Below, one piece after another: positions 1 to 64,000 of a stretch of DNA of 64,000 nucleotides. Each line of letters opens with the position of its first letter. Within the stretch, counting starts at the first letter, position 1. The translations under genes and the position numbers were made by a program. The DNA is from Candidatus Nomurabacteria bacterium (GTDB lineage Bacteria > Patescibacteriota > Minisyncoccia > Phycocordibacterales > SBAW01). Location of the stretch: the NCBI GenBank assembly GCA_943348815.1, contig CALQYT010000001.1, forward strand, positions 92,994 through 156,993, given 5' to 3'. The notes below the pieces were generated by a model. That model worked only from the letters and a program-made list of their open reading frames with translations, was not told the origin of the DNA and did no database searches.

Positions 1-595
1 TCGGTTGGAAGATTTGGGATTGGCCCAGCATGTAATCCAGGGTGGGCGAAAAAAGTTTAGTGCCCAAGCACCCCAGCGTATCATTGCTTTAATAGACGAA
101 AAGAAATTGGCCGCGCAATCCATCGCCCGTGAGTTACAAAATCGCTTTGCCGGTGCCCCGGAGCAAAGTTTCGAGGTATTTCAAGGCGAAGATGCGTTTG
201 TGAGTCATGAGTTGGAGATGCTCCGACGTGTACCCGAGGGCTCGCGTATCGATGTCATTACCGGTCTAGAAGAAGATTATCTTTCTGCCATAGGTCATGA
301 GTTTGACGAGTACGAGCGGATACGTTTGGAGAGAAAGATTGAAATTCGTACGGTGTTTGTTTCAACCGGAGTGCAGAAGCAGAAACTTGAAAAGATGCTT
401 AAAGAAAGAAAACTTTGGAGTTATAAAATTTTTCCTGGCGCTGGCACTGGTGTTGTTGATATGGGTATTTGGCACGACTCAATTGTTTACAATATTTTTG
501 GCACCCCGCTTATTTGCTTTGCTCTTACCAACAAAAAAGTCGCGGATGGCTACCGCGACTTTTTCGAGGCTCTCTGGAGCGCATCGAGCAAATAA
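1..595 (+). CDS. TrmB-like winged-helix transcriptional regulator, 5'-truncated by window edge
   Basis: ORF runs off the window start. C-terminal region is a close paralog of the 1780..2544 product (shared ...FNIFG.PL.CF.LTNK..ADGYR.FFEALW... tail). Confidence 0.7.
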   Translation, partial: RLEDLGLAQHVIQGGRKKFSAQAPQRIIALIDEKKLAAQSIARELQNRFAGAPEQSFEVFQGEDAFVSHELEMLRRVPEGSRIDVITGLEEDYLSAIGHEFDEYERIRLERKIEIRTVFVSTGVQKQKLEKMLKERKLWSYKIFPGAGTGVVDMGIWHDSIVYNIFGTPLICFALTNKKVADGYRDFFEALWSASSK

Positions 596-1714
596 TTAAC
601 GAACGATAGATTCGATAACCCAGCTGCCACTTTCTACGTCACCGTCGTTATTGAATTGATACACGCCGCCGTAGCCTTGGTAATTTATTTTTCTTAACTG
701 TGCAGCTATGGCGTCACCGTCGCGGCTTGGGCTATTTTGGATGGCCTGTGCGAGGAGCATCAGCCCATCGTACGCGCGATCTGCGTAGGGGCCGGGTGCT
801 TCGCCATACTTTGTTTTAAACTTTGCTACAAAATCAGGCGAGACGGGGATAGAAACAAAGTACATATCTTTCAGTTCTTCTTTTGATACTGCATTGCGTG
901 AGAGCAAAGAATCGTACACGGTTGAGGCAACTACGACCGGTACCAAAAATTTTAATTCATTACGTTTTTTAGCCAAGGCAACCGCATCCGGATCAAATCC
1001 ACTCCAAAATAATATATCGGCGTTCACGTTTTTTGCTTTCAGCAATGCGGTGGCCATAAGATTTGCTGCATCGGGAGTACCGGACTGGAATGATTCGTCT
1101 AACACCACCGTGGCGCCTGCGTCTTTTGCAGCGGCGCGCATCGCTTTAGCGTTGGTGTCTCCCCAACCGCCCTTGAGTACAACAATAGCGATGCGTTTTT
1201 TATTGTTTTTTTGTAGCCACTCAGCAAGAGGTTGTTCCGAGAGTGCTACGCGCGGTGCGCCGCGGAAGGTGTACGGACTTTTAAAATTTGTATACTCGGA
1301 CGTATCGGCGGGTGCATAGCTCACTGTTTTGGCAGCAGCAATAACCGGGTCAGCCGCATCTTCTAAAAACTCCCATGCCGGCCCCACAATAGCGTTGGGG
1401 CCGTAACTCGTGAGTAGATACTGTGCTGCAGAAACCGATTGTTTAGGATCCGTCTTGTCGTCTTGATAATTGATGTCCACGACAACTCCCTTGGCAGCAA
1501 GATCTGCCTGCGCAAGGTCGAGGCCACGCTTCATATTTAAGGAGTCAGTAGCGGCAGGGCCCGTAAGACCGAGGATTGCGCCTATTTTTATAGATTCGGT
1601 TTTGTGCTGATTAGCCGACCACCCAAAAAAGCCGATCAAAACTACTAATACTAGAGCCCCTAAAGCGGTATATATCTTGTTCATGCCCAAAAAGTGTAGT
1701 GCAGTATGGATCAT
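596..1714 (-). CDS. LivK/type I PBP family substrate-binding protein with N-terminal TM anchor (likely true start MNKIYT near 1684)
   Basis: N-terminal hydrophobic helix, then IKIGAILGLTG; LivJ/LivK-like core. Close paralog of 31306..32400. Confidence 0.8.
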   Translation of the reverse strand: MIHTALHFLGMNKIYTALGALVLVVLIGFFGWSANQHKTESIKIGAILGLTGPAATDSLNMKRGLDLAQADLAAKGVVVDINYQDDKTDPKQSVSAAQYLLTSYGPNAIVGPAWEFLEDAADPVIAAAKTVSYAPADTSEYTNFKSPYTFRGAPRVALSEQPLAEWLQKNNKKRIAIVVLKGGWGDTNAKAMRAAAKDAGATVVLDESFQSGTPDAANLMATALLKAKNVNADILFWSGFDPDAVALAKKRNELKFLVPVVVASTVYDSLLSRNAVSKEELKDMYFVSIPVSPDFVAKFKTKYGEAPGPYADRAYDGLMLLAQAIQNSPSRDGDAIAAQLRKINYQGYGGVYQFNNDGDVESGSWVIESIVR

Positions 1715-1779
1715 TGGTCAATGATTCTTGACTACTAAATTATTGACCATATAGTATTGTTAAATAAAGCTAAAAAACT

Positions 1780-2544
1780 ATGCAGTCAAAAATAATTGAC
1801 CAAAATAAAAAAGCCCTTGAGTCGCTGCAGCAGTTGGGTCTTTCAGAAAAAGAAGCCCTGGTGTACTTTGCCCTACTCTCCCGCAAGGATGTAGGCTCTT
1901 CAAAGCTCGTGTTAGCCACCGGGTTGCACAAACAATTTGTCTACAATGCCCTCGCTCGGCTCGAAGAATTAGGTTTGGTAAAGCATATTTTGCAAAACGG
2001 CCGCAAAAAATTTAGTGCGAGCGCGCCAGGACGTATCCTTTCGCTTGCTGAGGAGAAGAAACTTATTGCACAAAACCTCGTACGTCAATTACAAGATCAA
2101 TATGTACAAACGGTCGAACAAAGCTTTGAGGTATACCAAGGCGCGGATGCGCTTGTGTCGCATGAGCTAGAAATGTTTCGCACTGCACCAATAGGTACCC
2201 GTATCGACGTGATCAACGCATTGCGCGGGCATTACTTTTCGTTGATTGGAGAAGAAAATGAGGAATACGAGCGAATCCGTGCCGAACGAAAGATATCTGT
2301 GCGATACATTGGTCCTGAGTCGGGTCGTGATGAATTTAAAAAGATGGAGAAAAACCGGGTGCTGTGGGAGTATCGCGCCTTCCCCGGTCTCTCGACTGGT
2401 TTAGTTGATATGGCTATTTGGCCAGAGAGTATTGTGTTTAATATTTTTGGCAAACCATTGCTCTGCTTTACTCTCACCAACAAAGAAATCGCGGATGGCT
2501 ACCGCGAGTTCTTTGAAGCACTTTGGAAAGTGTCGAGCAAGTAA
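1780..2544 (+). CDS. TrmB-like winged-helix transcriptional regulator
   Basis: N-terminal LGLSEKEALVYFALL...KLVLATGLHKQFVYNALARLEELGLV is a typical TrmB wHTH. About 170-aa C-terminal domain shared by the paralogs. Confidence 0.8.
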   Translation: MQSKIIDQNKKALESLQQLGLSEKEALVYFALLSRKDVGSSKLVLATGLHKQFVYNALARLEELGLVKHILQNGRKKFSASAPGRILSLAEEKKLIAQNLVRQLQDQYVQTVEQSFEVYQGADALVSHELEMFRTAPIGTRIDVINALRGHYFSLIGEENEEYERIRAERKISVRYIGPESGRDEFKKMEKNRVLWEYRAFPGLSTGLVDMAIWPESIVFNIFGKPLLCFTLTNKEIADGYREFFEALWKVSSK

Positions 2545-3651
2545 TTACTCCGCTTTTACGAATTGCCCTCCTTTGATAGTTTTTAAGACAAGATTTTTAA
2601 GAACGTCGCCGTGGTCGTCGAAAGAGATTACCCCTTCAGCACCTTGGTAATTTTTGAGGTTGTAAAAGTAATTTTTAATACACTCTGTGTTTACCCCGCA
2701 TTTAGTAAGTCCTGCCGCATATAGATTAAACGCGTCGTATCCCATAACTGCAAAGAGTCCTGGCGATCGATGATTAGCGTCCTTGAATGCTTGGGTAAAG
2801 CTCTTTGTCGCGTCGGTTGGAGAGACGTCATTAAATTCGTCAAGGAATATCAGACCCTCGGCGGCACTTCCACCAAGGTTAATCGTTTCGTCACCTATAC
2901 CACCTCTATACGCCGCAAGCTTTGCGCTAACACCCAGCTCTCTTGCCTGTTTTGCTATGAGCCCAGCTTGGCCCGGATATCCAGTCATCATAATGTAGTC
3001 CGGAGCAACGCTCTTTATCTTAGAGAGATACGTCCTAAAATCATTGTCGGTCTGCTTAAATGCATCTGCGGTAACTATCTGTCCGCCTAATTTCTCGAAC
3101 TGAGCACGGAAGTTGACGGCGATGCCTGTTCCCCAATTATCATTTACATGAAGGAGACTAATTTTCCGTGCACCGAAGTCCTTGTAGAGTTTGTCTGCAA
3201 GAGCTTTACTGTCGACTGAAGAATCGAGTTTAAGCCGAAACACATAGTCTCCAGCATCGCGCACCTCCGACTGTGCTGACCCAGTTGACATGACAAGGAC
3301 TTTTGCTGGTTCAGTGATTTTAGCGACAATCTCCGTCCAACATACATCACCGATGATAGCCTGAACGTGATCAATAGTTACCAGTTTGATGGCGGCATCG
3401 GTGGCTGCTTTTACATCACACTTAGAGTCTTCGTAGATAACTTCTATACTGTTCTTCCCATATTGTTTCTGGGCGAGCTCTACCCCAGCACGAACATCCT
3501 CACCGTATGAAGCGGAGGTCTGTGTCAAAGGTACAAGGACACCGATTTTGAGATTTCCAGAGTTTTCTGAATTAGGCTTTTGAGCAAAATACCAAATTCC
3601 ACCTACGGCAATAAGTACCACAACCAATCCAACGAACCATTTTGTGTTCAT
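2545..3651 (-). CDS. LivK-type substrate-binding protein, TM-anchored
   Basis: MNTKWFVGLVVVLIAVGGIWYF TM helix; LKIGVLVPLT, AIIGDVCW, type I PBP pattern. Stop abuts the regulator stop at 2544/2545. Confidence 0.8.
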   Translation of the reverse strand: MNTKWFVGLVVVLIAVGGIWYFAQKPNSENSGNLKIGVLVPLTQTSASYGEDVRAGVELAQKQYGKNSIEVIYEDSKCDVKAATDAAIKLVTIDHVQAIIGDVCWTEIVAKITEPAKVLVMSTGSAQSEVRDAGDYVFRLKLDSSVDSKALADKLYKDFGARKISLLHVNDNWGTGIAVNFRAQFEKLGGQIVTADAFKQTDNDFRTYLSKIKSVAPDYIMMTGYPGQAGLIAKQARELGVSAKLAAYRGGIGDETINLGGSAAEGLIFLDEFNDVSPTDATKSFTQAFKDANHRSPGLFAVMGYDAFNLYAAGLTKCGVNTECIKNYFYNLKNYQGAEGVISFDDHGDVLKNLVLKTIKGGQFVKAE

Positions 3652-3652
3652 A

Positions 3653-4759
3653 TTATTCTGCTTTTACGTACTGACCGTTTTTGACTTGCATGATTATGAC
3701 CTCGCCCATAGCGCGATCGCGCTTGTCGTTGATGGTTATAGTGCCTGAAGCCCCTTGGTAGTCTTTTACTTTCAATAATTCTGCCGAAACTTTTGTGATG
3801 TCGGTCGAGCCCGCGCGCTCGATCGCTTGTGCAAGCAACATCACGCCGTCGTAGGTGGTGTTGGCCGAGGTGCCAGGCTCACGGTTGTATTCTTTTTTAA
3901 ACGCATCGACAAACCCTGGTGTTGATGGCCCGTGGACCGGATATACCAAGCCCTCGAGCGCGGCTACCCCTCCTGCTTTGTTCGTAAACGTCTCGTCGGT
4001 CGCGTCGTTAAACCATGCCATCGCGACATTGAGCCCGATGCGTCGCGCCTCGCGTATGCCAAGCCCGGTGATGGTGTTGAAATAAATTACATCGGGGTTC
4101 GCCTCTTTTATTTTTGCCATCGGCGTTCGTACATCGCTAGTTTGTGCGTCCGGTATCGCTTGGTCGGCAACGAGAGTGAGCCCAAGACGCGCTGCGTCTT
4201 GTTTAAATCGTGCGTACAAGTCGTCTTCGTAAAAGCCCGGGTTATGGAATATGGCTACGCGTTTATAGCCTTTGTCGTGGATATACTCTGCAATAGCCGT
4301 GGCTTGCCCGGCGTCGGCAGGCCAGACGCGGAAGAGGTTAGGGCTCCCATCGGTAACGTTGTTTGAGCCGGCTGAGATAGTAATGCCGAGTACGTTGTTA
4401 GGGACAAGTAATGGAGCGACGGCAAGAGTTTGATCGGTCCAACCGGTGAGCAAGAATTTTGCACCACCCGCAATCAAATTTTGCGCGGCGCTCACCGCAT
4501 CTTTGGCAGTCGACTGATTGTCTTGAATATTTAACTGTAGCGGCCGGCCCAATACTCCGCCTTTTGCATTAATTTCTTTAACCGCAAGCATAGCGGCGTC
4601 GCGGTCGTTCTCTCCCCACCCGGCTCCAAAGCTCGAAAGAGAGAAGTCAGCTCCAATTTTAATAGGCTCGCCACTGGCGACCTTTGGCCGCGCGGCAAAA
4701 TACCAAATTCCTCCCAACACCACAATAATGACTGCCGCAATAAGCCACTTGTTATTCAT
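3653..4759 (-). CDS. LivK-type substrate-binding protein, TM-anchored
   Basis: MNNKWLIAAVIIVVLGGIWYF; IKIGADFSLS..; 1-nt spacing to the upstream paralog, so likely a same-strand operon. Confidence 0.8.
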   Translation of the reverse strand: MNNKWLIAAVIIVVLGGIWYFAARPKVASGEPIKIGADFSLSSFGAGWGENDRDAAMLAVKEINAKGGVLGRPLQLNIQDNQSTAKDAVSAAQNLIAGGAKFLLTGWTDQTLAVAPLLVPNNVLGITISAGSNNVTDGSPNLFRVWPADAGQATAIAEYIHDKGYKRVAIFHNPGFYEDDLYARFKQDAARLGLTLVADQAIPDAQTSDVRTPMAKIKEANPDVIYFNTITGLGIREARRIGLNVAMAWFNDATDETFTNKAGGVAALEGLVYPVHGPSTPGFVDAFKKEYNREPGTSANTTYDGVMLLAQAIERAGSTDITKVSAELLKVKDYQGASGTITINDKRDRAMGEVIIMQVKNGQYVKAE

Positions 4760-4790
4760 GGCTCTACCCTAACACAGCAACAAAAACGCG

Positions 4791-5807
4791 CTACTGCAAT
4801 TTTATTGCCGAACCACTCTCAATTTTTTTGAGGATGATCTCACTTTTATACACGCCCTCGACAAATTTATTTGAGGATTCGAGTTTTTGTTTTACGCAGG
4901 CAACATCGTTTTTGCACTCCACTGCAAGCGGAGCCAAAGTTTCGGCGGCGAGTTTGGCGAGACCGTACACGGCGCCTTCGGAGCCTTTGATATTAGCGGG
5001 GAATGAGTACGTGACGCCCTCAACCAACGGACGCACTCCCGGAAGTTCTGCAACATAGGTGCTCCACACGGGCGTAGTCATTTTGAGTTGCTGCATTTTA
5101 GCAGTTGCTCCGGCAAAAAAGAAAGAGATATCTGGCGCATAGATGGCATCGACGCCCGCTGCTTTAATTTTGGTAAGCACAGGCAAGAGGTCGGTGTTGC
5201 CGTCGAGAATGCGCGTGTCTACAACAATCATGCCTGCAAAGTTAGCGCGGAAGCTTTTGGCATGCGTGTCAGAAAAGGAGTTGGCATAGGTTACGAGCGC
5301 AACTTTTTTGTAGCCTTTGGCATACATTTGAGCAGCCACAAACTTTGACTCATCCTCGAGTGAGTACTGGATATTAAAGAAGTAGCCGCCACTCTTTGCA
5401 TACAAATCTTTAGAGGCGGCCGAGGGCACCACTGCTACCACACCGGCACTCTGCAACAGCGGCACCACAGCCTCTTGGGGGCTGCCGCATCCGGGGCCAA
5501 TAATAAATTTTACGCCGTCGACGCTCGTGAGTTTTTGAAATGCCGATATCGCGGTTTTGGCATCGCACTTTTCGTCCTCAAAAATAAATTCGACATTCGA
5601 GCTGCCGGCGGCGGCAAAGATACCTTTGCGCACCTCCTCTCCATATTGGGCAAAGGCGTCGGTGAGCGGCACGATGACCCCAATCTTGATAGGCGTGTTA
5701 GGTGCGGGCGCCGGTTGGTGGGCCCAGACGTAGATACCCAGCCCCACAACGATGGCCGCCCCTAGTGCTATTAGTGTTTGCTTCATGCCCCGACAGAGTA
5801 CGCTCAT
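4791..5807 (-). CDS. LivK-type substrate-binding protein, TM-anchored (start probably MKQTL)
   Basis: TM helix then IKIGVIVPLTDAFAQYGEEV; FIIGPGCGS motif. Confidence 0.75.
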   Translation of the reverse strand: MSVLCRGMKQTLIALGAAIVVGLGIYVWAHQPAPAPNTPIKIGVIVPLTDAFAQYGEEVRKGIFAAAGSSNVEFIFEDEKCDAKTAISAFQKLTSVDGVKFIIGPGCGSPQEAVVPLLQSAGVVAVVPSAASKDLYAKSGGYFFNIQYSLEDESKFVAAQMYAKGYKKVALVTYANSFSDTHAKSFRANFAGMIVVDTRILDGNTDLLPVLTKIKAAGVDAIYAPDISFFFAGATAKMQQLKMTTPVWSTYVAELPGVRPLVEGVTYSFPANIKGSEGAVYGLAKLAAETLAPLAVECKNDVACVKQKLESSNKFVEGVYKSEIILKKIESGSAIKLQ

Positions 5808-5913
5808 CCTTAGTAAGCAGCAAAAAGGGCCTTTTTTAGGTTCTTCAGATTACATTTTAGCTTGTAAACGCTTGTTAAAAACGCTATTCTGAATTATCAT
5901 AAAATCCGATAAT

Positions 5914-6723
5914 ATGGCTCTCTCTGGCAAGCTACAAAATCTCCTACAATTAGCACCGCATGAGGCGCGGGTGCTTGATGTGCTGACACCCAAGCCGCAG
6001 CGACCGAGCGAGGTCGTGCGTGCGGCGGGTGTGCCTAATGCTAGCGCCTACTTAGCATTTGATTTGCTTTGCAAACGCGGACTCGCCGAAAAGAAAAAAA
6101 TAAAAAATAAAACTGTTTGGTTGCGCGCCGCTCCCCTACCGATTGCCGAGGTGCTTGGGGGCGCCATCAACGAGCTTGAGCATTTAAAAAATTCTTCGGT
6201 GTTTGAGATTAAACACAAAGATGATACGAGCGTTACCATACACCGTGGAGGCGATGCGCTCCAGAAATTAATTTTTAGAGCTGTCGATTTAAATCCACAC
6301 GAGCGGTTTCATATTTTGCAGGGAGCTAATATGGACGATAGTTGGATGGAGATGGTTGGCTATCAAAACGTACTTATCATCAACCGCATGCTCAAGGCCA
6401 AAGAGATTATTGGCGAATCGTTTATCCCTGAAAATTATTTTAAAAATCTTCTGCCCTTTTGGGGGCGCGAGTGGGCCGAAAGTTATGTTGATAGGTTAAA
6501 TGTGGTGTACCTTATTCCGCCCGAATTTATGCCCTCGCATGCAGAAATAATTTTATTCCGCGATCGGGTACTCGTGCTGCATTTTAAAGAAGAAATCGCG
6601 GTGGAGATGAAGGATGCCGAAATGCTCTTGATGTTTAAAATGTTGTTTGAATATTTAAAAACTTTTGCGCGCAAGGTCGACCCCAAAGAGTTTTTGGCTG
6701 CTCACTTGCAGCAAACCAACTAG
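5914..6723 (+). CDS. divergent wHTH regulator, distant TrmB-like paralog
   Basis: N-terminal HTH-like segment (RVLDVL...PSEVVRAAGVPNASAYLAFDLLCKRGLA). C-terminal tail pattern LLMFKMLFEYL resembles the paralog tails. Overlaps the livG 3' end by 4 nt. Confidence 0.55.
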   Translation: MALSGKLQNLLQLAPHEARVLDVLTPKPQRPSEVVRAAGVPNASAYLAFDLLCKRGLAEKKKIKNKTVWLRAAPLPIAEVLGGAINELEHLKNSSVFEIKHKDDTSVTIHRGGDALQKLIFRAVDLNPHERFHILQGANMDDSWMEMVGYQNVLIINRMLKAKEIIGESFIPENYFKNLLPFWGREWAESYVDRLNVVYLIPPEFMPSHAEIILFRDRVLVLHFKEEIAVEMKDAEMLLMFKMLFEYLKTFARKVDPKEFLAAHLQQTN

Positions 6724-7454
6724 CGACCGAGATAAGCTTCGATTACTTTAGAATCTCGTAAAACCTCTTCGGGTGTGCCGTGGGCCAAGACTTTGCCGGA
6801 GTCTAAAACGTAGCAAGTGTCGGCCAACTCGCGCACCAAGGTCATATCGTGCTCGACTAAAATAACGGCAGCCCCCTTGTTTTTTAGCTCGTGCAAAATT
6901 TCTGAAACTATCTTGCGCATTTCGGTAAACAGGCCCGCAAAGGGCTCGTCAAAAAAGTAGATATTCGATTTCATGGCTATAGCACGGGCTATTTCAAGCA
7001 ATTTGCGTTGGCCGTAGGACAAGTTTTCGGCATGAGCCTCGCGCTTTTCCCACAAACCAACTTTCTTTAAAATATCCTCGGCTTGGTCGAGGTGAAATTT
7101 TCCATGCCTCTCAAACAACGCGCCCCACACGTTACGCTCAGTGAGTACAACTAAAATATTCTCTAACACTGAGAGCTGCCCTATTAGTCTTACATTCTGG
7201 AATGTCCGGGTAATTCCATAGCTTGCTATTTGTGAACGTTTGATATTTGTAAGTTTGACGGAGTCACTTATGACGACGGCTCCACCATCCATTGGCAGCA
7301 TGCCGGTGACGGTATTGATGAAAGTAGTTTTGCCCGATCCGTTTGGTCCAATGAGTGCCGTAATTTTTCCTGCATCAAACTCAACATCAACGTGGTCAAC
7401 AGCATGCACCCCGCCGAATCGTTTGACTAGCTGTTTGGTTGCAAGCGCGCTCAT
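6720..7454 (-). CDS. livG: branched-chain amino acid ABC transporter ATP-binding protein (LivG/LivF type)
   Basis: Walker A GPNGSGKTT, signature LSYGQRKLLEIARA, Walker B IYFFDEP. The only ABC ATPase of this type in the window. Confidence 0.8.
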   Translation of the reverse strand: MSALATKQLVKRFGGVHAVDHVDVEFDAGKITALIGPNGSGKTTFINTVTGMLPMDGGAVVISDSVKLTNIKRSQIASYGITRTFQNVRLIGQLSVLENILVVLTERNVWGALFERHGKFHLDQAEDILKKVGLWEKREAHAENLSYGQRKLLEIARAIAMKSNIYFFDEPFAGLFTEMRKIVSEILHELKNKGAAVILVEHDMTLVRELADTCYVLDSGKVLAHGTPEEVLRDSKVIEAYLGR

Positions 7455-7489
7455 GGGTTTAGTATACCAACCCTAATGAAACAGTCTTG

Positions 7490-8626
7490 CTATTGAATAT
7501 CAGTTGGTTTGCCGTCTTTGATTACTCGGACGGTGAAACCAAGATCCGAGTTGCCCTGCGCATCGAGAGAGTAGGTGCCCATGAGCCCTTTGAAGTCTTT
7601 AACGTTCGAGCTTAACCACTGCTGTACCTTTGTGCTGTCATCTCCGACGGCGCGCAGAGCGTTGGTGAGCATCATAATGCCGTCGTAGGTTGATGCTGCG
7701 TGAAACGGCACTACCGAGTCGGTGTTGTAAGTAGTTTTGTAACGCTCGAAGAATGTTTTGGTTGTGGGGTTGTTGAGATCGTACTTAGGATCGGCAAAGT
7801 AAATTCCGTCGAGCGATCCGAGAATTTCTTTGACGCTCCCATTGGTCGCGAGGGTAAAGTCAGTAAAGATCGGCGGCGTGTAGCTTGCCTCGCGTGCTTG
7901 CTTGATAAACTGTGCTGCATCGGTCCCAAGCTGTGACAACACAAGGAGTGCTTGTGGTTGTTTGGAACGAATCTTTGCTATCGTGGTGCGATAATCTTTG
8001 GTACCAGGTTGGAATTCTTCAGAAGCTACAATCGTACCGCCTTGGTCTTTAATCGTTTGCTCAAAAGTTTTCTGGATATCCAACGTGTATTCAGTCACTG
8101 CGGTGATCGTGGCAACTTTTTTGTAGCCCATCTTCAACATTGCGTTAGCTAGGTCGCGCCCAGCCAGGATGTCAGAGTTAGCAATGCGGAAGATATAATC
8201 ACCCGCCTCGTCCACATTTTTGCCGCCGGTGACCGGCGTGAGATATACCGCGTGTTGTGCGTTAGCAAGCGGGGCGGCTGCGAGAGTCCCGTTACTACAG
8301 GTGCCACCAATAATATATTTGATACCGTCTGCTTGGATAAGTTTTTGAGCAGCGTTAAGCCCACCCTTACTGTCGCAACCAGCATCTTGCACCTCAAGAG
8401 TGAGCGGACGGCCATTGATACCGCCGTTTTTATTTACGTCTTCAACAGCGAGTTTAGCCGCATTAACCATGTTCTCTCCTGCTGCCGCAAAATCACCAGT
8501 CAAAATAGTTGAGACGCCAATCGTAATTGGTTCACCACTCGCCTGCTTTGGTTTACTAAAACCAATCCACACTGCAATCACTACGATTACTACAACCAAA
8601 ACCCCGATCCAAATATTTTTGCTCAT
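7490..8626 (-). CDS. LivK-type substrate-binding protein, TM-anchored
   Basis: MSKNIWIGVLVVVIVVIAVWIGF; ITIGVSTILTGDFAAAGE; GGINGRPL; YIIGGTCS. Confidence 0.8.
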   Translation of the reverse strand: MSKNIWIGVLVVVIVVIAVWIGFSKPKQASGEPITIGVSTILTGDFAAAGENMVNAAKLAVEDVNKNGGINGRPLTLEVQDAGCDSKGGLNAAQKLIQADGIKYIIGGTCSNGTLAAAPLANAQHAVYLTPVTGGKNVDEAGDYIFRIANSDILAGRDLANAMLKMGYKKVATITAVTEYTLDIQKTFEQTIKDQGGTIVASEEFQPGTKDYRTTIAKIRSKQPQALLVLSQLGTDAAQFIKQAREASYTPPIFTDFTLATNGSVKEILGSLDGIYFADPKYDLNNPTTKTFFERYKTTYNTDSVVPFHAASTYDGIMMLTNALRAVGDDSTKVQQWLSSNVKDFKGLMGTYSLDAQGNSDLGFTVRVIKDGKPTDIQ

Positions 8627-8629
8627 ATA

Positions 8630-9751
8630 TTATTTAATTTGATTAATTTCTCCGTTTTGAACTTCGAAAATATGGAGAGGGAAGGTCGCCCGATAGGTGT
8701 CATCAAAGGTTACCTGGCCCGAAACACCACCATACGATTTTAGATTTTTCATCGCGTTAAGGATCGCTGTGCGGTCGCCGTTGTTGTCGACAAACAGTTT
8801 AAGTGCCAGTGCTGTTGCGTCATAGGCCTGACCCGCCGGTAGCGTAGGTTTGTCGCCGTAGGCTGCTTGGTAGCGAGTCACAAAGTCGGTGGTGTAGAAG
8901 TTAGGTGAGATAAATTGTAGACCATCCGAAAGTCCTTTCGTTTCTTCCACCATGTGGGTATCAACTTCCTCGCTGTACATTTTGCCTTTAAATCCCAACT
9001 GCTTGGCGTTTTTTACAAAGTCGTAAAATTTATAATACGTGCCAAAAAACAGTGATTCAGGCTTGCTTGCCAAGACTTTGGTTACTGCAGAGCGTGAGTC
9101 TTTGGTATCGGGTAGCGTTACTTCGTGCGCGGTTACGGTGCCACCAAGCTCGGTAAACTTCCTGGCAAACGCATCAGAAATTTCGCTCTCCCAAGTATCT
9201 CGCGTGCTTAATATCCCCACACTCCGCACCCCTTGGTTGTACACGTACTCCGCAATCTGCTCGGTCTCGCGGGTTGGGTCGGGCCACATCACCACCGGGT
9301 TGTAATATTTGCCTCGGTCTTGCGGCCGCGTCGTGCCAATACTTACTTGCGGAACGCCGCTCTGAGCAACGAGCGGTAAAAGTGTGGTCATCTCGATTTG
9401 GATCATCGGCCCTACAACCATATCGACGTTGTCGACGTTTATGAGTTTTTGGTAACTGTCGAGTACTTGCTTTGGATCAGCGCGTGTATCTTCGTATATC
9501 ACTTGCACATTGGTACCCGTGTGAGCTTTTTTAAAATCAGCAATAGCGAGGTTGGTGGCATTGCGCGCCTGCTCGCCATAGGCGGTAAAGTCGCCACTCA
9601 ATAAATACACAGCACCAAGTTTTATAGTGCCAGCTTGGTGCTCGGACTTTTGAGAAATCACGTAGACTCCAACTATCACCGCAAGCACGAGCAGTATTAC
9701 GGTATTTGCCGTCCAAAACTTTCTAATATCGTTATCGCTCCACCGGTACAT
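8630..9751 (-). CDS. LivK-type substrate-binding protein, TM-anchored
   Basis: TM helix, IKLGAVYLLSGDFTAYGE, MVVGPM. More divergent paralog. Confidence 0.75.
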   Translation of the reverse strand: MYRWSDNDIRKFWTANTVILLVLAVIVGVYVISQKSEHQAGTIKLGAVYLLSGDFTAYGEQARNATNLAIADFKKAHTGTNVQVIYEDTRADPKQVLDSYQKLINVDNVDMVVGPMIQIEMTTLLPLVAQSGVPQVSIGTTRPQDRGKYYNPVVMWPDPTRETEQIAEYVYNQGVRSVGILSTRDTWESEISDAFARKFTELGGTVTAHEVTLPDTKDSRSAVTKVLASKPESLFFGTYYKFYDFVKNAKQLGFKGKMYSEEVDTHMVEETKGLSDGLQFISPNFYTTDFVTRYQAAYGDKPTLPAGQAYDATALALKLFVDNNGDRTAILNAMKNLKSYGGVSGQVTFDDTYRATFPLHIFEVQNGEINQIK

Positions 9752-9795
9752 GCCGCCACAATATCACAATGGCAGAAAACAAAAAGCCCCACCAA

Positions 9796-10491
9796 CTATG
9801 GCAGGACTCTTCGCACAAATTGCAGGATCCGAGGCGGGTTTGGCTCGAACATCCGGAGCCACGACCACTGGACGATGATGGCAGTGATGATTATTCCGCC
9901 ACCACTCATCGCGATCTTGAAGAACGTCTCGTTGGTTTGGAAGGCATACGCTACCCAAACTCCCGTCGAAATATAGAACGAAACGTAGAGCGAGATATCG
10001 ACGGCGCCTGTCTTTCCACTTCTACGGAGTTTTAGGAACTGCTGAATAAATGCTCCCCATAGCCCGATGGCGAAGAACATATAGACCGCACCCCAATAGG
10101 TGGCACCGGCTTCGATGACCGGCATCAATGCATACGCCGAGCCCACGATCCGCTCCCGCTCTGTAAGACCGCGAAAGCGGATGATCCCTCGCAGGATTGG
10201 GATCTGGGCTACGGCGGTGACGAAGCAATTAATAATCATCGCCATACTGTGGAGATAAAACCCGTATATTCCACAGAGCAAGAAGAACCAGAACGTGTAG
10301 AGAAACAGCTCGGTCTCTACCGACTCCGCGCTCTCCTTTTCCCAAATGGTTTTGCCTTGTTGAATGATCCCCCACGTCTCGAGCACGGTGAAGAGGAGCA
10401 TGAGCACGGCGCTCAGGGTGGAGTAATTCCACCCAAAGTTTTGGTATTCGACCGTCCATTCAAGGGCGGCCCAGAAGATGCTCTCGAGCAT
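9796..10491 (-). CDS. polytopic membrane protein of unknown function (about 6-7 predicted TM helices)
   Basis: Hydrophobic segments throughout; no recognisable family motif. Embedded in the SBP array. Confidence 0.55.
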   Translation of the reverse strand: MLESIFWAALEWTVEYQNFGWNYSTLSAVLMLLFTVLETWGIIQQGKTIWEKESAESVETELFLYTFWFFLLCGIYGFYLHSMAMIINCFVTAVAQIPILRGIIRFRGLTERERIVGSAYALMPVIEAGATYWGAVYMFFAIGLWGAFIQQFLKLRRSGKTGAVDISLYVSFYISTGVWVAYAFQTNETFFKIAMSGGGIIITAIIVQWSWLRMFEPNPPRILQFVRRVLP

Positions 10492-10560
10492 CTGAACCTC
10501 CTTGTTTGGTTACGGCCTAACTAAAGCCGCACGCAAAATAGCACTAAAATTAGGAAACGC

Positions 10561-10593
10561 CAAACAAAAAGCCCTACCGGTTGGCGGGGCTTG
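10561..10593 (-). terminator. intrinsic terminator downstream of SBP gene 10745..11845
   Basis: Minus strand reads AAGCCCCGCCAACCGGTAGGGCTT followed by TTTTTGTTT. Confidence 0.55.
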
Positions 10594-10744
10594 AGCAGGT
10601 TGTCTCAGACTTTTCTATAAATCGTATTGGAAACTCACCCCTTACTAGGGTGAACATTATGAGTGCTACCACCAAGGATGTGGTCCACGCCCCCACGCGT
10701 TCGAGAAAAGACATCTTCTCTTTCTCCTGTTGTAGAACTACCCA

Positions 10745-11845
10745 CTACGGCATAACCTCAACCGGTTTGCCGTTTTGGATGCGATAGATTTTTTCGATGC
10801 GTTCTGAAGATTGCGTGCCACCCAGGTCGATTGCGGTGCCCAAACCTTGCACTTTGACTTTGCTCAGCGCGTCGCGTAGCGGAATATTTTCTTTTTGTGC
10901 GATGTCGTGCGCCGCAAGCAAGGTTGTAATGCTGTCATAGCCAAACGAAACAAGCGTCGTTTCGTTGGTGTCCGTGCCAAAACGCTCTTTATATTTCTTT
11001 TTCAACTCATCAGGATTGGTGGCGTAGGTGTTGGCAAAGTACACACCCTCGGCTGCTACACCTGCGCCTTCGATGTCAGAAGATATAAGCGTGTCGGCAG
11101 AGAGGATGGGTTTGGTGTATCCGGCGCGCTTGAGTTGCGGCAAGAAGCTAATATTTTGTGGCGGCACCATGATTAGATAAACGCCATCTGCCTTGCTCTG
11201 ATTTATTTTGGCAATGGTGGTTCGATGGTCAGTTTGGCTGTACTGCTCTTTCTCACGCATCAGCACCACTCCCCCATCTTGTTCAAATTTTTGCTGGAAA
11301 GAGTCGCCAAGCACCAGCGCAAGCGGGTCGATGGTTTCGGCTATGGCAATAGTACGCAACCCAAGTTTGTTGTACGCATAGTCGGCCATCAGAGCACCAT
11401 CTTTTTCGGTAGAAAATCCGATACTAAAAATATAATTGCCTGCATGTTTGAGATACTCGTTGCTGTCCCACGCAACCAAGAGCGGTACTTTTGCCGATTG
11501 AAAGATGGGAGTAATAGGTTTTGCCTCTTCTCCCAACACCGTAAAGACCGCATCGACCTTGTCGGTCGAAACCAATTTGCTGGCAGCGCGCACGCTTTGG
11601 GTTGGGTCAAACGCGTCGTCTTCGGGAATATAGTTGACCATGACTCCCCTGGCTTGCGCTTCCTCGACTGCCAATAGCGCACCGCGGGTCACCTCCTCGC
11701 CCAAAAAGCCGAAGTCTCCGGTCGACGGGAGCACCGAGCCGATAGTAAAAGTATCCGTTGATGGCCCGTTCGCCCCCTTCTCTATATAAAGTCCAATACC
11801 TACTACTAAAATGCCTATGGCAATAACGCCTGCTATCTTTTTCAT
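10745..11845 (-). CDS. LivK-type substrate-binding protein, TM-anchored
   Basis: MKKIAGVIAIGILVVGIGLY; FTIGSVLPSTGDFGFLGEE. Confidence 0.8.
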   Translation of the reverse strand: MKKIAGVIAIGILVVGIGLYIEKGANGPSTDTFTIGSVLPSTGDFGFLGEEVTRGALLAVEEAQARGVMVNYIPEDDAFDPTQSVRAASKLVSTDKVDAVFTVLGEEAKPITPIFQSAKVPLLVAWDSNEYLKHAGNYIFSIGFSTEKDGALMADYAYNKLGLRTIAIAETIDPLALVLGDSFQQKFEQDGGVVLMREKEQYSQTDHRTTIAKINQSKADGVYLIMVPPQNISFLPQLKRAGYTKPILSADTLISSDIEGAGVAAEGVYFANTYATNPDELKKKYKERFGTDTNETTLVSFGYDSITTLLAAHDIAQKENIPLRDALSKVKVQGLGTAIDLGGTQSSERIEKIYRIQNGKPVEVMP

Positions 11846-11988
11846 ACGGCCACACTATGTGCTTGTTGGCAAGTATAGTCAATAGATTTTGACCAAAAAT
11901 AGGCTTATTTTAGAGCTTTTGAGGGCAATTTAGGTAGCGTGTTGTCAGACTCAATTGACAAAGTACATTTTAGCCTTATATTGCAAGG

Positions 11989-12729
11989 ATGGACCCAAAA
12001 GAGGTATTGGCCCGGGTGGGGGTGGCCGGCAAGGAGGGCGAGGTCTACCTCACGCTTATAGAGCTGGGGGAAGCAGCGCCCAAAGTAATAGCCCAAAAAG
12101 CGGGTATCAAGCGCCCCACCGCCTATGCAGTCCTCAGCGCGCTCGAGGCTAAAGGTCTTGCCCAAAAGGTGGTGCGCGATACCAAAGTGTTTTTTGCGCC
12201 GCATCATCCAGCCAAACTTTTGACCGACGCCGAGGTACGCCTGCGGGAGTTGAAGGAAACCATTCCGCAGCTGGAGTCGATGTTCCACAGCAAAGATCCG
12301 CGGCCGCGCGTCGTTATGTATCACGGCAAGCAAGCGCTCGACAAAGCCTATGACGAAATATTTTTGATGGAGGGTGAGGCGGTGGCGCTCAGCAACTCGT
12401 CTTTGGTACAAGAGTTGTTTGGTCGCACGTTGCAAAAACTTACGTACCGCACGTCGGCAAAGTTCCGCACGCGCGAGCTGCTCGACGACAGCGAAGCCGC
12501 GCGGCTGTATGCCGCGCGGCACGCTGGGCCCTATCGCCAAGCTCGCATCATGCCCAAGGAATTTATGCCGTTCGAAACCGACATCGCCGTGTGCGGCAAT
12601 ATCTCGCTCATCACCTCCGGCAAGAAGGAATTATTTACGGTTAAGATTGAGAGCCAAGAGATTGCGAACGCTTTCCACGCGATGTTCGAAGCGATGTGGC
12701 GGATCTCTGCGCCCGCGCTTAAGGAATAA
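11989..12729 (+). CDS. TrmB-like winged-helix transcriptional regulator
   Basis: GKEGEVYLTLIELGEAAPKVIAQKAGIKRPTAYAVLSALEAKGL wHTH; tail ...AMFEAMWRIS. Stop abuts the convergent SBP stop. Confidence 0.8.
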   Translation: MDPKEVLARVGVAGKEGEVYLTLIELGEAAPKVIAQKAGIKRPTAYAVLSALEAKGLAQKVVRDTKVFFAPHHPAKLLTDAEVRLRELKETIPQLESMFHSKDPRPRVVMYHGKQALDKAYDEIFLMEGEAVALSNSSLVQELFGRTLQKLTYRTSAKFRTRELLDDSEAARLYAARHAGPYRQARIMPKEFMPFETDIAVCGNISLITSGKKELFTVKIESQEIANAFHAMFEAMWRISAPALKE

Positions 12730-13917
12730 TTACTCCACCACAAACTGTCCATCATGTATCGTTTTGATTTGATACGTAAGATTGCTCAGTTGATGGGTCT
12801 GGTCGAACGAGAGCGTCTTAGTAACCGTACCAGGCAGCGAGGTAGTCTCCAGTGCTTTGGTAAGGTCGGTACCTGTAAGCCCCTTTTCGCCAAGAGCGAA
12901 TATAAGTATCTGCGCTGCATCATACGCATTGCTTGCACTCGGACCTTGCGGTTCGGTTTGATACTTGGCTACGTACTTTGCTTTAAAGCCGTCGTAGTTG
13001 CCTGAGACATCGGGGTAGGCATAGACCGCGCCTTCCATCCCGCTTGCAAAGTTTTGCAAGAGCGAGGCGTCTTCTATCTGCGAGCTGGTAAACAAACGAG
13101 CGGTAAGGCGCAACTCGTGAGCTTGTTTCATAAACGTGGCTTGCGCGGCCGGCGTCTTGAAGGATACAAACACCGCGTCAGGCTTAAGCGATTTGATCGT
13201 AGCGATCGTAGTTTTGTAATCGCCGTAATCAATAGGCAAGCGGTAATCTTTTAGTACTTCCAAGCCATGTGCGCTCGACTGTTGAGCAAACGTCTCGGCA
13301 ACAATGGCGCCATACGGGTCGTTGTCGTGCACGAGCACAATATTTTTTACTCCAACCTGGTGCATATACGCGCCGAGCGCGCTCATCTCACTCTCGACGG
13401 GGAACCAGGTCGAGAAGATATGCTCCACCGACAATTGGTTATCTACCAATGCCTTGAGTACTGCCGACGGTGCAACTGCAACAACTCCTTGCTTGCTGCT
13501 TAGCTCAAACCCAGCCTGAAAGCTGTCGCCCCAGGTAGGCCCAAGGATCGCCTCGACTTTATCTATACTGATCAACTTTTGTACGGCATTAAAGGTGCCG
13601 TCCGGGTCGCACTGCGTATCTTCGGTTTGAAGATCAACTGCGCGACCACTAATGCCACCGCGAGCGTTTATTTCGTCGATCGCAAGTTTGTACGACTTCA
13701 ACTCGCCCTCGCCCCACTCGGCACAGTCGCCACTAAGCCCGACCGCTGCGCCGATTTTTATCACGCCACTATTCTGATGATTCTGAGAAAACAAAACACC
13801 AAGCCCAAGCACGAGCAGAATGAGTATCCCGCCAAAAACAAGTTCCTTTTTCATAGGTTTATCGATAAGCGAATAACCCGTCAGTAGTGAGTATTTATAC
13901 GGAGAAAGCCCCTCCAA
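12730..13917 (-). CDS. LivK-type substrate-binding protein, TM-anchored (start probably MKKELVF)
   Basis: TM helix, IKIGAAVGLSGDCAEWGEGE, AILGPTWGDS. Confidence 0.8.
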   Translation of the reverse strand: MEGLSPYKYSLLTGYSLIDKPMKKELVFGGILILLVLGLGVLFSQNHQNSGVIKIGAAVGLSGDCAEWGEGELKSYKLAIDEINARGGISGRAVDLQTEDTQCDPDGTFNAVQKLISIDKVEAILGPTWGDSFQAGFELSSKQGVVAVAPSAVLKALVDNQLSVEHIFSTWFPVESEMSALGAYMHQVGVKNIVLVHDNDPYGAIVAETFAQQSSAHGLEVLKDYRLPIDYGDYKTTIATIKSLKPDAVFVSFKTPAAQATFMKQAHELRLTARLFTSSQIEDASLLQNFASGMEGAVYAYPDVSGNYDGFKAKYVAKYQTEPQGPSASNAYDAAQILIFALGEKGLTGTDLTKALETTSLPGTVTKTLSFDQTHQLSNLTYQIKTIHDGQFVVE

Positions 13918-14020
13918 AAATCCTCCTCCCTGCGGAGAAAGTTTTTTAGAGAGGCTTTACTGATCCTCTTACCCCCTATTATACTCCCCTATTAGGTTTT
14001 GTCAAGCCCCCTACTCCACC

Positions 14021-14075
14021 ACCACAACCGATGTTTGAGGCGATGTGGATGATTAGCAAGCCGGTTGAGACTACT
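14021..14075 (+). pseudogene. vestigial 3' end of a TrmB-like regulator gene (encodes ...PMFEAMWMISKPVETTQP*)
   Basis: Nucleotide and peptide similarity to the last about 50 nt of the 11989..12729 gene (HAMFEAMWRISAPALKE*), in the same stop-to-stop position relative to the following SBP gene. Confidence 0.5.
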
Positions 14076-15198
14076 CAACCGTGACGAACTGATTATCTTT
14101 TATGGTTTTTATTTCGAACTCAGCGCCACTAATTTGACCATTTGAATTAAAACTCAAATCTTCCACTCCAACACCAGGAGTATGTACTTTATTAAGGGCG
14201 GCTTTTAATTGCTCTCCCGTCGTTGCTCCGGTGTTGAGTGCCGCGAGGAGCATGAGCGCAGCATTATAGCCGGCCACTACTGAAGGCCCTGCAGGAGCTT
14301 GCCCGTATCTTTGTTTGAAGGCTTGAGCGAAGCTCTGGTAACTAGCGGTTTGGGATATATGAGGGAAGGAGTAAACCATTCCATCAAAAAAGTGCGGAAA
14401 TTTTTGTAGATTCTCTGGATTTTCAACACTGGTGACGCCAAACAGAAGGGTCTTTACCCCCAGATCTTTTAATTGCTGATTAAACGGTCCGATGGAAGAA
14501 GTGTCTTGTAAGTTAACAAATACCGCTTGCGGTTGGAGACTTTTAAGTTTAGTAATCAATGTGCGGAAGTCAGTCGTCCCGATAGGTACTTCTTCGTGAG
14601 AAACAACCGTCAGCCCTTTTGCAGTTGCGGTCGCTATAAAAATCTCTGTAGCTTTTTTGTTGAAAGCATCGAGGTCGGTTACGGTCGCAACGCGCGTTAG
14701 ATTATGGTTGAGTAGGTACTGAACCAGGGCGGCTGTCTCTGGTTGTTGGGGTAACCACGTTGAAAAAAGATAATCAAGTTTGCTTTTATTTTCTATAGTT
14801 TCCATCGCTCCAGATGGAGTGATGATGGGCACGTGCTTTTGCTGCGTAAGCGGGTAGGCACCCTGGAAGCTATCACCCCAGGTAGGGCCAATGATAGCTA
14901 GCACATGATCGACATTTACCAATTTTGTTATTGCGTTGACTGTACCTTCCCCGGTTGATTTTGTGTCTTCAGTGATAACTTGAACCTGGAGAGCGCCTTT
15001 CGCGTTGAATTCTTCCACGGCGAGCTGGATTGCTTCTCGTTCCCCTTCTCCCCATGCAGAGCCGTATCCAGTAAGTCCCAAAGCGGCTCCTATTTTGATT
15101 GCCCCGCTAGTGTTCAGGCTATGTTTTTGATAAGCGTATATGCCTACGCCTATCACCACTAGCACTCCTAGGCCGATCCACCAAGCAGCTTTATTCAT
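14071..15198 (-). CDS. LivK-type substrate-binding protein, TM-anchored
   Basis: MNKAAWWIGLGVLVVIGVGIYAY; IKIGAALGLTGYGSAWGEGE; AIIGPTWGDS. Close paralog of 12730..13917. Confidence 0.8.
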   Translation of the reverse strand: MNKAAWWIGLGVLVVIGVGIYAYQKHSLNTSGAIKIGAALGLTGYGSAWGEGEREAIQLAVEEFNAKGALQVQVITEDTKSTGEGTVNAITKLVNVDHVLAIIGPTWGDSFQGAYPLTQQKHVPIITPSGAMETIENKSKLDYLFSTWLPQQPETAALVQYLLNHNLTRVATVTDLDAFNKKATEIFIATATAKGLTVVSHEEVPIGTTDFRTLITKLKSLQPQAVFVNLQDTSSIGPFNQQLKDLGVKTLLFGVTSVENPENLQKFPHFFDGMVYSFPHISQTASYQSFAQAFKQRYGQAPAGPSVVAGYNAALMLLAALNTGATTGEQLKAALNKVHTPGVGVEDLSFNSNGQISGAEFEIKTIKDNQFVTVE

Positions 15199-15239
15199 GC
15201 CGCAAGAATAACACTCAGTTATAGTGAGAGCAATCGTAT

Positions 15240-16364
15240 TTATTTAACCGGAACTGAAATAAAGTTTTGAATTTTTGCGATCGACGGCTGCACGTTGGTG
15301 ATGTCAGCGTCGTTGGCGTCGAAACGATACGTACCCAAGATGCCGGTAAAGGCTTTAGGCATATGGTGGAGATAGTCTTTGAGTTTGGTCGGATCATCAC
15401 CCACCGCAAGGAGTGCATCTTTAAGAATATAAATTGCGTCGTAGCGAGAACCCACCGGCCACTCCATATCTGGTTGTTCGTAGCGGTGTATATACGCGGC
15501 AAAGACTTTTTGTTTGAGCGGACTTTCGACAAAGACCGGATCCGAAACATAAACCATACCTTGGGCTTGGGTAGAAAGTTGTACGTCTCTGCTCCCACCG
15601 AAGAAGTTGCCAACCAGTGGTCCTTGGTAACCTTGATCGCTCAATTGTTTTAGTATCGCAAGCCCCGTATCGCGTCCGTTGGGGTTGAGTACTACCACAT
15701 CGGGCTTGCTTGCTAGTAGTTTGGTGATTTGCGTGCGCATATCACGAGTCCCTTGCTCAAAAATTTCTTGAGCGACCACTGCGCCCCCACCTGCGGGTAC
15801 GTCTTGTACAAAAAAATGCTCAAGGTCAGAGGCGAACGCGCTGTGCTCGGTAATAATTGCAACCCGTTTGCCTTTTTTAAGCGCTTGGGTAGCCATAGCT
15901 TGTGCCATGTCGATATTGCTATAGGAGTTGCGGAAAATATAATCACCCGCATGGGTGATTGTGGATGCTGAAGCATATGAGGTCCATGCGATAACCTTGT
16001 GCGCTTGAGCGTACGGAGCAATAGATTGCATTTCTTGTGAGCAGGAGACGAACAAAATTTTTATCCCATCGACTTCTACGAGTTTTTTGGCGGCAGAAAG
16101 CCCGGTTGTGCCCTCGCAACGTCCGTCTTCGTACGCAACTTCGATACGTCGGCCGTTTATACCACCCGCAGTGTTGACCTCATCGACGGCGAGTTCCATG
16201 ACATTCTTTTCTATCACTCCCCACGCGGCACCATCTCCTGACAGGGGGCCGATAAGTCCGATTTTTATGGGAGCAACGGGGGTGGTTGGCGTTTGATGCA
16301 GTATGCTCACGACTGCTACAACCCCGGCTATAAGGAGTGCCCCGACAACATATTTGGTATTCAT
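15240..16364 (-). CDS. LivK-type substrate-binding protein, TM-anchored
   Basis: IKIGLIGPLSGDGAAWG; GGINGRRIEVAYEDGRCEG; LFVSCS. Confidence 0.8.
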   Translation of the reverse strand: MNTKYVVGALLIAGVVAVVSILHQTPTTPVAPIKIGLIGPLSGDGAAWGVIEKNVMELAVDEVNTAGGINGRRIEVAYEDGRCEGTTGLSAAKKLVEVDGIKILFVSCSQEMQSIAPYAQAHKVIAWTSYASASTITHAGDYIFRNSYSNIDMAQAMATQALKKGKRVAIITEHSAFASDLEHFFVQDVPAGGGAVVAQEIFEQGTRDMRTQITKLLASKPDVVVLNPNGRDTGLAILKQLSDQGYQGPLVGNFFGGSRDVQLSTQAQGMVYVSDPVFVESPLKQKVFAAYIHRYEQPDMEWPVGSRYDAIYILKDALLAVGDDPTKLKDYLHHMPKAFTGILGTYRFDANDADITNVQPSIAKIQNFISVPVK

Positions 16365-16479
16365 GAATTAACACATTAATCTAACCTGTCAATTGCTCAA
16401 GCATACTTTTGTAACAAAAATAATCTATAAATAGACTTAAAAACTAAAACTGTACACTTTTTTGTGATACAGTTTAGAA

Positions 16480-17229
16480 ATGCAGAAAGAACTCCAGCTG
16501 TTGGGTCTGACTGAGACAGAGGCTGAGGTCTACGAAGCTCTGGTAAACCATGGTCCCTGTAAGGCGGGGGTTTTGATCAATAAATTGAACCTGCACCGCA
16601 CACTCGTCTATCGGGCGCTCGATTCCCTAGTCGCAAACGGCCATGTAACCAAAATAGTGCGCAATGGGGTGTGGCATTTTCAGATTTCGGATCCCGAAAA
16701 CTTCTTGATCAGTATGAATCGGCAAGAAACGGTCTTGGGGGAACTGACCAAACTTATTGCCGAGCGTCAGCACCGAGCCAGTTCGCAAATTGTCGTGTAC
16801 GAGGGACTTGCGAGCTACAAAAATTATTGGCTGCGTTCACTGGAGCGTTTGCCCGATGGCACCGTCGACTATATCGCCGGCGGCGAGATTGAAGTGTGGA
16901 CCAAACTGATGGGTAAACGCAAAGAAGAATATTTACGCCGGGTGCGACAAAAGAAAATGAGCTGGAAAAGTCTCTACCTCGATCCTCTGAGCGCGCACGA
17001 ACTAGCGTTGCTTAAAGAAGCGCGGGTACAAACCGAGTGTCGGGTGTGGGAGCCGGCTGACCCAAAGTTTTTTGGTAACTTTAATGTACTTGGGGACACC
17101 GTGATTTTGCAAACACCGGGTGAAAAAATGCCCCGCGTCATCGAGATGCGCGATGAGGCGCTCGTAAGAATGTTTCAGTCTTTGTTTGATCTGATGTGGG
17201 AGAAGGCAAAGCCGGTGGACCTTACGTGA
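16480..17229 (+). CDS. TrmB-like winged-helix transcriptional regulator
   Basis: LGLTETEAEVYEALVNHGPCKAGVLINKLNLHRTLVYRALDSLVANGHV; tail SLFDLMWEKA. Stop abuts the livM stop. Confidence 0.8.
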   Translation: MQKELQLLGLTETEAEVYEALVNHGPCKAGVLINKLNLHRTLVYRALDSLVANGHVTKIVRNGVWHFQISDPENFLISMNRQETVLGELTKLIAERQHRASSQIVVYEGLASYKNYWLRSLERLPDGTVDYIAGGEIEVWTKLMGKRKEEYLRRVRQKKMSWKSLYLDPLSAHELALLKEARVQTECRVWEPADPKFFGNFNVLGDTVILQTPGEKMPRVIEMRDEALVRMFQSLFDLMWEKAKPVDLT

Positions 17230-18102
17230 TCACATGCGGAAGGTTCCCATCAAGCCTTGCGGGCGGTAGAGCATAAGGAGAATGAGGATCAGGCCATAAA
17301 CCATCTGGCGCATTTGGGCGGCGACGTCTGGGGGGAAGCCGACGAAACGCAGCGCCTCGGGGAGCACGATGAGAAAGAGTGCGCCCATTACGGCTCCACG
17401 GCTAGAGCCAAGGCCGCCGAGAATTACAATCGAGAGCAAGAAGATCGATTCGTTGAGCGAGAAGGACGACGGATCGATAAAGGTGATGTACGAGGCAAAT
17501 AGTGCACCCGCTATGGCCGCAAGTGATGCGGAGATAACAAACGTAACCAATTTGTAATACGACGTAGCGTAGCCAAAAACTGATATTGCTTCTTCGTCTT
17601 CGCGCAGCGCCTTGAGTACGCGACCAAAAGATGATTTGGTAATAAAGGTTGAGATCCCATACACGAGCGCTAAAAATACGGCTGCAAGAATAAGAAAAGT
17701 AAGATTTTCGGAAAAAGTAAATCCAAACAGTGCGGGGCGTGCGATACCCGGGATGCCCAAGGGGCCGTGCGTTACATCTTGCCAGTTGAGCATGATGCTC
17801 CAAACAATGACGTTGAAACCAAACGAGCCAAGGGCGTAGAAGTCGCCCCTAAAGCGCGAAAGCACGAGGCCGATCAGCAAAGATCCAAACGCGGAAATGA
17901 TGATACCCCCCAGCAGCGCCAAAAAGAAGTTAATGTCGTAGTTGGTAATAAGTAGCGCTGCGCCGTACGCTCCCATACCGTAGAAAGCCGCCTGCGTGAC
18001 ATTAAGCAACCCCGCCTCCCCTATCACCAAGTTGAGCGAGAGGCCCAAGATGCCGTAGATGCAGACAAGGATCGCGATATGTATTAGGTATTCCATAATC
18101 AA
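17230..18102 (-). CDS. livM: branched-chain amino acid ABC transporter permease LivM (ORF track start is TTG; ATG MEYLIHIA about 6 nt inside)
   Basis: Multi-TM permease with the LivM-type conserved block ...VGFPPDVAAQ...RPQGL. Confidence 0.8.
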   Translation of the reverse strand: MIMEYLIHIAILVCIYGILGLSLNLVIGEAGLLNVTQAAFYGMGAYGAALLITNYDINFFLALLGGIIISAFGSLLIGLVLSRFRGDFYALGSFGFNVIVWSIMLNWQDVTHGPLGIPGIARPALFGFTFSENLTFLILAAVFLALVYGISTFITKSSFGRVLKALREDEEAISVFGYATSYYKLVTFVISASLAAIAGALFASYITFIDPSSFSLNESIFLLSIVILGGLGSSRGAVMGALFLIVLPEALRFVGFPPDVAAQMRQMVYGLILILLMLYRPQGLMGTFRM

Positions 18103-18104
18103 TT

Positions 18105-18135
18105 AAGCACGAAGCACGAAGTTCGAAATCCGAAA
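18105..18135. repeat. left inverted-repeat arm flanking the four-helix-bundle gene cassette
   Basis: AAGCACGAAGCACGAAGTTCGAAATCCGAAA. Its reverse complement matches the right arm (TTTCGGATTTCG.., GTGCTTCG) plus an AAATTTTAAA/TTTAAAATTT pair. Confidence 0.6.
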
Positions 18136-18169
18136 CAATTTCTAAGCACCAAATTTAAAATTTTAAACG

Positions 18170-18541
18170 TCATACTTCAGACTTTCTCATTATGGCACTC
18201 AATATCATCATAAGCTCGGTCGCTTCTTGTAAGAGTTTTTTCCGAGTATGGTCTAATTCCTCTACTGTGCCCGTGTCTAAAAGATCAAGCCAGTACTTGC
18301 TTTCTTTGGCTTCTTTTCGGGCAATACGTACCCTGAGTAAAAAATCTTTTTTGCTCAATGATTCGTTCGCTTCTATATAGTTTGCGCCGACCGATCCTGA
18401 TGACCTAACGAGCTGTTTTGTATCTTCAAAGTTTGCTTGATTTTTTGGAAGCTCTTTCACAAACGAGCGTACTTCCCTTGCAAAGGCGCGCGTCCTGTCT
18501 TCCAAATCGTATTGTTTTTTAATTGGTGCTTTTGTTTCCAT
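18170..18541 (-). CDS. four-helix-bundle protein of the 23S rRNA intervening-sequence protein family (PF05635/TIGR02436-like)
   Basis: SGSVGANYIEANES and FLLRVRIARKEAKESKYWLDLL match the family's hallmark helices. 123 aa. Confidence 0.7.
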   Translation of the reverse strand: METKAPIKKQYDLEDRTRAFAREVRSFVKELPKNQANFEDTKQLVRSSGSVGANYIEANESLSKKDFLLRVRIARKEAKESKYWLDLLDTGTVEELDHTRKKLLQEATELMMILSAIMRKSEV

Positions 18542-18550
18542 TTAAAATTT

Positions 18551-18580
18551 ATTTCGGATTTCGTGCTTCGGATTTCGAAT
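18551..18580. repeat. right inverted-repeat arm flanking the four-helix-bundle gene cassette
   Basis: ATTTCGGATTTCGTGCTTCGGATTTCGAAT immediately after the livH stop. Pairs with 18105..18135. Confidence 0.6.
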
Positions 18581-19447
18581 TTACTTCCCAAGTATCCCTT
18601 TCGGACGAAAGAGGAGGAACAAAATGAGTACGAGGAAAGCTATCGCATCCTTCCACTCGCCACTAAATTGCCAAGCGCCCAAGTTCTCTACTAGCGCCAA
18701 GACAAACGCGCCGATGACACCACCCCACACGTTGCCTATGCCGCCGATGATTGCGGCGATGACGCCTTTAAGCAGGAGTGCCAAGCCCATCGTTGGTTGA
18801 ATGCCAGTGTCGAACCCAACCGATATGCCCGCAAGCCCCCCTATCATTGAGCCTACAAAAAACACGCCGCCCATTATGCGTTGCGCGTTGATACCCACAA
18901 TAGTTGCTACCTCTTCGTCGTCGGCAACAGCGCGTACTGCTTTGCCGACGCGCGTGTATTTAAGCACCACACCAAGCAACACCATGATGATCAGCCCGGC
19001 GGCGAGTATGAGCACCTGCGTTTGGGTAATCACGCCGCCCAGGATGGTGTAGGTTTGTTGCTCGGCAACGTAGCGTGAGAGAGTTTGGAATTGACTCGTG
19101 AAAAGTATCGCGATGCCTGCTTGAATAACGGTTAGCACCCCAAGCGCGGCTACCAATAGTACGGTGTTAGAGGCCTTGCGCGCACGCAGCGGGCGGTATA
19201 CTAGCTCGCTCACACCCCATCCCAAGATGCCCGCCATAATCATCCCAAAAATAATCGAGGGTATGAGTGGCAGACCCAATATTTTGTAGAGAAAAAACAC
19301 CGAATAACCGCCGACGGCGGTGAGTGCCCCGTACCCGAGGTCAAAAAACCGCGCGGTGGAGTAGATGAGATTAAACCCAAGCGCCAAGAGCGAGTAGATG
19401 GCGCCGGCAATAACGGCGTTCAGTAATATTTGGACTACGATGTCCAC
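18581..19447 (-). CDS. livH: branched-chain amino acid ABC transporter permease LivH
   Basis: LivH-type permease; 8 or more TM segments; conserved ...LGYGALTAVGGY...GIQPTMG... blocks. Confidence 0.8.
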   Translation of the reverse strand: MDIVVQILLNAVIAGAIYSLLALGFNLIYSTARFFDLGYGALTAVGGYSVFFLYKILGLPLIPSIIFGMIMAGILGWGVSELVYRPLRARKASNTVLLVAALGVLTVIQAGIAILFTSQFQTLSRYVAEQQTYTILGGVITQTQVLILAAGLIIMVLLGVVLKYTRVGKAVRAVADDEEVATIVGINAQRIMGGVFFVGSMIGGLAGISVGFDTGIQPTMGLALLLKGVIAAIIGGIGNVWGGVIGAFVLALVENLGAWQFSGEWKDAIAFLVLILFLLFRPKGILGK

Positions 19448-19460
19448 GGCTCTCAGTATA

Positions 19461-19495
19461 ACGCAAAACGCCCCAGCAAAAGCCGGGGCGTTTTG
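19461..19495 (-). terminator. hairpin terminator between SBP gene 19509..20660 and livH
   Basis: AAACGCCCC-N10-GGGGCGTTTT; the minus strand reads a stem followed by TTTTGCGTT. Confidence 0.5.
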
Positions 19496-19508
19496 AGGGA
19501 GATTTTTG

Positions 19509-20660
19509 CTATTGCACTAACACCGCGGTCCCATTTTTGACTTGGAATATGGAGTCGCCGCTCTGTCGCTCTCCATCCGGACCGATGGTGATCGAGCCCG
19601 ATGCACCTTCCCAATTTTTAACTGAGCTACGACCCCAGGCGGCTATTTTAGTGCCGTCATAGCCAACCGCTTCTATCGCCTCTTTTATAAGATAGAGAGA
19701 GTCGTACACCGCAGTTGAGTAGGTGGGGTATCCCATATCTTTGCCATACGCGGCTTTGTACGCATCGCGCAGCGCCACAAACTTTGGAGTGTCGTTGAGG
19801 TTAAAGTTTGCCCCAATATCACCCTCGAGAAAGTCTTTGAATTTAGTAAGAGTGGCCGGGTCACCGATCGTTACATCGTTGAGCATGAGTTTTGGCTTCC
19901 AGCCTAGTTTCTGCATCTGGTCAAAGATACGCTGTGCCGATGCGGCTGTCTGGACAGAGACAAGCACTGCGTCTGGTTTATCAGCTTTTAATTTAGCGAG
20001 TACCGAACGAAAGTCGCTTATATTACTTGCAAACTCCTCTTTAACAATGGTGCCGCCCAATTGTTTGTAGCGGGCCTCAAAGGCTTGGAAGATTCCAAGT
20101 GCATAGTCAGTTTGTTCCTGAATTACTGCCACCTTTTTCCAACCCTCTTTCGTGTATGCTTGGTCGGCGAGTACTACGCCTTGTGAAGAGTCGTTCGGAT
20201 AGTCGCGGAAGAAATAAGGACTCTTATTGATGAGCGCTGGGCTGGTTGCCGAGCCAGTGATGATGGCCACTTTTCCTGCTTCAGCGACCGGTACTGCGGC
20301 GAGCGTCTCGCCACTGCATGAACCGCCAAGTATCACCTGTACCTTATCAACGTTTACAAGTTTAGAAGCGGCGTTTGCTCCGTCGGGACCTTTGCATTTT
20401 GCGTCTTCGTAAATGATCTCTACTTGCTTGCCCGCTATACCACCATGGTCATTGATGTCTTTAGCTGCCAGTACAAGTACGTTTTTCTGTGGCTCACCGT
20501 AGTCGGCGGCGTCTCCAGTTAGGGCGCCGATGAAGCCGATTTTTATTGTGTCGGCACTTGCCCCCGGCGTTTTTTGCCCAAGCACCCACCAACCGCCGAG
20601 CACTACGACGAGCAAAACCACTATGCCCCAGATCCAACCCTTGTTTGAGCCTTCTTCCAT
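19509..20660 (-). CDS. LivK-type substrate-binding protein, TM-anchored
   Basis: IKIGFIGALTGDAADYGE; GGIAGKQVEIIYEDAKCKG; ILGGSCS. Confidence 0.8.
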   Translation of the reverse strand: MEEGSNKGWIWGIVVLLVVVLGGWWVLGQKTPGASADTIKIGFIGALTGDAADYGEPQKNVLVLAAKDINDHGGIAGKQVEIIYEDAKCKGPDGANAASKLVNVDKVQVILGGSCSGETLAAVPVAEAGKVAIITGSATSPALINKSPYFFRDYPNDSSQGVVLADQAYTKEGWKKVAVIQEQTDYALGIFQAFEARYKQLGGTIVKEEFASNISDFRSVLAKLKADKPDAVLVSVQTAASAQRIFDQMQKLGWKPKLMLNDVTIGDPATLTKFKDFLEGDIGANFNLNDTPKFVALRDAYKAAYGKDMGYPTYSTAVYDSLYLIKEAIEAVGYDGTKIAAWGRSSVKNWEGASGSITIGPDGERQSGDSIFQVKNGTAVLVQ

Positions 20661-20740
20661 ACAAAAATAAATTTAAAAATAAAAGGTGAACACTTCTCAA
20701 AACTTCTAACCCAAGCATATCCCGCTAGAAGTGCGTGTCA

Positions 20741-20773
20741 AATCAACAAAACCCCCGCACGAGGCGGGGGTTT
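20741..20773 (-). terminator. intrinsic terminator downstream of SBP gene 20786..21934
   Basis: Minus strand: CCCCCGCCTCGTGCGGGGG followed by TTTTGTTGATTT. Confidence 0.6.
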
Positions 20774-20785
20774 GGGAGGGGACTT

Positions 20786-21934
20786 TTACTCCACGTACGA
20801 CTCGGATTTGCCGTTTTTGACTACCCGGATCTCAAACTGGGCCGCCTTGAGGTCGCCGTTTTGCTCGAAGCTAATATTGGGGAAGGATACTCCGGTGGTG
20901 TAAGAGGTAGCCGCAATTGCTTGGCGCAATTTTTCAGGATTAGTCCCAGCCTGCTTCAGTGCGCTGGCAATAATCTCTACTCCGTCATACCCAAGCGGGG
21001 TGAGCAAGCCCGCGTCGACACCGGTCGCGGCTTTGACGCGCGCTTTAAAGTCGTCGGAGTTATTAATTTTGCCGATCGTAAAGAATATACCGTTGGTGTC
21101 GACCACCGAAGTAAATTCTTTGGTGTCAAAGTAGTCGCCCCCAATAAGCGGCACCGCAAGCCCGAGCTGTCGGGACTGTTTAGCTACCGCCACTCCCCCA
21201 CTTGCATGCAACGGGATGTAGACGAGCTCAGGGTTCGAAGTTTTTATTTTAGTAAGCGGCGTGCGCAGGTCGGTCGCGTTGACGTCTGCCCCTTCGCTGT
21301 CGGTGATGGTGCCGCCAAGCTCAGTAAAGCGCGCTGAAAAAGTTTTTTCCAAACCCGTGCCCCACTCGTCCTTTGCGTAGAGGATAGCTACCTTTTTCTT
21401 GCCCAAGGTATTGAAGACATACTCTGCGGCGAATTTGCCTTGCAACAGGTCAGAAGGATAGATACGGAAAATGTCGTCGCCTATATCGGTGAGCCCGGGC
21501 GCCGAAGCGATAATAAGCGTCGGTACGTGGTGTTGCTGCGCGAGCGGGAGCGCAGGCGCCGCCGAGGGCGAGCACACCGGACCAACGATGGCCGAAACCT
21601 GGTCGGCGTCGAGCAACTTGGTAAACGCGGTAGTGCCGCCGGTAGGAGAGCAAGCGTCATCTTCGTATACGACCTCAAGTTGGCGGCCGTTGATACCGCC
21701 TTGGTCGTTAATTTCTTTGACTGCCAACTCAATACCGCCACGCATCATTTCGCCATAGCTTGCGGCGTCGCCCGTAAGCGGCAGTGATGCGCCGATGCGG
21801 ATGGGCCCGGTTTGGGTATCGCCCTTACCAAACAGCGCCCAACCTCCTGCGACCAGCACAACGAGGATCATTAAAATACCTACTGTTTTTGTAGTACTCA
21901 TAAGTAAAATTATTAATTGACGAAATAAATCCAC
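20786..21934 (-). CDS. LivK-type substrate-binding protein, TM-anchored (true start probably MSTTKTVG near 21901)
   Basis: IRIGASLPLTGDAASYGE; GGINGRQLEVVYEDDACS; IVGPVCS. Confidence 0.8.
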   Translation of the reverse strand: MDLFRQLIILLMSTTKTVGILMILVVLVAGGWALFGKGDTQTGPIRIGASLPLTGDAASYGEMMRGGIELAVKEINDQGGINGRQLEVVYEDDACSPTGGTTAFTKLLDADQVSAIVGPVCSPSAAPALPLAQQHHVPTLIIASAPGLTDIGDDIFRIYPSDLLQGKFAAEYVFNTLGKKKVAILYAKDEWGTGLEKTFSARFTELGGTITDSEGADVNATDLRTPLTKIKTSNPELVYIPLHASGGVAVAKQSRQLGLAVPLIGGDYFDTKEFTSVVDTNGIFFTIGKINNSDDFKARVKAATGVDAGLLTPLGYDGVEIIASALKQAGTNPEKLRQAIAATSYTTGVSFPNISFEQNGDLKAAQFEIRVVKNGKSESYVE

Positions 21935-22016
21935 AGCAATATAGCATATATAGCTTGTAAATCAAGCCCTTTTAGGTTAAACTGTCGGTACTTTTCCACA
22001 ACAGTCTGAAGAAACC

Positions 22017-22781
22017 ATGCTGCCGCCTCTTAAAAAAGCCCTAGAAGTTTTAGACCTTAGCGATAAGCAAGAGGCTGTCCTTGGCGTCCTGCTGGAGAAT
22101 GGCCCTCTGTTAGTCGCAACCATTGCGCGTGGGGCAAAACTCAATCGCACCACCGCTTACGACATAGTTAAAGAGCTCGTCGATCTTGGGCTGGTTTCGC
22201 ATACTAAAAAAGACGGGGCTACGCGGTATCAGGCGCTTGCCCCGGAGCTCCTCCCCTCTTATATAGAACATCGTCGCCAGGTGCTTGAGGAGAGTAAAAA
22301 ACAGATCGAAGAGTTGGTGCCGCAGCTCAAACTTTTGCGCGCTAAAGGCAAATCGCTCCCCAAGGTGCAATTTTTTGAGGGGCTCGAGGGAGTTAAGCAC
22401 GCCTACGAAGACGTGCTCGAGAGCAATAAAGAAAAGTTTTTGCGCGGCATTACCGACATGGGTTCGGTGTACAAGGAGTTCGACGCTACCTGGCTCGACT
22501 ACTACCTTACAAAGCGGACACGGCTTGGCATCCGCTGCACGGATTTAGTACCTGAGGGTGAAGCCGGCCGTCGCAGCAAGGGTGATGACGAAAAATATAT
22601 CCGTACAACCAAGTTTCTTCCGCCCGACTACGACCTGGGCGGCGATATCAGCATTTATGACGACCGAGTCGCGATTTTTTCTTACGCACACGAAAGCCCG
22701 GTCGCGGTCATCATCGAGGACCAAACTATCTCAGGTATGCTGAAGAAACTTTTTGATTTTATGGAGACGCACTGCAAGTAA
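22017..22781 (+). CDS. TrmB-like winged-helix transcriptional regulator
   Basis: LDLSDKQEAVLGVLLENGPLLVATIARGAKLNRTTAYDIVKELVDLGLV. Sigma70-like TTGACG-17-TATAGC lies upstream (21917..21945). Confidence 0.8.
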   Translation: MLPPLKKALEVLDLSDKQEAVLGVLLENGPLLVATIARGAKLNRTTAYDIVKELVDLGLVSHTKKDGATRYQALAPELLPSYIEHRRQVLEESKKQIEELVPQLKLLRAKGKSLPKVQFFEGLEGVKHAYEDVLESNKEKFLRGITDMGSVYKEFDATWLDYYLTKRTRLGIRCTDLVPEGEAGRRSKGDDEKYIRTTKFLPPDYDLGGDISIYDDRVAIFSYAHESPVAVIIEDQTISGMLKKLFDFMETHCK

Positions 22782-22782
22782 T

Positions 22783-23922
22783 TTAGATCGTATAAGCCTC
22801 GGATTTGCCGTTCTTGATCGTCTTGAGCACGTACTCTTTGATTGCGTCACCGTTGCTGTCCATCGTAAGGGAGCCAGCGGCACCGACACGATCTTTTACT
22901 TGATACAGACACGCTTTGACTTGGTCAGCAGTATCGCCGCACTTGCCTATGGTTTCGAAGAGTATCTTTGCGGCGTCATAGGCTGAAGCTAAGTACACCG
23001 GAGGTGTGGTAGGATCTACCATTTTGTAGTGCGCAATGTAGCTGTCGAAGAAAGCTTTTGCCGCAGGAGCGTTTTGGTCAAAGACGACCTCGGTATAGAC
23101 AACGTTGTCGGCGAGGCCGGTTTTGAGTATCGAGGGGGTCGTTATAAGTTCGTTAGAGTATTTTGGTAAGGTGATACCGGCATTTTTTATTTGTTGAAGC
23201 AAAGCCTGTCCGTCTACCGGTCCACCCGGTATTAAGTAGAGAGCTTCGGCACCCGACACTTTGATTTTGGCGAGTAGTGTACGGAAGTCTTTGTTGTCGG
23301 TGACATAGCCCTCGGAGGCGACCACGTCTCCGCCTAGACCCTTATAAGTGGTTTCAAATACATTCCGCAATGCTTGTGCGTATTCATTTCGTACGGATAT
23401 AACGGCTACTTTTTTGTATCCGCGTTCTTTCATTGCTTGGGCGGCCTTGTTGCCCGAGGTCGCGTCAGAAGCAAAGCTACGGAAGACGTAGTCGCCTGCC
23501 CCTGTAATGTCGGGGCTACTCGATATCCCCGAAAAAAGTATGACGTGATTTTTTTCGGCAATGGGTGCTGCGGCAAGTGTTTCGCCACTGCATACTCCAC
23601 CCAGGATATAGTTGACCCCGTCGACGTTGATAAGTTTTTGTGCTGCGTCGGCGGCGGCTTTGTCGCACTGACCGTCTTCGTAAATCACTTCGACTTGGCG
23701 GCCGTTAATGCCGCCGGCGTCGTTGGTTTCTTGGACTGCCAGCATAACGGTTTGACGGACCGATTCCCCAAACGACCCAAGGTCACCGGTGAGCGGCGCA
23801 ATAAACCCAACTTTAATAGGGCCGGTTTCGGTCGGAGTCGTTTTTCCTTGCAAGAAGTACCACCCACCCACAACCACTACCAGCACGATGAGACCCAAAA
23901 TCCACTTAGCGGTGCTATTCAT
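22783..23922 (-). CDS. LivK-type substrate-binding protein, TM-anchored
   Basis: IKVGFIAPLTGDLGSFGE; GGINGRQVEVIYEDGQCD; ILGGVCSGET. Alignable with E. coli LivJ along the full length. Confidence 0.85.
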   Translation of the reverse strand: MNSTAKWILGLIVLVVVVGGWYFLQGKTTPTETGPIKVGFIAPLTGDLGSFGESVRQTVMLAVQETNDAGGINGRQVEVIYEDGQCDKAAADAAQKLINVDGVNYILGGVCSGETLAAAPIAEKNHVILFSGISSSPDITGAGDYVFRSFASDATSGNKAAQAMKERGYKKVAVISVRNEYAQALRNVFETTYKGLGGDVVASEGYVTDNKDFRTLLAKIKVSGAEALYLIPGGPVDGQALLQQIKNAGITLPKYSNELITTPSILKTGLADNVVYTEVVFDQNAPAAKAFFDSYIAHYKMVDPTTPPVYLASAYDAAKILFETIGKCGDTADQVKACLYQVKDRVGAAGSLTMDSNGDAIKEYVLKTIKNGKSEAYTI

Positions 23923-24044
23923 ATAAACAAAAAATAATAGAAAATAATAAGTTGACTAAATTAATCCACAGAAAAGTATATAGTTTGCTTGACAAAAGTC
24001 AAGTTTATTGAAATATTGTTGATGTAACTCAACAACATTAATTT

Positions 24045-24836
24045 ATGGCTATTCCTGCATCAGTACAAAAAGAACTCCATGGTGCGCTCGCTAACGTGGG
24101 GCTCTCATCTTCTGAGACGGTAGTTTTGTTAGCCCTTTTGCAGAGTAGTAAGGGTATCCGGGCGACTGAGTTGGCCAAAAAGACCAAACTTAACCGCACG
24201 ACACTTTATGGAGTGGCTAAGTCACTTATCGAAAAGGGTCTTGCCTCTTCGGTCGAGGAGCGCGGCGTGCTCCGCTATCACTCTATCCAGCCCGATTTGT
24301 TGGTTAACTATATCGAGCAGGCCAAAGAGCGTTTGGTACAAGATGCCGAGCGGATAAAAAAAGCGCTCCCTATACTTAATGCCCAGCGCTCGGGCGAAGG
24401 GCGCTCCTACCCTACCGTGCAATTTTTCGAAGGAGTGGAGGGTATTAAACAAGCGTACGAAGACACGATTCAAAATAACAAACACAAAGTCATGTACGGC
24501 TTTTTGGGCACCGATGCGGTTTTGCGGCTCATGGATCCGGCGTGGCTCATCTATTACATCACTAAGCGTGTGCATCTGGGGGTCAAAGCTTTTACTATCG
24601 CAATAGACACGCCTAGTTCGCGGCACTATAAAGGGTACGACGGCAAACAGTTGCGTACCACCAAACTGTTACCCCCTGGTTATGACTTTGAAATAGAGGT
24701 AGTCGCCTACGATGACAAGGTGCTCATAACCTCTTTTTCAGAAGATCACCCTCTCTCGGTGCTGATTGAGGATGAAAAGATCGCGCAGCTTATGGTGGCA
24801 CTCTTCCGCTACATGGACAGCACGCTGCTGGCTTGA
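24045..24836 (+). CDS. TrmB-like winged-helix transcriptional regulator
   Basis: Paralog of 22017..22781 (shared VQFFEG.EG.K.AYED..., YDD.V.I.S..E..P..V.IED). Followed by a hairpin at 24856..24882. Confidence 0.8.
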   Translation: MAIPASVQKELHGALANVGLSSSETVVLLALLQSSKGIRATELAKKTKLNRTTLYGVAKSLIEKGLASSVEERGVLRYHSIQPDLLVNYIEQAKERLVQDAERIKKALPILNAQRSGEGRSYPTVQFFEGVEGIKQAYEDTIQNNKHKVMYGFLGTDAVLRLMDPAWLIYYITKRVHLGVKAFTIAIDTPSSRHYKGYDGKQLRTTKLLPPGYDFEIEVVAYDDKVLITSFSEDHPLSVLIEDEKIAQLMVALFRYMDSTLLA

Positions 24837-25219
24837 TTTTTAAAACAACAATCCCCCAGCGGGGTTCGCTAGGGGATTTCCTCCCCCCGTTAGTAGTATG
24901 TTTGGAGGGTAGGGTGTTTGTCGGTGCATTCAGAACCGGTTAATCAAGGAGCTGGTGTGCCTCTTGGTTTTATTTTTGTCGAAGTTTGGGAGGTACCCGC
25001 CACGCCGACTAATAGATTTAGAATGCGACAAACTGACATGTCTGACTGCCCGAGGAACTGGTGTTTAAACCGATTCCTACAGGGTGAAGGAGTCGCGTCT
25101 AAACTATTTTTATCTAAAGTAATAGTACAACGCTAAAGGACAGTGTAAAGGACATGGGTGGGGATAAGCCTGCCTGCCGGCGGGCAGGTAAAGGACAGTA
25201 GGCAAAAAACCTAGTCTAA

Positions 25220-25258
25220 GCCGACGTTTTAGTCGGCTCCCCGACCAAAGCGTCGGGG
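25220..25258. repeat. GC-rich double-hairpin miniature repeat (GCCGAC-N6-GTCGGC + CCCCGAC-N6-GTCGGGG)
   Basis: Near-identical (inverted orientation) to 53152..53190 and similar to 54760..54801. Confidence 0.6.
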
Positions 25259-25263
25259 CGAAA

Positions 25264-26754
25264 TTAATCCACAAAGTATTTCTTTTGTATGTCCTTTATC
25301 TCCGCTTCTTCGGCAGCCTCCTTTTTTTCTTTACCCTCCTCCCCTATTGCTCGAAGGTCTTTGTCCGAAAGTTGGAGCAATTCTTTGGTCCGATTTTCCA
25401 AATACTCATCGGTATTTTTGGTCGGATCTTCCAAAACCTCTTCCAAAAGGGCGTGTAACACCCAACCGATACGAGGGCCGGCCTTCTCCCCCATCTGGAG
25501 AATACGCCCACCGTCTATCTTTAACATTCCTACGGAAATGGGGTCGCGCATAGCCTGCTCGATCATCGCTTGGTACTTGCGGAGGCGGAAAGGTTGCTCT
25601 TTGGGGCGCCCGGTACCGATGCGGTCGCAGATGCGGAGGTTAACGAGGTCCCAAATATGCTCTTTGCCCACGTTGGTGACGATCCGGCGCACCGCCGAGA
25701 GCGTTACGACGGCAGGGTCGCTAAAAAACATATGCCAGCGGACAAGGTTGGAGACTTTGTCGATAGTTTCGCGTGAAAACTTGAGGTCCTCGAGGTTTTT
25801 TTTGGTCATCCGGGCGCCTACCACATCGTGACCATGAAAGGTCCAATCTCTCTTTTCGTCCGACCAGCGGCGGGTCTTGGGTTTGCCGACATCGTGGAAG
25901 ACTGCAGCCAAGCGGACCAAGAGCGGCCAGTCTTTGTCGGCCGCATGTTGGAGCGTGCGAAGGTTATGCTCAAAAACATCGAAGCTGTGCGCTTGATTTT
26001 GTTCGACCCCTATCCCCTGCTCAAGTTCAGGGGCAATATACCGCAAAATACCTAATTTATGGCTTAAAATAAGGGCATTTTTAGGCTGCGTTGAGTTTAA
26101 AATCCGCACAAATTCATCGCGGATGCGCTCTTTAGAAATTTTTTCTAGCTGTGTTGCACAGTCACGCATGGCAGCCTCGGTGCGCGGCTCGATTTTGAAA
26201 TCTAGTTCTGCAGAAATGCGCACCGCGCGCAAAATACGAAGGGCGTCTTCGGCAAATCGCTCCTGCGGCTCCCCCACTGCCCGCACCCAACCTGCCGAAA
26301 TGTCTTTGATCCCGCCGTAGAGGTCGAGCAAGTCGCCACGCGAGGCACTATAGGCCATTGCATTGATCGTAAAGTCGCGACGCTTAAGGTCATCCTCAAT
26401 TTTTTGGCTAAAGACCACACTGTCGGGGCGGCGTGCGTCGCTGTACTTCCCTTCTAGACGGTACGGCGTCACTTCGATCACCGCCTTTGGCGGGACCCCG
26501 CCTTCGGCGGTGGCGACCACATCCTTAATTACTACCCCGACGGTGCCAAACTCATTGGTGTAATAGGTGTTCTCAAACAAGCCTTGAATTTGCTCTGGTG
26601 TGGCATTGGTCGTGACATCCCAGTCTTTGGGCGTGCGGTCAAGCAGCAAATCACGCACGCACCCGCCTACTACCCACGCTTCAAAACCCGCTTTTTCGAG
26701 CGTGCCGGTTACCCGGGTAACTTCTTGAGGTATTTGGCTGGGGCGCAACTGCAT
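25264..26754 (-). CDS. cca: CCA-adding tRNA nucleotidyltransferase with HD domain (start chosen at the internal Met so as not to overlap tRNA-Gly)
   Basis: Pol-beta NTase head (GGCVRDLLL...DWD), RRDFTINAMAY, HD domain (FHDVGKP...HG.). The ORF track's N-terminus overlaps a tRNA gene. Confidence 0.75.
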   Translation of the reverse strand: MQLRPSQIPQEVTRVTGTLEKAGFEAWVVGGCVRDLLLDRTPKDWDVTTNATPEQIQGLFENTYYTNEFGTVGVVIKDVVATAEGGVPPKAVIEVTPYRLEGKYSDARRPDSVVFSQKIEDDLKRRDFTINAMAYSASRGDLLDLYGGIKDISAGWVRAVGEPQERFAEDALRILRAVRISAELDFKIEPRTEAAMRDCATQLEKISKERIRDEFVRILNSTQPKNALILSHKLGILRYIAPELEQGIGVEQNQAHSFDVFEHNLRTLQHAADKDWPLLVRLAAVFHDVGKPKTRRWSDEKRDWTFHGHDVVGARMTKKNLEDLKFSRETIDKVSNLVRWHMFFSDPAVVTLSAVRRIVTNVGKEHIWDLVNLRICDRIGTGRPKEQPFRLRKYQAMIEQAMRDPISVGMLKIDGGRILQMGEKAGPRIGWVLHALLEEVLEDPTKNTDEYLENRTKELLQLSDKDLRAIGEEGKEKKEAAEEAEIKDIQKKYFVD

Positions 26755-26763
26755 TGCATTTTG

Positions 26764-26834
26764 TGCGGATAGGGAGAATCGAACTCCCGTCTCATCCTTG
26801 GCAAGGACGTGTTCTACCACTAAACCATATCCGC
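26764..26834 (-). tRNA. tRNA-Gly (anticodon GCC), no encoded CCA
   Basis: Reverse complement GCGGATATGGTTTAGTGGTAGAACACGTCCTTGCCAAGGATGAGACGGGAGTTCGATTCTCCCTATCCGCA folds as a cloverleaf. 7-bp acceptor stem, TTCGATT T-loop. Confidence 0.75.
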
Positions 26835-26901
26835 AGTTTCGAAATGAATATAGCATGCTTTTCTGTTAGGATTAAGCAGTCAGGCTAAAAGTGCAGATAA
26901 T

Positions 26902-26973
26902 GCGCCTGTGGTGAAATGGATATCACGGCTGGCTTCGAACCAGTTGTTCCAGGTTCGAGTCCTGGCAGGCGCA
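26902..26973 (+). tRNA. tRNA-Arg (anticodon TCG), no encoded CCA
   Basis: GCGCCTG..GTGAAATGGATATCAC..GCTGG-CTTCGAA-CCAGT..CCAGGTTCGAGTCCTGG-CAGGCGC-A. Canonical stems; U33 and A37 present. Confidence 0.7.
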
Positions 26974-27183
26974 CACCAGATAAGAAAAAGGACAGCAAGG
27001 GTGTGGATAGCAAAAAGGTTGAAAAGTAAGGGCTAAAAGAAGGTTCTGGGGATAAGACTGGGGATAGGTGGACTAAAGGACAGTAAAATATGGCTTAAAT
27101 ACGTATCTTCATGTCTTTTTCAGGTAAAATAGGGGTTTTGGTTACTAAGTAACCCTGCCCGCCGGCAGGCGGGATAGTTACAC

Positions 27184-27609
27184 ATGAAAACGGCCAAAAG
27201 ACAAATAGGCGACCTAGGCGAGGATGTGGCCTGCAAATACCTCGAAAACAAGGGTTTTCGGATTGTCGAGCGAAACTATCTGCGCAAATGGGGAGAAATA
27301 GATGTTATAGCCGAAAAGGGGGATTTGCTGGCTTTTGTGGAGGTAAAGTCGGTTTCACGTGAATCCCGCCTAGGGATTCATCCCGAGTCTGCGAGGGGTG
27401 AAAGTGGGATTTTACGGGAAACCCGCTTTAGGCCAGAAGACAACGTTCATCCGGCTAAGCTTCAGCGGCTGCACCGGGCGATCCAAACCTACCTGCTCGA
27501 CCATAAGGTGCCTGAGAGCAAGCAATGGAGGGTCGATGTGGCTTGTGTTTACTTGGACTTTTCGACCCGGCGGGCTAAAGTAGAGGTGTTAGAGAACGTG
27601 ATACTCTAA
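27184..27609 (+). CDS. yraN: YraN-family (UPF0102) endonuclease
   Basis: GEDVACKYLENKGFRIVERNYLRKWGEIDVIAEKGDLLAFVEVK is the YraN signature. Confidence 0.7.
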   Translation: MKTAKRQIGDLGEDVACKYLENKGFRIVERNYLRKWGEIDVIAEKGDLLAFVEVKSVSRESRLGIHPESARGESGILRETRFRPEDNVHPAKLQRLHRAIQTYLLDHKVPESKQWRVDVACVYLDFSTRRAKVEVLENVIL

Positions 27610-27660
27610 AGGACATCATCAAGGACATTGCGGGCTCGCCCGCCGTAGCCTTGGCGAAGG

Positions 27661-27731
27661 CGGGGCGTAGTATACCGGTAGTACGTCTGCTTTGGGAGCA
27701 GATAGACCGAGTTCGATTCTCGGCGCCCCGA
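27661..27731 (+). tRNA. tRNA-Pro (anticodon TGG), C1:G72 pair, no encoded CCA
   Basis: CGGGGCG-TA-GTATACCGGTAGTAC-G-TCTGC-TTTGGGA-GCAGA-TAGA-CCGAG-TTCGATT-CTCGG-CGCCCCG-A. Ends 2 nt before the next start codon. Confidence 0.7.
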
Positions 27732-27732
27732 C

Positions 27733-28605
27733 ATGGAACGAAAAACGTTAGTTACAAAGGCAAGTTCGGATTACGAACTCCTCGACTCTGGTAGGGAAGA
27801 GAAGCTCGAGCGCTATGGCGAGGTGGTTTTGGCGCGCCCGGACCCGCAAGCACTTTGGGAAAAGGGGTTAGCCACTAGCGACTGGGGTTTAGCTAACGCG
27901 AAATACAAAAGGGAAGGGAAGGATGGTGCATGGGAGGGGACTGTCCCGAAACAGTGGGAGATAGAATTTGGAGGGCTTAAGCTGCTCATAAAACCTACAA
28001 GCTTTAAACATGTGGGACTGTTTCCCGAACAACTTTCTAACTGGGAGTGGATTGCCGATCAAAAAGCGACCAACGTTTTAAACTTGTTTGGGTACACGGG
28101 TGGAGCTACTTTAGCTGCAGCAAAAAATGGATCGAAGGTGACACATGTAGATGCAAGTAAAACGGCGGTTGCGTGGGCCCGGGAGAATGCAAAACTTTCG
28201 GGGTTGGAAGAAGCGCCGATTCGTTGGATTACCGAAGATGTTTTGACCTTTGTTAAGCGCGAAATAAAGCGCGGCAATAAATACGACGGCGTGATTATGG
28301 ACCCTCCGGCATTTGGCCACGGCCCGTCGGGCGAATTGTGGAAGATAGAAGAAGATTTTTTGGAGTTGGTGAAGCTGCTCCCAGAACTTTTGTCTGATGC
28401 GCCCAAATTTGTTTTGATCAACGGTTACGCTGCCGGCTACTCACCGCTCGCCTTTGCCTATAACTTAGAATTTCTTACCAAAAAGTTCGGCGGGGAAGTG
28501 GAGTTTGGTGACCTAACGATCGCCGAGAGTGGAGCTGCACCCGACGGTGCGGCGATGCGCCGAGTGTTGCCGTGCGGTATCTTTGCGCGGTGGAAAGCAG
28601 TATAA
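27733..28605 (+). CDS. class I SAM-dependent RNA methyltransferase (RlmI/YccW-like)
   Basis: LLDSGREEKLERYGE, FGYTGG, DASK, MDPPAFG motifs. Confidence 0.55.
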   Translation: MERKTLVTKASSDYELLDSGREEKLERYGEVVLARPDPQALWEKGLATSDWGLANAKYKREGKDGAWEGTVPKQWEIEFGGLKLLIKPTSFKHVGLFPEQLSNWEWIADQKATNVLNLFGYTGGATLAAAKNGSKVTHVDASKTAVAWARENAKLSGLEEAPIRWITEDVLTFVKREIKRGNKYDGVIMDPPAFGHGPSGELWKIEEDFLELVKLLPELLSDAPKFVLINGYAAGYSPLAFAYNLEFLTKKFGGEVEFGDLTIAESGAAPDGAAMRRVLPCGIFARWKAV

Positions 28606-28620
28606 AATAATGCAATACCT

Positions 28621-30414
28621 ATGGGATTGAAGAACTCTTTACTACAAGAGCCGACTATTTTCCTAACCCGAAAGTATTGGCAATTTTCGAAAGGCAGACA
28701 CGGTCTGATGCTTTTATACGTGGTGATGTTTATCATCGCCAACCTCATCCAACTTTTACCGCCGGTCATTTTTGGAGCCTTTGTGCGCGAGATACAGACG
28801 AGCGGCATTAGCAACGCTACGCTCCCGTATCTTATGTTTCTTTTGTTTTTGCTTTTTATTAACGAAATTGTTTTTTGGGCATTTCATGGACCGGCACGCG
28901 TGATCGAACGCTCGGTGGCATTTTGGACCGACGTGGTCTACCGCAAGCATTTGCTTGGTGGGGTATTGGACTTGGGGATCACCTGGCACGGCGAGCACGA
29001 CTCGGGCGACACTATTGATAGGGTAAATAAGGCGGGTGATGGCTTAAGCCGCTTTGGGCAAAATACGTTCCAGGTATTGCAGTTGCTGGTCAAATTTATT
29101 GGGACATCGCTCGCCCTTTGCGTTTTTGCGCCGTTTATTGGGGCGCTCGTCATCGTGCTCGTGCTCCTTTCGTTTGTAGCAATATTTCAATTTGACCGCG
29201 CGCTGATACCGCAGTACAGGCAGCTTAACGAATTTAGCAACAAGGTAAGCGCGCGCGTTTTCGACGCACTCTCCAACATCACGAGCGTCAAGATACTCCA
29301 TATTGAAAAGCCAGTACTCGATGGTCTTATGACGCGCCTCAAGGCGTCGTATGGGCTCTTTCAGAAAAATTCAAAATTAAATGAGTCAAAGTGGTTTACG
29401 GGAGGAGTCTTCTATCAAGCGATAGCGGTAGTGCCGCTGGTGTTTTATGTCTATTACAGTATCTCGAGAGGTGTTGCGGTCGATGCCGGCACGCTTTCCA
29501 CCTTGTATCTCTACTTGTCGGGTATGATTTATGTCTACTTTGGTTTCACCGACTTTTACGAAAAGCTTTCTATCTACAAAAACCAAGTAATCAACGCCAA
29601 ACCGATTGAGGATGCTTTTGATGCTAAAACAACCGTTCATCGGCACGCCGTGCCCGGCTGGCAGTCGTTGGGTATACAAAACCTGTCTTTTGCCTACGAG
29701 GGAGTAGGCGAGGTCCCCAACCTCAATAACGTTGAACTTACGGTCCAAAAAGGTGAGCGGGTGGCACTGATTGGCGAGTCGGGGTCGGGCAAGACAACGT
29801 TTCTTAAAGTATTTCACGGCTTGTATCCCAAAGCGCAGGCCGAGTTGAGTTTGGACGCCAAAGCTCCGCACAAAACTTCGTTTGCGGATTTGGATCTTAA
29901 AACCATGCTCGTGCCGCAAGAGCCGGAAATATTTTCCTCGACGATAAAAGAAAATATTACGCTCGGTGTCGAGTACTCGCAGCAAGATATTGAAGAGGCA
30001 ACGCGAATTGCGCGCTTTGATACGGTGGTAGCCAACTTGCCGCGAGGTTTTGATTCAGTAATCAACGAAAAAGGCGTCAATCTTTCGGGTGGTCAAAAAC
30101 AGCGGTTGGCACTGTCGCGCGCACTTCTCTTTTCGAAAGAAAAAGATATTATTTTGCTCGACGAGTCGACCAGTTCGGTTGACTCCGAAAATGAGACGCA
30201 AATCTACCTCAATATTTGGGAGGCCTTTGCCGGTAAAACGGTGATAGCCTCTATCCACAAAATGAACCTGCTCAAGCTGTTTGATCGCATTTATATCTTC
30301 GAAAAAGGCCGCATTGCCGACGAGGGAACCTTTGACGAGTTGCTCGATAAAAATGACTCCTTCAAAAAATCCTGGGAGCAGTTTGTTGCGACGGAGTCGG
30401 AAGGGGAAAACTAA
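28621..30414 (+). CDS. fused TMD-NBD ABC transporter (exporter-type architecture)
   Basis: N-terminal about 300 aa with 5-6 TM helices; C-terminal NBD with Walker A GESGSGKTT, signature LSGGQKQRLALSRA, Walker B ILLDESTS. Confidence 0.75.
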   Translation: MGLKNSLLQEPTIFLTRKYWQFSKGRHGLMLLYVVMFIIANLIQLLPPVIFGAFVREIQTSGISNATLPYLMFLLFLLFINEIVFWAFHGPARVIERSVAFWTDVVYRKHLLGGVLDLGITWHGEHDSGDTIDRVNKAGDGLSRFGQNTFQVLQLLVKFIGTSLALCVFAPFIGALVIVLVLLSFVAIFQFDRALIPQYRQLNEFSNKVSARVFDALSNITSVKILHIEKPVLDGLMTRLKASYGLFQKNSKLNESKWFTGGVFYQAIAVVPLVFYVYYSISRGVAVDAGTLSTLYLYLSGMIYVYFGFTDFYEKLSIYKNQVINAKPIEDAFDAKTTVHRHAVPGWQSLGIQNLSFAYEGVGEVPNLNNVELTVQKGERVALIGESGSGKTTFLKVFHGLYPKAQAELSLDAKAPHKTSFADLDLKTMLVPQEPEIFSSTIKENITLGVEYSQQDIEEATRIARFDTVVANLPRGFDSVINEKGVNLSGGQKQRLALSRALLFSKEKDIILLDESTSSVDSENETQIYLNIWEAFAGKTVIASIHKMNLLKLFDRIYIFEKGRIADEGTFDELLDKNDSFKKSWEQFVATESEGEN

Positions 30415-31227
30415 ATGCACACTACGCTCGCGCAAAAAATTGTTGATGTTGTCTCGCGCGGGCCGTGCGCAAAGTCGGAGCTTTTAGAAAAGCTTACGAA
30501 AGAAAGGGGAGTGACTATTCAGGGAGTTTATAAAGCGCTGAAACAACTGAGAGCTGAGGAAATTGTGACCGTTCATAAAAACACCGTGAGTCTTTCGGCA
30601 GTATGGATTCAAAAACAGTTTGATCACATTTCCGAGGTCGCGTCCCGCTACCAAGCCCCGGTCTATCAGAGTTATTTTGGCGCTCTAAAACCAGGCGAGA
30701 AAGTGACCTACCGGTTTAAAACGCTTAAAGAATTGCATGCGTTTTGGGTGCACGCGATTATGATCGCCGTACGCGGCAAACATAAGGAGGCTACCATCAT
30801 CACTCTTGCGCCCCACGATTGGTTTGAGTACTTGCGCCCAGGGATGTCGGGCATGTGGGATAAAGTTTTGGGGTCACATAACCCGCATCTTTCCATCATG
30901 ACCCACTCGGGGGTAGAAGAAAAAAAGAAATCAACTCATCCAGGAGTACGCAAGTGGCAGCGGCTCTTTAATGTTAACCCTCTCAAACAAAAAGAATCGG
31001 TTTATATTAATATTGTAGGAAATTTAATCTTTGAAGCACATCTAGACGAGCCGACGGTCTCAAAAATACGCGACGTTATGGTTGATAAGCAGGTTGATGT
31101 CGAAAAAATTCTTTCAACGGCGGGGAAATTTAGATTTACCGTAGTAAATGACCCCCGGAAGGCAAACTCGTATAGAAAGCGTTTGTATAAGTACTGTCCG
31201 CCTGAGGTTTTTAAACTTGAAGTTTAA
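30415..31227 (+). CDS. wHTH-containing protein, distant paralog of the TrmB-like set
   Basis: N-terminal SELLEKLTKERGVTIQGVYKALKQLRAEEIV helix-turn-helix. Start ATG overlaps the preceding stop (TAAATG). Confidence 0.5.
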   Translation: MHTTLAQKIVDVVSRGPCAKSELLEKLTKERGVTIQGVYKALKQLRAEEIVTVHKNTVSLSAVWIQKQFDHISEVASRYQAPVYQSYFGALKPGEKVTYRFKTLKELHAFWVHAIMIAVRGKHKEATIITLAPHDWFEYLRPGMSGMWDKVLGSHNPHLSIMTHSGVEEKKKSTHPGVRKWQRLFNVNPLKQKESVYINIVGNLIFEAHLDEPTVSKIRDVMVDKQVDVEKILSTAGKFRFTVVNDPRKANSYRKRLYKYCPPEVFKLEV

Positions 31228-31305
31228 AAGTGAGCACTACCGGTTTGTTTTGTTGACCCGGGAAGAATAGGTAGTTATAGTCGCGCCAGCCTTAATGGCT
31301 TTTAT

Positions 31306-32400
31306 ATGAACAATAAATGGTGGGTGGCGGTTGTAATTTTGGTAGTCATCGGTGTCGGTATTTATTATTGGCAAAAAACGCCCCTGTCCTCTGGTGAAAA
31401 CATTAAAATTGGCGCAGTACTCAGCCTTACGGGGGATGCTTCTGTCGATGCGTTAAATATGCAGCGGGGGATAGAGCTTGCGCGCGGAGATTTAGCCGCA
31501 AAAGGAATTGTGGTTGACATACAGTATCAAGATGACAAGACTGATCCAAAGCAAACGGTTTCTGCGGCGCAGTACCTTGCTAGTACCTACCAACCCCAAG
31601 CACTACTGGGGCCGGTCTGGTCATTTTTGGCCGATGCTATTGCTCCTACTATTGCGTCCCAGAAAATTGTCACTCTCTCACCCGCGGTAACCACCGAATT
31701 TGTCAGTGCCCGCAGTCCGTATCTCTTTTTGGGTGGGATGAAAAACGAGTTGACGCGGCCAATCCTCGCCGATTGGCTGAAACAGCACAAGGTCATGCGA
31801 GTCGCTATGGTTACTGACACCAGTGCCTGGAGCCAGAGTCTCGCGAAACCTTTTAGAGAAGCAGTGAAAGACGCCGGAGCACAAATGGTGCTAGATGAAG
31901 ATGTATCACTGCAGGCAGATGCAAGCACTATCGCCTCGGTATGGTTAAAAGCAAAAGCTGCCAAGGCCGACCTTGTGTTGCGTACGGGAGGCGCCAGCGC
32001 GGAGACCGCTTACTTTGTACAAAAACGCGCAGAACTCAATCTGCCCGTTCCTGTTATATCTGCTTCCGCTAGTCTGTACCGGGATTTACTCTCTCGAGGA
32101 AGTATCTCAGCAGACAGCCTTAAAGATATATATGCCATTGACGCACAATTGTCGCCCGATTTTGTTGCCAAGTTTAAAGCAAAATATAACCAAGAACCGG
32201 GTAACTACGCGGACCGAGGTTATGACAGTTTGATGATAGTGGTAGAAGCTATCCGCAACGCGCCGAGCAAGGATGCCGATGCTCTTTCGCAGTACTTGCA
32301 CACGGCACTGCACTACCAAGGCTACGCGGGGACCTATGAGTTTGGTGAAGATGGGGGAGTAAAGGGAGGGGTTTGGATGATCCAGCCGATTATTAAATAG
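31306..32400 (+). CDS. LivK-type substrate-binding protein, TM-anchored
   Basis: IKIGAVLSLTGDASVDALNMQRGIELARGDLAAKGIVVDIQYQDDKTDPKQTVSAAQYL, near-identical block to the 596..1714 product. Confidence 0.8.
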   Translation: MNNKWWVAVVILVVIGVGIYYWQKTPLSSGENIKIGAVLSLTGDASVDALNMQRGIELARGDLAAKGIVVDIQYQDDKTDPKQTVSAAQYLASTYQPQALLGPVWSFLADAIAPTIASQKIVTLSPAVTTEFVSARSPYLFLGGMKNELTRPILADWLKQHKVMRVAMVTDTSAWSQSLAKPFREAVKDAGAQMVLDEDVSLQADASTIASVWLKAKAAKADLVLRTGGASAETAYFVQKRAELNLPVPVISASASLYRDLLSRGSISADSLKDIYAIDAQLSPDFVAKFKAKYNQEPGNYADRGYDSLMIVVEAIRNAPSKDADALSQYLHTALHYQGYAGTYEFGEDGGVKGGVWMIQPIIK

Positions 32401-32409
32401 AAATATTTT

Positions 32410-33522
32410 ATGCAAAAGTGGATTATTGGTGCAGTAGTTTTGGTGGTGGTCGTGGGTGGAGTTTGGTTGGGGACGCGGCAAAAGCAGGCGACGGGCAACC
32501 CTATTAAGTTGGGGGCGAGCATATCGCTTACGGGCGTTGCGTCGGCCTTCGGCGAGATGTCCAAAGACGGCATCGAACTGGCGGTTAAAGAAATAAATGC
32601 TAATGGCGGCGTTGATGGTCGCCCGGTTGAGGTGGTGATCGAGGACGACCAAACTGATGGCGCTAAGGCAGTCGGTGTCTACCAAAAACTTACGAGCGTT
32701 GACCATGTCGACGCGATAGTCGGCACCAACTTCGATTTTGTGGCCAAAGCGCTGTTTGATGTGGCCAAAGGAGGCAACACGGTAATCGCAACACCCTCGA
32801 CTCCGCGCGTCGGGAGTTACTATGGCGAAAATGGTAATGCCTTCTTTATGATGGCGAACCTCGACGAGATCGTCGACAACTTTCGCAGTTATTTGGCGAC
32901 CCAAACGTATCACCAAATTGCTATCGTGCGCTTTGAGTCAGCCTTTGGCGAGGTGTTTGCGGGCCAGTTAAGCAAAATTGCCACCGACTCGGGGCATCCG
33001 GCGATTATAAACGAGACCTACAAACAATTTGGACTGAGTGACTTCCGTACGACTATACTACGGCTCAAAAATGCAGGCGCGGATCTGGTATTCCTCGACA
33101 TGATTGGGTCCGATCCAGTTACGTTTGTTACGCAGGCCAACCAACTTGGCTTTCATCCGCACTACTTAACGCACAACGGGCTCAATACGACGCTCGCTAT
33201 CAGGGGCGTGGATCCGAATCTCTTTAATGGCATTGTCGACTTGGATTGGAACGTGAGCACCCCGCAGTTTGTTGAAGCATTTACCAAAGCGTATGGCATC
33301 GCTCCGACCAACTCTGCTAACCGCGCATACGAGGCAGTGTATGTGCTTGCCGATGCGGTCGCGCACGCGCAGAGCCGAGTCGGTATCCCTGACTACATTG
33401 CACGAACGACCTTCAAAACTCCCTACAGCACGGTGAGCTTTGCCCCTGACCATTCAGCGGCACACACGGCGATTGTTTTGTTACAAATGAAAGACGGCAA
33501 ACTGGTGCCGCTTCCGCAGTAA
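32410..33522 (+). CDS. LivK-type substrate-binding protein, TM-anchored
   Basis: IKLGASISLTGVASAFGE; GGVDGRPVEVVIEDDQTD; AIVGTNFD. Confidence 0.8.
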   Translation: MQKWIIGAVVLVVVVGGVWLGTRQKQATGNPIKLGASISLTGVASAFGEMSKDGIELAVKEINANGGVDGRPVEVVIEDDQTDGAKAVGVYQKLTSVDHVDAIVGTNFDFVAKALFDVAKGGNTVIATPSTPRVGSYYGENGNAFFMMANLDEIVDNFRSYLATQTYHQIAIVRFESAFGEVFAGQLSKIATDSGHPAIINETYKQFGLSDFRTTILRLKNAGADLVFLDMIGSDPVTFVTQANQLGFHPHYLTHNGLNTTLAIRGVDPNLFNGIVDLDWNVSTPQFVEAFTKAYGIAPTNSANRAYEAVYVLADAVAHAQSRVGIPDYIARTTFKTPYSTVSFAPDHSAAHTAIVLLQMKDGKLVPLPQ

Positions 33523-33562
33523 TTCTTGACAGCTCAGCCGCAGACGGGTAAGGTAGGAATGT

Positions 33563-33646
33563 ATGGAGCACTATAGCTCGCAGCCGCAGTTCTGGATGTA
33601 CCGTCACCTTCTTAGTGGCGGGGTCTTCTGCGTTGCGAGAGATTAG
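33563..33646 (+). CDS. candidate 27-aa small ORF (MEHYSSQPQFWMYRHLLSGGVFCVARD) with its own promoter-like element and terminator
   Basis: TTGACA (33526..33531)-17-TAAGGT; AGGTAGGA RBS 8 nt upstream of the ATG; strong terminator 33682..33716. No homology support. Confidence 0.25.
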   Translation: MEHYSSQPQFWMYRHLLSGGVFCVARD

Positions 33647-33681
33647 TATCTATACCATCTAATCTAAACCAATTAAGCAGA

Positions 33682-33716
33682 GGGCCCCGGCACAAACCGG
33701 GGCCCTTTGTTTTTTT
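33682..33716 (+). terminator. strong rho-independent terminator
   Basis: GGGCCCCGG-CACAAA-CCGGGGCCC followed by TTTGTTTTTTT. Confidence 0.8.
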
Positions 33717-33765
33717 GGAGGTAGAGTACTTCGACATCGACGAAAGATAGACAGAAAGGGAAGCA

Positions 33766-35007
33766 ATGCTCAATCAAATGCAGATGGCCGCGCAACTCTA
33801 CCAGGGTGGCGACCACGCAAGACTCCTCGAATATCTTTGTGCGATCGGGATGTCAGAACCCCATGCGCGTGAGTTGGCCGAGGACAAACTGACGAGACCT
33901 GAGCCCGAAACTCTTGCTCAGCTTTTGGCCAAGGTCGGCAGCAATGCGTGCACCACAACAAAGGTGGTACGCGCACTTGGCCTTCAAAGCACGACCAAAA
34001 CGCCGCAAAACGTCCATGCGTGGCGAATGGCGGCAGCGCTCGGGGGATTCCCCGTCCGCATTGGGCCAAGATATGTGGTGTCGGGCAACACGAGCCCGTT
34101 CTTAAAGGCGAGGGGCGGACTCGAGCATGTGCCCTTTGCCAAACTCCTGTTGGGCGAACCGGTGGGCACCCCGCTTTCGGCGGCGCTTGCGTCAGTGCTG
34201 CCGTCGACTCAAGGTGTGCGCGTTGCTCGGCAGATCCACGAAGCACGGTGCGTTGAGCCAAACGAAACCATTCGTGCGCTCATTGCACAAACTCTGCGAA
34301 TTGCGCGTGAGCGCGGCTCACTGACGCTCTGCGGGGCTTGTTGCCCCGACTATGAGTATGTGCGGACGGGCAATCCGTCTGCGCCCTTCAAATACACCTT
34401 CGCCAAAGTGGGCGATGGGGTGGGGCTTGTCGCCAAGGCGCTGATTGAGACGATGGTCCAACTGCACACGGTCTTTAGCGAGGTCGTGCCGGTTAAGATT
34501 GTGGTCTATATGGCCGACACCGAAGTGCGAGGTGATGGGCTGTGCGAGAAGCTCGGTGTCACGCCGGAGGAGTTTCTGTCCCGGTGTGTCAGATCAACCA
34601 AAGCGGTCCAGGTTGCGCTCGGTGAGCGTGGCATTGTTGCTGAAGTGCGGATGTTCCACGAGCACTTCGGTCAGCGTTTTGACAACCACGAGTCGCAGGC
34701 GCGCAAACGGATGCTCGTAGGCGACTACGGCCTTATCGCGCACTTGACCAAGGACCCGAACAAGTTGGTGCGGGAGCTGGCGGAGAAGTATCGCAGCTTC
34801 TACGTCAACTGGTATGGGCCCATGACTGATGCGGAGATCGAAAGACGCATCATACTGCAGGCGGCCGATTATGCTGCCTACGGAAAGCTGCTCGCCGATG
34901 AGCACGACGGCTGTTTGCAGGTTGCGGCGGACCGGCCGGACATGCAGATATTCGGGGCATTCTACAAGCATGTGTCCTACCTTGTTCGTCGTCGATACTA
35001 CGAGTAG
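33766..35007 (+). CDS. hypothetical protein (413 aa) in a GC-rich island
   Basis: Long ORF, about 60% GC versus about 50% in flanks; no recognisable family motifs. CGACCPDYEY cysteine cluster. Confidence 0.55.
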   Translation: MLNQMQMAAQLYQGGDHARLLEYLCAIGMSEPHARELAEDKLTRPEPETLAQLLAKVGSNACTTTKVVRALGLQSTTKTPQNVHAWRMAAALGGFPVRIGPRYVVSGNTSPFLKARGGLEHVPFAKLLLGEPVGTPLSAALASVLPSTQGVRVARQIHEARCVEPNETIRALIAQTLRIARERGSLTLCGACCPDYEYVRTGNPSAPFKYTFAKVGDGVGLVAKALIETMVQLHTVFSEVVPVKIVVYMADTEVRGDGLCEKLGVTPEEFLSRCVRSTKAVQVALGERGIVAEVRMFHEHFGQRFDNHESQARKRMLVGDYGLIAHLTKDPNKLVRELAEKYRSFYVNWYGPMTDAEIERRIILQAADYAAYGKLLADEHDGCLQVAADRPDMQIFGAFYKHVSYLVRRRYYE

Positions 35008-35077
35008 TAGTTTTCGCGCCCGGGCTTTAGGCTCGGGCGCGGGGACTTTTTATAAATTTCTAAGTTAGGATTACTTT

Positions 35078-36196
35078 ATGCAAACAGAACTATTAATTGA
35101 TTCTATCGGGCCAGACATTCGCCGCCGCACGGGCATCACCGCGCCGGACGAATTTTTCTATATCAAAGAGGCAAGCGGAAAAGAAACCGTATTTTTTGAC
35201 GCGCGCGAGTTTGAAGTACAAAAGAAAAAACTCGAGGCACTGGGGAGCACGATAGTTGTTGAAGCGCTCGAGCCGTACACAGACCGTGCGCGCGGTAGTA
35301 CGCTGCTAGGCTCGATGGGGGAAAAGACGTTGTTCGAAATTTTGCGCGCCAAAAATATTACTGAAGTAAAAGTTTCTGACACGGTGCCGTATGGTTGGGC
35401 GTTGGCGCTCCAACGTGATGGCATTACGGTGACTCCTAAAAATTTTAGTGCCGAGCGGGTGCACAAAACCGCCGCAGAATTTGAGCATATGCGCCGCGCG
35501 CAGCAAGCAACCGACGACGCTTTTGCCCTGGCCAAAAAGATTTTGAGCGAAAGTACTATCGTGGGGAATACGTTGCAATGGCAGGGTGCCGCACTCACGA
35601 GCGAGCGGATGAAAGTCGAATTAGAAACGCATTTTTTGCAGAGGGGGTTGTGGTCGCCCTCAAGTATGATTGTGGCGTGTGGCGAGCAGAGCGCCCGCCC
35701 GCACGATGAGGGTGAGGGCGAGTTGCGGCCAAACGAACTTATTATTGTTGATCTATTTCCGCAAGACCGGGCGAGCGGCTACTTTGCCGATATGACGCGG
35801 ACTTTTTGCAAAGGTCAGCCATCACCCAAACAAGCGGCGCTCTATGCGGCGGTGCAGCAGGCTCAAGCGGCAGTGCTTGCGGCGGCAGCGCCAGGCGTTG
35901 CCTGCAAGGCGCTGCATCAAATAGCTATCGATATTTTTGCCAAACTCGGGTTTGAAACCTCACCAAAAGGCGGGTTCATGCACGGGACCGGGCACGGACT
36001 GGGGCTGGCGATCCACGAGGGGCCGCGCATTAACAAAGATTCTACCAATGTGTTGGAGCCGGGTATGGTGGTCACTGTCGAGCCGGGGCTCTACTACCCC
36101 GAGTTGGGCGGCGTGCGCTTGGAGGATGTGATCTTTGTGCACGAAACAAGCGTCGAAAATATTACGAAGTTTGAAAAAGGATTAATCATTACGTAA
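35078..36196 (+). CDS. M24-family Xaa-Pro aminopeptidase/dipeptidase
   Basis: HGTGHGLGLAIHEGP, VEPGLY, LEDVIFV metal-ligand blocks typical of M24B. Confidence 0.75.
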   Translation: MQTELLIDSIGPDIRRRTGITAPDEFFYIKEASGKETVFFDAREFEVQKKKLEALGSTIVVEALEPYTDRARGSTLLGSMGEKTLFEILRAKNITEVKVSDTVPYGWALALQRDGITVTPKNFSAERVHKTAAEFEHMRRAQQATDDAFALAKKILSESTIVGNTLQWQGAALTSERMKVELETHFLQRGLWSPSSMIVACGEQSARPHDEGEGELRPNELIIVDLFPQDRASGYFADMTRTFCKGQPSPKQAALYAAVQQAQAAVLAAAAPGVACKALHQIAIDIFAKLGFETSPKGGFMHGTGHGLGLAIHEGPRINKDSTNVLEPGMVVTVEPGLYYPELGGVRLEDVIFVHETSVENITKFEKGLIIT

Positions 36197-36208
36197 AAAT
36201 CTAAAATT

Positions 36209-36559
36209 ATGTACGAAGCTTATGTGGCCCGCAAAAAAGATGCCAAAGTTTACGATATCCCCGGCGGATCGGTGTGCACGCTCTACGCCGACAGCCCGGT
36301 GGGCAACTTGTCGTGCGCCTATGTTGAGACAGATGGCCGCTATCCGGCAGAAGGCAGCCGCAAAAATATCGTGTGTACTGAAGCCACGTTTGTGATCGAA
36401 GGTTCGATGGAATTTACGTTAGGTGATGAAAAGTTTTTGCTCGAAGCGGGCGATGTAATCTACGTGCCGGTCAACGTGCCGTACACGGTGGTGGGCAAAG
36501 GCAGGAGTTTGGTCTTTATTAATCCCAAGTGGGATTCGGCCCAAAACGTGGCGGTTTAG
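36209..36559 (+). CDS. cupin-domain protein
   Basis: Small beta-barrel pattern (EATFVIEGSMEF...GDVIYVP). 116 aa. Confidence 0.5.
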   Translation: MYEAYVARKKDAKVYDIPGGSVCTLYADSPVGNLSCAYVETDGRYPAEGSRKNIVCTEATFVIEGSMEFTLGDEKFLLEAGDVIYVPVNVPYTVVGKGRSLVFINPKWDSAQNVAV

Positions 36560-37290
36560 ATACGCTGCCAGAGCATCTCAAAAATTTCGCGAACCGTTTT
36601 GGCCACTTCTTCGTTTTCGATAACGATCCCCTGGAGGTTTTTAAAATCTTGCACGCGTACCACGTCGCCCACCGTATCGATCGAAACTTCTGAAGAATAT
36701 TGTTCGTAGGGTACGGTCTTCACTTTGCGATTGTGAGTTGCATCAAGCACGCGATATTCGTGTAGATTTTCGTGTAGGGGAGCAATGGCTCTGGTCGAGC
36801 CTCCTCCTTTTTTGATCTGAGCAACGTAATCTTTTTTAAAATAATCTCGCAGTTCTTTTGGTGCGTTGTGATCGGTTGCCCAAAATGCAACCGTCTCTTT
36901 TCCCTCCAAATCTTTGGCACGGTATTCCAAAATTTGTTTTATACCGGCGATACCTTCAAAATAAATTGTGTTTACTTTTGTGGCCTCGCCTTTGGTGAGC
37001 GCCAAAATTTCTGGCAGCTTTTTCTTGGCCAAATCGAGTCGCTCTTGTGCCAGTGCAAAGGCCTCTTCGGGCGGACGGGCGACATAGAGTTGCTTTTTCT
37101 CTCGCGGAATTTGCACCACCAGACCTTTTTTGATCAACTCTTCCAAAATTACGTACGTGGTCGGGCGTTTGAGCCCACTTTTGGTCGCAATAGAGTAGGC
37201 CGGTGCCCGCCCCAGCTGCAAAAGTGCCAAATAAACGGCTGCTTCTTTGTCGCTCAGCCCTAATAACTGCAGCGCGTCTTTCGTTTCCAT
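36556..37290 (-). CDS. TrmB-like winged-helix transcriptional regulator
   Basis: LGLSDKEAAVYLALLQLGRAPAYSIATKSGLKRPTTYVILEELIKKGLV; tail REIFEMLWQRI. 3' end overlaps the cupin gene by 4 nt. Confidence 0.8.
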   Translation of the reverse strand: METKDALQLLGLSDKEAAVYLALLQLGRAPAYSIATKSGLKRPTTYVILEELIKKGLVVQIPREKKQLYVARPPEEAFALAQERLDLAKKKLPEILALTKGEATKVNTIYFEGIAGIKQILEYRAKDLEGKETVAFWATDHNAPKELRDYFKKDYVAQIKKGGGSTRAIAPLHENLHEYRVLDATHNRKVKTVPYEQYSSEVSIDTVGDVVRVQDFKNLQGIVIENEEVAKTVREIFEMLWQRI

Positions 37291-37728
37291 CTTTTCAGTT
37301 TAGAGGGGAAATACGATACTGTCAACAATTTTGACAACCTAAATCAGAATTATAAAAATAAGCCTCAAAATAAGGTTATTTAATAATTAAAATAAAACCA
37401 TACTTTTGACATAAGTGTAATCTTTACGCATACTCTACCTAGGCTCAAACCGAGGAACTGGCCATGAAAATCAACGTCCTTCTGCATCATGCGGACAATG
37501 GGAAGTTGCTTGAGCTAAAAGAAGAACGGATATGAAGTTGTTCCCTCAAGAGGCGGTTCTGCGCCGATCGATAGTAGTGACATGATGGATGCGCTTCGGA
37601 AGTGGCTGCACCAGAAAGGAGAAGAAAAAATACCTTTGCTCTTTATTTGAGCAAAGACGGGGGATCGGTGGGTCCCCCGCTCAGCTGAGAGCCTGATGTC
37701 TTCGGGCTCTCTTTGAGAAGTTTTATAT

Positions 37729-38835
37729 TTGTTTATCGATTTAATTTATATGAAAAAAATATTACTTGGTCTCGGTGTATTGGTCGTGCTTGGTGTGGGG
37801 GTCGTGATAGTTGGTCATCCATCTGCGCAAAAAGGATCGGTTTCTCTGGGTGTTATCGCCGGAGTAACGGGTGATTACGCCGCTGCCGGGGAAGGGTATG
37901 TTAAAGGATTTGAGTTGGCGCGCGAAGAGTGGAATAAATCGCATGCGTTGCAATTTGAAGCGGTGTTTGAGGATGATGGCTTTAATGCGCAAAAGGGTGT
38001 TGCTGCTTACAACAAAATAAAATCCGTTGATAAGCCGGACGCGTATGCAATTGTTTCTTCGTTTACGATCGACGCAATTGCGGACAACTTACACCAAGAA
38101 GGTTTGCCAGTGGCGCTTGGGTTTGAACAGGGTGTGGCGGCGACTGACGACAATATCTTTCAGGTATTCCCGGCAGCGCGGCCTATTATGGAAGGCTTGG
38201 GTAAGCAAGAAAAAAGCGATGGGTATAAAAAGCCCTTGGTGTTATTTAGTAACAATAGCCCGGTATACCAAAACTTTGTGGCAGGTTTTGTCGACGGGTA
38301 CGGCGAGGATGTTGTTAAAGAAGTTATAAGTGGTACCGATGGTAATACTATCCGTGCGGCGGCAACTCGTGCGCTCGCCGACAGGCCAGACTCGATTAAC
38401 TTCTTTATGGATCCGCCGGCCGGTGCACTGTTAGCTAAAGAAATACTTTTGCAGTCAAAAGGTAACCATCCGCCGTTCGTGTTCGATCAGAGCATACAGT
38501 CAGGCAAGCCGGATTATGAAAAGGTGTTTGGTAAAGGTTTGGCAGCGCTCGATGAGTCTATGGTTGTGCTCTCTAGAAATGATCTGACCCAAGACTTCAA
38601 AACTCTCTACAAAAATAAATACCAGAGTGAGCCGCCATTTGGTGCTGATATTGGGTACAACTCATTTGAGTTGTTGGCCTCGACCTATGCAAGTTCGCCA
38701 CAGACGTGGATCAAAAATATGAAACAAGCGGACTTTGTGGGTGCCGATGGAAAGGTATTATTTAACCAAGTTGGCTTACGGGTGCCCAATCTCGCGTTCG
38801 GCACGCTTAAAAACGGGGAAGTGGTGCTGCCGTAA
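37729..38835 (+). CDS. divergent LivK-type substrate-binding protein, TM-anchored
   Basis: TM helix, VSLGVIAGVTGDYAAAGEGY. Preceded by an about 300-nt structured leader. Confidence 0.7.
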   Translation: MFIDLIYMKKILLGLGVLVVLGVGVVIVGHPSAQKGSVSLGVIAGVTGDYAAAGEGYVKGFELAREEWNKSHALQFEAVFEDDGFNAQKGVAAYNKIKSVDKPDAYAIVSSFTIDAIADNLHQEGLPVALGFEQGVAATDDNIFQVFPAARPIMEGLGKQEKSDGYKKPLVLFSNNSPVYQNFVAGFVDGYGEDVVKEVISGTDGNTIRAAATRALADRPDSINFFMDPPAGALLAKEILLQSKGNHPPFVFDQSIQSGKPDYEKVFGKGLAALDESMVVLSRNDLTQDFKTLYKNKYQSEPPFGADIGYNSFELLASTYASSPQTWIKNMKQADFVGADGKVLFNQVGLRVPNLAFGTLKNGEVVLP

Positions 38836-39942
38836 TTAGTGATTGAGATAGTACTGGAGCGCGTTGCGCTCTTGGTTGCCCTCGCCTGCGTTAAAGACCG
38901 CTGCTTTGGCAGAAAGATCGCCAGCAAGGATTGCCGCTATGCCGCCCATGCCCCCCGCGGCAAGACTCGCGTTGATGTGTGTAATGGTGACTGCGCGCAG
39001 GTCGCGCTCGGAGGTTACGGTGCCCACCGTTGCCGTGGCGATTATGCCCGCAAGTGTGCCGTCGCTGAGGTGTACGGCCGCACCACCTGAGGAGCCGGCT
39101 TGCGACACGACCGTGCCGCCGATTGAAAAAAGGTCTAGACGATTGGCGCTATCGAACGAAAAGAATTGTGTTACGTACGCGACGGCCGAACTCTGGTACA
39201 AACTTTTTTCTATCAACTCGCCTGAAAGAAAACCTGCAGGGTAAGAGGCCAACAGCATCGATTCGCCGATCTTAACCGGGGTTGTATCGATGGTGAGCGC
39301 AGGGAAACTTGTAGGCAGAACACCTGCCGGGTCGGTCGTGGAGTTGATGAGGAGGAGCGAGTAGTCGTTTTCGCCGGTGCCCGTTGCTTGCTGCGCGATA
39401 ATTTCTTGCGCGTTAGCGTTGATCCAACTGGGTGGCAAGTACAGCAGGGTTGCGCGGTAGAGTCGTGCGGCGGGCGAGCCGACGCGGATCGTGCAATCGA
39501 CATTGTTGGCGGTTGGGTAATCGCGCAGCAAAAAATATTGCCCGATGTGTGCGTTGGTGAGTATGACGCCGCGGCTGTCGATGACGACACCACTCCCGGA
39601 GATGGAGCCCACGCCACCGCCTTGTGAAATGCAAAGAATATTAACCAGTGCTGCACGTGTCTCTTCGTTGACTTGCTCCTCCGACGCCTTGGTCGGAGCC
39701 CCGACCTCGTCCGACGAGCGTCGGGGTTGAGAAATGTTGGTGGATACAGAGATTGTGCCAGACTTTTGCCCCGCCCCCTGTGACTTCGCTACAGTGCTCA
39801 TTGCGATTACAGTAGTAGTTGCTTGTTGGGTGGGAGATGACGTTACTGCAACATGCGGTCCACCCAAAAAAGTAGAAATTACAACACCAAGCGCGATGAA
39901 AGCCCCGATTATTTTTTGGAGTAGCGTGGCGAGTAATTCCAT
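38836..39942 (-). CDS. membrane-anchored trypsin-like (S1 family) serine protease
   Basis: N-terminal TM helix; ILTNAHI (His), AGSSGGAAV (Ser) active-site-like motifs. Confidence 0.6.
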   Translation of the reverse strand: MELLATLLQKIIGAFIALGVVISTFLGGPHVAVTSSPTQQATTTVIAMSTVAKSQGAGQKSGTISVSTNISQPRRSSDEVGAPTKASEEQVNEETRAALVNILCISQGGGVGSISGSGVVIDSRGVILTNAHIGQYFLLRDYPTANNVDCTIRVGSPAARLYRATLLYLPPSWINANAQEIIAQQATGTGENDYSLLLINSTTDPAGVLPTSFPALTIDTTPVKIGESMLLASYPAGFLSGELIEKSLYQSSAVAYVTQFFSFDSANRLDLFSIGGTVVSQAGSSGGAAVHLSDGTLAGIIATATVGTVTSERDLRAVTITHINASLAAGGMGGIAAILAGDLSAKAAVFNAGEGNQERNALQYYLNH

Positions 39943-39958
39943 ATATACTGCAGTATAA

Positions 39959-40029
39959 GCGGGATTAGTTTAATGGTAGAACATCAGTTTTCCAAACTGA
40001 TGGCGGGAGTTCGATTCTCCCATCCCGCA
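39959..40029 (+). tRNA. tRNA-Gly (anticodon TCC), no encoded CCA
   Basis: GCGGGAT-TA-GTTTAATGGTAGAAC-A-TCAGT-TTTCCAA-ACTGA-TGGC-GGGAG-TTCGATT-CTCCC-ATCCCGC-A. Confidence 0.75.
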
Positions 40030-40045
40030 CTGGTATAGTAAGGGT

Positions 40046-40780
40046 ATGAATTTCACCAAAACTTTGGTCACCTTGGTCGTCCTTAGTATCCTCGCGGTCG
40101 GGTTTGGGTATTGGGCTTCTAAAACTAAGCCAGCCGCTACAGTACCCATGCAACAAACGCACGTACTTGCGGGCGAGCAGGTAGGCGAGGGCGATCTCTA
40201 TCGATATGCGGAGAGCGGACAGTACTATACCGTTGAGGCGAACTACCCCGGCAGCCGGCCAATTATTGAGGCAGCACTCAAAACAGACATAGATCAATTT
40301 AAACAAAATATTGAAGGGCTCGATGCCACGGTAATGCCGAGCCTGGCGGATGGCAACAAACTTGCCTTTAACGCGGAGTTTAAAACCTACACTTCTGGTC
40401 AACTGCACACGACTTCGTACGCCTACACTATTTATGAGAACACCGGTGGTGCACACCCCAACACCTACTTTAAAACGTTTACCTTCGACCAAAATGGTAA
40501 AGAGGTGGGTATTAAGGAGGTGATCGCCTCGAACCCAAATGGGTTAGAAGAGTTGTCGTTGTTGGTGTCTAACGAAGTAACGGCGCAGATGAAGCAGCGT
40601 TTGAGTCAAGATGACGTGACGGGTGCGATCTTTGCCGAAGGTCTTGCAGCCAAAGAAGAAAACTTTAGCAACTTCGTGGTCGATGGCGACACGCTCGTGA
40701 TCCTCATCCCGCCGTACCAAGTCGCCGCCTATGTGATGGGGAGTTTTGAGGTGCGGATCAAACTGAAAGACATTCAGTAA
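40046..40780 (+). CDS. secreted DUF4163/DUF3298-domain protein (RsiV/PdaC C-terminal-like)
   Basis: N-terminal TM/signal; YENTGGAHPNTY...ILIPPYQVAAYVMG characteristic of DUF3298. Confidence 0.6.
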   Translation: MNFTKTLVTLVVLSILAVGFGYWASKTKPAATVPMQQTHVLAGEQVGEGDLYRYAESGQYYTVEANYPGSRPIIEAALKTDIDQFKQNIEGLDATVMPSLADGNKLAFNAEFKTYTSGQLHTTSYAYTIYENTGGAHPNTYFKTFTFDQNGKEVGIKEVIASNPNGLEELSLLVSNEVTAQMKQRLSQDDVTGAIFAEGLAAKEENFSNFVVDGDTLVILIPPYQVAAYVMGSFEVRIKLKDIQ

Positions 40781-41467
40781 TTATTTTGTTTCGCTCAGGT
40801 GGAAGGGGTTGTAGCTGATGCCACGATCGTAGGTGTCGATACCTTCGGCGCGTTTGAGCCAGGCAACTACGGCGTAGGTAACCGGGGTGAGCACAACCTC
40901 GACTGCAACTTTGAGAATGTAGCCCGACCAAATTACTGAGACGATTGCATCGGGAGGGAAGATGCCCCAGAAGGCGATCATGACAAAGATTACTGAGTCG
41001 ATGGCTTCGCCCACGATGGTCGAGCCAATAGTGCGTATCCACAAATGGCGGCCCTGCGACCACACTTTCATTTTAGAGAGCACGTACGAGTTGCAAAACT
41101 CGCCGGCAAAATAGCCGAGCATCGAGCCGAGCACAATGCGTGGGACGAGCCCCAAGATTGAGTCATAGGCCGCCTGACCTTGCCAGAACGGGGCCGAAGG
41201 CAGTTGGCCTACGAGCCAGTAGCACAGCGACATAAACACGAGCGCGCCAAATCCACACCAAATGATTTTGCGCGAAGCACGGTAGCCATACACCTCGGTC
41301 AAGATATCACCGAAGATATAACTAATAGGGAAGATAAAGATTGCCCCTGCTACGGTAAAGTCACCGAGCGACACAATCTTGACTGCGACTGTATTTGAAA
41401 CCATGAGCACTGCAACGAACGCGACTGCTACGTATAAAAAGTATTTATAATTCTTTTCGTTTTCCAT
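40781..41467 (-). CDS. yhhQ: queuosine-precursor transporter YhhQ (VUT/DUF165 family)
   Basis: FPISYIFGDILTEVYGYRASRKIIW and the multi-TM profile match the YhhQ family. Confidence 0.7.
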   Translation of the reverse strand: MENEKNYKYFLYVAVAFVAVLMVSNTVAVKIVSLGDFTVAGAIFIFPISYIFGDILTEVYGYRASRKIIWCGFGALVFMSLCYWLVGQLPSAPFWQGQAAYDSILGLVPRIVLGSMLGYFAGEFCNSYVLSKMKVWSQGRHLWIRTIGSTIVGEAIDSVIFVMIAFWGIFPPDAIVSVIWSGYILKVAVEVVLTPVTYAVVAWLKRAEGIDTYDRGISYNPFHLSETK

Positions 41468-41506
41468 GCGGAGAGGATATCACACAAAAATCTGGTAAGT
41501 GTCAAT

Positions 41507-42262
41507 TTGTCCGTTTTTCGGTTATTTGCTATCGTAAAGGAGATGAAAATCCCGGTAGCTCTGGCCCGACTGCTTGCGCTCTCGGCCCATGAAGAGCGGC
41601 TCTTAGGTGCGGCTTCGGCGACACCGCAAAGTACGAGTACGCTTGCCCGCAAGGCACGCGTGCCGCGCACTTCTGCATTGCGCACACTCGAGGGATTGCA
41701 AGAACGCGGTTTGTTGCGGCAAGAAAAACTGAGCAAGCGGCGCTCGGGTTGGGTTGAAGGAGATCTTTCATTGCTCGCTAATAAGAATCAAAAAGAAAAA
41801 GATCACGAAGTGATGGTCTATCGCGGCCGCAAAGAGTTGATGGAACTTGCACGCATGGCCGACACCTTTGAGGGCGAGCGTATTGTGTGGTTACGCGGCA
41901 GCCGCGTTTGGGAAGGGTATAACAAACAAGATTTGCGTGGACGATTTGTATTCTTGTTGCGGCTTTTTGCCAAGAAGGGTGTCGTAGTTGAGGAGATAGC
42001 GAGCGACCGCGCACCGGGGCTCGATATTAAACACGGCGGGCGCGAGGTGAGCGCCGCGCACGAAAAGCTTTTGCGGATACTCACGGTGGTACCCGACCGC
42101 TACCTCAGCAACTCCTACTCAGACATGATGCTCTTTCGCGACTCGGTGTCGTTTATGAATTGGTACGACGAGACGGCAGTACTGGTGCGCAACCCCGACC
42201 TGGTGCGACTCTTTAAACAATTGCTCGAATATATGGGCGACACCGGTAAGCGGTTGCACTAA
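41507..42262 (+). CDS. distant TrmB-like wHTH regulator (true start possibly MKIPVAL near 41543)
   Basis: HTH-like segment STLARKARVPRTSALRTLEGLQERGLL; tail LFKQLLEYMG resembles the paralog tails. Confidence 0.5.
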   Translation: MSVFRLFAIVKEMKIPVALARLLALSAHEERLLGAASATPQSTSTLARKARVPRTSALRTLEGLQERGLLRQEKLSKRRSGWVEGDLSLLANKNQKEKDHEVMVYRGRKELMELARMADTFEGERIVWLRGSRVWEGYNKQDLRGRFVFLLRLFAKKGVVVEEIASDRAPGLDIKHGGREVSAAHEKLLRILTVVPDRYLSNSYSDMMLFRDSVSFMNWYDETAVLVRNPDLVRLFKQLLEYMGDTGKRLH

Positions 42263-42267
42263 CGAAA

Positions 42268-42292
42268 AAATCCCCCGGAGGGGATTGTTTCG
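42268..42292 (+). terminator. hairpin terminator after 41507..42262
   Basis: ATCCCC-CGGA-GGGGAT followed by TGTTTCGT; then the GC palindrome CTGCCCGCCGGCAGGCGGG. Confidence 0.5.
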
Positions 42293-42330
42293 TCTCGACC
42301 TGCCCGCCGGCAGGCGGGGAAGTATCAAAA

Positions 42331-42603
42331 TTACCTAACCGCTTCTTTGAGCGCTTTGGCCGGTTGGAACTTCGGCACGCGCATCGAGGGAACCTGTACG
42401 GTCTCGCCCGTGCGTGGGTTGCGTGCGGTGCGGGCAGCGCGCATCTTGGTCTTAAAGATCCCAAGACCTGCTACTGACACCTCGCCGCCCTTTTTGAGCT
42501 CACCGACGATGCAGTCGATCATCGCCTCGACGGCGCGCTCGGCATCTGCCTTAGTGGTGCCCAAAACGCTGTGCACTTTTTCGGCTATATCCTGCTTATT
42601 CAT
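42331..42603 (-). CDS. hup: DNA-binding protein HU
   Basis: 90 aa; GLGIFKTKMRAARTARNPRTGETVQVP arm motif. Confidence 0.85.
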   Translation of the reverse strand: MNKQDIAEKVHSVLGTTKADAERAVEAMIDCIVGELKKGGEVSVAGLGIFKTKMRAARTARNPRTGETVQVPSMRVPKFQPAKALKEAVR

Positions 42604-42726
42604 ACGGGTACGTATTAATTGCTAAGCTAAAACCCTGTGCCGCGTAGTATACCTGTAGCAAAAAACCGCGCAATGGTAGGGTTATTTGACACGAGGCCGC
42701 GATTTTGTGTTATTCTGGGCCACACC

Positions 42727-43347
42727 ATGACAGCCACACACAAAAAGGCATCAGCCAAAGGCCTCAAATACTCAAAAAACGTTGAAATCATTGGGGTTTC
42801 TGGCGTGGCCGGCAGCTTTTCTGAGGAGGCCGCCCGCACCTACGCGCACGAGGCGGGCCTTAAATCCTACAAAATCAAGTACTTAGTAACTGTGGAAAAT
42901 GTACTTGCGGGGCTAGAGGCAGGGGAGATTACGCTTGGGATCTTCCCAGTAGAAAATTCCAACGGTGGGATCGTAATTGAGGCGGTCCATGCTATGGCGC
43001 GTCACCGATTCCACATCAAAAAACTGTTCGAAATCGAGGTGCGGATGAACTTGTTGGTCAAAAAGGGCACCACGGCCGACAAAATAAAGAAGATCACCTC
43101 GCACGACCAGGCGCTTAAGCAGTGTCGGATGTACCTCAAGCGTCGCTGGCCGAAAATAAAAGTAGTTGAGTACCCCGACACCGCCAAAGCGGCCGAAGAT
43201 TTGGCTAAAGGCGTGCTGCCGCCATCAACTGCGGCGATAGCCTCGCGCGCGGCAGCCAAACTCTACAAGTTGGATATTTTAGAAGACTCCATTCAGGATT
43301 TGAAATTTAATTACACTTCGTTCATTGCCGCTGTGGCGTTGAAATAA
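42727..43347 (+). CDS. pheA: prephenate dehydratase catalytic domain, no ACT domain (start at the internal Met)
   Basis: GVSGVAGSFSEEAA, GIFPVENSNGGIV, NYTSFIA (ESRP/NxTRF-like) blocks. Confidence 0.6.
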   Translation: MTATHKKASAKGLKYSKNVEIIGVSGVAGSFSEEAARTYAHEAGLKSYKIKYLVTVENVLAGLEAGEITLGIFPVENSNGGIVIEAVHAMARHRFHIKKLFEIEVRMNLLVKKGTTADKIKKITSHDQALKQCRMYLKRRWPKIKVVEYPDTAKAAEDLAKGVLPPSTAAIASRAAAKLYKLDILEDSIQDLKFNYTSFIAAVALK

Positions 43348-43367
43348 AAAGAACCCCCGAAGGAGTT

Positions 43368-43898
43368 CTAGGACCCAAGAATCATCCGCTTGGTAGCCTC
43401 TGCAGACAGCAACTCGATGAGTTGATGGGTGATGAAGGAACCATCCACTTGCGGCTGTTTGCTAGGGTCAGTAGGAAATTTCGCTGTGATCTGTGCAAAG
43501 TCCTGGGTGTTGTTGAACAATCCAGGATCGATGCTAGCAGCAAATAATCCCACTGGCCCGCCTGGGTATGCTCCGGTGACGGCAATGATAGGCGTACGTC
43601 CCCAGATCGATCTCGTATAGCCCATGCATGTGTAGAAGCACATGTGACAATTTGTATCATGGCCCACCCGACTTGTGGCCTTTTGCAGGAGGCTTTCGAT
43701 GTAGCTTAGTACCTTTCTGCGTTTGGGTGGTTGAGCGTCGGCACGTTCGAAGTTGAAAGTAACAAAAGGCCGAGATCTGGTATAGCGGGCTAGTAGCTCG
43801 CGCTGGATCATTGCGAGCCCCTCATCGGTGGTGGAAGTCACACTCTTGCTCGCTACTTCCATAACTACCACTACCGTGGGAAGGATAGAGTCGAGCAT
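43368..43898 (-). CDS. hypothetical protein (176 aa)
   Basis: ORF with coding-like composition; HDTNCHMCFYTCMGY Cys/His cluster; no family assignment. Confidence 0.4.
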   Translation of the reverse strand: MLDSILPTVVVVMEVASKSVTSTTDEGLAMIQRELLARYTRSRPFVTFNFERADAQPPKRRKVLSYIESLLQKATSRVGHDTNCHMCFYTCMGYTRSIWGRTPIIAVTGAYPGGPVGLFAASIDPGLFNNTQDFAQITAKFPTDPSKQPQVDGSFITHQLIELLSAEATKRMILGS

Positions 43899-43949
43899 TG
43901 CACGTTCTCCTCAATGTTCTACTCACCGCGCACAATATACTTTTTCTAT

Positions 43950-45479
43950 TTATCGTGCAAACTCGATAGCCCTGGTTTCGCGGATTACAATCACCTTAAT
44001 TTCGCCGGGATATTTGAGTTCGTTCTCGATGCGGAGTGCGACTTGGCGGGCAAGTTCGCGCGCCTGGAAGTCGTTCATCGTGTCGGGCTTTACAAACACG
44101 CGGACCTCGCGACCGGCGGAGATGGCATACGATTTTTCAACACCCTCAAACGAATTAGCGATGCCTTCGATGTCGGCAAGACGTTTGATGTATTGCTCGA
44201 CCGAGTCGCGGCGCGCACCGGGGCGACCACCCGAGATAGCGTCGGCCACCTGCACGATGTACGACTCGAGTGTTTCGTACGGATATTCCTCGTGGTGGGC
44301 CTGCATCGCTTTGATAACCTCTTCTTGCACGCCAAATTTCTGCAAGATACGGCGGCCAATCTCGACGTGCGTACCCTGCACCTCGTGGTCGAGGGCTTTG
44401 CCGATGTCGTGGAGGAGTGCGCCGGCCCGAGCGATCTGCGGATTGGCACCCAACTCCTCGGCTATCATGCCGGCGATGTGGGCCATTTCAACACTGTGTT
44501 GCAACACCGATTGACCATAGGAGGTGCGGAAGTGCAGGCGCCCAAGGATCATCAGGAGGCGCGGGTCGAGATTGAGCACGCCGGTCTCAAAGGCGGCTGC
44601 CTCGGCCTTTTCTTTAATTATTTTGTTGACTTCACCCTTGGCCTTTTCGACGATCTCCTCAATTTTGGCAGGTTGGATGCGACCGTCGATAATTAAATTT
44701 TCGAGCGCGACGCGCGCAACCGCGCGGCGCAGCGGATCGTAACTTGAAAGTACGATCGAGCCCGGCGTATCGTCGATAATTACTTCGACGCCCGTTGCGC
44801 GCTCAAAGGCCTTAATATTGCGACCTTCTTTGCCGATGATTTTGCCCTTGATGTCGTCGTTGGGGATGGTGATAGCCGTGGCCATCGTATCGCTGGCAAC
44901 CGAGTTGCCCAACCGGTGGATTGCGGTCGTCAAAATTTCGCGGGCGCGGCGCTCGAGGCGCTCCATGCCGTCGCGCTCAAGCTTGGCGGTGCGCATCATC
45001 AAGTCTTCGCCGTTCTCGCGCTCAAGCTCTTGGTAGAGCTGCGTAAGCGCGGCGTCTTTAGAGAGCCCGGCCACTTTGGCAAGCTCGCCGGCGCGCTCTT
45101 GCACCAGCGCTTCGGCGCGTTCTTTGATCGCTCTGACCTCTTCGATTTTTTGCTTAGCGGTTGTTATCTCAACCTCAAGCTCGCCTTGTTTTTTATCCAA
45201 AGCTTCCTCACGTTTAAAAACGCGCTCTTCTTGTTTGCTGAGCTTCTCTTCTTTCTCGGAATGGGCACGCTCAATTTCGGCCGTCAGCTCTTTGGCCTTT
45301 TCTTGCGCTTCCCCCGTTATTTTTTTTGCATCCTCGCGAGCGTCGAGGAGTATCTGTTTGACCTCTACTTCGATCGAACCCTTACGCGCAAGAACCAGCA
45401 GCCACCGAAAGACAAAGCCGATTACCGCACCCCCCGCGGCTGCAAGCGCGATGAGCAGGAACACTAGTTTTAATGACAT
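43950..45479 (-). CDS. rny: ribonuclease Y
   Basis: N-terminal TM, coiled coil, KH (IIGKEGRNIK), HD domain (LHDIGKA...H). Confidence 0.85.
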   Translation of the reverse strand: MSLKLVFLLIALAAAGGAVIGFVFRWLLVLARKGSIEVEVKQILLDAREDAKKITGEAQEKAKELTAEIERAHSEKEEKLSKQEERVFKREEALDKKQGELEVEITTAKQKIEEVRAIKERAEALVQERAGELAKVAGLSKDAALTQLYQELERENGEDLMMRTAKLERDGMERLERRAREILTTAIHRLGNSVASDTMATAITIPNDDIKGKIIGKEGRNIKAFERATGVEVIIDDTPGSIVLSSYDPLRRAVARVALENLIIDGRIQPAKIEEIVEKAKGEVNKIIKEKAEAAAFETGVLNLDPRLLMILGRLHFRTSYGQSVLQHSVEMAHIAGMIAEELGANPQIARAGALLHDIGKALDHEVQGTHVEIGRRILQKFGVQEEVIKAMQAHHEEYPYETLESYIVQVADAISGGRPGARRDSVEQYIKRLADIEGIANSFEGVEKSYAISAGREVRVFVKPDTMNDFQARELARQVALRIENELKYPGEIKVIVIRETRAIEFAR

Positions 45480-45560
45480 ATGAGGAAATCATATAAGTTT
45501 TGATATGAGAAACGAACAACCCAACAATACCATACGGCTTTGGGGAAGCAAGGTTTGCCC

Positions 45561-46181
45561 TTATTTTGCCTTAGGGGAGGGCTGCTCGGTCAAAACGTCA
45601 TCGATAATGCCGTATTTCTTGGCATCGTCCGCCATCATAAAGTAGTCGCGGTCGACGTCTTTTTCGATCTTGTCGAGCGGTTGGCCGGTGGCCTTGGCAA
45701 GGATCTTGTTGAGGCGCTCACGGGTGGCAATAATGTGCTTGGCCGTAATCTCGATGTCGGTGGCCTGACCCTGCGCGCCGCCCCACGGTTGGTGGATCAT
45801 CACCTCGGCATTCGGGAGTGCAAAACGTTTGCCCTTTTTGCCCGCGCCCAAAATAACGGCGGCTGCCGATGCGGCGATACCAATGCATACCGTTGCAACA
45901 TCGGGTTTAACAAAGTTCATCGTGTCGAGTATTGCCAAACCGGCCGTGACCGAACCGCCGGGGGAGTTGATGTAGAGCTGGATATCTTTTTTAGGGTCTT
46001 CGGACGCGAGGAAAAGGATTTGGGCAATCACCAAGTTGGCGGTGTGGTCCTCGATAGGCCCGGCCAAAAACACGATGCGCTCCTTGAGCAGACGCGAGTA
46101 AATGTCGAACGCGCGCTCACCGTAAGGCGACTTTTCGACGACCATCGGCACGAGTTGGCTGTATTCAGGTTTGTGTGACAT
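45561..46181 (-). CDS. clpP: ATP-dependent Clp protease proteolytic subunit
   Basis: [22 protein letters not shown] (Ser), MIHQP (His) motifs. Confidence 0.85.
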
Positions 46182-46190
46182 GCGTGTACT

Positions 46191-46577
46191 TTATGCTTTT
46201 TGCGAGTTCTTTTCAAGCCACGCGGCGATTTCTGTAAGACTCTTTTGTTTTTGAGCCACTGCAATAATAAGTTGTTCCGCGTCGACAATTTCAAATGTCG
46301 GTATATCAAAACCGTTTGCTCTGAGAAACACCTCTGCAACCATGGCCGAAGTTCGCTTATTGCCGTCTACAAATACGTGATAGGTCGCGATTGCCTCGAG
46401 ATACGCAGCTGCTTTAAGAAAGAGAGTAGGGAACTGAGCTTGTCCGCCAAAGGATGTTTTGGGCCGCTCTGCGATAGAACGAAGCAATCCTTCCTCGCGT
46501 AAGCCCAACGAACCTCCTATTTGTTCGATAAGGAGGTCATGGAGGGCTAGTATTTCTTCGGCGGACAAATATCGCAT
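46191..46577 (-). CDS. doc: Doc (death-on-curing) toxin, Fic family
   Basis: HVFVDGNKRTS matches the Doc/Fic motif H.F.(D/N)GNKR. Confidence 0.7.
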   Translation of the reverse strand: MRYLSAEEILALHDLLIEQIGGSLGLREEGLLRSIAERPKTSFGGQAQFPTLFLKAAAYLEAIATYHVFVDGNKRTSAMVAEVFLRANGFDIPTFEIVDAEQLIIAVAQKQKSLTEIAAWLEKNSQKA

Positions 46578-46814
46578 CTACTTGTCTTTGAGACGTTTAA
46601 GAAGTTCGCGATTTTTTGCAATGAACTCGCTGCCCCACTGTAAGATCTGAGGATCTACGTTTCCGGTATCTTTTTGCTCTGGTTTGACCGTAAAAGTCCG
46701 ATTGGAGGAGCTTGTCTCCACAAAGTCGCCGACAGCAACCCCTAATTCCTCAAGAGTTTCTTTAGACATGGTGACACCCACCGAACTCCCTATTTTAATA
46801 ACTTTTTGCTTCAT
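46578..46814 (-). CDS. AbrB/MazE (SpoVT-AbrB) fold antitoxin, cognate to Doc
   Basis: IKIGSSVGVTMSKETLEELGVAVGDFV swapped-hairpin motif; immediately upstream of doc with no spacer. Confidence 0.6.
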   Translation of the reverse strand: MKQKVIKIGSSVGVTMSKETLEELGVAVGDFVETSSSNRTFTVKPEQKDTGNVDPQILQWGSEFIAKNRELLKRLKDK

Positions 46815-46886
46815 GGCTCTAGTATATTATAATGTAATTATAATGCAAGACTTGACAAGTAATCTATAAGATGCTACGATCTCCGG

Positions 46887-47015
46887 TGGGAGCTGTGCGA
46901 AGATGCGGCGCGGATGCAGCGCAATCGTTAGCCGAAAGGCACGAGAGGTGCAGGTTTCAACCCTGTCGCTTTGTGCGGTTCCCACCCCAGACTTGCTGTC
47001 TGGGGTTACTGCTTT
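46887..47015 (+). ncRNA. candidate small RNA, antisense to the 3' end of tig
   Basis: Sigma70-like TTGACA (46852..46857)-17-TACGAT (46875..46880). Closing stem GGTGGGAGC/GTTCCCACC. Terminator CCCCAGAC-TTGCTG-GTCTGGGG plus a T-rich tail (46985..47021). Confidence 0.35.
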
Positions 47016-47911
47016 TCTCCCTCAAGCACTTTGAGCGCTTGTTCGTTTTTTAAAACAGTTTCGATATGGATTTTGAGTAAGTCCTTCCGTGCTTCGGGAA
47101 AGTGCTCGAGCGCATGCTTCATTTCGGCCTCTACCGCTGCAGGGTCGGCTACCAACTTTTCTTCTTCAGCAATTTTGTTTAACAGCAATTGTAGCGCCGC
47201 GCGTTTTTTGGCCTGATCGCGAAAGTCGTCGCGGATCTGCGCCTCGGTTTTTTGCACGTGTTTAAGATAGTCATCAAACTGCACGCCCATGCGCTGAATA
47301 TCATCGCGCATTTGGCCCATAATCTTTTCCAGCTCGCTTTCAATAAAAATGCGCGGCACCGTTAGTTGTGCGCGCTCAAGCAGCGCGTCAATAAGTTTGC
47401 CGCGGCGGATGTTGCGGGCCAGCATTTCGCGCGCCTTAGCCTGGTCTTCTTCGCTTGGCATCGGTTCGGCCTTGGGCAGCTCGCCGGTGTAGGGCTCGAC
47501 CGGTACCTTTTCGTGCAGCTCCTTCCAATTTTTTGGGAGTGGTACCTCCGGGTAAATAGTAGTTTGCACCAAGAGGCCGATCGGATTTTGCGGGGCTAAT
47601 TTAGTGACTTTAATTTCGGGCCGGCCAACCACACCAACCTTCTTTTCTCCCACCAAGACAGGGTAAAAGTCGCGGACAAACAGCTCGACCGCCTCTTCGA
47701 GTACGGCCAGGTCGCCAACTTTTTTGAGCGCCATGTCGGTGGGGACTTTGCCGGGGCGGAAGCCGGGCAGCTCCATATGCTCGGCAATGTGCAGGAGTGC
47801 GTGTGCGCGATAGGCCTCTACCGCTTCGTAGGGGACATCACCCGCGAGTTCTATTTCAGACTCGGGGAGGGTTTTGAGAGAAAATTTTTGCGCGATGTCT
47901 TGCAAAGACAT
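47006..47911 (-). CDS. tig: trigger factor, short form lacking a PPIase domain
   Basis: N-terminal ribosome-binding signature GFRPGKVP; helical C-terminal domain. 301 aa. Confidence 0.7.
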   Translation of the reverse strand: MSLQDIAQKFSLKTLPESEIELAGDVPYEAVEAYRAHALLHIAEHMELPGFRPGKVPTDMALKKVGDLAVLEEAVELFVRDFYPVLVGEKKVGVVGRPEIKVTKLAPQNPIGLLVQTTIYPEVPLPKNWKELHEKVPVEPYTGELPKAEPMPSEEDQAKAREMLARNIRRGKLIDALLERAQLTVPRIFIESELEKIMGQMRDDIQRMGVQFDDYLKHVQKTEAQIRDDFRDQAKKRAALQLLLNKIAEEEKLVADPAAVEAEMKHALEHFPEARKDLLKIHIETVLKNEQALKVLEGEKQ

Positions 47912-47920
47912 CAGGCAATC

Positions 47921-48232
47921 CTACAAGGAATTGTTGAGATTATCAACGTCGCCGCTGGCCGAGCCCTGCGCCGACGCGTTGAGGTCGCTCTGGATCGAAT
48001 CTTCAGGCGTATTTTGTGCGGCCGTATTGGTAGTGTCGGCGGGGACAGGAGTAGAAGTGCTTTGCTGTTGCGTGTACCAAAAGTACGCGCCACCCGCAAC
48101 AAGGAGCAGAACAACTATGCCGATACCAATAGCCGGACCCCAACCACCTTGTGCGGGAGCCGGAGCGGGGGTCATGGGTGCAGGATTAGCCTGTCCTGAG
48201 CTTGTCGAAGGGTTTTGTGTTTGTGGAGGCAT
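47921..48232 (-). CDS. small membrane-anchored low-complexity protein (hypothetical)
   Basis: Pro/Ala/Gln-rich N-terminus, one TM (IGIGIVVLLLVAGGAYFW), Thr/Ser-rich tail. Confidence 0.4.
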   Translation of the reverse strand: MPPQTQNPSTSSGQANPAPMTPAPAPAQGGWGPAIGIGIVVLLLVAGGAYFWYTQQQSTSTPVPADTTNTAAQNTPEDSIQSDLNASAQGSASGDVDNLNNSL

Positions 48233-48239
48233 GATTTTG

Positions 48240-48959
48240 TTAGTTAGTTACCGTAGTAGTGGCGTTGGCGTGTGCTTGCGCTCGCATCGACTTGAGCACG
48301 TTTTGCAGCGACTCTTTGGCGGTATGTGTCGCATCCTCGGCTGCCTTGACCGCATCGCGTACTTTAGACACCTCGTTTTTTGGGTTACTGCTTGCGAGTG
48401 CTGCCGAAAGGGCGACGCCAACCGCTGCAACTTTGTCTTGGGCTACGGCGATATCGGCGCGGGCGGTCGCCATCAGTGCCACCGAAGCGCTCATATCGCT
48501 GCCGGCGGTCTGCAATTCTTGAATCCGTGCATCGATGCGGTCGGCAATTTTAGTAAGTTCGTCGACGTGGCGCGTCAGCATGTCGGTGATATTGCCGACG
48601 CTTCGTTGTACCGTCTCGCCAAACTTCTGCTTAGCTTTTTCTTTGGCGGCTTCAACTTTGGCGCGGACATCGTCGCGCTTCTGCTCCATTTTCATGCGGA
48701 ACTCCTCGTTCATTCTTGCAGACATAGTTGAAGAGGCGTGCGTATCCATCCCTGTAGTACTCGATGCGTGATCACGACCCTCTTTAGGAGGTAGAGGGAA
48801 GAGCGGCTTAGGCATAAGTGGACGTGGTTTTTCTGGGCGACTGGTCGAAGCGTGGGCAGTAACCTCTACCTCAACTCCAACCTGCGCGTCCTCGGCAAGC
48901 ACTAACACCGGGCTTAGTAATAGAGCGGCACTGAGCACACTGGTAATAAAAATTTTCAT
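48240..48959 (-). CDS. secreted coiled-coil protein (hypothetical)
   Basis: Signal peptide MKIFITSVLSAALLLSPVLVLA; long K/E/A-rich helical region. Confidence 0.5.
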   Translation of the reverse strand: MKIFITSVLSAALLLSPVLVLAEDAQVGVEVEVTAHASTSRPEKPRPLMPKPLFPLPPKEGRDHASSTTGMDTHASSTMSARMNEEFRMKMEQKRDDVRAKVEAAKEKAKQKFGETVQRSVGNITDMLTRHVDELTKIADRIDARIQELQTAGSDMSASVALMATARADIAVAQDKVAAVGVALSAALASSNPKNEVSKVRDAVKAAEDATHTAKESLQNVLKSMRAQAHANATTTVTN

Positions 48960-48989
48960 ACCGCTAGTATATCAGGTATACTAGCCACC

Positions 48990-49907
48990 ATGATAAAAGT
49001 ATTTGGCCACAAATCGCCCGATACCGACACCACCTGCTCGGCTATTTTGTGGGCGTGGTATCTCAGCAACCACACCGCCACTCCGGCAACCCCTTTTGTA
49101 CTCGGCGAGCTCAATAAGGAGACGAGTTTTGTGCTTAATCACTGGAAGGTGGCCCAACCGGGGCTTTTGGAGCTTGGCAAAGGAGATGAGGTTGTCATTG
49201 TGGACACCAATAATCCACAGGAGCTCCCCGAAAATATTAACGACGCGCAAATTATCGCGATCATCGACCACCACAAACTGGTAGGAGGGCTTAAAACGGA
49301 CAACCCTCCAACGGTGACCATGCGCCCCCTGGCCTGCACCGCAACGCTGCTGCACGACCTGATGGGTGATGCCGCAGAAAAACTCCCTAAAGAAATGGCA
49401 GGCATCATGCTCTCGTGCATACTCTCTGACACACTCGAGTTCCGCTCGCCGACCACGACCGCACACGACAAAGCGGTTGCGGAGAAGCTTGCTAAAAATC
49501 TTGGCATAAAAATTTCTGAGTACGCGCAAGCAATGTTTGCGGCAAAGTCTGATGTGTCTGACTACACCGACGTAGGGCTCATACATTTGGACAGCAAACA
49601 GTTTGAGGTAGGCGGCAAAAATATCCGCGTTTCGGTAGTCGAGACTGCTGCTCCGGCACAAGTGCTCGAGCGCAAAGAGGGGATAGTAAAAGCGATTAAA
49701 GAATTGATTGCGCAAGAAAAAGATACCGACGACGTACTCTTTTTTGTCGTCGATATTCTTAAAGAACAGGCGACGGTGTTTGCCTACAGCGACCTTACGA
49801 AACAATTGGTAGAAAAGTCGTTTGAAACGAATGTAGAGGATGGGGTGGCCGTATTGCCCGGCGTTGTCTCACGCAAAAAACAAATTTTGCCCGCGCTTAA
49901 GATCTAG
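48990..49907 (+). CDS. ppaC: manganese-dependent inorganic pyrophosphatase (family II, DHH)
   Basis: HKSPDTD, IIDHHK DHH motifs; DHHA2-like C-terminus. Confidence 0.8.
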   Translation: MIKVFGHKSPDTDTTCSAILWAWYLSNHTATPATPFVLGELNKETSFVLNHWKVAQPGLLELGKGDEVVIVDTNNPQELPENINDAQIIAIIDHHKLVGGLKTDNPPTVTMRPLACTATLLHDLMGDAAEKLPKEMAGIMLSCILSDTLEFRSPTTTAHDKAVAEKLAKNLGIKISEYAQAMFAAKSDVSDYTDVGLIHLDSKQFEVGGKNIRVSVVETAAPAQVLERKEGIVKAIKELIAQEKDTDDVLFFVVDILKEQATVFAYSDLTKQLVEKSFETNVEDGVAVLPGVVSRKKQILPALKI

Positions 49908-51091
49908 TTCTCACTTGCCACCGCTTCTGGCGGGGTCCCGCCGTCGGCGGTGACTTCGGCGACCTTTTCGCCACCTACCGATTGTATATCGATACGCCAG
50001 CCGGTTAGTTTGGCAGCCAAACGTACGTTTTGTCCGCCGCGGCCAATCGCCAAGCTCTGTTGATCTTCGGCAACTTTAACCGTTGCTTTGCGCTCGGCCT
50101 CGTCGAGGTCGACACCCAAGATGCGTGCGGGCGAGAGCGCCTCTTCAATAAATGCTTTTGGATCCTCGGACCACTCGATAATGTCGATCTTTTCGCCTCC
50201 AAGTTCGGAGGTGACGGTCGAGACGCGTACGCCGCGCTGGCCAACAAGAGAGCCAACTGGGTCGACATGCGGGTCGGTCGAGGCGACGGCTACTTTAGAG
50301 CGGCTGCCGGCCTCGCGTGCTATCGCTTTAAACACCACGGTACCGTGCGCGGCCTCGGGCGCCTCCATCTCAAACAGTTTGGCCAAAAACTCGCCGCGTG
50401 CGCGCGAGAGGCGCAGGTAAATACCCCGCGGAGACTCTTCTACTTGGTACAGAAGTCCGCGGATGCGCTCGCCTTGGCGATAGCGTTCGCCGGGGATCTG
50501 CTCTTCGTACGGCAAAATACCGGTCGCGCGACCGAGGTCGATATACATATTGCCGCGCTCCATGCGCTGCACGGTACCGCTCACAATTTCGCCTTGGCGT
50601 GCGCCATACTCGGCCACCACCGAAACCTTTTCGGCCTCGCGGATTTTTTGGATAATAACTTGCTTGGCCGTTTGTGCGGCAATGCGGCCGTAGTCCTCGT
50701 GCGGCTCGAGCGGGAAGATAAGTTCGTCGCCGACCTTGGTGTCGCGTTTAATAAATTTGGCGTCCTCTACTTTGATGTGCTGCTCTTCGTTGTAGCGAGG
50801 CAACAGCGCAATAGGGTTGCCCTCGGCGTCCATCTCGGGTTCAGGATCCTCTTCGTCATCCGCAATAAAGCGCACGGTCGTGTCGTCGACGACCAATTTA
50901 ACTTGGGCAAATTCGGTGGTGCCGGCGTTCAGGTCGATGTGGGCACGGATCACTTGGCCTTTTTTGGCGTACTCTTTTTTGTACGCGGTTGCGAGCGCAG
51001 CCTCGATAGCCTCGATAACTTTGGCACGCGGTATACCCCGCTCGTCTTCGAGCTCGCCCAGGACTGAGTTCATTACTTTGAGGTCAAACAT
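49904..51091 (-). CDS. nusA: transcription termination/antitermination factor NusA
   Basis: N-terminal domain, S1 and two KH domains (GRGGQNVRLAAKLTGWRIDI). Confidence 0.85.
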   Translation of the reverse strand: MFDLKVMNSVLGELEDERGIPRAKVIEAIEAALATAYKKEYAKKGQVIRAHIDLNAGTTEFAQVKLVVDDTTVRFIADDEEDPEPEMDAEGNPIALLPRYNEEQHIKVEDAKFIKRDTKVGDELIFPLEPHEDYGRIAAQTAKQVIIQKIREAEKVSVVAEYGARQGEIVSGTVQRMERGNMYIDLGRATGILPYEEQIPGERYRQGERIRGLLYQVEESPRGIYLRLSRARGEFLAKLFEMEAPEAAHGTVVFKAIAREAGSRSKVAVASTDPHVDPVGSLVGQRGVRVSTVTSELGGEKIDIIEWSEDPKAFIEEALSPARILGVDLDEAERKATVKVAEDQQSLAIGRGGQNVRLAAKLTGWRIDIQSVGGEKVAEVTADGGTPPEAVASEN

Positions 51092-51210
51092 AAAGTTAGT
51101 TGTTAGCCATTAGCCACTAGGGTTTAGTAAAGTCTGGCCTTAAAAACAAGAAAACCGCCCACTCGGGGCAGTTACCAGATAATGCAAGTATAGGGGCTAC
51201 CCGCTTATTG

Positions 51211-51576
51211 TCAAGCAGCCTGTGTTTTGTCGGGACCAAAAAGCTTGGTCGTTTCTGCTTCTAGTGCCTTCATCGACTCCATACTTTTTGCAGTGAGGTC
51301 CGCCAAAAATACTTGCTGATCTGGCGTAAGCGTAACCGCTTTAATTTCGGCGTTGTATTGGTCCAAGAGAGCAGTCTGTTCGCGAATAGTTTGTACTTGC
51401 TGAGAGATAGCACGCTCGCCATTTGGAGTTTTGGCTTCAGCCGAATTCTCCCCCATGTACTTACGCAGCCCTTCTATCGCTCTAATGACTCCTGCGGTTT
51501 GTATAGCGATTTGATTGATCCGATCTTGCGGCGTGCGGGGGACTTCGGGAGGGCTGTCAGGGTCTTTCATAAACAT
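51211..51576 (-). CDS. hypothetical protein (121 aa) upstream of nusA
   Basis: ORF only; not RimP-like. Confidence 0.4.
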   Translation of the reverse strand: MFMKDPDSPPEVPRTPQDRINQIAIQTAGVIRAIEGLRKYMGENSAEAKTPNGERAISQQVQTIREQTALLDQYNAEIKAVTLTPDQQVFLADLTAKSMESMKALEAETTKLFGPDKTQAA

Positions 51577-51615
51577 GTTCAGATTCTAACACAACCTACA
51601 TGCTAGAATGCCAAC

Positions 51616-52362
51616 ATGCTGAAAGAGCTCCAAGATATTGGTCTCTCCGAAAAAGAAGCACGCGTCTATTTGGCGGCTCTAGAGTTGGGGAAGACTACGG
51701 CAGAAAAACTGGCCACCCATGCCAAGGTCAACCGCTCGACCACCTACGTGCAGCTGGAGTCTTTGATGAAAAAGGGCCTCATGAGCACCTACGAAGAGGC
51801 CAAAAAAACTTATTTTGCGCCCGAGTCGCCCGAACTTCTGCGCCGCTTGCTTGCCAAGCAGCGTGACGAGATGAGTACGAAAGAGCGCGACCTCTCTAGC
51901 CTCCTCCCCGCACTCCTGCAGCAGTACGATGGCGCGGGCGAGCGCCCCGTGGTGCGGTTTTATAGCGGTAAAGAGGGGATTACCGCTATGCGCGAGGATA
52001 CCCTTTCGCTAAATGGAGGAGACGAAATGCTCATTATTTATTCTTTAGATGCTTTGCAGGGTTTATATACTGAGAAGGAAACTGCAGATTATGTACGCCG
52101 CCGCATCGAAAAAGAAATACGAGTACGATGTGTTTACACGAGGAAAGAAGGTAAACTGCCACCCGATACCCTCCCTGCGCTTATGGAGCGGCGGTTTGTG
52201 CCAGAGAAAAAGATGCCTTTAACTACTGATTTTTTTGTACATAAGAATAAGGTTGCGATGATGGCTTTGCGTGGCCATCTCTTCGGTGTAGTGATTGAAA
52301 GTAAAGAAATAAGCGAAAGCTTCAGAAGCCTTTTTGAAATGATTTGGGCTGGAGGCGAATAG
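51616..52362 (+). CDS. TrmB-like winged-helix transcriptional regulator
   Basis: IGLSEKEARVYLAALELGKTTAEKLATHAKVNRSTTYVQLESLMKKGLM; tail SLFEMIWAGGE. Confidence 0.8.
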   Translation: MLKELQDIGLSEKEARVYLAALELGKTTAEKLATHAKVNRSTTYVQLESLMKKGLMSTYEEAKKTYFAPESPELLRRLLAKQRDEMSTKERDLSSLLPALLQQYDGAGERPVVRFYSGKEGITAMREDTLSLNGGDEMLIIYSLDALQGLYTEKETADYVRRRIEKEIRVRCVYTRKEGKLPPDTLPALMERRFVPEKKMPLTTDFFVHKNKVAMMALRGHLFGVVIESKEISESFRSLFEMIWAGGE

Positions 52363-52766
52363 CCATTTTCGTAAACGTAGAAGGGACGGCTTCGCGCATT
52401 TCGCCGCTAGGCCGTCCCCCTTGAGCACAAAACTCCCTATTTACCGCCAGCCTATTGTAAGGCGGTCAATGCTGAGAGCGAGTGCTCCTCGCGCTCAGCG
52501 TTACCAGCCCACGGCCGGCCTCATGGTGATAAGCATGGTTGTGCTCTCTGCTTTGTGGGGCGGCCACGTGGCCCACCCCGGGTTGCCGGGAGTACTCACG
52601 TACTGTCATCCCGGACAAGTTTGATTCTACTTTAGTTAAAGGAAATTGGCAAACAATTTGTGCACAAAACACCTGTTTGTTACTCTAAACCAACTATTTA
52701 ATCTGTCAAAAAAGGCTTTAAATAAAGCCATTTTGTACTTATCCACAGTGTTCATGTTAATATTCA

Positions 52767-52794
52767 TTGACAGTCCAGAGCGTTGGAATATAGT
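52767..52794 (+). promoter_or_regulatory. near-consensus sigma70-type promoter (TTGACA-16-TATAGT) inside an ORF-free region
   Basis: TTGACA at 52767..52772, TATAGT at 52789..52794. No protein gene downstream for about 400 nt; terminator at 53120..53151. Confidence 0.45.
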
Positions 52795-53014
52795 TACTGT
52801 GTCAAACGAAATTGACATCGTATGAAAAGCCAAAACACACGAGAACCGCCGTAACGAAAGAGGAAATGCCGAGGTTTTAAGATGCAGAAGATTAACAGAA
52901 TAAAAATTTCAAAACAATGAACAAAATAAACGGGTCGCCGCCAGGAGGTAGAGCAGAGAGGGGAGAGAAGGTAGAGAAAGACAAAGTGCAGCCGACAGAC
53001 TCAGGTGTTACCTT

Positions 53015-53102
53015 GCTCCCCGCCCCAAGTGCATAGGACTACGAGCCCGCTCTCGGATTTAGATAGACAAAACCGATACAGAGCGAGCACTTGGGGCGGG
53101 GA
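53015..53102. repeat. long imperfect hairpin (16-bp perfect outer stem TCCCCGCCCCAAGTGC / GCACTTGGGGCGGGGA)
   Basis: Arms at 53017..53032 and 53087..53102 are perfect reverse complements. Confidence 0.6.
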
Positions 53103-53119
53103 ATAGATCACAGCTGAGC

Positions 53120-53151
53120 GGAACGAACCGGAACACGGTTCGTTTTTGCTT
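53120..53151 (+). terminator. intrinsic terminator
   Basis: AACGAACCG-GAACAC-CGGTTCGTT followed by TTTGCTT. Confidence 0.6.
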
Positions 53152-53190
53152 CCCCGACGCTTTGGTCGGGGTTCCGACTAAAACGTCGGG
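53152..53190. repeat. GC-rich double-hairpin miniature repeat (CCCCGAC-GCTTTG-GTCGGGG + CCGAC-TAAAAC-GTCGG)
   Basis: Reverse-complement copy of 25220..25258. Confidence 0.6.
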
Positions 53191-53206
53191 ATATAATAAG
53201 TGAGTA

Positions 53207-54652
53207 ATGGAACCGAGTAACTGGTTACGCCGGGAGGTCATGAGTGATGACGAGCGACGACATGCGCTCGCGCACGAACTTGGGTTGCCCTTTGTGGCGC
53301 TCGGGCGCGACGACATTGCGCCCGAAGCAATGATGCTGATACCCGAGCCGCTCTCGCGCGAGCACAATGCGGTTGGCTATCAGGTAGGAGAAGGTGGTTT
53401 AGAGGTTGCACTGCTCGACCCGGCCGACTTGGACGCACTCTACTTTTTGCGCTCGCAATACCGCCTGCTGCCGCGGTTGGTCACGCGCGAGGATATGATC
53501 CGCGCTCTCCTGCACTACCAAAAACATCTCTACGAGGTATACGGCCGGCATCTGGAGCGTGGCGAGGGCCAAGGCGCGCTCGACACGCTGTTGCGCCACG
53601 CGCTGGTGAGCCACGCGAGCGACATACATTTGCAAACAACCGACAAAGGATTTTTGGTGCGGTACCGCATTAACGGCACACTCAAAGACGCGATGACGCT
53701 GCCGGCCGCTACGGGAGCGCGATTGGTTGATAAGTTGCGTACGCTTGCGCGCTTGCCTGCAAGCAGTTTGCCGCGCGAGGCGAGACTCCGCGTCGACTTG
53801 GGGCATGGCGAAGAAATAAATATTGGCGTCGCGAGCATGCCGACCATTGGCGGCGAAAAATTATTACTGAGCCTTACGCGCAACCGCGAGCGGCGCGGTT
53901 GGACGCTCCACTCGCTGGGGTTGCACGGCGAGGCGCTCGAGCGCGTGCACAAAACGCTACTGCATCGCCGCGGCGTCATTGCCATAACCGGCGCGCCGGC
54001 ATCGGGCAAAACTACGCTCTTGTATACGATGCTCGATTTGCTTAATACGCCCGAAATTTCGGTCGCGACGGTGGAGCAGTCGGTCGCAGAGATTTTACCG
54101 CGCGTCGCCCAAACCGATCTTGCGGTAACAGGCCTTAGTGTTGGTGCGGCATTGCGCGCGGCACTACGCACCGACCCAGATGCGGTGCTCCTTGATGAGC
54201 TCGGCGACTCTAACAGCGCGGCGGTTGCCGGTGCAGCGGCGCTGCGCGGACTTTTGATTGTTGCCACCACGACGCAAGCAGAACTTCTGCCGCAAGCGAC
54301 GTTTACGGTCCGCACGGCGCTGTTGCGCAAACTTTGCGACAAAAAGTTTTTGCAAAAATCAAAACTCACTCGAGCCGAGGCCGACACGCTTGAAGATGCC
54401 GGTGCAAACTTTGCCAACGTACTTGCGGCACTCAAAGAAGAAGATAAGGTAGCCAAAGACACCGCATGGAAGGATATTACGTTTGCCCGTGCAAGCGGCT
54501 GCAGCGAGTGCGATGGCGGGTACCAAGGGCTGCTTGGCGTGCAAGAGGTTGCGGCGCAAGAGGGGGTGGTTGGGCTCAATGTGCTCGAAGATGCACTCTA
54601 TAAGGCGGCGCAAGGGCTAACTTCGATAGAAGAGGTGCTTGCGCTCGTATAG
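53207..54652 (+). CDS. GspE/PilB-family secretion ATPase homolog, GC-rich, with a degenerate His box
   Basis: T2SSE_N-like N-terminus; Walker A GAPASGKTT; Asp box DPDAVLLDELGD; His-box position reads LLIVATTTQ; C-terminal GCSECDGGYQG tetracysteine-like motif. Confidence 0.6.
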   Translation: MEPSNWLRREVMSDDERRHALAHELGLPFVALGRDDIAPEAMMLIPEPLSREHNAVGYQVGEGGLEVALLDPADLDALYFLRSQYRLLPRLVTREDMIRALLHYQKHLYEVYGRHLERGEGQGALDTLLRHALVSHASDIHLQTTDKGFLVRYRINGTLKDAMTLPAATGARLVDKLRTLARLPASSLPREARLRVDLGHGEEINIGVASMPTIGGEKLLLSLTRNRERRGWTLHSLGLHGEALERVHKTLLHRRGVIAITGAPASGKTTLLYTMLDLLNTPEISVATVEQSVAEILPRVAQTDLAVTGLSVGAALRAALRTDPDAVLLDELGDSNSAAVAGAAALRGLLIVATTTQAELLPQATFTVRTALLRKLCDKKFLQKSKLTRAEADTLEDAGANFANVLAALKEEDKVAKDTAWKDITFARASGCSECDGGYQGLLGVQEVAAQEGVVGLNVLEDALYKAAQGLTSIEEVLALV

Positions 54653-54661
54653 AGTGCTATA

Positions 54662-55465
54662 TTGGCATCAATGAAAAAGCTCGTCGTCGCCAACTGGAAG
54701 ATGTATGTCGAGGACAAGGCGAGTGCGAGCCGCTGGCTCAGCAAAGTTTCGCGGGCTAACCCCGACGCCAAAGGGTCGGGGCCCCGACCGAAGCGTCGGG
54801 GAAAACTAAATATAGAGGTGTGGGTGGCAGCGCCTGTGGTGTTTATTAAAAAGAGTTCGCTACCGATGGGCGCGCAAACCGTTTCGCAATTTGAAAATGG
54901 TGCGCATACGGGCGAGCTAAGCGCTGCCGTACTTAAGGAAGCGGGCGCAAAATTTGCAATAGTTGGACATTCCGAGCGCCGTGCTATGGGCGAAAATAAT
55001 GATGCGGTGCATGCACAGCTGGTGCAAGCCACACACGCGGGACTAACCCCATTACTTTGTGTGGGCGAAGGTGAGCGCACGGCAGAGGGCGCGCATTTTA
55101 CCTTTATAGAAGAGCAGCTAACCTCGGCGCTACGCGGTATGCAGTCGATTGTCGAAAAGTTGGTGGTAGCCTACGAGCCGGTCTGGGCGATAGGTAAAAG
55201 TGCGAGCGAGGCAATGAAGCCACAGGAGGTTGAAGAGACGGTAATTTTTATCCGCAAAGTATTGAGTGATGTGCTTGGGCGCGAGCCGGCACGCAAAGTA
55301 CGTGTACTCTACGGCGGTTCGGTCGAGGGAGAAAACGCACATACCCTTTTGCACGATGGCGGGGTTAATGGATTTTTGGTTGGTCACGCGAGCGCGACAC
55401 CCGAGTCATTTATAGAAATATTAAAAGAAACCGGCCGCCTTTCAAAGGACGTTAAGGCGGCATGA
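54662..55465 (+). CDS. tpiA: triosephosphate isomerase
   Basis: ANWKM, IVGHSERR, YEPVWAIG, GGSV motifs. Carries an in-frame 42-nt GC hairpin repeat at 54760..54801. Confidence 0.85.
   Translation: MASMKKLVVANWKMYVEDKASASRWLSKVSRANPDAKGSGPRPKRRGKLNIEVWVAAPVVFIKKSSLPMGAQTVSQFENGAHTGELSAAVLKEAGAKFAIVGHSERRAMGENNDAVHAQLVQATHAGLTPLLCVGEGERTAEGAHFTFIEEQLTSALRGMQSIVEKLVVAYEPVWAIGKSASEAMKPQEVEETVIFIRKVLSDVLGREPARKVRVLYGGSVEGENAHTLLHDGGVNGFLVGHASATPESFIEILKETGRLSKDVKAA
54760..54801. repeat. GC-rich double-hairpin repeat copy embedded in-frame in tpiA (encodes NPDAKGSGPRPKRRG)
   Basis: CCCCGAC-GCCAAAG-GGTCGGGG-CCCCGAC-CGAAGC-GTCGGGG. Same family as the 25220 and 53152 repeats. Confidence 0.55.
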
Positions 55466-56574
55466 TTTCGCTAAATCACATGTCAGAGCTAAAATCGGTG
55501 CGTAATGCAGACGTGCGGGGTAAGCGCGTGCTCGTGCGCACCGACTTTAATGTCCCCCTGCACGATGGGAAAATCGAAAATGATCTGCGCATCCGCGCTT
55601 CGGTAGCAACGCTCGAACTTTTGCACCAAAATGGCGCGGCCAAAATAATAATCCTCACGAGTTTGGGCCGGCCGGAAGGAAAAGTAGTTGAAGGATTGAA
55701 ACTCGCGCCGGTCGAGGCGCGCTTGCGCGAATTAACGCAGGTACCGTTTGAAATGCACGAAAATTTGCGCTTTGACCCGCGCGAAGAGGCGGGAGACGAA
55801 GGGTTTGCCAAAGAGTTGGCGGCGCTCGGCGATGTGTTTGTAAACGAGGCGTTTGCCGACTCGCACCGTGCGCACGCATCGATTGTGGGCGTACCAAACT
55901 ATATTCCGGGGTTTGCCGGATTGCGATTTGGAGAGGAGGTTGAGCGTTTGCGTACGGCACTCACGCCGCCGCAGGGGAGTGTGGCGCTTATTGGCGGTGC
56001 AAAATTTGAAACAAAAGAGCCGCTGATTAAAAAATTACTGACGCTCTATAGCGAAGTACTGCTTGGTGGCGCGCTCGGCAACGATGTCATCAAAGCGCGC
56101 GGCATGCCCTTTGGCGACTCGCTGACCTCGAAAGTTCCTGTTGATCCGGACGTGGCAGGCAACGAGCGATTGGTAGTAGCGACCGATGCTTTTGTGGTGG
56201 AGGGTGAGGTTAACGCAGAGCGTGTTGCAAGCATCGCTGATATTCGTAAGAATGAAAGCGTAATCGACATTGGTCCACAAACCGCTGTTCTGTGGAGTGA
56301 CAAAATTTCGAAAGCGCCGTTTGTGCTCTGGAACGGCCCCATGGGTGTCTACGAGCGCGGGTATGCCGATGGCACCGATGCACTGGCACAAACCTTAGCT
56401 CGCTCGGGCGTGCAGGCAGTGGTCGGCGGTGGTGACACAGCCGCAGCGGTCGAAAAATATCAATTTGATTCTGCAAAAGTATTTGTCTCAACCGGCGGGG
56501 GAGCGATGCTCGACTTTTTGACCGAAGGAACGTTGCCGGGGGTAGAGGCGCTAGAGGGAAACGCTGTCGCTTAA
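55462..56574 (+). CDS. pgk: phosphoglycerate kinase
   Basis: VLVRTDFNVP...DGKI.ND.RI; SLGRPEGK; GGGDTAAAV. Confidence 0.85.
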   Translation: MISLNHMSELKSVRNADVRGKRVLVRTDFNVPLHDGKIENDLRIRASVATLELLHQNGAAKIIILTSLGRPEGKVVEGLKLAPVEARLRELTQVPFEMHENLRFDPREEAGDEGFAKELAALGDVFVNEAFADSHRAHASIVGVPNYIPGFAGLRFGEEVERLRTALTPPQGSVALIGGAKFETKEPLIKKLLTLYSEVLLGGALGNDVIKARGMPFGDSLTSKVPVDPDVAGNERLVVATDAFVVEGEVNAERVASIADIRKNESVIDIGPQTAVLWSDKISKAPFVLWNGPMGVYERGYADGTDALAQTLARSGVQAVVGGGDTAAAVEKYQFDSAKVFVSTGGGAMLDFLTEGTLPGVEALEGNAVA

Positions 56575-56880
56575 TTTGCGCGGCAAAAGATGTACGTGTA
56601 CATGGGCTACGCCCTCGCCCACGATAGAAAGTTGCACATAGTCGGCGCCATATTCTTTTTTAAGCTCTTGAGCGACTACGCGCGCCGCCCGGTACAGCTT
56701 ATTTGAAAGCTCGTCGGGGATGTCATAAAACCAGCGGTGGTGGCTCGTCGGGATAACTAAGGTGTGACCAGGGATGCGTTGGTCGAGATCAAGAAAGGAG
56801 ACGATTTCGCCGTCTTCATGATGTATTTTGCGTTTTGGCACCTCGCCTGCCGCTATTTTGCAAAAAATGCAGTCTTCCAT
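56551..56880 (-). CDS. HIT-family (histidine triad) protein
   Basis: CIFCKI...; HVHVHLLPR histidine triad. Confidence 0.75.
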   Translation of the reverse strand: MEDCIFCKIAAGEVPKRKIHHEDGEIVSFLDLDQRIPGHTLVIPTSHHRWFYDIPDELSNKLYRAARVVAQELKKEYGADYVQLSIVGEGVAHVHVHLLPRKLSDSVSL

Positions 56881-56903
56881 GGGTTTCGCTTATACTATAA
56901 CAA

Positions 56904-58571
56904 ATGAAGTCCTATCAGGTACGGGAGCAATTGCACGAAGATCTGCTGCCGCACCTGCTACTCTCCCGTGGTATCGAGCTACCCGAGCACGAAACGTTTT
57001 TGGCGCCCGATTTTGAGCGCGACTCGCACGACCCGATGCTTTTGCCCGACATGGCTTCGGCGGTTGAGCGGATTTTAGCCGCTGCAAAAAACGGCGAGCA
57101 GGTGGCGGTGTGGAGCGATTACGATTGCGACGGCATTCCTGGCGGTGTTTTGCTCTCTGAATTTTTACGCACCCTTGGTTTGCGCATCACACATTACATC
57201 CCGCACCGCCACAAAGAGGGCTACGGGTTAAATGTTGAAGGATTACAAGAATTAAAAACACAGGGCGTATCTTTGGTGATCACGGTCGACTTAGGCACGA
57301 CCGATATCGAACCGATTGCACAGGCAAAAAGTTTTGGGGTAGAGGTGATAGTCACCGACCATCACTTGGTGTCGGGCCTGTTGCCGGAGGCTTTGGTTAT
57401 TAATCCCAAACGTCCCGAATCGCGCTACCCGTTTGCCGACCTGTGCGGTGCGGGTGTTGCGTGGAAGTTGGTACAAGGGATTCTTTTGAAGAATCGTCCC
57501 GAGGGCTTTGCCGAGGGAAGAGAAAAATGGTTGCTCGATTTGGCCGGCCTGGGCACACTCTCCGACATGGTGCCGCTGCGCGGCGAAAATCGCCTCCTTG
57601 CCTACTACGGGCTTACGGTAATGCGGCGCGGACGCCGGCCGGGGCTCGCGGCGTTGTTAAAACTTTTGCGCATCCGCCCGAGCACGCTGACCGAAGACGA
57701 TGTTGGTTTTATGGTGGCACCCCGGATCAACGCCGCATCGCGTATGGACTCTCCTGCGGTAGCAGCGCGCTTGTTGGCTGCAACCGATGGGGAAGAGGCC
57801 GCAGCACTCGCCGCACAATTAAATAGTATTAATGACGAGCGCAAAGGGTTGGTGGCTGCGACGGTTAAAGAAGCTAACAAACGTTTTGCGTTGGGTGGTG
57901 GCGAAGCGCAACCGGTTATTGTGATGGGGAGTGTCGACTGGCGGCCGGGGATTTTGGGGTTAGTCGCTAACAAATTGGTAGAAGCGCACGGCAAGCCGGT
58001 GTGTTTGTGGGGGCGCGAGGGTGGCGAGGTGGTGCGCGGTTCGTGCCGAGGTGATGGCGAAATAAATATTGTCGAGTTGATGGCGCAGGCGCGCGATTTG
58101 TTTGAGGATTTTGGTGGGCACCATGGCTCGGGCGGATTTTCTTTGGCGCAGGAGCGTGTGCACGAGTTGCCAGGAAGGCTTGCGCAGGCGTACGAGCTCT
58201 TGCGTGCCCAAGCGCAAACCCAAAGCGCAGTGGGTGTCGATCGCGAACTGGATCTCGAGGAGGTGTCGCGCACGCAGCAAAGCCTCCGCAGACTCTCGCC
58301 GTTTGGCACCGGGTTTGAAAAACCGCTTTTTATATTCCCTGGTCTACAAATAACCGCGGTACGTACTTTTGGGAAGCAACAGAATCATCTAGGATTGTCG
58401 CTTGCCCCGCGGAGCCTTGGCGGAGTGGGGCGCGTGGACGGGATAGCGTTTTTCTCAACGCCCGATTCGTTTAATAAAAAAGTAGTGGCGGGCGAACGCG
58501 CCGATATTGTCGGCCATGTCGAGCTCGACTGGCGCGGCCAACCGCGGGTGAGGGTGGTAGATGTTATTTAA
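56904..58571 (+). CDS. recJ: single-stranded-DNA-specific exonuclease RecJ
   Basis: DHH motifs (DYDCDG, VTDHH), DHHA1, C-terminal OB-like region. Confidence 0.8.
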   Translation: MKSYQVREQLHEDLLPHLLLSRGIELPEHETFLAPDFERDSHDPMLLPDMASAVERILAAAKNGEQVAVWSDYDCDGIPGGVLLSEFLRTLGLRITHYIPHRHKEGYGLNVEGLQELKTQGVSLVITVDLGTTDIEPIAQAKSFGVEVIVTDHHLVSGLLPEALVINPKRPESRYPFADLCGAGVAWKLVQGILLKNRPEGFAEGREKWLLDLAGLGTLSDMVPLRGENRLLAYYGLTVMRRGRRPGLAALLKLLRIRPSTLTEDDVGFMVAPRINAASRMDSPAVAARLLAATDGEEAAALAAQLNSINDERKGLVAATVKEANKRFALGGGEAQPVIVMGSVDWRPGILGLVANKLVEAHGKPVCLWGREGGEVVRGSCRGDGEINIVELMAQARDLFEDFGGHHGSGGFSLAQERVHELPGRLAQAYELLRAQAQTQSAVGVDRELDLEEVSRTQQSLRRLSPFGTGFEKPLFIFPGLQITAVRTFGKQQNHLGLSLAPRSLGGVGRVDGIAFFSTPDSFNKKVVAGERADIVGHVELDWRGQPRVRVVDVI

Positions 58572-58600
58572 CCCAAGAAGTTTGTTATAGTGGCAAAAAC

Positions 58601-60565
58601 ATGTTTACCGAAGCGCGGCTGAAGACTAAGTTTGGGGACTTCAATATCCGCGTCTACCCAGACGTCCAGGGTAAAGAGACGGTGGTGCTCTCTACACTTT
58701 CGATCGACACCGCTTCGGCCCCACTGGTACGGATTCATAGCGAGTGTCTTACCGGAGACGTATTTAGCAGCTTGCAGTGTGATTGCGGAGACCAACTTCA
58801 CCGTTCGTTAGAGGAAATCCAGGCAAGTAATAATGGCGTGCTCGTTTATTTGCGCCAAGAGGGAAGAGGTATTGGTTTATTTGAAAAGATCAAAAGCTAT
58901 CAGTTGCAGGAAAAGGGCTACGACACGTTTGAGGCGAATGTTCTGTTGGGTCATAAACCAGATGAGCGCACGTACGAAAAAGCAAAAATTGCTCTAGGTG
59001 ACTTGGGTATACAAACTATTCGACTGCTTACGAATAATCCCTCGAAAGTTTCTGAGATCGCTAAGTTGGGGATCAAAGTAGTTGAGCGGGTGCCTTTAGT
59101 AGTAGCTTCCAATCCTTATAACCAGCGCTACTTCGCTTCGAAGCGAGACAAATTTAAACATTTCTTCAACGCAGAGGTTAGTTACTATTTTTATCAGTTC
59201 CATGCCGATACTCCTGCACAGGTAGAGGAGGTGGGTGAGTTTTTGAAAGATAAAAAGCGAGACCCGTTGCTTAAAATTTGTGTCGGAGTATCTGCAGATC
59301 ACACGGTGTTAGAGGATACTCAAAAGATTGCTGTTATAGAAACGCTTTTTAGCACATGCAATTTGTACGAAGGATTTGTTCCTATTCTCCATTTTTCCTT
59401 CCGCAACTCGCCGAATGCAGCTGACGACGTAAAAAAAATTCACGAAATCTTGCCGTTTGTAAAATATTTGCAGACTAACGACCTACAAGCGCCAGAGCTA
59501 GATACCATTAAGCTGGCCTGCAAAACATTTTTGGCTGACATTCCTTTGTCGGACGAAAACTTTAGTTTAGTTGAGGACCCGGAGTTTCGCTCCACGATAG
59601 TAGAAAATAAGGCTTTCGTGCTGTTAGACAACAGTAAGGGGAGGGGGATTAAAGAAACCAAAGAGGCTCTTATGAAAAAAATCGATACACTGCTCGGGTA
59701 TGGGCTCAATGATATAGCGATTTTTGGCGGATTTGGTCCAGATGATCTTGAAACGTATTTTGAACTACGCCGATATTACAAAATAAATTTCTCCGTCGAT
59801 GCAGAAACTAAATTGAAGACCAATGGAGAGATTGATATGGAAAAAGCGAAATTGTATCTCTCACAATTGATCCGCTTTGATGATCCTAAGGAGGCGAGCA
59901 TAGAACAGACACGGACCTTTTTGCAGCAGAGCAAGCAAACCGCATGGCAGACAACAACCATCGATGGAGTTGAATTTTCGGTGCATCCGGCGGTATTTAA
60001 TCCGGGCTCTTTTCCTTCTACCGAGTGGTATGCGTCGGAAGTGAAAAAGTACGCCAAAGGTCAGCAAGATTTTTGCGAAATCGGATGCGGCGCCGGAGTG
60101 GTAAGTTGCTTGGTGGCGCTCGATAACCCGCAGATGCAGGTAGTGGCTAGCGATATTAATCCTTTTGCAAGCGAAAATACCAAGTTGAATGCAAAAAAGT
60201 TGGGACTTATCGATCGGATAGAAGTTACGAACGGCGATGTTTTGGATGGAGTAAGAACAGATAAAAAATTTGATTCTATATTTTGGTCATTGCCGTTTGG
60301 TTTTCTTGATCCTGGTACCTCCATTAGTTTGGAAGAGATGCAAGTATTTGACCCGGGGTATCGCGCGACCCGTAAGTTTTTTAAAGATGCACGAAAGTTT
60401 TTGAAACCGGGTGGGCAATTACTGGTTGGATTTTCTACAGACTTAGGTCATGAAGAATTGTTGGTACAACTTGCTGCAGAAGCCGGGATTACTCTAGAGC
60501 ATGTGGCAGAGAAAGAAATGAAAGAAAAAGAGCAATTGAAGTTTCAACTCCTCAGAGGAATATAA
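58601..60565 (+). CDS. three-part fusion: GTP cyclohydrolase II (RibA-like) + uncharacterised middle region + class I SAM-dependent methyltransferase
   Basis: N-terminus has the RibA zinc motif (CLTGD...CDCG), RQEGRGIGL, TNNP. C-terminus has MTase motif I (EIGCGAGVVS) and motif IV (FWSLPF). Single uninterrupted 654-aa ORF. Confidence 0.6.
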   Translation: MFTEARLKTKFGDFNIRVYPDVQGKETVVLSTLSIDTASAPLVRIHSECLTGDVFSSLQCDCGDQLHRSLEEIQASNNGVLVYLRQEGRGIGLFEKIKSYQLQEKGYDTFEANVLLGHKPDERTYEKAKIALGDLGIQTIRLLTNNPSKVSEIAKLGIKVVERVPLVVASNPYNQRYFASKRDKFKHFFNAEVSYYFYQFHADTPAQVEEVGEFLKDKKRDPLLKICVGVSADHTVLEDTQKIAVIETLFSTCNLYEGFVPILHFSFRNSPNAADDVKKIHEILPFVKYLQTNDLQAPELDTIKLACKTFLADIPLSDENFSLVEDPEFRSTIVENKAFVLLDNSKGRGIKETKEALMKKIDTLLGYGLNDIAIFGGFGPDDLETYFELRRYYKINFSVDAETKLKTNGEIDMEKAKLYLSQLIRFDDPKEASIEQTRTFLQQSKQTAWQTTTIDGVEFSVHPAVFNPGSFPSTEWYASEVKKYAKGQQDFCEIGCGAGVVSCLVALDNPQMQVVASDINPFASENTKLNAKKLGLIDRIEVTNGDVLDGVRTDKKFDSIFWSLPFGFLDPGTSISLEEMQVFDPGYRATRKFFKDARKFLKPGGQLLVGFSTDLGHEELLVQLAAEAGITLEHVAEKEMKEKEQLKFQLLRGI

Positions 60566-60567
60566 GT

Positions 60568-61275
60568 ATGCAAAAAATTATTATTTTCGCCGATGGTGCA
60601 AGCAAGGGGAATCCGGGTCCCGGTGGATGGGCGGCCGTTATTGTTGGAGGGGAGCAGGTGACCGAGCTTGGCGGCAGAGAGGAGCACACCACTAATAATC
60701 GGATGGAGTTGCGCGCGGCTATCGAAGGGTTGCGCGGAGCAGTCGTAGGCAGCCAAATAATTTTATATACCGACTCCTCGTATGTGATTAACGGCATCAC
60801 TAAGTGGGTGCACGGATGGAAGAAAAACGGTTGGCAGACCAAAGAAAAAAAGCCGGTGGTGAATCAAGACCTTTGGGAGTCGCTCGACTCTGCCGTTGCG
60901 GGCCACGGTCGCGATATTGAGTGGCAGTATGTTGGCGGGCACGTGGGTATTGCGGGCAATGAGCGTGTTGACGCGATTGCCTCTGATTTGGCCGACGGCA
61001 AAAAAGTTGAGCTGTATCGCGGGGCACGAAGCGGTTATGGTGTCGACGTTGCCAACCTAAAACTCGACACCACAAAACAAAAAGCAAAATCCGCTTCGGG
61101 TACGCGCTCGAAAGCAAAAGCCTATTCGTATGTGAGTTTGGTAGGAGGGAAAGTTATGACCCACAAAACTTGGGCAGAGTGCGAGGCAAGGGTTAAGGGT
61201 AAAAAAGCACGATTTAAAAAAGCACTTTCTGTACAGGACGAGAAAGAGATCGTCGCTGATTTTTCGAAAAAATAA
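60568..61275 (+). CDS. rnhA: ribonuclease HI with a basic C-terminal extension
   Basis: DGASKGNPGPGGWA, TNNRMEL, YTDSSYV, DIEWQYVGGHVGIAGNERVD motifs. About 90-aa Lys-rich tail. Confidence 0.8.
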   Translation: MQKIIIFADGASKGNPGPGGWAAVIVGGEQVTELGGREEHTTNNRMELRAAIEGLRGAVVGSQIILYTDSSYVINGITKWVHGWKKNGWQTKEKKPVVNQDLWESLDSAVAGHGRDIEWQYVGGHVGIAGNERVDAIASDLADGKKVELYRGARSGYGVDVANLKLDTTKQKAKSASGTRSKAKAYSYVSLVGGKVMTHKTWAECEARVKGKKARFKKALSVQDEKEIVADFSKK

Positions 61276-61281
61276 AAAACC

Positions 61282-62625
61282 ATGCAGCGCAAAAGCGCAC
61301 TCGTTTTATTTTTTGTAGTAGGAGTGGCACTCGGTGCGCGGCTTTGGCTTGGGCTTACCAATGATGAGCAATCATTTGCTTCGTACCTTGGTAGCACAGC
61401 AGTAGTGATAGGAACTGTCGTTGATGATGTGGATCTACGTGCAACCTCGCTGCGGGTGACGGTTGCGGTCCAAAAGATAAATGGAGAGAAAGTGGCAGGG
61501 ACTATTCTTGCCGTACTTCCTCCTGACACAAACCTGCAATACGGCGATGCAGTAGCAGTCCGCGGCGCTTTGGAATCGCCGCAAAGTTTTTTAACACAAC
61601 AAGGCCGCACGTTTGATTATCCGGGCTATTTGCGTGCGCGCGGCATCACCGCACTGATGCAGCGGGCGACTCTTAGTAGTAGCGAAGCGGGGAGTTGGAG
61701 CGTGTTGCGTACGCTCTACCAACTCAAACACGCGTTCGAACATGCGCTCGAGCGGGTGATACACGGGAGCGCGGCTGCACTAATGGAAGGATTTTTGTTA
61801 GGCGAAAAGCACGGGCTCTCGAGCACGCTTACGCAAGCGTTTGTGTTGGTAGGGCTCATACACGTGGTCGTACTCTCGGGCTATAACATCGGCGTAGTCT
61901 CGGACTACACGTTGCGGTTGTTGGGGAGTTTCCTGCCGCGACGCGCAGCGTTAGTTGTTGCCGCTGTTTTTATTACACTCTTCGCACTTATGGCCGGTGG
62001 GGGGATGGCTACTATGCGCGCGTTACTCATGGGCCTTATTGCCGTCATCGCGCGCTTTTTCCGCCGTCCGACGGCGGCCCTGCGAAGCCTTGGCGCAGCA
62101 GGGGTGGTTATGTTGCTCTGGAATCCACTTGTACTATTTGATGTTGGATTTGTGCTTAGTGTCTTGGCGACCTTTGGTCTAATTACCCTTGCGCCCGCAG
62201 TGGAGCGGCGGCTTACGTTTTTGCCCGCGTGGAAAAATTTTGATGTGCGCGCCACTGCAGCCACCACTATTGCCGTACAAATTTTTGTTTTGCCTGCGCT
62301 GCTCTACTACACCGGTGTATTGTCGTTTGTCTCAGTGCCTATCAATGTGGTGGTGCTACCGTTTATTCCGCTCGCAATGCTCTTAGGATTTATTTCCGGC
62401 ATGCTCGCACTCGTGCATCCGTATCTCGCGCTTGTTCCTGCGCTTTTGAGCGAAGGATTGCTCTGGTTGATGGTCATGCTCGTGCAATGGGCGGCAGCGC
62501 TCCCGTTTGCCGCAGCAATAGTACCCGCATTCTCCGGGTGGGTTGCAGTGCTTTTATACGCACCACTTACGGGGCTAACTATTTGGGCAGCGCGGCGAAG
62601 CGTGCCTCGGCAACTCCCCAGTTAA
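61282..62625 (+). CDS. comEC: ComEC/Rec2-family DNA internalisation channel protein, short form without a metallo-beta-lactamase domain
   Basis: DUF4131-like N-terminus plus competence-domain TM core. 447 aa. Confidence 0.65.
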   Translation: MQRKSALVLFFVVGVALGARLWLGLTNDEQSFASYLGSTAVVIGTVVDDVDLRATSLRVTVAVQKINGEKVAGTILAVLPPDTNLQYGDAVAVRGALESPQSFLTQQGRTFDYPGYLRARGITALMQRATLSSSEAGSWSVLRTLYQLKHAFEHALERVIHGSAAALMEGFLLGEKHGLSSTLTQAFVLVGLIHVVVLSGYNIGVVSDYTLRLLGSFLPRRAALVVAAVFITLFALMAGGGMATMRALLMGLIAVIARFFRRPTAALRSLGAAGVVMLLWNPLVLFDVGFVLSVLATFGLITLAPAVERRLTFLPAWKNFDVRATAATTIAVQIFVLPALLYYTGVLSFVSVPINVVVLPFIPLAMLLGFISGMLALVHPYLALVPALLSEGLLWLMVMLVQWAAALPFAAAIVPAFSGWVAVLLYAPLTGLTIWAARRSVPRQLPS

Positions 62626-63178
62626 TATTTTTGAAAAAGGCGTCTACGTATTTGCCTTTGCCTTGGGCACCATAGTCCAACAAATAGGCGTGCTCCCAGA
62701 CATCGAGTGCAACAATAATCGGCAGGGTAGCGAAGTGTCCTTGGTGTTGCTCGCCCACGAACCCCATATGAAACGCGCCGTTCTCAGGATTGAAATAGAG
62801 TATTGACCAACCCGGCCCGCGCATCATTGCCGTTTGGCGCATGCGGTCGATTGCCGACTGCGCGCTGCCCCAGTGTTTAGTGAGTGCCTGTGCGAGTGCA
62901 GAATCCTCTTTGAGCGCTGCCGGAGTGCCCTCCCATTGCGGGAAGTAGAGCTCGTGGAGTTTCATCCCGTCAAACTCAAACGAGTGACGACGACGCAGCT
63001 CGGCTATCGCAAGCGCGTTCTTTTCCGCATCTCCAAGTAATTCTTCTATCGCTGCAGAAATTGCATTAAAGTTTTTTACATAGCCGGCGTACAATCCCAG
63101 GTGCTCTTCAACTGACTTGGCGGAAATCCCGTCGAGTGTTGGAATAGTAAATTTTTTCGCTTCGTATTGCATATACAA
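62579..63178 (-). CDS. sodA: Fe/Mn superoxide dismutase (start probably MQYEAKKF)
   Basis: DVWEHAYLLDY, HxxxH metal-ligand pattern. Confidence 0.85.
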   Translation of the reverse strand: MYMQYEAKKFTIPTLDGISAKSVEEHLGLYAGYVKNFNAISAAIEELLGDAEKNALAIAELRRRHSFEFDGMKLHELYFPQWEGTPAALKEDSALAQALTKHWGSAQSAIDRMRQTAMMRGPGWSILYFNPENGAFHMGFVGEQHQGHFATLPIIVALDVWEHAYLLDYGAQGKGKYVDAFFKNINWGVAEARFAALPK

Positions 63179-63189
63179 TAGTATAGCAA

Positions 63190-63831
63190 ATGACTTGGTT
63201 AAGACGGCCTGAGTTGGTTTTGTTAGTGCTGCTGGCGGTCGCTTGTATGGGAGTGTGGAGTTTTGTACTGGGCCCTAAGGTCGAGGAAATAGAGTTAGCC
63301 GCAAGCCCCGAGGGCAAGGTTGCCGCGCTCGTTGAGGCTATCCCGGAGAAAGACTACTCGCTCGATCCGCGCACCAAAACTTCTTTGTGCGAGGTAGCGG
63401 GTCCGCTGCCCGACCATGCGTGCACTCCCGGGGCGGTGTTTGCCACCACGACGGCAGAAACAATTTGCGTAACGGGCTACACCAAAACGGTGCGTAGTGT
63501 GTCGACCAAACTGCGCAAACAACTTTTTGCCGCGTATGGAGTTAGCTACCCGCCGCCCAGTGGCGCGTACGAGCTCGACCACCTGGTGCCGTTGGAGTTG
63601 GGCGGCAACAACGACGCGGCAAATTTATTTCCCGAAGCGGCAGCGCCGAACCCCGGATTTAAAGACAAAGACGTGGTCGAAAATTATTTGCACGACGAGG
63701 TATGCGCCGGGCGCCTTGGGTTGCGCGCCGCGCAAAAACAAATTGCCGACGACTGGCTGAGTGTCTACCGTGCGCTCGACCAAAGCACGATCGATTTTTA
63801 TAAACAAAAATTCCGCAGCTGGGCCAACTAG
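63190..63831 (+). CDS. membrane-anchored HNH/His-Me-finger nuclease-like protein
   Basis: N-terminal TM; YELDHLVPLELGGNNDAANLFPE resembles the HNH motif (DH..P...GG....N). Confidence 0.5.
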   Translation: MTWLRRPELVLLVLLAVACMGVWSFVLGPKVEEIELAASPEGKVAALVEAIPEKDYSLDPRTKTSLCEVAGPLPDHACTPGAVFATTTAETICVTGYTKTVRSVSTKLRKQLFAAYGVSYPPPSGAYELDHLVPLELGGNNDAANLFPEAAAPNPGFKDKDVVENYLHDEVCAGRLGLRAAQKQIADDWLSVYRALDQSTIDFYKQKFRSWAN

Positions 63832-63882
63832 CCTTTGCAGTCTCAAAAGAGTTTGGTATGGTCAAAAGAGGGGAGGTGGAAG

Positions 63883-64000
63883 ATGCACTTTTTACTCTGT
63901 GCCCTCGGCTTCGCGCTGTGGCTTTACGTTTTGGTCGACCAGCTGGTGGCGGGCAACCCGGTTAAGCCGTACCTGCTTCTGACGTGGGCGATATTTGCTG
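63883..64000 (+). CDS. membrane protein, 3'-truncated by window edge
   Basis: GGAGGTG RBS 6 nt upstream of the ATG; hydrophobic N-terminus MHFLLCALGFALWLYVLV. Confidence 0.4.
   Translation, partial: MHFLLCALGFALWLYVLVDQLVAGNPVKPYLLLTWAIFA

Follow-up and report, generated by a model that had tools for sequence, protein, structure and literature searches.

The plus strand between the antitoxin gene of a toxin-antitoxin (TA) cassette and the 3' end of tig probably carries, on balance, a non-coding transcription unit, about 130 nt long, which is specific to one lineage, real, but the evolutionary leftover of a gene for a small membrane protein. The RNA would most likely act in cis at most, in an antisense or insulating capacity. 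The locus is part of a 64,000-nucleotide stretch of a Candidatus Nomurabacteria contig; this whole stretch is termed the window. Its source is a CPR bacterium resembling Adlerbacteria. A sequence-only reading had proposed a candidate small RNA lying between a promoter and a terminator. As far as sequence signals go, the bounded non-coding unit on the plus strand is borne out. A conserved small RNA is not: homologues are absent from Rfam, phages, plasmids, viral contigs and about 365 kb of related loci. The features are listed in Table 1.

Promoter, hairpin and terminator of the plus-strand unit

The near-consensus promoter TTGACA-17-TACGAT, which the sequence-only reading had placed at 46852 to 46880, stands. 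It matches 10 of the 12 consensus positions with a spacer of 17 nt and carries the TGn of an extended -10; the hallmarks of a sigma-70-type promoter, TTGACA-like and TATAAT-like hexamers 16-18 nt apart, are present. By itself the match is only modestly unusual because the 64-kb window has 17 sites with at least 10/12 matches on both strands compared to 10.0 +/- 2.5 in shuffles. On average one such match falls on about every 7.5 kb of strand, and TGn is found in only 2 of the 17 sites. All 18 lineages of alignment A2 possess the TTGACA -35 with differing flanking bases, which is independent evidence in 7 lineages only, those retrieved via the Doc or Tig protein, as the -35 and the second ATTATAAT box were contained in the DNA search pattern used to retrieve the other 11. 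A TAnnnT -10 at a distance of 16-18 nt from the -35 is likewise present in 18/18 lineages (A invariant, both T's at least 90% conserved). It was absent from the search pattern. Hexamers and spacing are kept across lineages.

The 102-nt hairpin downstream has a minimum free energy (MFE) of -53.4 kcal/mol (z -5.05; MFE frequency 0.48), a stability reached by 0 of 200 shuffles, and ranks among the approximately 6 most stable of 7518 scanned 102-nt windows. It contains 38 pairs, 9 of them G·U. The long-range closing stem noticed earlier is longer than described, i.e., 18 uninterrupted pairs (46885-46902 with 46969-46986), including 5 G·U and free of A·C mismatches. In the apex, the GAAA loop and its 3-bp stem rest on a regular helix of 4 bp that has a bulge of 2 nt. 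The RNA is almost entirely double-stranded and has no obvious seed region; an alternative, cloverleaf-like fold is less stable than the MFE structure by 3.9 kcal/mol. Together with the terminator the plus strand folds at -64.7 kcal/mol and the minus strand at -52; overall, the minus-strand fold is weaker by 12-18 kcal/mol. DNA inverted-repeat detection did not report the hairpin arms.

The terminator stem ACCCCAGAC-TTGCT-GTCTGGGGT (46984-47006) has 9 pairs, 6 of them G-C, and is followed by a TACTGCTTTT tail. It starts 104 nt past the -10 and about 130 nt past the -35. The strong hairpin with T-rich tail noticed earlier has a loop of 5 nt (TTGCT) instead of the proposed TTGCTG. A G+C-rich stem-loop plus a U-tract on the transcribed strand, which defines an intrinsic terminator, exists on the plus strand only: on the minus-strand side GGGAACCG follows the hairpin, a T-tract is missing, and no minus-strand terminator was found downstream of tig. 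This does not fit the scenario which the sequence-only reading had named as its refutation, namely a bidirectional tig terminator lacking an upstream start. The terminator does reach the last tig codons, as claimed, with its U-tail and not with its stem. The alleged antisense relation to the 3' end of tig exists, yet is overstated; the overlap comprises just 10-15 nt or so of the terminator tail.

The plus strand of the interval has two open reading frames, 46871-47053 (60 aa), with its ATG inside the -10, and 46903-47034 (43 aa), with GGGAG 10 nt 5' of its ATG at 46903. Both continue through the terminator hairpin and the U-tail to stops at 47053 and 47034, respectively, and neither has a Pfam match. 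The 60-aa frame had been considered spurious; its start, its end and the Pfam result agree with this. On the minus strand a frame of 52 aa (46827-46985) starts with GTG within the terminator stem and spans promoter and operator. Its product is not hydrophobic.

Table 1. Features of the tig-clpP interval in the window (nucleotide positions within the window; a dot marks a feature without strand)
Feature	Position	Strand	Remarks
clpP	45561-46181	-	9 nt downstream of doc
doc toxin gene (Fic-fold)	46191-46577	-	PF02661 67 bits (cutoff 24); TIGR01550 58.2 bits (cutoff 38.65)
AbrB-type antitoxin gene (TIGR02609 doc_partner)	46578-46814	-	divergent from the RNA
Two palindromic ATTATAAT boxes	46826-46844	.	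11 bp centre to centre; between abrB start codon and RNA promoter
-35 hexamer TTGACA	46852-46857	+	divergent 'cargo' promoter; overlaps TTGTCA on the minus strand
Extended -10, TGcTACGAT	46872-46880	+	TG at 46872-46873; hexamer TACGAT at 46875-46880
Hairpin RNA, 102 nt	46885-46986	+	18-bp basal stem, internal loops, GAAA-capped apex at 46934-46937
11-nt tandem duplication GATGCrGCGCG, 1.9 copies	46902-46922	+	inside 5' arm
36-nt apical segment including GAAA hairpin	46915-46950	+	no counterpart in L084 coding sequence (global alignment)
Intrinsic terminator	46984-47021	+	9-bp G+C-rich stem, 5-nt loop, U-rich tail over tig stop and last codons
tig (trigger factor, 301 aa)	47006-47911	-	convergent with the RNA; without own minus-strand terminator; stop codon 47006-47008
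Promoter motif			CTTGAC...CAAGCGTACCGT...ACAGGGTA

The Doc/AbrB cassette and its cargo slot

The role of the adjoining Doc/AbrB module was understated by the sequence-only reading, since the RNA promoter sits in the conserved upstream region of the cassette. The putative antitoxin matches TIGR02609 over its full length (E 3e-11) with 43.5 bits, which is below the curated cutoff of 55.9. The order antitoxin-then-doc is kept in more than 15 lineages. The ATTATAAT boxes are identical in 18/18 lineages of alignment A2, and the first box was outside the search pattern. They are presumably the antitoxin operator. The -35 elements of the cargo promoter and of the presumed TA promoter overlap on opposite strands. 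Judging from the alignment, the RNA promoter is a part of the cassette's conserved upstream control region. Further, Doc is 88% identical between genomes in which Tig is only about 56% identical; by this measure, the cassette is either mobile or else unusually constrained.

Type II loci of the Phd/Doc kind possess palindromic operators which are bound by the antitoxin. The locus in the window resembles them in that a Fic-fold Doc toxin is encoded behind a putative small antitoxin, and palindromic repeats are placed just upstream of the antitoxin start. It differs from them in that the antitoxin is AbrB-type (TIGR02609) instead of Phd and in that an outward promoter drives a highly variable cargo. 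We know of no such outward variable-cargo promoter in P1 phd-doc.

Within the Paceibacteria, one clade (Adlerbacteria, Kaiserbacteria) has the cassette between tig and clpP; where relatives are free of an insert, clpP directly follows tig. In about 12 lineages the slot behind the cargo promoter encodes small proteins, membrane-bound or secreted and mostly ORFans, whose genes have Shine-Dalgarno sites. In four lineages (the window, L025, L026/27 and L046) the cargo is a non-coding RNA plus terminator. The non-coding cargos of L025, L026 and L046 resemble neither the window RNA nor any of the cargo genes in sequence or architecture. In L031 the slot is empty and the promoter is missing. Many CPR lineages have a hotspot of antisense-oriented cassettes of ORFan small membrane proteins in the spacer between tig and clpP. 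Long hairpins located 3' of tig in L014 and L019 constitute a separate family with a common AAAUCUCUCUCCUC, which is missing from the window; as homologues of the window RNA they were rejected.

A single-genome RNA and its coding relative

Searches for homologues of the RNA came back empty in all directions. Rfam covariance models, which the sequence-only reading had suggested, matched no family at the locus, neither at E <= 10 (46000-48000) nor in a scan of the entire window at gathering thresholds; at the locus ARAGORN reported nothing either. Against the loci of 22 related genomes nhmmer and blastn returned only chance 12-mers inside nusA, and the hairpin RNA is absent from the same locus in these 22 genomes. 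BLAST against phages and plasmids gave no meaningful match to the RNA. Pattern scans of viral contigs gave one 19-mer match (L093) with unrelated flanks, taken as chance, and a single-sequence covariance model run over about 365 kb of related loci found just a generic perfect hairpin in L013. Covarying homologous RNAs in other genomes were not found; the sole relative is a coding segment in lineage L084 with one double change. Even the closest relatives by Tig share only 65-70% identity and have neither the TA cassette nor the RNA. Conservation of interval and stems in relatives, another proposal of the sequence-only reading, applies to the promoter, kept in 18 lineages, and not to the hairpin. 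The RNA is known from one genome, and a second contig found via the window's antitoxin is identical and offers no variants for comparison. A crude duplex scan detected no complementarity above shuffles to the 5' regions of abrB, doc, clpP, tig and rny, and the literature on Patescibacteria, toxin-antitoxin and small RNA yielded nothing relevant.

Several known classes of elements were considered and set aside. A type I antitoxin RNA is excluded as the only opposite frame is the 52-aa ORF, non-hydrophobic and crossing from terminator stem to promoter. A type III ToxI-like RNA is excluded as well: the only repeat is the 1.9-copy 11-nt duplication, and the RNA is on the strand opposite doc. An integron attC-like site was dropped (no R'/R'' core sites at the stem base), as were a MITE or DNA palindrome (arms not a Watson-Crick inverted repeat) and a tRNA-like CCA end (no ARAGORN match, stem of 18 bp).

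A different picture emerges when the window is aligned with L084. Positions 46875-46990 correspond to codons ~48-75 of L084 ORF1, a cargo protein gene, and lie in its 3' part. They reach a local score of 19, a value attained neither by 200 shuffles (at most 18) nor by 469 kb of unrelated CPR DNA (at most 16). A second colinear match spans the 5' arm of the hairpin; both arms align. In the global alignment the indels are multiples of 3 or cancel mutually. The promoter spacer closest to that of the window is likewise the one of L084. In the window the homologous frame is interrupted by a TAG at 46929-46931 and lacks a start codon. Because both arms align with the 3' part of the cargo gene, the window RNA is most likely a deletion relic of such a gene, with a stem that would have been strengthened since. 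This argument depends on L084 as the sole relative, and L084 ORF1 is in turn an ORFan: a word-index and full HMMER search for relatives returned only the query.

The L084 segment folds weakly. It retains 11/14 basal pairs, with one G-C to C-G flip, compared to 18/18 in the window, and has a z of -2.13 compared to -5.05. The stem of the RNA is stronger than that of its coding homologue, contrary to what neutral decay predicts, which hints at selection for structure, i.e., at a function of the RNA in its own right.

Origin, competing readings and meaning

The following course of events would account for these observations. In the clade a sigma-70-type promoter, back to back with the cassette, would fire away from the TA genes. 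Its usual products would be one to three small ORFan membrane proteins, with a terminator abutting the tig stop codon. Deletions presumably took the 5' UTR, approximately the first 47 codons of the cargo gene, and everything 3' of the remnant. What remained would be old coding sequence already prone to fold, which may then have gained the 36-nt apical insertion, in part the 11-nt tandem duplication, and the mismatch-free basal stem of 18 bp. At present, judged by the signals and the comparison, RNA polymerase would start at about 46886-46888, transcribe the hairpin and stop at the intrinsic terminator. Selection may keep the promoter as a part of the TA control region, and the terminator as a shield of tig against plus-strand transcription; a conserved trans-acting partner of the RNA is not envisaged. 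Any cis action would be that of a stable antisense RNA, or of convergent transcription, against tig read-through into abrB-doc-clpP; tig is without its own terminator here.

How does this compare with other readings? A newborn functional trans sRNA is unlikely. The remnant of a decayed cargo would have been recruited and its hairpin improved by selection, e.g., as a substrate or decoy for RNase III or a dsRNA-binding protein, or by way of the GAAA apex. It would explain why the stem beats the coding homologue in pairing and in z, with 9 G·U pairs and a basal stem free of an A·C mismatch, and why a strong extended -10 promoter is retained though no protein is made; three further lineages carry non-coding cargos with terminators. 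Yet homologues with covariation were not found, a nearly fully double-stranded RNA offers no obvious seed, complementarity to the five 5' regions is not better than in shuffles, and the other non-coding cargos differ in sequence and architecture. We consider it improbable that the RNA is a third TA component, divergent from a common operator and modulating Doc, the antitoxin or their mRNA. The control region is indeed shared and conserved, its two -35 elements overlap on opposite strands, and apart from L031 the slot is always occupied by something transcribed from the cargo promoter. However, most lineages hold unrelated ORFan membrane proteins, and in L031 the slot is empty and the promoter missing; thus, the TA pair does not need the RNA. 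ToxI-type tandem repeats are lacking and complementarity to the abrB and doc 5' regions does not exceed that of shuffles.

That an RNA gene does not exist at all, with the 46984-47006 hairpin terminating tig (or acting bidirectionally) and the promoter a chance match, is very improbable. The frequency of promoter matches of this quality makes the match weak evidence when taken alone; yet the U-tract is limited to the plus strand, the tig strand continues with GGGAACCG, the -35 and -10 keep a fixed spacing in 18 lineages, the -10 having been outside the search pattern, and in relatives this promoter precedes genes with Shine-Dalgarno sites. It is hardly credible that a small protein is still encoded by the 43-aa or 60-aa frame on the plus strand or the 52-aa frame on the minus strand. 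Relatives do have small proteins in the slot, and GGGAG precedes the ATG at 46903 by 10 nt. But the plus-strand frames read through the terminator, the longer one begins inside the -10, the L084-homologous frame is interrupted and startless, Pfam matches are absent, and the minus-strand frame starts in the terminator stem and crosses promoter and operator. A missed housekeeping RNA, i.e., a divergent SRP (4.5S), 6S or tRNA-like/Y RNA, has a close to negligible probability. The hairpin is superficially 4.5S-like, being about 100 nt long, with its two ends paired and a 3-bp stem capped by a GNRA (GAAA) apex, and the alternative fold is cloverleaf-like. However, Rfam and ARAGORN found no match, the apex consists of a regular, bulged helix in place of the loops of SRP domain IV, this apex is a lineage-specific insertion flanked by arms homologous to protein-coding sequence, and the RNA is missing from the locus in 22 related genomes. 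SRP RNA (RF00169) was excluded for these reasons of match and loops despite the GAAA loop; 6S RNA, tRNA, tmRNA and Y RNA were excluded by Rfam and ARAGORN.

The relic reading, which we prefer, is best seen next to known systems. Pseudogene-derived sRNAs from decayed genes have been described in enteric bacteria. The window RNA would be like them a short structured transcript between a sigma-70 promoter and an intrinsic terminator, made of former coding sequence and confined to one lineage; unlike theirs, its promoter is not new but is the conserved cargo promoter of a TA cassette. With cis-antisense and type I antitoxin RNAs such as Sok and RatA it shares small size, structure, its own promoter and terminator, convergence with a neighbour and a potential complementarity to read-through transcripts. 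It differs as a small hydrophobic toxin ORF is missing on the opposite side, the overlap with tig is confined to the terminator tail, and complementarity would be to intercistronic read-through and not to a ribosome-binding site. Domain IV of the E. coli 4.5S RNA is characterized by a GNAR loop, symmetric and asymmetric internal loops, and conserved A/G/C residues. The window RNA is like small SRP RNA in length, single long hairpin, paired ends and tetraloop; unlike RF00169 it lacks the domain IV loops and conservation, the covariance model does not match it even at E <= 10, and the apex is a recent insertion.

The sRNA itself matters little: it is a single-genome orphan outside of any family and probably a by-product of gene decay. 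It is a clean example, at the sequence level, of a promoter-plus-terminator non-coding unit born from a protein gene by deletion. It also cautions against equating strong signals of promoter, terminator and fold with a conserved RNA gene. More interesting than the RNA are its surroundings. The Doc cassette adds a conserved outward promoter to the tig-clpP hotspot. If the antitoxin controls the cargo promoter, payload expression would be tied to TA activation, right beside the protease gene clpP. Conceivably, although we regard it as quite doubtful, the AbrB-type/Doc cassette of Paceibacteria with a dedicated antitoxin-controlled outward promoter is an expression slot for rapidly replaced payloads, mostly ORFan membrane proteins and in a few cases structured RNAs, and the window RNA would be a payload recruited from what was left of a wrecked protein payload, its hairpin under selection. 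Should this be true, these bacteria with reduced genomes would possess a TA-linked, fast-changing effector locus, positioned antisense within the tig-clpP operon.

The Doc cassette between tig and clpP

The closest relatives of the trigger factor (Tig) belong to Candidatus Adlerbacteria, Kaiserbacteria and other Paceibacteria, with a best identity of 62% among species representatives and of 65-70% in a larger protein collection. The window trigger factor has only 301 aa (relatives, 284-380 aa) and matches Trigger_N and Trigger_C only; an FKBP/PPIase domain is not listed. In several related loci (L-numbers; L004, L012, L015, L018, L020) at most a few tens of bases separate tig from the clpP behind it. 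In the window the gap is 824 bases and holds a candidate RNA unit, an antitoxin gene (abrB) and doc. The order tig, spacer, antitoxin, doc, clpP is repeated across many lineages. The 128-aa Doc toxin matches PF02661 and TIGR01550, each above cutoff, the 78-aa antitoxin TIGR02609 (doc_partner) at E 3e-11, which is under the cut-off of that model. Doc homologues of 60-88% identity are frequent in the clade. Doc from Kaiserbacteria L003/L024 is 88% identical to that of the window, Tig of that genome only about 56%, and the same cassette occurs in an unrelated context in L029/L030. This suggests that the cassette moved horizontally or is unusually strongly constrained.

Features of the window and of compared loci (window positions unless a locus is named)
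Feature	Position	Strand	Description
-35	46852-46857	+	TTGACA
Extended -10	46875-46880	+	TACGAT, preceded by TGc; 17-nt spacer from -35
Hairpin	starts at 46885	+	single, 102 nt, GAAA tetraloop at apex; fold prediction
Basal stem	46885-46902 with 46969-46986	+	18 uninterrupted pairs
Intrinsic terminator	46984-47006	+	9 pairs, loop TTGCT, tail TACTGCTTTT; directly 3' of hairpin
tig	47006-47911		stop codon 47006-47008
doc	46191-46577
Gene-free stretch	52900-53206		5' to a 481-aa ORF
Perfect 16-bp inverted repeat	53017-53032 / 53087-53102		54 nt apart, in the gene-free stretch
Most stable 102-nt folds of window	12423-12563	-	-58.4 kcal/mol, 69% G+C
Three consecutive short G+C-rich hairpins	37620-37720		gene-free stretch on one side, next + strand ORF on the other
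Structured cargo RNA	L025:2020-2120	-	compact, about 60 nt, GAGA-capped hairpin, strong terminator
Long-hairpin RNAs, 115-130 nt	L014:4960-5075; L019:5310-5440	-	just downstream of tig, strand opposite tig
Three-way-junction RNA, about 55 nt	L017:5190-5330	+	TTGATT-17-TATAGT promoter-like site, terminator; past tig, on its strand

An outward promoter with variable cargo

The sequence-only reading had proposed a small RNA antisense to the tig 3' end; the promoter, hairpin and terminator which it named are all present. The promoter matches the consensus at 10 of 12 positions and has an extended -10, yet a site scoring as high turns up roughly every 7.5 kb of strand. Far stronger support for a + strand promoter comes from sequence comparison. 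Conservation of the DNA ahead of the antitoxin allowed metagenome contigs to be scanned with the pattern ATTATAATGCAAN{2,3}TTGACAA. Of 52 stretches, 14 (and one truncated) were counted as true cassette ends by the additional presence of an upstream TATTATAAY box; the remaining matches are due to chance, some within unrelated coding sequence. When 18 distinct lineages are aligned, the antitoxin start codon, TATTATAA, ATTATAATGCAA and TTGACA are identical in every one. At 16-18 nt downstream of TTGACA the alignment has a -10 (TAnnnT) with an invariant A and both T's at least 90% conserved. The -10 lay outside the search pattern, and 7 of the 18 lineages were retrieved via proteins, not via the pattern. 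Read on the strand that faces away from the toxin-antitoxin genes, the conserved hexamer is TTGACA. The window -35 overlaps TTGTCA, the best -35 candidate of the - strand; in L086 the bases after TTGACA are altered, which ruins the opposite-strand hexamer and retains TTGACA. Since these upstream elements are conserved in 18 lineages, the window promoter is part of the toxin-antitoxin cassette, and as part of its control region it would be kept by selection.

The cargo of the outward promoter, the sequence placed under its control, differs profoundly between lineages. About 12 lineages have small hydrophobic proteins there, from one to three each, of 43-155 aa and with Shine-Dalgarno sites. Four (the window, L025, L026/27 and L046) have solely 60-210 nt of non-coding sequence with a terminator where tig stops, and L031 lacks promoter and cargo alike. 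In L049/L056 a convergent 334-aa ORF, which may have been inserted into the slot, has its end about 50 nt past the cargo promoter. The L025 cargo RNA with its terminator folds at -46.0 kcal/mol (z -4.6, mononucleotide shuffles), the other strand at -38.5 (z -3.7); it has no match in Rfam.

The nearest Tig relatives, L090 and L092, lack a toxin-antitoxin pair, and an antisense tig-clpP cassette is still there, with a 69-aa membrane protein and the recurrent promoter and leader motif. This cassette, antisense to tig and clpP, recurs in L037, L059, L084, L086, L087, L089, L090 and L092, even without a toxin-antitoxin pair. It combines the promoter-like motif CTTGACnnnCnAAACTTTCAAGCGTACCGTnnTGnnACAGGGTA and a conserved leader (GTTCTTCGTTCAcGCCGTTcTGCATTCCGCaAACGGC...) with an ORFan small membrane protein and a 3' hairpin, GCAGAGCAyC...GrTGCTCAAAGGG, followed by a terminator at the tig stop.

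Structure and strand of the window RNA

The window hairpin has a predicted energy of -53.4 kcal/mol (z = -5.05, MFE frequency 0.48). None of 200 dinucleotide shuffles is equally stable, and among 7518 stretches of 102 nt scanned in the window it is within about the six most stable. The terminator hairpin had been read with a 6-nt loop about 130 nt past the promoter; it exists, but its loop has 5 nt and it begins 104 nt past the -10. Given the position of the stop codon, tig is overlapped by the terminator tail only.

G·U pairs constitute 9 of the 38 pairs; the basal stem contains five of the nine and no A·C mismatch. The opposite strand folds 12-18 kcal/mol more weakly, and detection of DNA inverted repeats did not pick up the arms. 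The U-tract is exclusive to the + strand; on the strand of tig, GGGAACCG comes after the hairpin. G·U content, the weaker reverse fold and the U-tract thus identify structure and terminator as those of a + strand RNA. The scenario named at the outset as counting against an sRNA, a hairpin that is only a bidirectional terminator for tig, does not fit such a U-tract, nor was a - strand terminator found past tig.

Other structured stretches were noticed. The L014 and L019 hairpins, from two Adlerbacteria, fold at -70 and -89 kcal/mol (opposite strands, -52 and -59), have an unpaired bulge AAAUCUCUCUCCUC in common and no match in Rfam; they are unrelated to the window RNA. The L017 unit is a further orphan sRNA candidate on the tig 3' side. 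Within the window, a 102-nt stretch in 52900-53206 reaches -53.5 kcal/mol on the - strand, with no Rfam match. The hairpins at 37620-37720 resemble stacked terminators, and these hairpins explain why the folding energy there is very low with a G+C content of only 49%.

Origin and meaning of the window RNA

Two + strand ORFs (60 and 43 aa) run through the terminator, one starting within the -10; neither has a match in Pfam. The Rfam covariance models, named as a check in the sequence-only reading, gave no family match at the locus, not even at E <= 10, and over the whole window matched only four tRNAs; ARAGORN has no match at the locus. The 4.5S/SRP RNA is alike in length, paired ends and GNRA apex, yet its defining domain IV loops are absent: the 3-bp apical stem stands on an ordinary helix that has a 2-nt bulge. 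A 6S or tRNA-like RNA, a type I or type III antitoxin RNA, a small protein and a terminator only each failed specific tests.

The conservation in related genomes on which an sRNA could have been checked did not emerge, i.e., no homologous RNA was found in related loci, phages, plasmids or viral contigs. A different picture emerges with a coding sequence. The first cargo ORF of L084 encodes an 82-aa protein that has two hydrophobic stretches; window 46935-46982 matches this ORF with a local score of 19 (200 shuffled queries: best 18, mean 13.5, sd 1.4; unrelated CPR DNA, 469 kb: best 16). The 5' arm of the hairpin gives a second, colinear match. Globally aligned, window 46875-46914 plus 46951-46990 corresponds to L084 codons ~48-75; the window sequence shows a 6-nt insertion, a 36-nt insertion and a compensating +1/-1 pair. 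The 36-nt insertion is the hairpin apex and opens with an 11-nt tandem duplication. In the window, the L084 reading frame is interrupted by TAG (46929-46931) and lacks a start codon. L084 also has the promoter spacer most like that of the window (TTGACAAGTA...). The simplest history would be that a cargo gene like that of L084 lost about 240 nt between the -10 and codon 48 by deletion, as well as all that lay past the hairpin region. Neither of two protein searches found a relative of L084 ORF1, so the homology rests on a single pair, one sequence of the window RNA and one informative relative.

The L084 segment folds only modestly (z -2.13). Of 14 basal pairs that can be compared it retains 11, one of them as a G-C to C-G exchange, versus 18 of 18 in the window stem; the structure was thus strengthened in the window lineage. 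This improvement lends some weight to the rival view that the remnant of a cargo gene has turned into a functional sRNA, which I consider rather unlikely. Sequence analysis demonstrates the signals, their conservation, and the orphan status and coding-sequence ancestry of the RNA. Most likely the unit is a real, lineage-specific transcript, a relic of a cargo gene; the proposed sRNA is supported to this extent. Selection would keep its terminator as a barrier to antisense transcription entering tig. If the RNA has any activity, it would act in cis on transcripts that read through from tig into abrB-doc-clpP. Judged as an sRNA, it is unremarkable and cannot be assigned to a family. The more interesting lead is the conserved outward promoter of the Doc cassette, which feeds a fast-changing tig-clpP slot in CPR bacteria.

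Follow-up and report, generated by a model that had tools for sequence, protein, structure and literature searches.

A candidate small-gene module of two divergent units downstream of a TrmB-family gene in Candidatus Nomurabacteria

Several small RNAs, including SgrS/SgrT, RNAIII/delta-haemolysin and SR1/SR1P, have a dual function and also encode a small peptide. Regulators of the TrmB family, such as archaeal TrmB, TrmBL1 and Tgr, have palindromic operators at the promoters of their targets. Leader or upstream ORFs that end in Pro-stop or Pro-Pro-stop slow translation termination, as in TnaC of E. coli and uORF2 of cytomegalovirus UL4. C-terminal proline-induced SsrA tagging was reportedly described by Hayes, Bose and Sauer in 2002.

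Features reminiscent of these systems occur in an 844-bp gap (52363-53206) in the window, the 64-kb stretch of Candidatus Nomurabacteria DNA analysed here. The gap lies between a TrmB-like gene (Table 1) and a T2SSE/MshEN ATPase gene (pilB-like, 53207..54652). It is judged to be an unannotated, lineage-restricted small-gene module. With a probability that we place a little above an even chance, this is a conserved module made up of two divergently transcribed small units, which share an AT-rich control region and are located directly downstream of the TrmB-family gene.

Table 1. Positions of features in the gap and at its borders (window coordinates)
Feature	Position	Strand	Remarks
TrmB-family regulator gene	51616..52362	+	248 aa; Pfam PF01978, E 2.4e-14; module co-occurs with it
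Terminator hairpin	52368..52418	-	arms 52383-52396 / 52405-52418; inverted repeat I4; U-rich tail on minus strand
Micro-ORF MLITMRPAVGW*	52501..52536	-	11 aa; Gly-Trp-stop end; counterparts in relatives
Structured 5' leader	52537..52617	-	includes GGCCACGTGGCC palindrome; fold z -4.75; sequence not conserved in relatives
Minus-strand promoter 1, TTGCCA-17-TAGAAT	52624..52652	-	10/12 matches
Minus-strand promoter 2, TTGACA-16-TAGAGT	52682..52709	-	10/12 matches; conserved in alignment A1
Palindrome GGCTTTAAATAAAGCC	52714..52729	no strand	between divergent promoters; candidate operator-like site or weak bidirectional terminator
TTATCCACA, DnaA-box consensus	52739..52747	+	invariant in alignment A1; present in L123
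Palindrome TGTTAA-N6-TTGACA	52755..52772	no strand	overlaps -35 box
Plus-strand promoter TTGACA-16-TATAGT	52767..52794	+	11/12 matches; both hexamers kept in all relatives
Perfect palindrome TGTCAA-N6-TTGACA	52800..52817	no strand	at predicted transcription start; candidate operator or 5' RNA hairpin
Upstream ORF MKSQNTREPP*	52822..52854	+	10 aa; Pro-Pro-stop end; conserved in relatives
12-aa ORF	52882..52920	+	window-specific; stop overlaps next start codon (ATGA); not conserved in relatives
39-aa ORF MNKINGSPPGGRAERGEKVEKDKVQPTDSGVTLLPAPSA*	52917..53036	+	homologous ORFs in L116, L119, P0242
Long hairpin	53001..53117	+	117 nt; -54.5 kcal/mol, z -6.5; 5' arm encodes last 12 codons of 39-aa ORF
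Intrinsic terminator	53122..53151	+	inverted repeat I13 and T-run
Extra hairpin	53153..53190	+	inverted repeat I3; window-specific insertion, absent from L116 and L119
-10 box TATAAT of pilB-like gene	53192..53209	+	9 nt before ATG; probably leaderless start

Five loci with TrmB homologues (L116, L118, L119, L123 and L125; 59-71% identity) were compared with the window. Downstream of the TrmB-like gene there was a gap of 690-980 nt in six of six distinct loci examined, regardless of the gene that follows. The window, L116 and L119 have pilB there and L123 a DUF3298 gene, while in L118 and L125 an ORF of ~68 aa precedes an MJ1673-family gene. Judged by this distribution, the module travels with the upstream TrmB-like gene rather than with pilB. 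The sequence-only reading had described a candidate non-coding RNA upstream of the pilB-like gene; the position stands but the linkage to pilB does not, as the module co-occurs with the TrmB-like gene. L123 is the only relative with a tRNA in the gap, tRNA-Pro(CGG), detected by ARAGORN.

The plus-strand unit is predicted to produce a transcript of about 350 nt (~52801-53150) with a 10-aa upstream ORF and a 39-aa ORF. A near-consensus promoter had been proposed from the sequence, and it is present; with a spacer within the 16-18 nt range and hexamers that are kept throughout alignment A1 as well as in L118, L123 and L125, it is of the sigma-70 type; four promoter-like sites were observed in the region (1.3 expected). 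The proposed terminator is also there and is conserved in related genomes, consisting of a stem (53122-53130 / 53136-53144) followed by TTTTTGCTT, although it was not picked up by a simple terminator scan. In L116 and L119 its position is kept and its sequence is different. A purine-rich tract was likewise borne out (AT skew 0.54, GC skew 0.23 at 52800-52999).

The gap had been described as having no credible ORF, which was wrong: related genomes have conserved counterparts of the 39-aa ORF (already mentioned in the sequence-only reading), of the 10-aa upstream ORF and also of a micro-ORF on the minus strand. Counterparts of the upstream ORF encode MNSQHTREPPR*, MTTKNTSQGPP* and MTINNINAPP*. 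Pro-Pro is found at the stop or one codon before it in four of four upstream ORFs, a C-terminus of the arrest-prone type, and CCG CCG is at or adjoins the stop in all four genomes having that ORF. In frame, the window and L116 differ by three synonymous and two non-synonymous changes, whereas either of the other frames gives 0:4. Homologues of the 39-aa ORF, which encodes a peptide that is hydrophilic by its predicted sequence, have 39 aa (L116) and 43 aa (L119), with a common stop codon and only in-frame indels, every indel in the variable middle being a multiple of three. Comparison of L116 with L119 gave seven synonymous changes to one non-synonymous in frame (3:7 and 0:9 out of frame), including switches of codon family for Arg (CGT/AGG) and Ser (AGC/TCG). 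In the N-terminal part, outside the hairpin, all five nucleotide changes, in four codons, are synonymous, CGT to AGG being among them. A fourth homologue (P0242, 42 aa) was found in the representative library; it has Gln in place of the stop codon, so that some freedom exists at the C-terminus. Frame maintenance across indels, shared start and stop codons and a synonymous excess in that frame only all point to protein-coding small ORFs, but in three or four independent sequences only, with the hairpin in three, so that the statistics are thin.

Gene callers did not predict the plus-strand small ORFs, and the alignment of three peptides gave no match when used in a word-indexed protein search. 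Neither ORF is preceded by a Shine-Dalgarno (SD) sequence, which is normal here because only 9 of the 54 window genes have one. The 5' two-thirds of the transcript fold worse than shuffled sequences (z +0.7 to +2.5), as would be expected for an mRNA. Judged on these patterns, the plus-strand transcript most likely serves as a small mRNA and is less likely to be non-coding. Of the ~350-nt non-coding RNA put forward in the sequence-only reading, the discrete transcript with promoter and terminator is well supported by conservation, but two ORFs with selection at the amino-acid level speak against its non-coding nature.

The 3' third of the transcript has a different character. The perfect 16-bp inverted repeat noted earlier (53017-53032 / 53087-53102) is present and is part of a long hairpin that is conserved in related genomes and is the most conserved part of the transcript, inclusive of the internal loop and of the 3' arm, which is non-coding. 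In a three-sequence alignment, 95.7% of cells in 39 pairs were paired (31-46% with the partners slid), and G-U pairs occur on the plus strand only. The comparative check for compensatory changes had a mixed outcome: two hairpin pairs are compensatory, in three sequences only, but the observed covariation score was equalled in 47 of 500 shuffles. The region 52800-53152 folds far better than shuffles (z -3.9). The 39-aa ORF overlaps the hairpin with its final 12 codons, whose conservation is therefore not assignable to either peptide or RNA. A 36-aa minus-strand ORF across the hairpin, present in the window and L116, was rejected: its frame is lost in L119 and it is thus incidental to the palindrome. 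When 93 sources (0.8 Mb) were searched with a covariance model of the hairpin (R1), only the copies in the window, L116 and L119 were found. A pattern scan of viral contigs gave no match to the hairpin and four chance matches, to the seed alone, for the promoter block.

No family was detected, even at E = 0.01, when the gap and the homologous regions of the five related loci were searched with Rfam 15 covariance models, both at the gathering threshold and with permissive settings. Only four tRNAs within the window reached a gathering threshold, all outside the gap. The best scores in 52200-53400 were at chance level (≤ 24 bits, against thresholds of 34-95), and ARAGORN detected no tRNA or tmRNA in the gap. 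The Rfam scan, which had been suggested as a check, therefore assigns the gap to no known family, in keeping with the earlier view that any RNA here is not an obvious universal one. The 3' third of the plus-strand transcript would accordingly be a conserved RNA structure absent from Rfam.

A truly non-coding small RNA of ~350 nt, with a functional hairpin and incidental ORFs, would account for the strong conservation of the 117-nt hairpin beyond the coding arm and for a transcript with its own promoter and terminator. The ORFs without SD sequences, the missing stop codon in P0242 and the failure of the word-indexed search to give predicted protein homologues also fit this explanation. It is nevertheless unlikely: the absence of SD sequences is the rule in this genome, and incidental ORFs are hard to reconcile with the exclusively synonymous changes of the 39-aa ORF outside the hairpin, its indels in multiples of three and the poor folding of the 5' two-thirds.

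The plus-strand unit may instead be a cis-acting leader of pilB, in which transcription from the strong promoter would extend into pilB only on bypass of the terminator, with the upstream ORF or the 39-aa ORF as sensor (attenuation). The unit and pilB are on the same strand, the end of the terminator is ~55 nt from the pilB ATG in the window and < 20 nt in L116 and L119, and the hairpin block is confined to the three loci with pilB downstream, being absent from L123, L118 and L125. The pilB promoter, moreover, is a -10 box without a clear -35 box. However, L116 and L119 also have TATAAT at 7-9 nt from the ATG, a leaderless distance typical of this genome: for 23 of the 54 window genes, a -10-like hexamer ends 5-9 nt upstream of the start codon. 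Neither a mutually exclusive terminator/antiterminator pairing nor a structure masking an SD was found; the unit lacks structure in its 5' region, and its terminator folds equally when the 5' arm of the hairpin is left out. The hairpin is also invariant while terminator sequences vary between genomes. The block containing the promoter and upstream ORF follows the TrmB gene even where pilB is elsewhere; conversely, at eight loci with pilB orthologues (six distinct, 56-60% identity) nusA adjoins pilB through a short spacer, with neither a TrmB gene nor the element. Scans of genomes and metagenomes with the pilB protein gave paralogues (≤ 36% identity) and one relative at 50%, and the gap sequence was in none of them. 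Attenuation of pilB is therefore a doubtful explanation.

The two-unit module that we favour has its second unit on the minus strand. Just past the TrmB stop codon, a strong hairpin with a minus-strand U-run was found in six of six loci, the U-run being weakest in the window copy. A promoter and a micro-ORF on this strand were likewise seen at each of the six loci. The -35 and -10 positions of minus-strand promoter 1 are kept in L116 and L119 (TTGACA with TATACT or TACAGT). Counterparts of the micro-ORF in relatives have 15-49 aa and end in ...GGW* in four of them and ...GGGWLK* in L119; five of the six loci have an SD-like sequence 6-9 nt upstream of the ATG. What is conserved of the micro-ORF is a single nucleotide motif (GGCGGCTGGTAR) that has hardly any synonymous variation, and of all copies the one in the window diverges most. 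Folding of 52370-52620 is better than that of shuffles on either strand (z about -4.8). The GC palindromes that had been noted upstream are present (GGCCACGTGGCC at 52562-52573; GCTGAGAGCGAG / CTCGCGCTCAGC at 52471-52482 / 52488-52499) and belong to this separate minus-strand unit. Pairing in trans of the Gly-codon run of the minus-strand RNA with the Pro-codon run of the plus-strand RNA was considered and rejected, the complementary run being missing, by eye, in the window copy.

Between the two units, GGCTTTAAATAAAGCC is almost invariant across the window, L116, L119 and L123. A TGTYAR-N6-YTRACA palindrome equivalent to 52755..52772 was seen by eye in six of six loci, and the half-sites of the palindrome at 52800..52817 co-vary over the six loci (TGTCA/TGACA or TGTTA/TAACA). 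The same palindrome type was found at other promoters within the window, so it may belong to a factor other than the TrmB-like protein.

Taken together, the conserved features suggest how such a module may work. From its near-consensus promoter, the plus-strand unit would produce an RNA whose purine-rich, unstructured 5' two-thirds encode the 10-aa Pro-Pro-stop peptide and the 39-aa hydrophilic peptide, and whose 3' third forms a very stable hairpin, containing the stop codon, followed by the intrinsic terminator. On the other strand, two tandem promoters would give an RNA of ~240 nt with a structured leader, the Gly-Trp-stop micro-ORF and a terminator abutting the 3' end of the TrmB gene. By analogy with what is generally known of such elements, the TGTYAR-N6-YTRACA palindromes and GGCTTTAAATAAAGCC are putative operators for a dimeric regulator, with the product of the adjacent TrmB-like gene as the obvious candidate. 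By slowing termination, the Pro-Pro-stop upstream ORF may tune the translation or the stability of the ORF downstream. Together with the terminator, the hairpin presumably stabilizes the 3' end and insulates the pilB-like gene; the latter would start from its own leaderless -10 box.

It is possible, but improbable, that the plus-strand transcript goes further and represents a new family of dual-function RNA. Its 117-nt hairpin would then act as RNA, as a protein-binding or RNase III-processed element or as the body of a 3'-derived small RNA, while the 5' arm also encodes the C-terminus of the 39-aa microprotein. With the divergent Gly-Trp-stop RNA, it would form a bidirectional switch under control of the TrmB-like protein, which in this clade would be located at the type IV pilus ATPase gene and govern the expression of pili in these episymbionts.

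If the region were a spacer without function, or what is left of genes lost by decay, this would explain why the GC-rich left half of the gap cannot be aligned between genomes and why gap length and downstream gene differ from locus to locus. The conservation pattern counts against this very improbable reading and largely refutes it: blocks 52625-52852 and 52987-53151 have 70-83% identity in relatives (56-71% for the flanking proteins) with compensatory stem changes, and both strands have conserved promoters and terminators. Nor do the small proteins of relatives resemble anything in the window, as tblastn with their small ORFs, among them a family of roughly 70 aa, gave no match there, and the gap ORFs and micro-peptides tested had none in Pfam or NCBIfam. 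A replication origin or other DnaA-binding region in the AT-rich centre is scarcely credible, and oriC was rejected: an invariant perfect DnaA-box consensus lies in a stretch with 34% G+C and gene orientation diverges near 51.6 kb, but TTATCCACA is the sole perfect copy in the window rather than one of a cluster, one-mismatch copies are at chance (15 vs 10.3 expected), there is no cumulative G-minus-C minimum at the gap, and the neighbourhood has nusA, the TrmB-like gene and pilB instead of dnaA or dnaN.

Genomes of Patescibacteria (CPR) are tiny and densely packed, and a conserved 'empty' stretch of 0.7-1 kb is therefore unusual; the one described here probably hides unannotated genes. To our knowledge, the uncultivated CPR radiation is all but uncharted as regards small proteins, leader peptides and regulatory RNAs. 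Type IV pilus machinery is thought to serve episymbionts in host attachment and DNA uptake, and in part of the lineage the module adjoins a type IV pilus ATPase gene. In genomes poor in SD sequences and rich in leaderless genes, conserved micro-ORFs escape standard gene callers, and a region that is 'ORF-free plus structured' is not by that alone an indication of non-coding RNA.

With the curated families of Rfam (RNase P RNA, tmRNA, SRP RNA, 6S RNA, riboswitches and the Weinberg/Breaker orphan motifs) the gap shares a structured intergenic RNA of significant folding energy, but none of them matches it or the related loci. It resembles Pro-Pro-stop leaders in having an ORF of 10-11 codons at the 5' end of the transcript with CCG CCG by the stop in all four genomes; it differs in that stalling is putative here and the unstructured 5' region has no antiterminator. 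Like dual-function RNAs, the plus-strand unit combines a ~350-nt transcript under its own promoter and terminator with a small ORF and an RNA structure, each of them conserved in its own right. Here, however, the structure is not a separate seed region but coincides in part with the end of the ORF, and the transcript has no known base-pairing target or RNA-level function. Although the palindromes are unlike the archaeal motifs in sequence and their role as operators is putative, the arrangement recalls that of archaeal TrmB regulators, with a TrmB-family gene always adjoining a promoter that has conserved palindromes over its -35 box and start.

The 844-bp gap (52363-53206) between the genes for a TrmB-family regulator and a T2SSE/MshEN "PilB-like" ATPase is best interpreted as two small, divergent transcription units that form a conserved, unannotated module linked to the regulator gene. 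The promoter (11 of 12 positions matching), purine-rich tract, perfect inverted repeat, terminator and GC palindromes described in the sequence-only reading are all present. The gap is structured, with fold energies far under those of shuffled controls (z -3.9 right, -4.8 left and -6.5 for the hairpin; the left part gives -4.8 on either strand), and contains four promoter-like sites where 1.3 are expected, two of them on the minus strand. No Rfam family matches the gap, even at permissive thresholds, no tRNA or tmRNA match was found in it, and nothing in the module matches curated RNA or protein families. A replication origin was rejected (single DnaA box, no cluster, no skew minimum).

Features of the gap and its flanks (window positions)
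Feature	Position	Strand	Description
TrmB-family regulator gene	51616..52362		PF01978; left flank
GC palindromes	52471-52482 / 52488-52499; 52562-52573		
Block A	52625-52852		AT-rich centre and plus-strand transcript start
Promoter-like site	52652-52624	-	TTGCCA-17-TAGAAT
Promoter-like site	52709-52682	-	TTGACA-16-TAGAGT
Palindrome	52714-52729		GGCTTTAAATAAAGCC; nearly invariant
Element	52739-52747		TTATCCACA; invariant
Palindrome	52755-52772		TGTYAR-N6-YTRACA; over -35 box
Promoter	52767-52794	+	TTGACA-16-TATAGT
Palindrome	52800-52817		TGTYAR-N6-YTRACA; at predicted transcription start
39-aa ORF	52917..53036	+	
Second alignable block	52987-53151		Hairpin and terminator region
Extended hairpin	53001-53117	+	8 + 3 + 15 outer pairs, inner 5 + 4 bp stem
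Perfect 16-bp inverted repeat	53017-53032 / 53087-53102		
Terminator stem	53122-53144		Followed by T-run
PilB-like ATPase gene	53207..54652		T2SSE/MshEN; right flank

The plus-strand unit is best regarded as a small mRNA with an upstream ORF ending in Pro-Pro-stop, the 39-aa ORF, and a conserved structured 3' element with terminator. Its -35 and -10 hexamers are kept in every locus examined. The upstream ORF (10-11 codons) starts about 27 nt after the -10 box and, in all four genomes with block A, carries CCG CCG at the stop or one codon before it (MKSQNTREPP, MNSQHTREPPR, MTTKNTSQGPP and MTINNINAPP, each then the stop). Between the window and the related locus L116, its differences are 3:2 synonymous:non-synonymous in frame versus 0:4 in both other frames. 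The 39-aa ORF recurs in L116 at the same length (39 aa) and in a second relative, L119, at 43 aa, with a common stop codon, N-terminal ...N-R/G-S-P-P motif and C-terminal SGV-A/T-F/L-L/C-PAPSA; the middle is variable, Gly/Ala/Glu/Lys-rich and differs by in-frame indels only. L116 and L119 show seven synonymous differences and one non-synonymous in frame (other frames 3:7 and 0:9), including Arg CGT/AGG and Ser AGC/TCG switches, for which nucleotide-level constraint could not account. When 1.8 billion representatives were searched exhaustively with HMMER, one further homologue emerged (P0242, 42 aa; MNKAYAPPGESVEKDKVQPTDSGVSFLPAPSAQDIAPALGLF), with an in-frame deletion and Gln in place of the stop codon. 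The recurrence of both ORFs in relatives with an in-frame synonymous excess overturns the earlier view that the gap holds no credible ORF.

The 5' two-thirds of the transcript has less structure than its shuffles (z +0.7 to +2.5), consistent with translation. Neither plus-strand ORF has a Shine-Dalgarno (SD) sequence, the norm in this SD-poor genome: an SD-like motif precedes just 9 of the 54 window genes (long ORFs). In 23 of the 54 the start codon is preceded at 5-9 nt by the end of a -10-like hexamer, this distance peaking sharply at 6 nt, and leaderless mRNAs are therefore common. The proposed ~350-nt ncRNA retains its own promoter and terminator and a conserved, structured 3' end but, given its ORFs, a purely non-coding small RNA is improbable, as weighed on three or four sequences. 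In one genome (L123, 4575-4647) a gene for tRNA-Pro(CGG), the anticodon reading CCG, lies directly 3' of two small ORFs with CCG-CCG; this may be coincidence.

The extended hairpin (-54.5 kcal/mol) has an invariant, asymmetric internal loop of 16 nt that holds the stop codon of the 39-aa ORF. Across three genomes 95.7% of cells are paired, versus 31-46% with partners slid, and several G-U pairs are possible on the plus strand only. The alignment called for earlier gave two pairs with compensatory double changes, one a synonymous AGT/AGC change in the 39-aa ORF, from only three sequences, with 47 of 500 shuffles reaching the covariation score. Since the non-coding 3' arm is conserved as well as the coding 5' arm, the RNA structure appears to be under selection in its own right.

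Hairpin-bearing loci are exactly those with pilB downstream, and a covariance model of the hairpin matches the window, L116 and L119 only. A pilB leader or attenuator is nevertheless an unlikely role for the plus-strand unit. The terminator, at the same position with different sequence in each of the three genomes, folds just as well without the hairpin's 5' arm; a ribosome-controlled antiterminator is therefore not evident. In these loci pilB has TATAAT 7-9 nt before its ATG, a spacing apparently of the leaderless type typical of this genome. The PilB-like protein in the database (P0001) has 470 aa against 481 for the ORF, a difference of 11 residues that agrees with initiation at the second in-frame ATG (53240); that TATAAT, 7-9 nt and ATGGA are conserved in L116 and L119 supports the upstream ATG (53207). 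A hairpin at 53153-53190 is an insertion found in the window only; a 29-nt, 90% identical inverted partial copy (54775-54803) falls inside the start of tpi.

Judged by its flanking proteins, the window belongs to Patescibacteria (Paceibacteria, Kaiserbacteria-like); an identical ENA contig of 10 kb (L001) is on record. Orthologues of pilB at 56-60% identity lie in the order nusA(-)/pilB(+)-small ORFs-tpi-pgk with a nusA-pilB spacer of only 120-230 bp, and lack the TrmB gene and any trace of gap sequence; the element is therefore not general to pilB. In contrast, 690-980 nt without a long ORF lie directly 3' of the TrmB-like gene in 6/6 distinct loci (window included; TrmB-like homologues at 59-71% identity). 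The next gene is pilB in the window, L116/L117 and L119/L120, a DUF3298 gene in L123/L124, and a ~68-aa ORF followed by an MJ1673-family gene in L118 and L125. The module thus travels with the regulator gene, whatever comes next, and is probably lineage-restricted. Two blocks align at the nucleotide level among the window, L116 and L119, where neighbouring proteins are just 56-71% identical; block A has further matches, in L123 (E 1e-12) and, at a weak level, L118. The three could not be aligned over the GC-rich left half.

Several relatives have ORFs of 67-77 aa after pilB or the TrmB module (L111 5803-6024, L113 5566-5799, L118 5279-5485, L125 4439-4642), most of them with the C-terminal motif ...EAE-LL--Y... 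and a segment rich in Asp/Glu. Each ORF inspected has a consensus promoter of its own, and some also a long structured leader and a terminator; no homologue was found in the window. In the window, nusA and the TrmB-like gene are separated by a 121-aa minus-strand ORF (51211-51576; no family match); L116 and L119 lack it and have the two genes side by side. Upstream of nusA (51115-51215, minus strand; core 51134-51192), a promoter (TTGACA-17-TATACT) precedes a hairpin of terminator type (CUGCCCCGAGUGGGCGG) and a U-run that lie nearly at the start of the transcript. Thirteen related loci (10 distinct sequences) carry this element at 82-98% identity, even one whose pilB is only 50% identical, and it looks like a conserved nusA leader attenuator. 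In Bacillus subtilis, NusA is known to regulate its own expression through a terminator in the leader.

Both minus-strand promoter-like sites keep their position in L116 and L119. In 6/6 loci the minus-strand unit has a leader that is structured, an SD-like motif, which is weak in the window, and a micro-ORF 11-49 codons long. One or two more hairpins come next, then a strong terminator that has a minus-strand U-run and lies right against the TrmB stop codon. The GC palindromes correspond to this unit's hairpins in the leader and after the ORF. Only the end of the micro-ORF is conserved, ...Gly-Gly-Trp-stop (Val-Gly-Trp-stop in the window, GGGWLK-stop in L119), and its motif GGCGGCTGGTAR is almost without synonymous variation; evidence for translation is weaker than for the plus-strand ORFs.

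Between the divergent promoters, the half-sites of the TGTYAR palindromes co-vary across six loci. Because the -35 copy is untranscribed on the plus strand, a DNA operator is more economical than an RNA hairpin, and the adjacent TrmB-like protein is the obvious candidate to bind these predicted operators. Elsewhere in the window, two other divergent promoter regions also have palindromes of this type over -35 boxes. There RGTCAA-N6-TTGACY, the motif of the plus-strand promoter, occurs in pairs (1716-1733 and 1784-1801; 11877-11894 and 11943-11960), both copies at 11.9 kb overlapping -35 boxes, and it may be an operator that recurs.

Pro-Pro-stop is among the contexts with the slowest translation termination, and long near-perfect duplexes protect 3' ends or act as RNase III substrates. 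For these reasons the upstream ORF may tune expression of the downstream ORF, while hairpin and terminator may stabilize the plus-strand RNA and insulate the leaderless pilB promoter. The kinds of element combined in the module are all known: micro-ORFs, leader peptides, a structured 3' end and a divergent pair of regulated promoters.

Follow-up and report, generated by a model that had tools for sequence, protein, structure and literature searches.

The Rickettsia palindromic elements (Ogata et al., 2000) are, according to a later account, about 100-150 bp long, fall into about ten families and are found in Rickettsia only (PMC10969869). The element treated here was found in a 64-kb stretch of DNA from a Candidatus Nomurabacteria bacterium (the window, meaning the whole stretch that was analysed). 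It resembles the Rickettsia elements in being a palindromic repeat without coding capacity of its own that is found both between genes and in-frame within unrelated housekeeping genes. Both occur in host-dependent bacteria with reduced genomes, both provide an extra peptide at sites compatible with the protein fold (translation being predicted in the present case), and no mobilising enzyme is known for either. Unlike the Rickettsia elements, the element from the CPR (Patescibacteria) is only 40-48 nt long, has a fixed two-hairpin layout, and is found in a whole radiation of phyla. The two share no sequence similarity.

Paquin et al. reportedly dealt in 2000 with the double-hairpin elements (DHEs) of mitochondria and the GC clusters of yeast mitochondria, and to our knowledge no dedicated enzyme has been assigned to either. 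Like the CPR element these are very small, GC-rich and composed of two adjacent hairpins in genomes richer in A/T, they are located in spacers and at times in-frame in coding regions, and their mobility is deduced from presence and absence. They are, however, organellar and unrelated in sequence, while the CPR element resides on bacterial chromosomes and has a core conserved over far greater phylogenetic depth. The DHEs are also mentioned in papers such as PMC5910586 and PMC4478555.

With REP and REPIN sequences the CPR element shares the short GC-rich palindrome, the conserved stem, the variable loop and the dispersed inverted doublets. The REP-like absence of a target-site duplication is as expected for single-strand HUH transposition. 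However, the CPR element lacks the GTAG/GTGG tetranucleotide at the hairpin base, its hairpins abut without a spacer, and the doublet does not form one long hairpin. REPs are moreover extragenic by definition, whereas about a third of the CPR copies are intragenic among the matches listed. MITEs able to form in-frame fusions with ORFs include the Coxiella QMITE, ERIC and BOX (PMC5896051, PMC10969869). The CPR element is likewise a small non-autonomous repeat able to fuse in-frame with host ORFs, but the target-site duplications of MITEs are not seen, and IS-related terminal inverted repeats are not apparent in a unit made up almost wholly of two hairpins, a parent IS having been sought through the Y1 search. 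An earlier, sequence-only reading of this DNA had called the repeats REP/MITE-like. The dispersed repeat family and the REP-like behaviour hold up; assignment to the MITEs in the strict sense does not, given that target-site duplications are missing and terminal inverted repeats from a known IS are not apparent, and neither does assignment to REP/RAYT (no GTAG, and no RAYT found in the sampled DNA). "REP-like" is a description of how the element behaves, not of the family it belongs to.

Copies in the Window

The window contains four copies of the element, two of them intergenic and two in-frame inside genes. Copies and host genes are given below with scores from the covariance model R1.

25219-25258, no strand assigned: copy A, 40 nt, intergenic (R1 59.8 bits, E = 3e-15)
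38836-39942, minus strand: trypsin-like serine protease gene, 368 aa, host of copy D
39679-39726, minus strand: copy D, 48 nt, in-frame in the trypsin-like protease gene (R1 50.3 bits, E = 1.5e-12)
53152-53191, no strand assigned: copy B, 40 nt, intergenic (R1 59.1 bits, E = 5e-15)
54671-55465, plus strand: tpiA, 264 aa, host of copy C (Pfam TIM, E = 1.4e-62)
54760-54801, plus strand: copy C, 42 nt (14 codons), in-frame in tpiA (R1 61.5 bits, E = 1e-15)

R1 was trained without copy D, which was nevertheless recovered with E = 1.5e-12. It gives four strong matches in the window, all of them at these loci, and the next match has an E-value of 0.2. The three sites pointed out in the sequence-only reading (near 25220..25258, 53152..53190, and 54760..54801) are all there, but its list was incomplete, as copy D at 39679-39726 had been overlooked.

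In copy A the hairpin AGCCGAC-GTTTTA-GTCGGCT (25219-25238) abuts CCCCGAC-CAAAGC-GTCGGGG (25239-25258), and the predicted fold consists of two hairpins (-26 kcal/mol, z = -4.4). This copy lies 5 nt past the stop codon of the gene for the CCA-adding enzyme (25264-26856, minus strand), and the flanking genes are convergent. Copy B is formed by CCCCGAC-GCTTTG-GTCGGGG and TTCCGAC-TAAAAC-GTCGGGA. Copies A and B, both intergenic, had been described as near-exact reverse complements, and A is indeed identical to B in reverse complement at 36 of 40 positions, the remaining four being outer stem pairs in a single hairpin. Copy B is located upstream of the pilB/gspE-like ATPase gene, immediately behind a hairpin with a T-run that resembles a terminator and immediately ahead of TATAAT. 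The hairpins of copy C are CCCCGAC-GCCAAAGG-GTCGGGG and CCCCGAC-CGAAGC-GTCGGGG, and its 8-nt loop variant (GCCAAAGG / CCYTTGGC) is found again at five other loci (L013, L034, L078, L095, and L118). Copy D, read on the gene strand, contains CCCCGAC and GTCGGGG around a 14-nt loop with an inner stem, followed by CTCCGAC-CAAGGC-GTCGGAG.

That the motif might be too frequent to be meaningful had been raised as an objection, but only 0.02-0.5 matches are expected by chance in the window. CCCGAC-N4-10-GTCGGG has four matches versus 0.02 expected, and CCGAC-N4-10-GTCGG has eight versus 0.5 expected; for both patterns, none of 100 shuffled sequences had as many. A search of the whole window against Rfam gave no family for the element, the gathering score being reached by four tRNAs only, and a permissive Rfam search (E <= 5) of 52350-53260 around copy B gave nothing credible.

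Architecture of the Element

The unit consists of two abutting hairpins, each of the form NN-CCGAC-loop-GTCGG-N'N'. The 7-bp stem is thus made up of two variable, complementary outer pairs and the fixed core CCGAC/GTCGG, while the loop is 6-8 nt. Typically the element is 40-42 nt long, but there is also a 48-nt variant. The two hairpins are mostly inverted versions of each other: the first loop follows the pattern G-YTTY-G/A, and that of the second, C/T-RAAR-C, is complementary. As read off the sequence, the distances between successive half-sites, four in all, are 11, 9 and 11 nt, or about a turn of the helix. The left flank has the consensus T-Y-A-R and the right flank T-T-G/A, and the first two flanking bases are T-biased.

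Across the family 99.1% of the cells are paired in the two-hairpin structure. The outer stem pairs covary, and 110 double-sided changes were observed in the stems versus 25.7 in shuffles (0 of 500 shuffles reached the observed number). There are, however, only four common outer-pair variants, so the apparent covariation may reflect a few master copies and not ongoing compensatory change. ViennaRNA folds copies B and C as a single long hairpin. Such a structure, with arm 1 paired to arm 2, was considered for the family and rejected, as pairing at the free positions is poorer than in shuffled sequences.

The consensus is free of stop codons in all six frames, and a copy landing in a gene would therefore be read through. 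The element also gives rise to spurious ORFs in the wrong frame (L006, L054, and L085).

Distribution in CPR Bacteria

Reference genomes were scanned with a generic double-hairpin pattern, and the taxonomic distribution obtained is a sample, not a census. Among the matches listed, most are from CPR MAGs, and Saccharibacteria, Taylor-, Nomura-, Adler-, Yanofsky-, Doudna- and Kaiserbacteria, as well as Paceibacterota, are represented. The matches have common loop motifs that the pattern did not demand (GCTTCG, GCTTTG, GTTTTA / CGAAGC, CAAAGC, TAAAAC). In 630 kb of CPR DNA, R1 finds about 105 loci, including copies missed by the pattern. Members of the family thus occur throughout the CPR radiation and not only in the lineage of the window. 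Copy density is low and uneven, with four copies per 64 kb in the window and many more in one Taylorbacteria genome, the sampled contigs of which contain at least 14. The same pattern gave five matches in viral contigs (IMG/VR), none of them with stems and loops of the element type, which indicates that the element is not phage-borne in IMG/VR. It appears to be undescribed for CPR bacteria in the searchable literature, where most subscription journals are missing.

The family is strongly associated with tRNA D-loop sequences, and the 5-bp core is identical across very deep CPR lineages. The latter is unusual for a purely selfish repeat and hints at a role in the host or at a conserved factor by which the core is recognised.

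Copies Inside Genes

Among the matches listed, 24-28 of 87 copies (about a third) are found in long ORFs, and the host genes encode, among others, EF-G, SecA, UvrB, NusA, uL3, KsgA, RsmH, TsaD, Pth and an aminoacyl-tRNA synthetase. The genic copies are read in all three frames and occupy non-orthologous places in unrelated genes. That the repeat can sit in coding sequence with the frame intact, as suggested earlier for tpiA, is borne out by tpiA, the protease gene and other CPR genes. In-frame residence is a general property of the element, with the refinement that genic copies are enriched for a length of 42 nt: among the matches listed, 18 of 24 genic copies but only 15 of 63 non-genic ones have this length (Fisher p = 1.8e-5), the non-genic ones being mostly 40 nt. 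This bias indicates that genic copies are likely to be translated. The 46 classifiable intergenic copies among the matches listed are found between tandem (31), convergent (8), and divergent (7) genes, with no preference for gene 3' ends.

Copy C encodes residues N30-G44 of TpiA (NPDAKGSGPRPKRRG), in agreement with the proposal that its 42 nt add about 14 residues in frame. The proposed location after the NWKM strand was wrong, the insert being placed after helix 1, in the α1-β2 loop. The Pfam TIM match covers profile positions 1-244 of 245. In an alignment the insert is missing from 28 of 29 orthologues and is thus lineage-specific, as had been anticipated, and no orthologue was found that has the same residues without the nucleotide repeat. 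The insert is part of the same protein in each of four independent assemblies (L001-L004) and is therefore no artefact of assembly; with the insert in four of four assemblies, no presence/absence polymorphism within the population was seen. In the AlphaFold model, residues 30-47 form a low-confidence surface coil (pLDDT about 59) between the helix 16-29 and the strand 48-54. The insert is a basic, Gly/Pro-rich and probably disordered loop of 14-15 residues between helix 1 and strand 2, and it is best explained as lying opposite the catalytic-loop face of the barrel. The alignment of TpiA to PDB begins past the insert, which is outside the aligned part.

Other TpiA proteins also vary here. One (P0015) has a different extra segment of seven residues at the same place. 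The extra segment SSSSDSAQDK of another (P0096) was considered as a copy of the element and rejected; the DNA encoding it is not palindromic and the segment is therefore unrelated. A peptide much like the TpiA insert, NPDAK(G/R)SGPRPKRRGK, is nearly repeated in unrelated proteins where it is encoded by the same DNA element, namely KsgA (L066), RsmH (L064), and the proteins at L095 and L018.

Copy D encodes PRRSSDEVGAPTKASE, located in the linker between an N-terminal membrane helix and the protease domain (Pfam Trypsin_2, residues 116-300). It is best explained as an extension of the linker in a membrane-anchored protease. In a homologue of this protease from another metagenome (P0274/L133), the linker contains an independent copy of 42 nt.

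EF-G offers a comparison of filled and empty sites. The element is found within a 20-residue gap relative to the Thermus thermophilus protein, and only two of the 120 closest EF-G homologues have the insert, relatives with 94-95% identity being without it. When filled and empty DNA are compared, the element is bordered directly by CTAAA on one side and AAATAT on the other and nothing is duplicated, but the site is not clean, as there is a 25-nt loss and a 9-nt gain beside the element. The EF-G of the window genome itself (P0129) has another copy, known from the protein sequence alone. In both TpiA and EF-G the presence of the element is lineage-specific.

Direct repeats are absent from the junctions of 63 of 71 copies, and there is no regular target-site duplication; three A/T-rich flank matches of 8-9 nt are probably compositional. 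Neither a transposase gene nor any other mobilising gene came to light in the window and about 0.9 Mb of partial-genome loci. Tblastn searches of the same DNA with IS200 TnpA and E. coli RayT, using approximate queries that distant homologues could escape, gave no match with E <= 1, which is weak evidence against such an enzyme.

Origin of the Element and Alternative Explanations

The four sites of the window are best described, with a probability of a little under 0.8, as copies of a small non-autonomous, REP/REPIN-like palindromic repeat that is found throughout the CPR and whose frame-preserving genic copies survive in tolerant loops. New copies would be gained at sites rich in A/T, and no regular target-site duplication would result. 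A copy in a gene would be read through, and selection would retain only those that preserve the frame, whether by the 42-nt variant, by the 48-nt variant, or by a 40-nt copy together with nearby compensating indels. Surviving genic copies would be confined to tolerant segments such as surface loops and linkers. We infer that the element has spread by transposition or copy-in, and that the protein inserts are neutral passengers. Two mechanisms are candidates: a hairpin-recognising enzyme of the HUH/Y1 type acting on single strands, and transposase-free template switching at hairpins. A further proposal is that the element is more than a passive selfish repeat and is the substrate of a conserved, CPR-wide machinery with the D-loop region of tRNA genes (CAG|TTGG) as its preferred natural target, or else is propagated by template switching at hairpins without any enzyme, in which case the variable duplications in the flanks would be accounted for. 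We regard this proposal as conceivable but doubtful.

The copies could instead be kept for a function in the host, as a motif common to the CPR that a conserved protein binds or processes (for instance an RNA hairpin for a ribonuclease or an RNA chaperone, or the DNA target of a factor in recombination or uptake), with the genic copies as regulators or processing sites. The invariant CCGAC/GTCGG core and the loop motifs common to very distant CPR classes would fit such a role, as would the stem pairing kept in 99% of the cells, the half-site spacing of 11, 9 and 11 nt (roughly one helical turn) and the strong association with tRNA D-loops. It is still rather unlikely, since the copies occupy positions that are not orthologous, have unrelated host genes, occur in each of the three reading frames, are missing from EF-G relatives that are 94-95% identical, show no positional preference relative to gene ends, and have a low density that varies among genomes. 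The symmetric variation of the outer pairs is also better suited to base pairing than to a fixed protein-DNA contact, and no Rfam family matches. Bidirectional intrinsic terminators, with the intragenic copies as chance look-alikes or attenuators, are very improbable. The position of copy A, between convergent genes and 5 nt beyond a stop codon, would suit a terminator, the hairpins are GC-rich and stable, and the first two flanking bases are T-biased. However, the hairpins are not followed by a T-run (flank consensus T-T-G/A-A), seven of the 46 classifiable intergenic copies among the matches listed are divergent and only eight convergent, copy B is preceded by a hairpin with a T-run that is separate from it and resembles a canonical terminator, and termination would be harmful in the third of the copies that are inside essential genes. 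The terminator reading was rejected on flank composition and gene context, and a terminator scan omits the elements.

The TpiA segment taken by itself might be an ordinary lineage-specific loop with a coincidental likeness to the intergenic hairpins, the more so as the α1-β2 loop varies in length (seven extra residues in P0015). This has hardly any credibility when its 42 nt score 61.5 bits (E = 1e-15) against the repeat model, nearly the same peptide is encoded by the same element in KsgA, RsmH and the proteins at L095 and L018, and 28 of 29 orthologues do not have the segment. The doublets have also been considered as fragments of an RNA-guide array of the CRISPR or TIGR type, as TIGR systems, some with palindromic stem-loop units, are found in CPR bacteria (PMC12045711). 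The chance of this is close to nil: the doublets are isolated in housekeeping genes and spacers and do not form tandem arrays of 5-15 units beside a Tas gene with a Nop domain, their loops measure 6-8 nt without 9-nt spacers or box C/D motifs, and the window has no tandem array. Both readings as guide arrays were rejected on architecture, using the published definition of TIGR (PMC12045711).

Significance for CPR Bacteria

As a REP-like repeat with in-frame copies, the element would be a second, independent bacterial case of the phenomenon known from the Rickettsia palindromic elements, wider phylogenetically and with a far smaller element. CPR genomes are among the smallest and most streamlined in bacteria, yet they tolerate 14-16 added residues in EF-G, SecA, uL3 and TpiA. 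The wide spread and the small size of the element open the rules for insertion tolerance in proteins to study in thousands of genomes. Lineage-specific loops that look odd in CPR proteins are explained by the element, which may also break short-read assemblies and whose near-exclusive occurrence in the CPR, among the matches listed, could be used to mark mis-binned contigs. The conserved core and the association with tRNA D-loops make the search for the mobilising mechanism a concrete, testable problem. If a conserved machinery is indeed involved, it would recognise the pair of CCGAC hairpins, tRNA loci would be continually remodelled, and short basic or Pro/Thr/Gly-rich loops would be written into the essential proteins of minimal genomes.

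Copies of the element in the window

The element under study is a GC-rich repeat of 40-48 nt in which two hairpins with a CCGAC/GTCGG core abut. Four copies are found in the window.

Copies of the element in the window and the genes that host two of them
25219-25258: copy A, intergenic, 40 nt; AGCCGAC-GTTTTA-GTCGGCT, then directly CCCCGAC-CAAAGC-GTCGGGG
38836-39942, minus strand: trypsin-like protease gene, host of copy D
39679-39726: copy D, 48 nt, in-frame in the protease gene, encodes PRRSSDEVGAPTKASE
53152-53191: copy B, intergenic, 40 nt; CCCCGAC-GCTTTG-GTCGGGG, then TTCCGAC-TAAAAC-GTCGGGA
54671-55465, plus strand: tpiA, host of copy C (Pfam TIM, E = 1.4e-62)
54760-54801: copy C, in tpiA, 42 nt; CCCCGAC-GCCAAAGG-GTCGGGG, then CCCCGAC-CGAAGC-GTCGGGG

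The sequence-only reading had described copies A, B, and C, and all three are present in the window as it described them. It had also called A and B near-exact reverse complements, and copy A indeed equals the reverse complement of copy B at 36 of 40 positions, the four differences being both outer base pairs of one hairpin. The pattern CCCGAC-N4-10-GTCGGG matches four times in the window against 0.02 expected, and the looser CCGAC-N4-10-GTCGG eight times against 0.5; none of 100 shuffles scored as high in either case. The looser pattern revealed copy D, which extends the original observation. This copy lies in a protease linker, with an N-terminal hydrophobic helix on one side and the protease domain on the other. 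A covariance model trained on copies from other genomes together with A, B, and C, leaving D out, recovers D with E = 1.5e-12. In the 64-kb window the model finds exactly the four loci A-D, the best further match having E = 0.2.

Two observations concern the surroundings of the intergenic copies. The longest ORF of the CCA-adding enzyme (25264-26856, minus strand) overlaps, within 26763-26856, a same-strand tRNA-Gly(gcc) at 26763-26834, and the true start of the enzyme is probably an internal Met (MQLRPSQ…). About 790 nt at 52363-53150, bounded by a TrmB-like gene and copy B, hold no credible ORF, and no Rfam match at E <= 5 was found there. This stretch contains a near-consensus promoter-like site, TTGACA-16-TATAGT (52767-52794, plus strand), a long internal stem (about 53018-53035 pairing with 53089-53105), and, at about 53125-53147, a hairpin plus T-run resembling a terminator, which together suggest a non-coding RNA of about 340 nt.

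The two-hairpin structure

Among 80 distinct copies, 99.1% of the cells in the two-hairpin structure are paired. At the four free pairs, i.e. the two outermost of each stem, 110 double-sided changes were counted; shuffles give 25.7, none of 500 reaches 110, and the signal is lost when the partner columns are shifted. A single long hairpin in which arm 1 pairs with arm 2 is preferred by ViennaRNA for copies B and C folded singly; this structure was rejected, as its free positions pair worse than shuffles. Only four outer-pair variants are common (CC/GG, CT/AG, TC/GA, and AG/CT), and they combine freely between both hairpins. What is seen as covariation may thus stem from a small set of hairpin "alleles" and not from continuous compensatory change.

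Distribution among genomes

One genome per species (GTDB representatives) was scanned for two CCGAC-N6-8-GTCGG hairpins four bases apart, giving at least 120 loci. About 80 of the matches listed are on contigs of low to medium GC content, and the majority carry labels of groups in the Patescibacteria radiation (CPR): Saccharibacteria, Taylor-, Nomura-, Adler-, Yanofsky-, Doudna-, Zambryski-, Brenner-, and Kaiserbacteria, Paceibacterota, and Minisyncoccia. Since CPR genomes make up a small share of the collection, the family is, among the matches listed, strongly CPR-associated. Beyond the pattern, the stems of the CPR-type loci reach 7 bp and both hairpins abut. The first loop reads GCTTCG, GCTTTG, GTTTTA, GTTTCA, or GATTCT, and the second is of the complementary type, CGAAGC, CAAAGC, TAAAAC, or AGAATC. 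Matches in high-GC actinomycetes and others look like chance or unrelated repeats, and none of the five matches that this pattern has in viral contigs belongs to the family. The covariance model finds extra copies, overlooked by the strict pattern, in many loci.

In the sampled contigs of Taylorbacteria MHSK01 there are at least 14 intergenic copies (L024, L042, L051, L055, L072, L077, L089, L092, L093, L096, and L123). These are near-identical, with loops GCTTCG/CGAAGC, and lie in longer shared flanks rich in TTCGTAT/ATACGA repeats; the repeat unit is thus larger and oriented there. Textbook copies also occur in bins with non-CPR labels, namely uncultured Gammaproteobacteria (L083, L114, and L116) and Bacteriovoracaceae (L046). 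These contigs may be mis-binned CPR, and if so, the element could work as a binning check. A distinct double hairpin found in a Bacteroidetes MAG (L032:2899-2944 and L052:1067-1112) has the CCGAC core but TG/CA as outer pairs, and its loops complement each other (ACTTTG/CGAAGT and ACTACG/CGTAGT); it seems to represent another family, one that lies outside CPR. In a Thermoanaerobaculia MAG (L115:5500-5775), a tandem array of CCGACGC(A/G)GTGTGTCGGGGCT with a 21-nt period forms an in-frame 7-residue protein repeat inside a 925-residue ORF; this array has no relation to the dispersed element.

Copies inside genes

Twenty-four of the 87 family copies are embedded in ORFs that are 170 residues or longer and extend 25 or more residues beyond the copy in both directions; with another gene-calling heuristic the count is 28. 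The host proteins can be recognised as housekeeping ones.

Host genes of the element in other genomes and how the host was assigned
L063: EF-G, translation and solved structure
L124: uL3, translation and solved structure
L081: SecA, translation
L078: UvrB, translation
L068: NusA, translation
L035: TsaD, translation
L066: KsgA, translation
L064: RsmH, translation
L013: Pth, translation
L121: class I aminoacyl-tRNA synthetase, translation
L080: PilB-type ATPase, translation

Against solved structures the element coincides with a gap of 20 residues in EF-G and of eight in uL3. All six frames of the element consensus, as read from the sequence, are free of stop codons. Recurrent encoded peptides are NPDAK(G/R)SGPRPKRRGK, (T/A)PTxxVGxPTxSVG, and LRRxxVGAPTExS. 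Because copies are read in each of the three frames, and because the insert peptide of the window TpiA reappears almost exactly in KsgA of another genome, the common denominator of the inserts is DNA and not a protein motif.

The length of a copy depends on its location. Of the genic copies, 18/24 are 42 nt long, compared to 15/63 of the non-genic ones (Fisher p = 1.8e-5), where 40 nt dominates (35/63); in the window the genic copies have 42 and 48 nt and both intergenic copies 40 nt. Such a bias would be the expected outcome of selection for an intact frame acting on a translated insert, and it argues against removal of the element at the RNA level. The proposal that the repeat can sit in coding sequence without breaking the frame is supported.

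TpiA of the window and the proteins encoded next to it match metagenome-assembled Patescibacteria of Kaiserbacteria/Paceibacterota-like type. This TpiA, whose closest relative is 61-64% identical, was recovered in identical form, with the insert, in four assemblies made independently from different runs, which shows that the insert is no artefact of assembly. In an alignment of 29 orthologues, 28 have nothing at residues 30-44, confirming a lineage-specific insertion as had been proposed. The remaining one (P0015), from a genome with the same gene order, has a different 7-residue segment at this position, encoded by an unrelated small palindrome, CGTAGGCCTACG, as checked in the DNA. The AlphaFold model is a normal TIM barrel (mean pLDDT 88.9) in which residues 30-47 are coil (pLDDT about 59) between helix 16-29 and strand 48-54. 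The predicted location is hence the α1-β2 loop; the earlier placement inside tpiA holds, while "the loop after the NWKM strand" was slightly off. In TIM barrels this loop is on the face opposite the catalytic β-α loops.

In related genomes, other short GC-rich segments seem to occupy the same tolerant segments (N-terminal protease linkers of the homologues P0242-P0290; L125:3085-3110). Two linker peptides recur, TNGLVEAEPTRGP and EQKSGL…PRTFGQ, their palindromic coding being read from back-translation only. Together with the P0015 palindrome they suggest that several distinct palindromic repeat families reside in Paceibacteria genes.

Evidence for gain of copies, and their flanks

EF-G, owing to its conservation, permits a fine-grained test of gain. 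Of the 120 homologues nearest to the L063 EF-G (83-95% identity), only L063 itself and P0129 have the insert, and relatives 94-95% identical to L063 have an ordinary 14-residue loop. Compared with an empty, 95%-identical gene in L131, the 40-nt element of L063 sits exactly between CTAAA and AAATAT with no duplication. Just upstream, 25 nt are lost and 9 nt gained; the net change is 24 nt and the frame is restored. P0129, an EF-G of 726 aa encoded outside the window and known from its protein sequence, carries the element (…LNPDAASPVGTPTKASGKY…). Its contig has 207,289 bases, as has the contig with TpiA (P0001) and the protease (P0241) of the window; P0129 is therefore very probably the window organism's own EF-G and holds a fifth copy. 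It is 88% identical to the L063 protein and has the copy at the same site, while closer relatives of L063 lack it, implying that one site was hit independently more than once or that recombination transferred the copy. The window protease also has a homologue, known from a groundwater metagenome, whose linker contains a separate 42-nt copy.

Flanking bases outside the stems favour T-Y-A-R at the left end and T-T-G/A at the right end. A junction repeat is absent in 63 of 71 copies; nearby flank duplications are in excess (8/68 against 1.8 expected). The genes on either side of an intergenic copy are tandem in 31 cases, convergent in 8, and divergent in 7, and no T-run was found in the flanks after these copies. 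Given these contexts and the missing T-run, a role as terminators was rejected.

About ten copies, out of roughly 86, interrupt the D-loop sequence in a fragment of a tRNA gene (…AGCTCAG|element|TTGGTAGAGC…). Given how little of a genome consists of D-loops, they are a strong hot spot for the element.

Copies in tRNA D-loop sequences
L033:6960-7085
L083:180-300
L107:1875-2010
L108:3385-3480
L110:7050-7130
L116:190-330
L056:1145-1215
L087:1440-1600
L114:2495-2610
L021:2960-3080

The fragments are mostly partial or decayed duplicates of the 5'-part, with an intact tRNA gene of the same type 5-70 nt downstream. ARAGORN made no call on the interrupted copies, also after removal of the element in silico.

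Two mechanisms could mobilise the element. HUH transposition of single strands, as in IS200/IS605 and REP/RAYT, leaves no target duplication, acts on a hairpin substrate, and uses a short conserved flank; these three features of the CPR element would fit such a mechanism. Template switching at a stalled hairpin, which would need no enzyme, fits the remodelling at the EF-G site and the excess of flank duplications equally well. No transposase was found by tblastn with two approximate Y1-family queries in the window and about 0.9 Mb of loci (genome fragments).

Relation to known repeats

The nearest bacterial analogue in behaviour is the Rickettsia palindromic element, which is inserted in-frame in dozens of housekeeping genes (PMC10969869). 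In anatomy, mitochondrial double-hairpin elements and GC clusters are nearest. REP/REPIN sequences share the doublet form, but the CPR element has neither the GTAG foot nor the restriction to extragenic positions, and while REP has RAYT as partner, none was found here by tblastn of genome fragments. TIGR and CRISPR arrays were rejected as the identity of the element, the window search gave no match to an Rfam family, and the literature, of which coverage was incomplete, yielded no paper describing an element of this type from CPR bacteria. The REP/MITE-like interpretation is supported as to the kind of repeat; a strict MITE it is not, since it shows no target duplication and, being almost entirely two hairpins, would seem to lack IS-derived termini. 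The element is a new family of an already known kind of repeat, and what is noteworthy is its very small, fixed two-hairpin form, its spread over the CPR radiation, and the frequency with which it sits in essential genes and keeps their frame.
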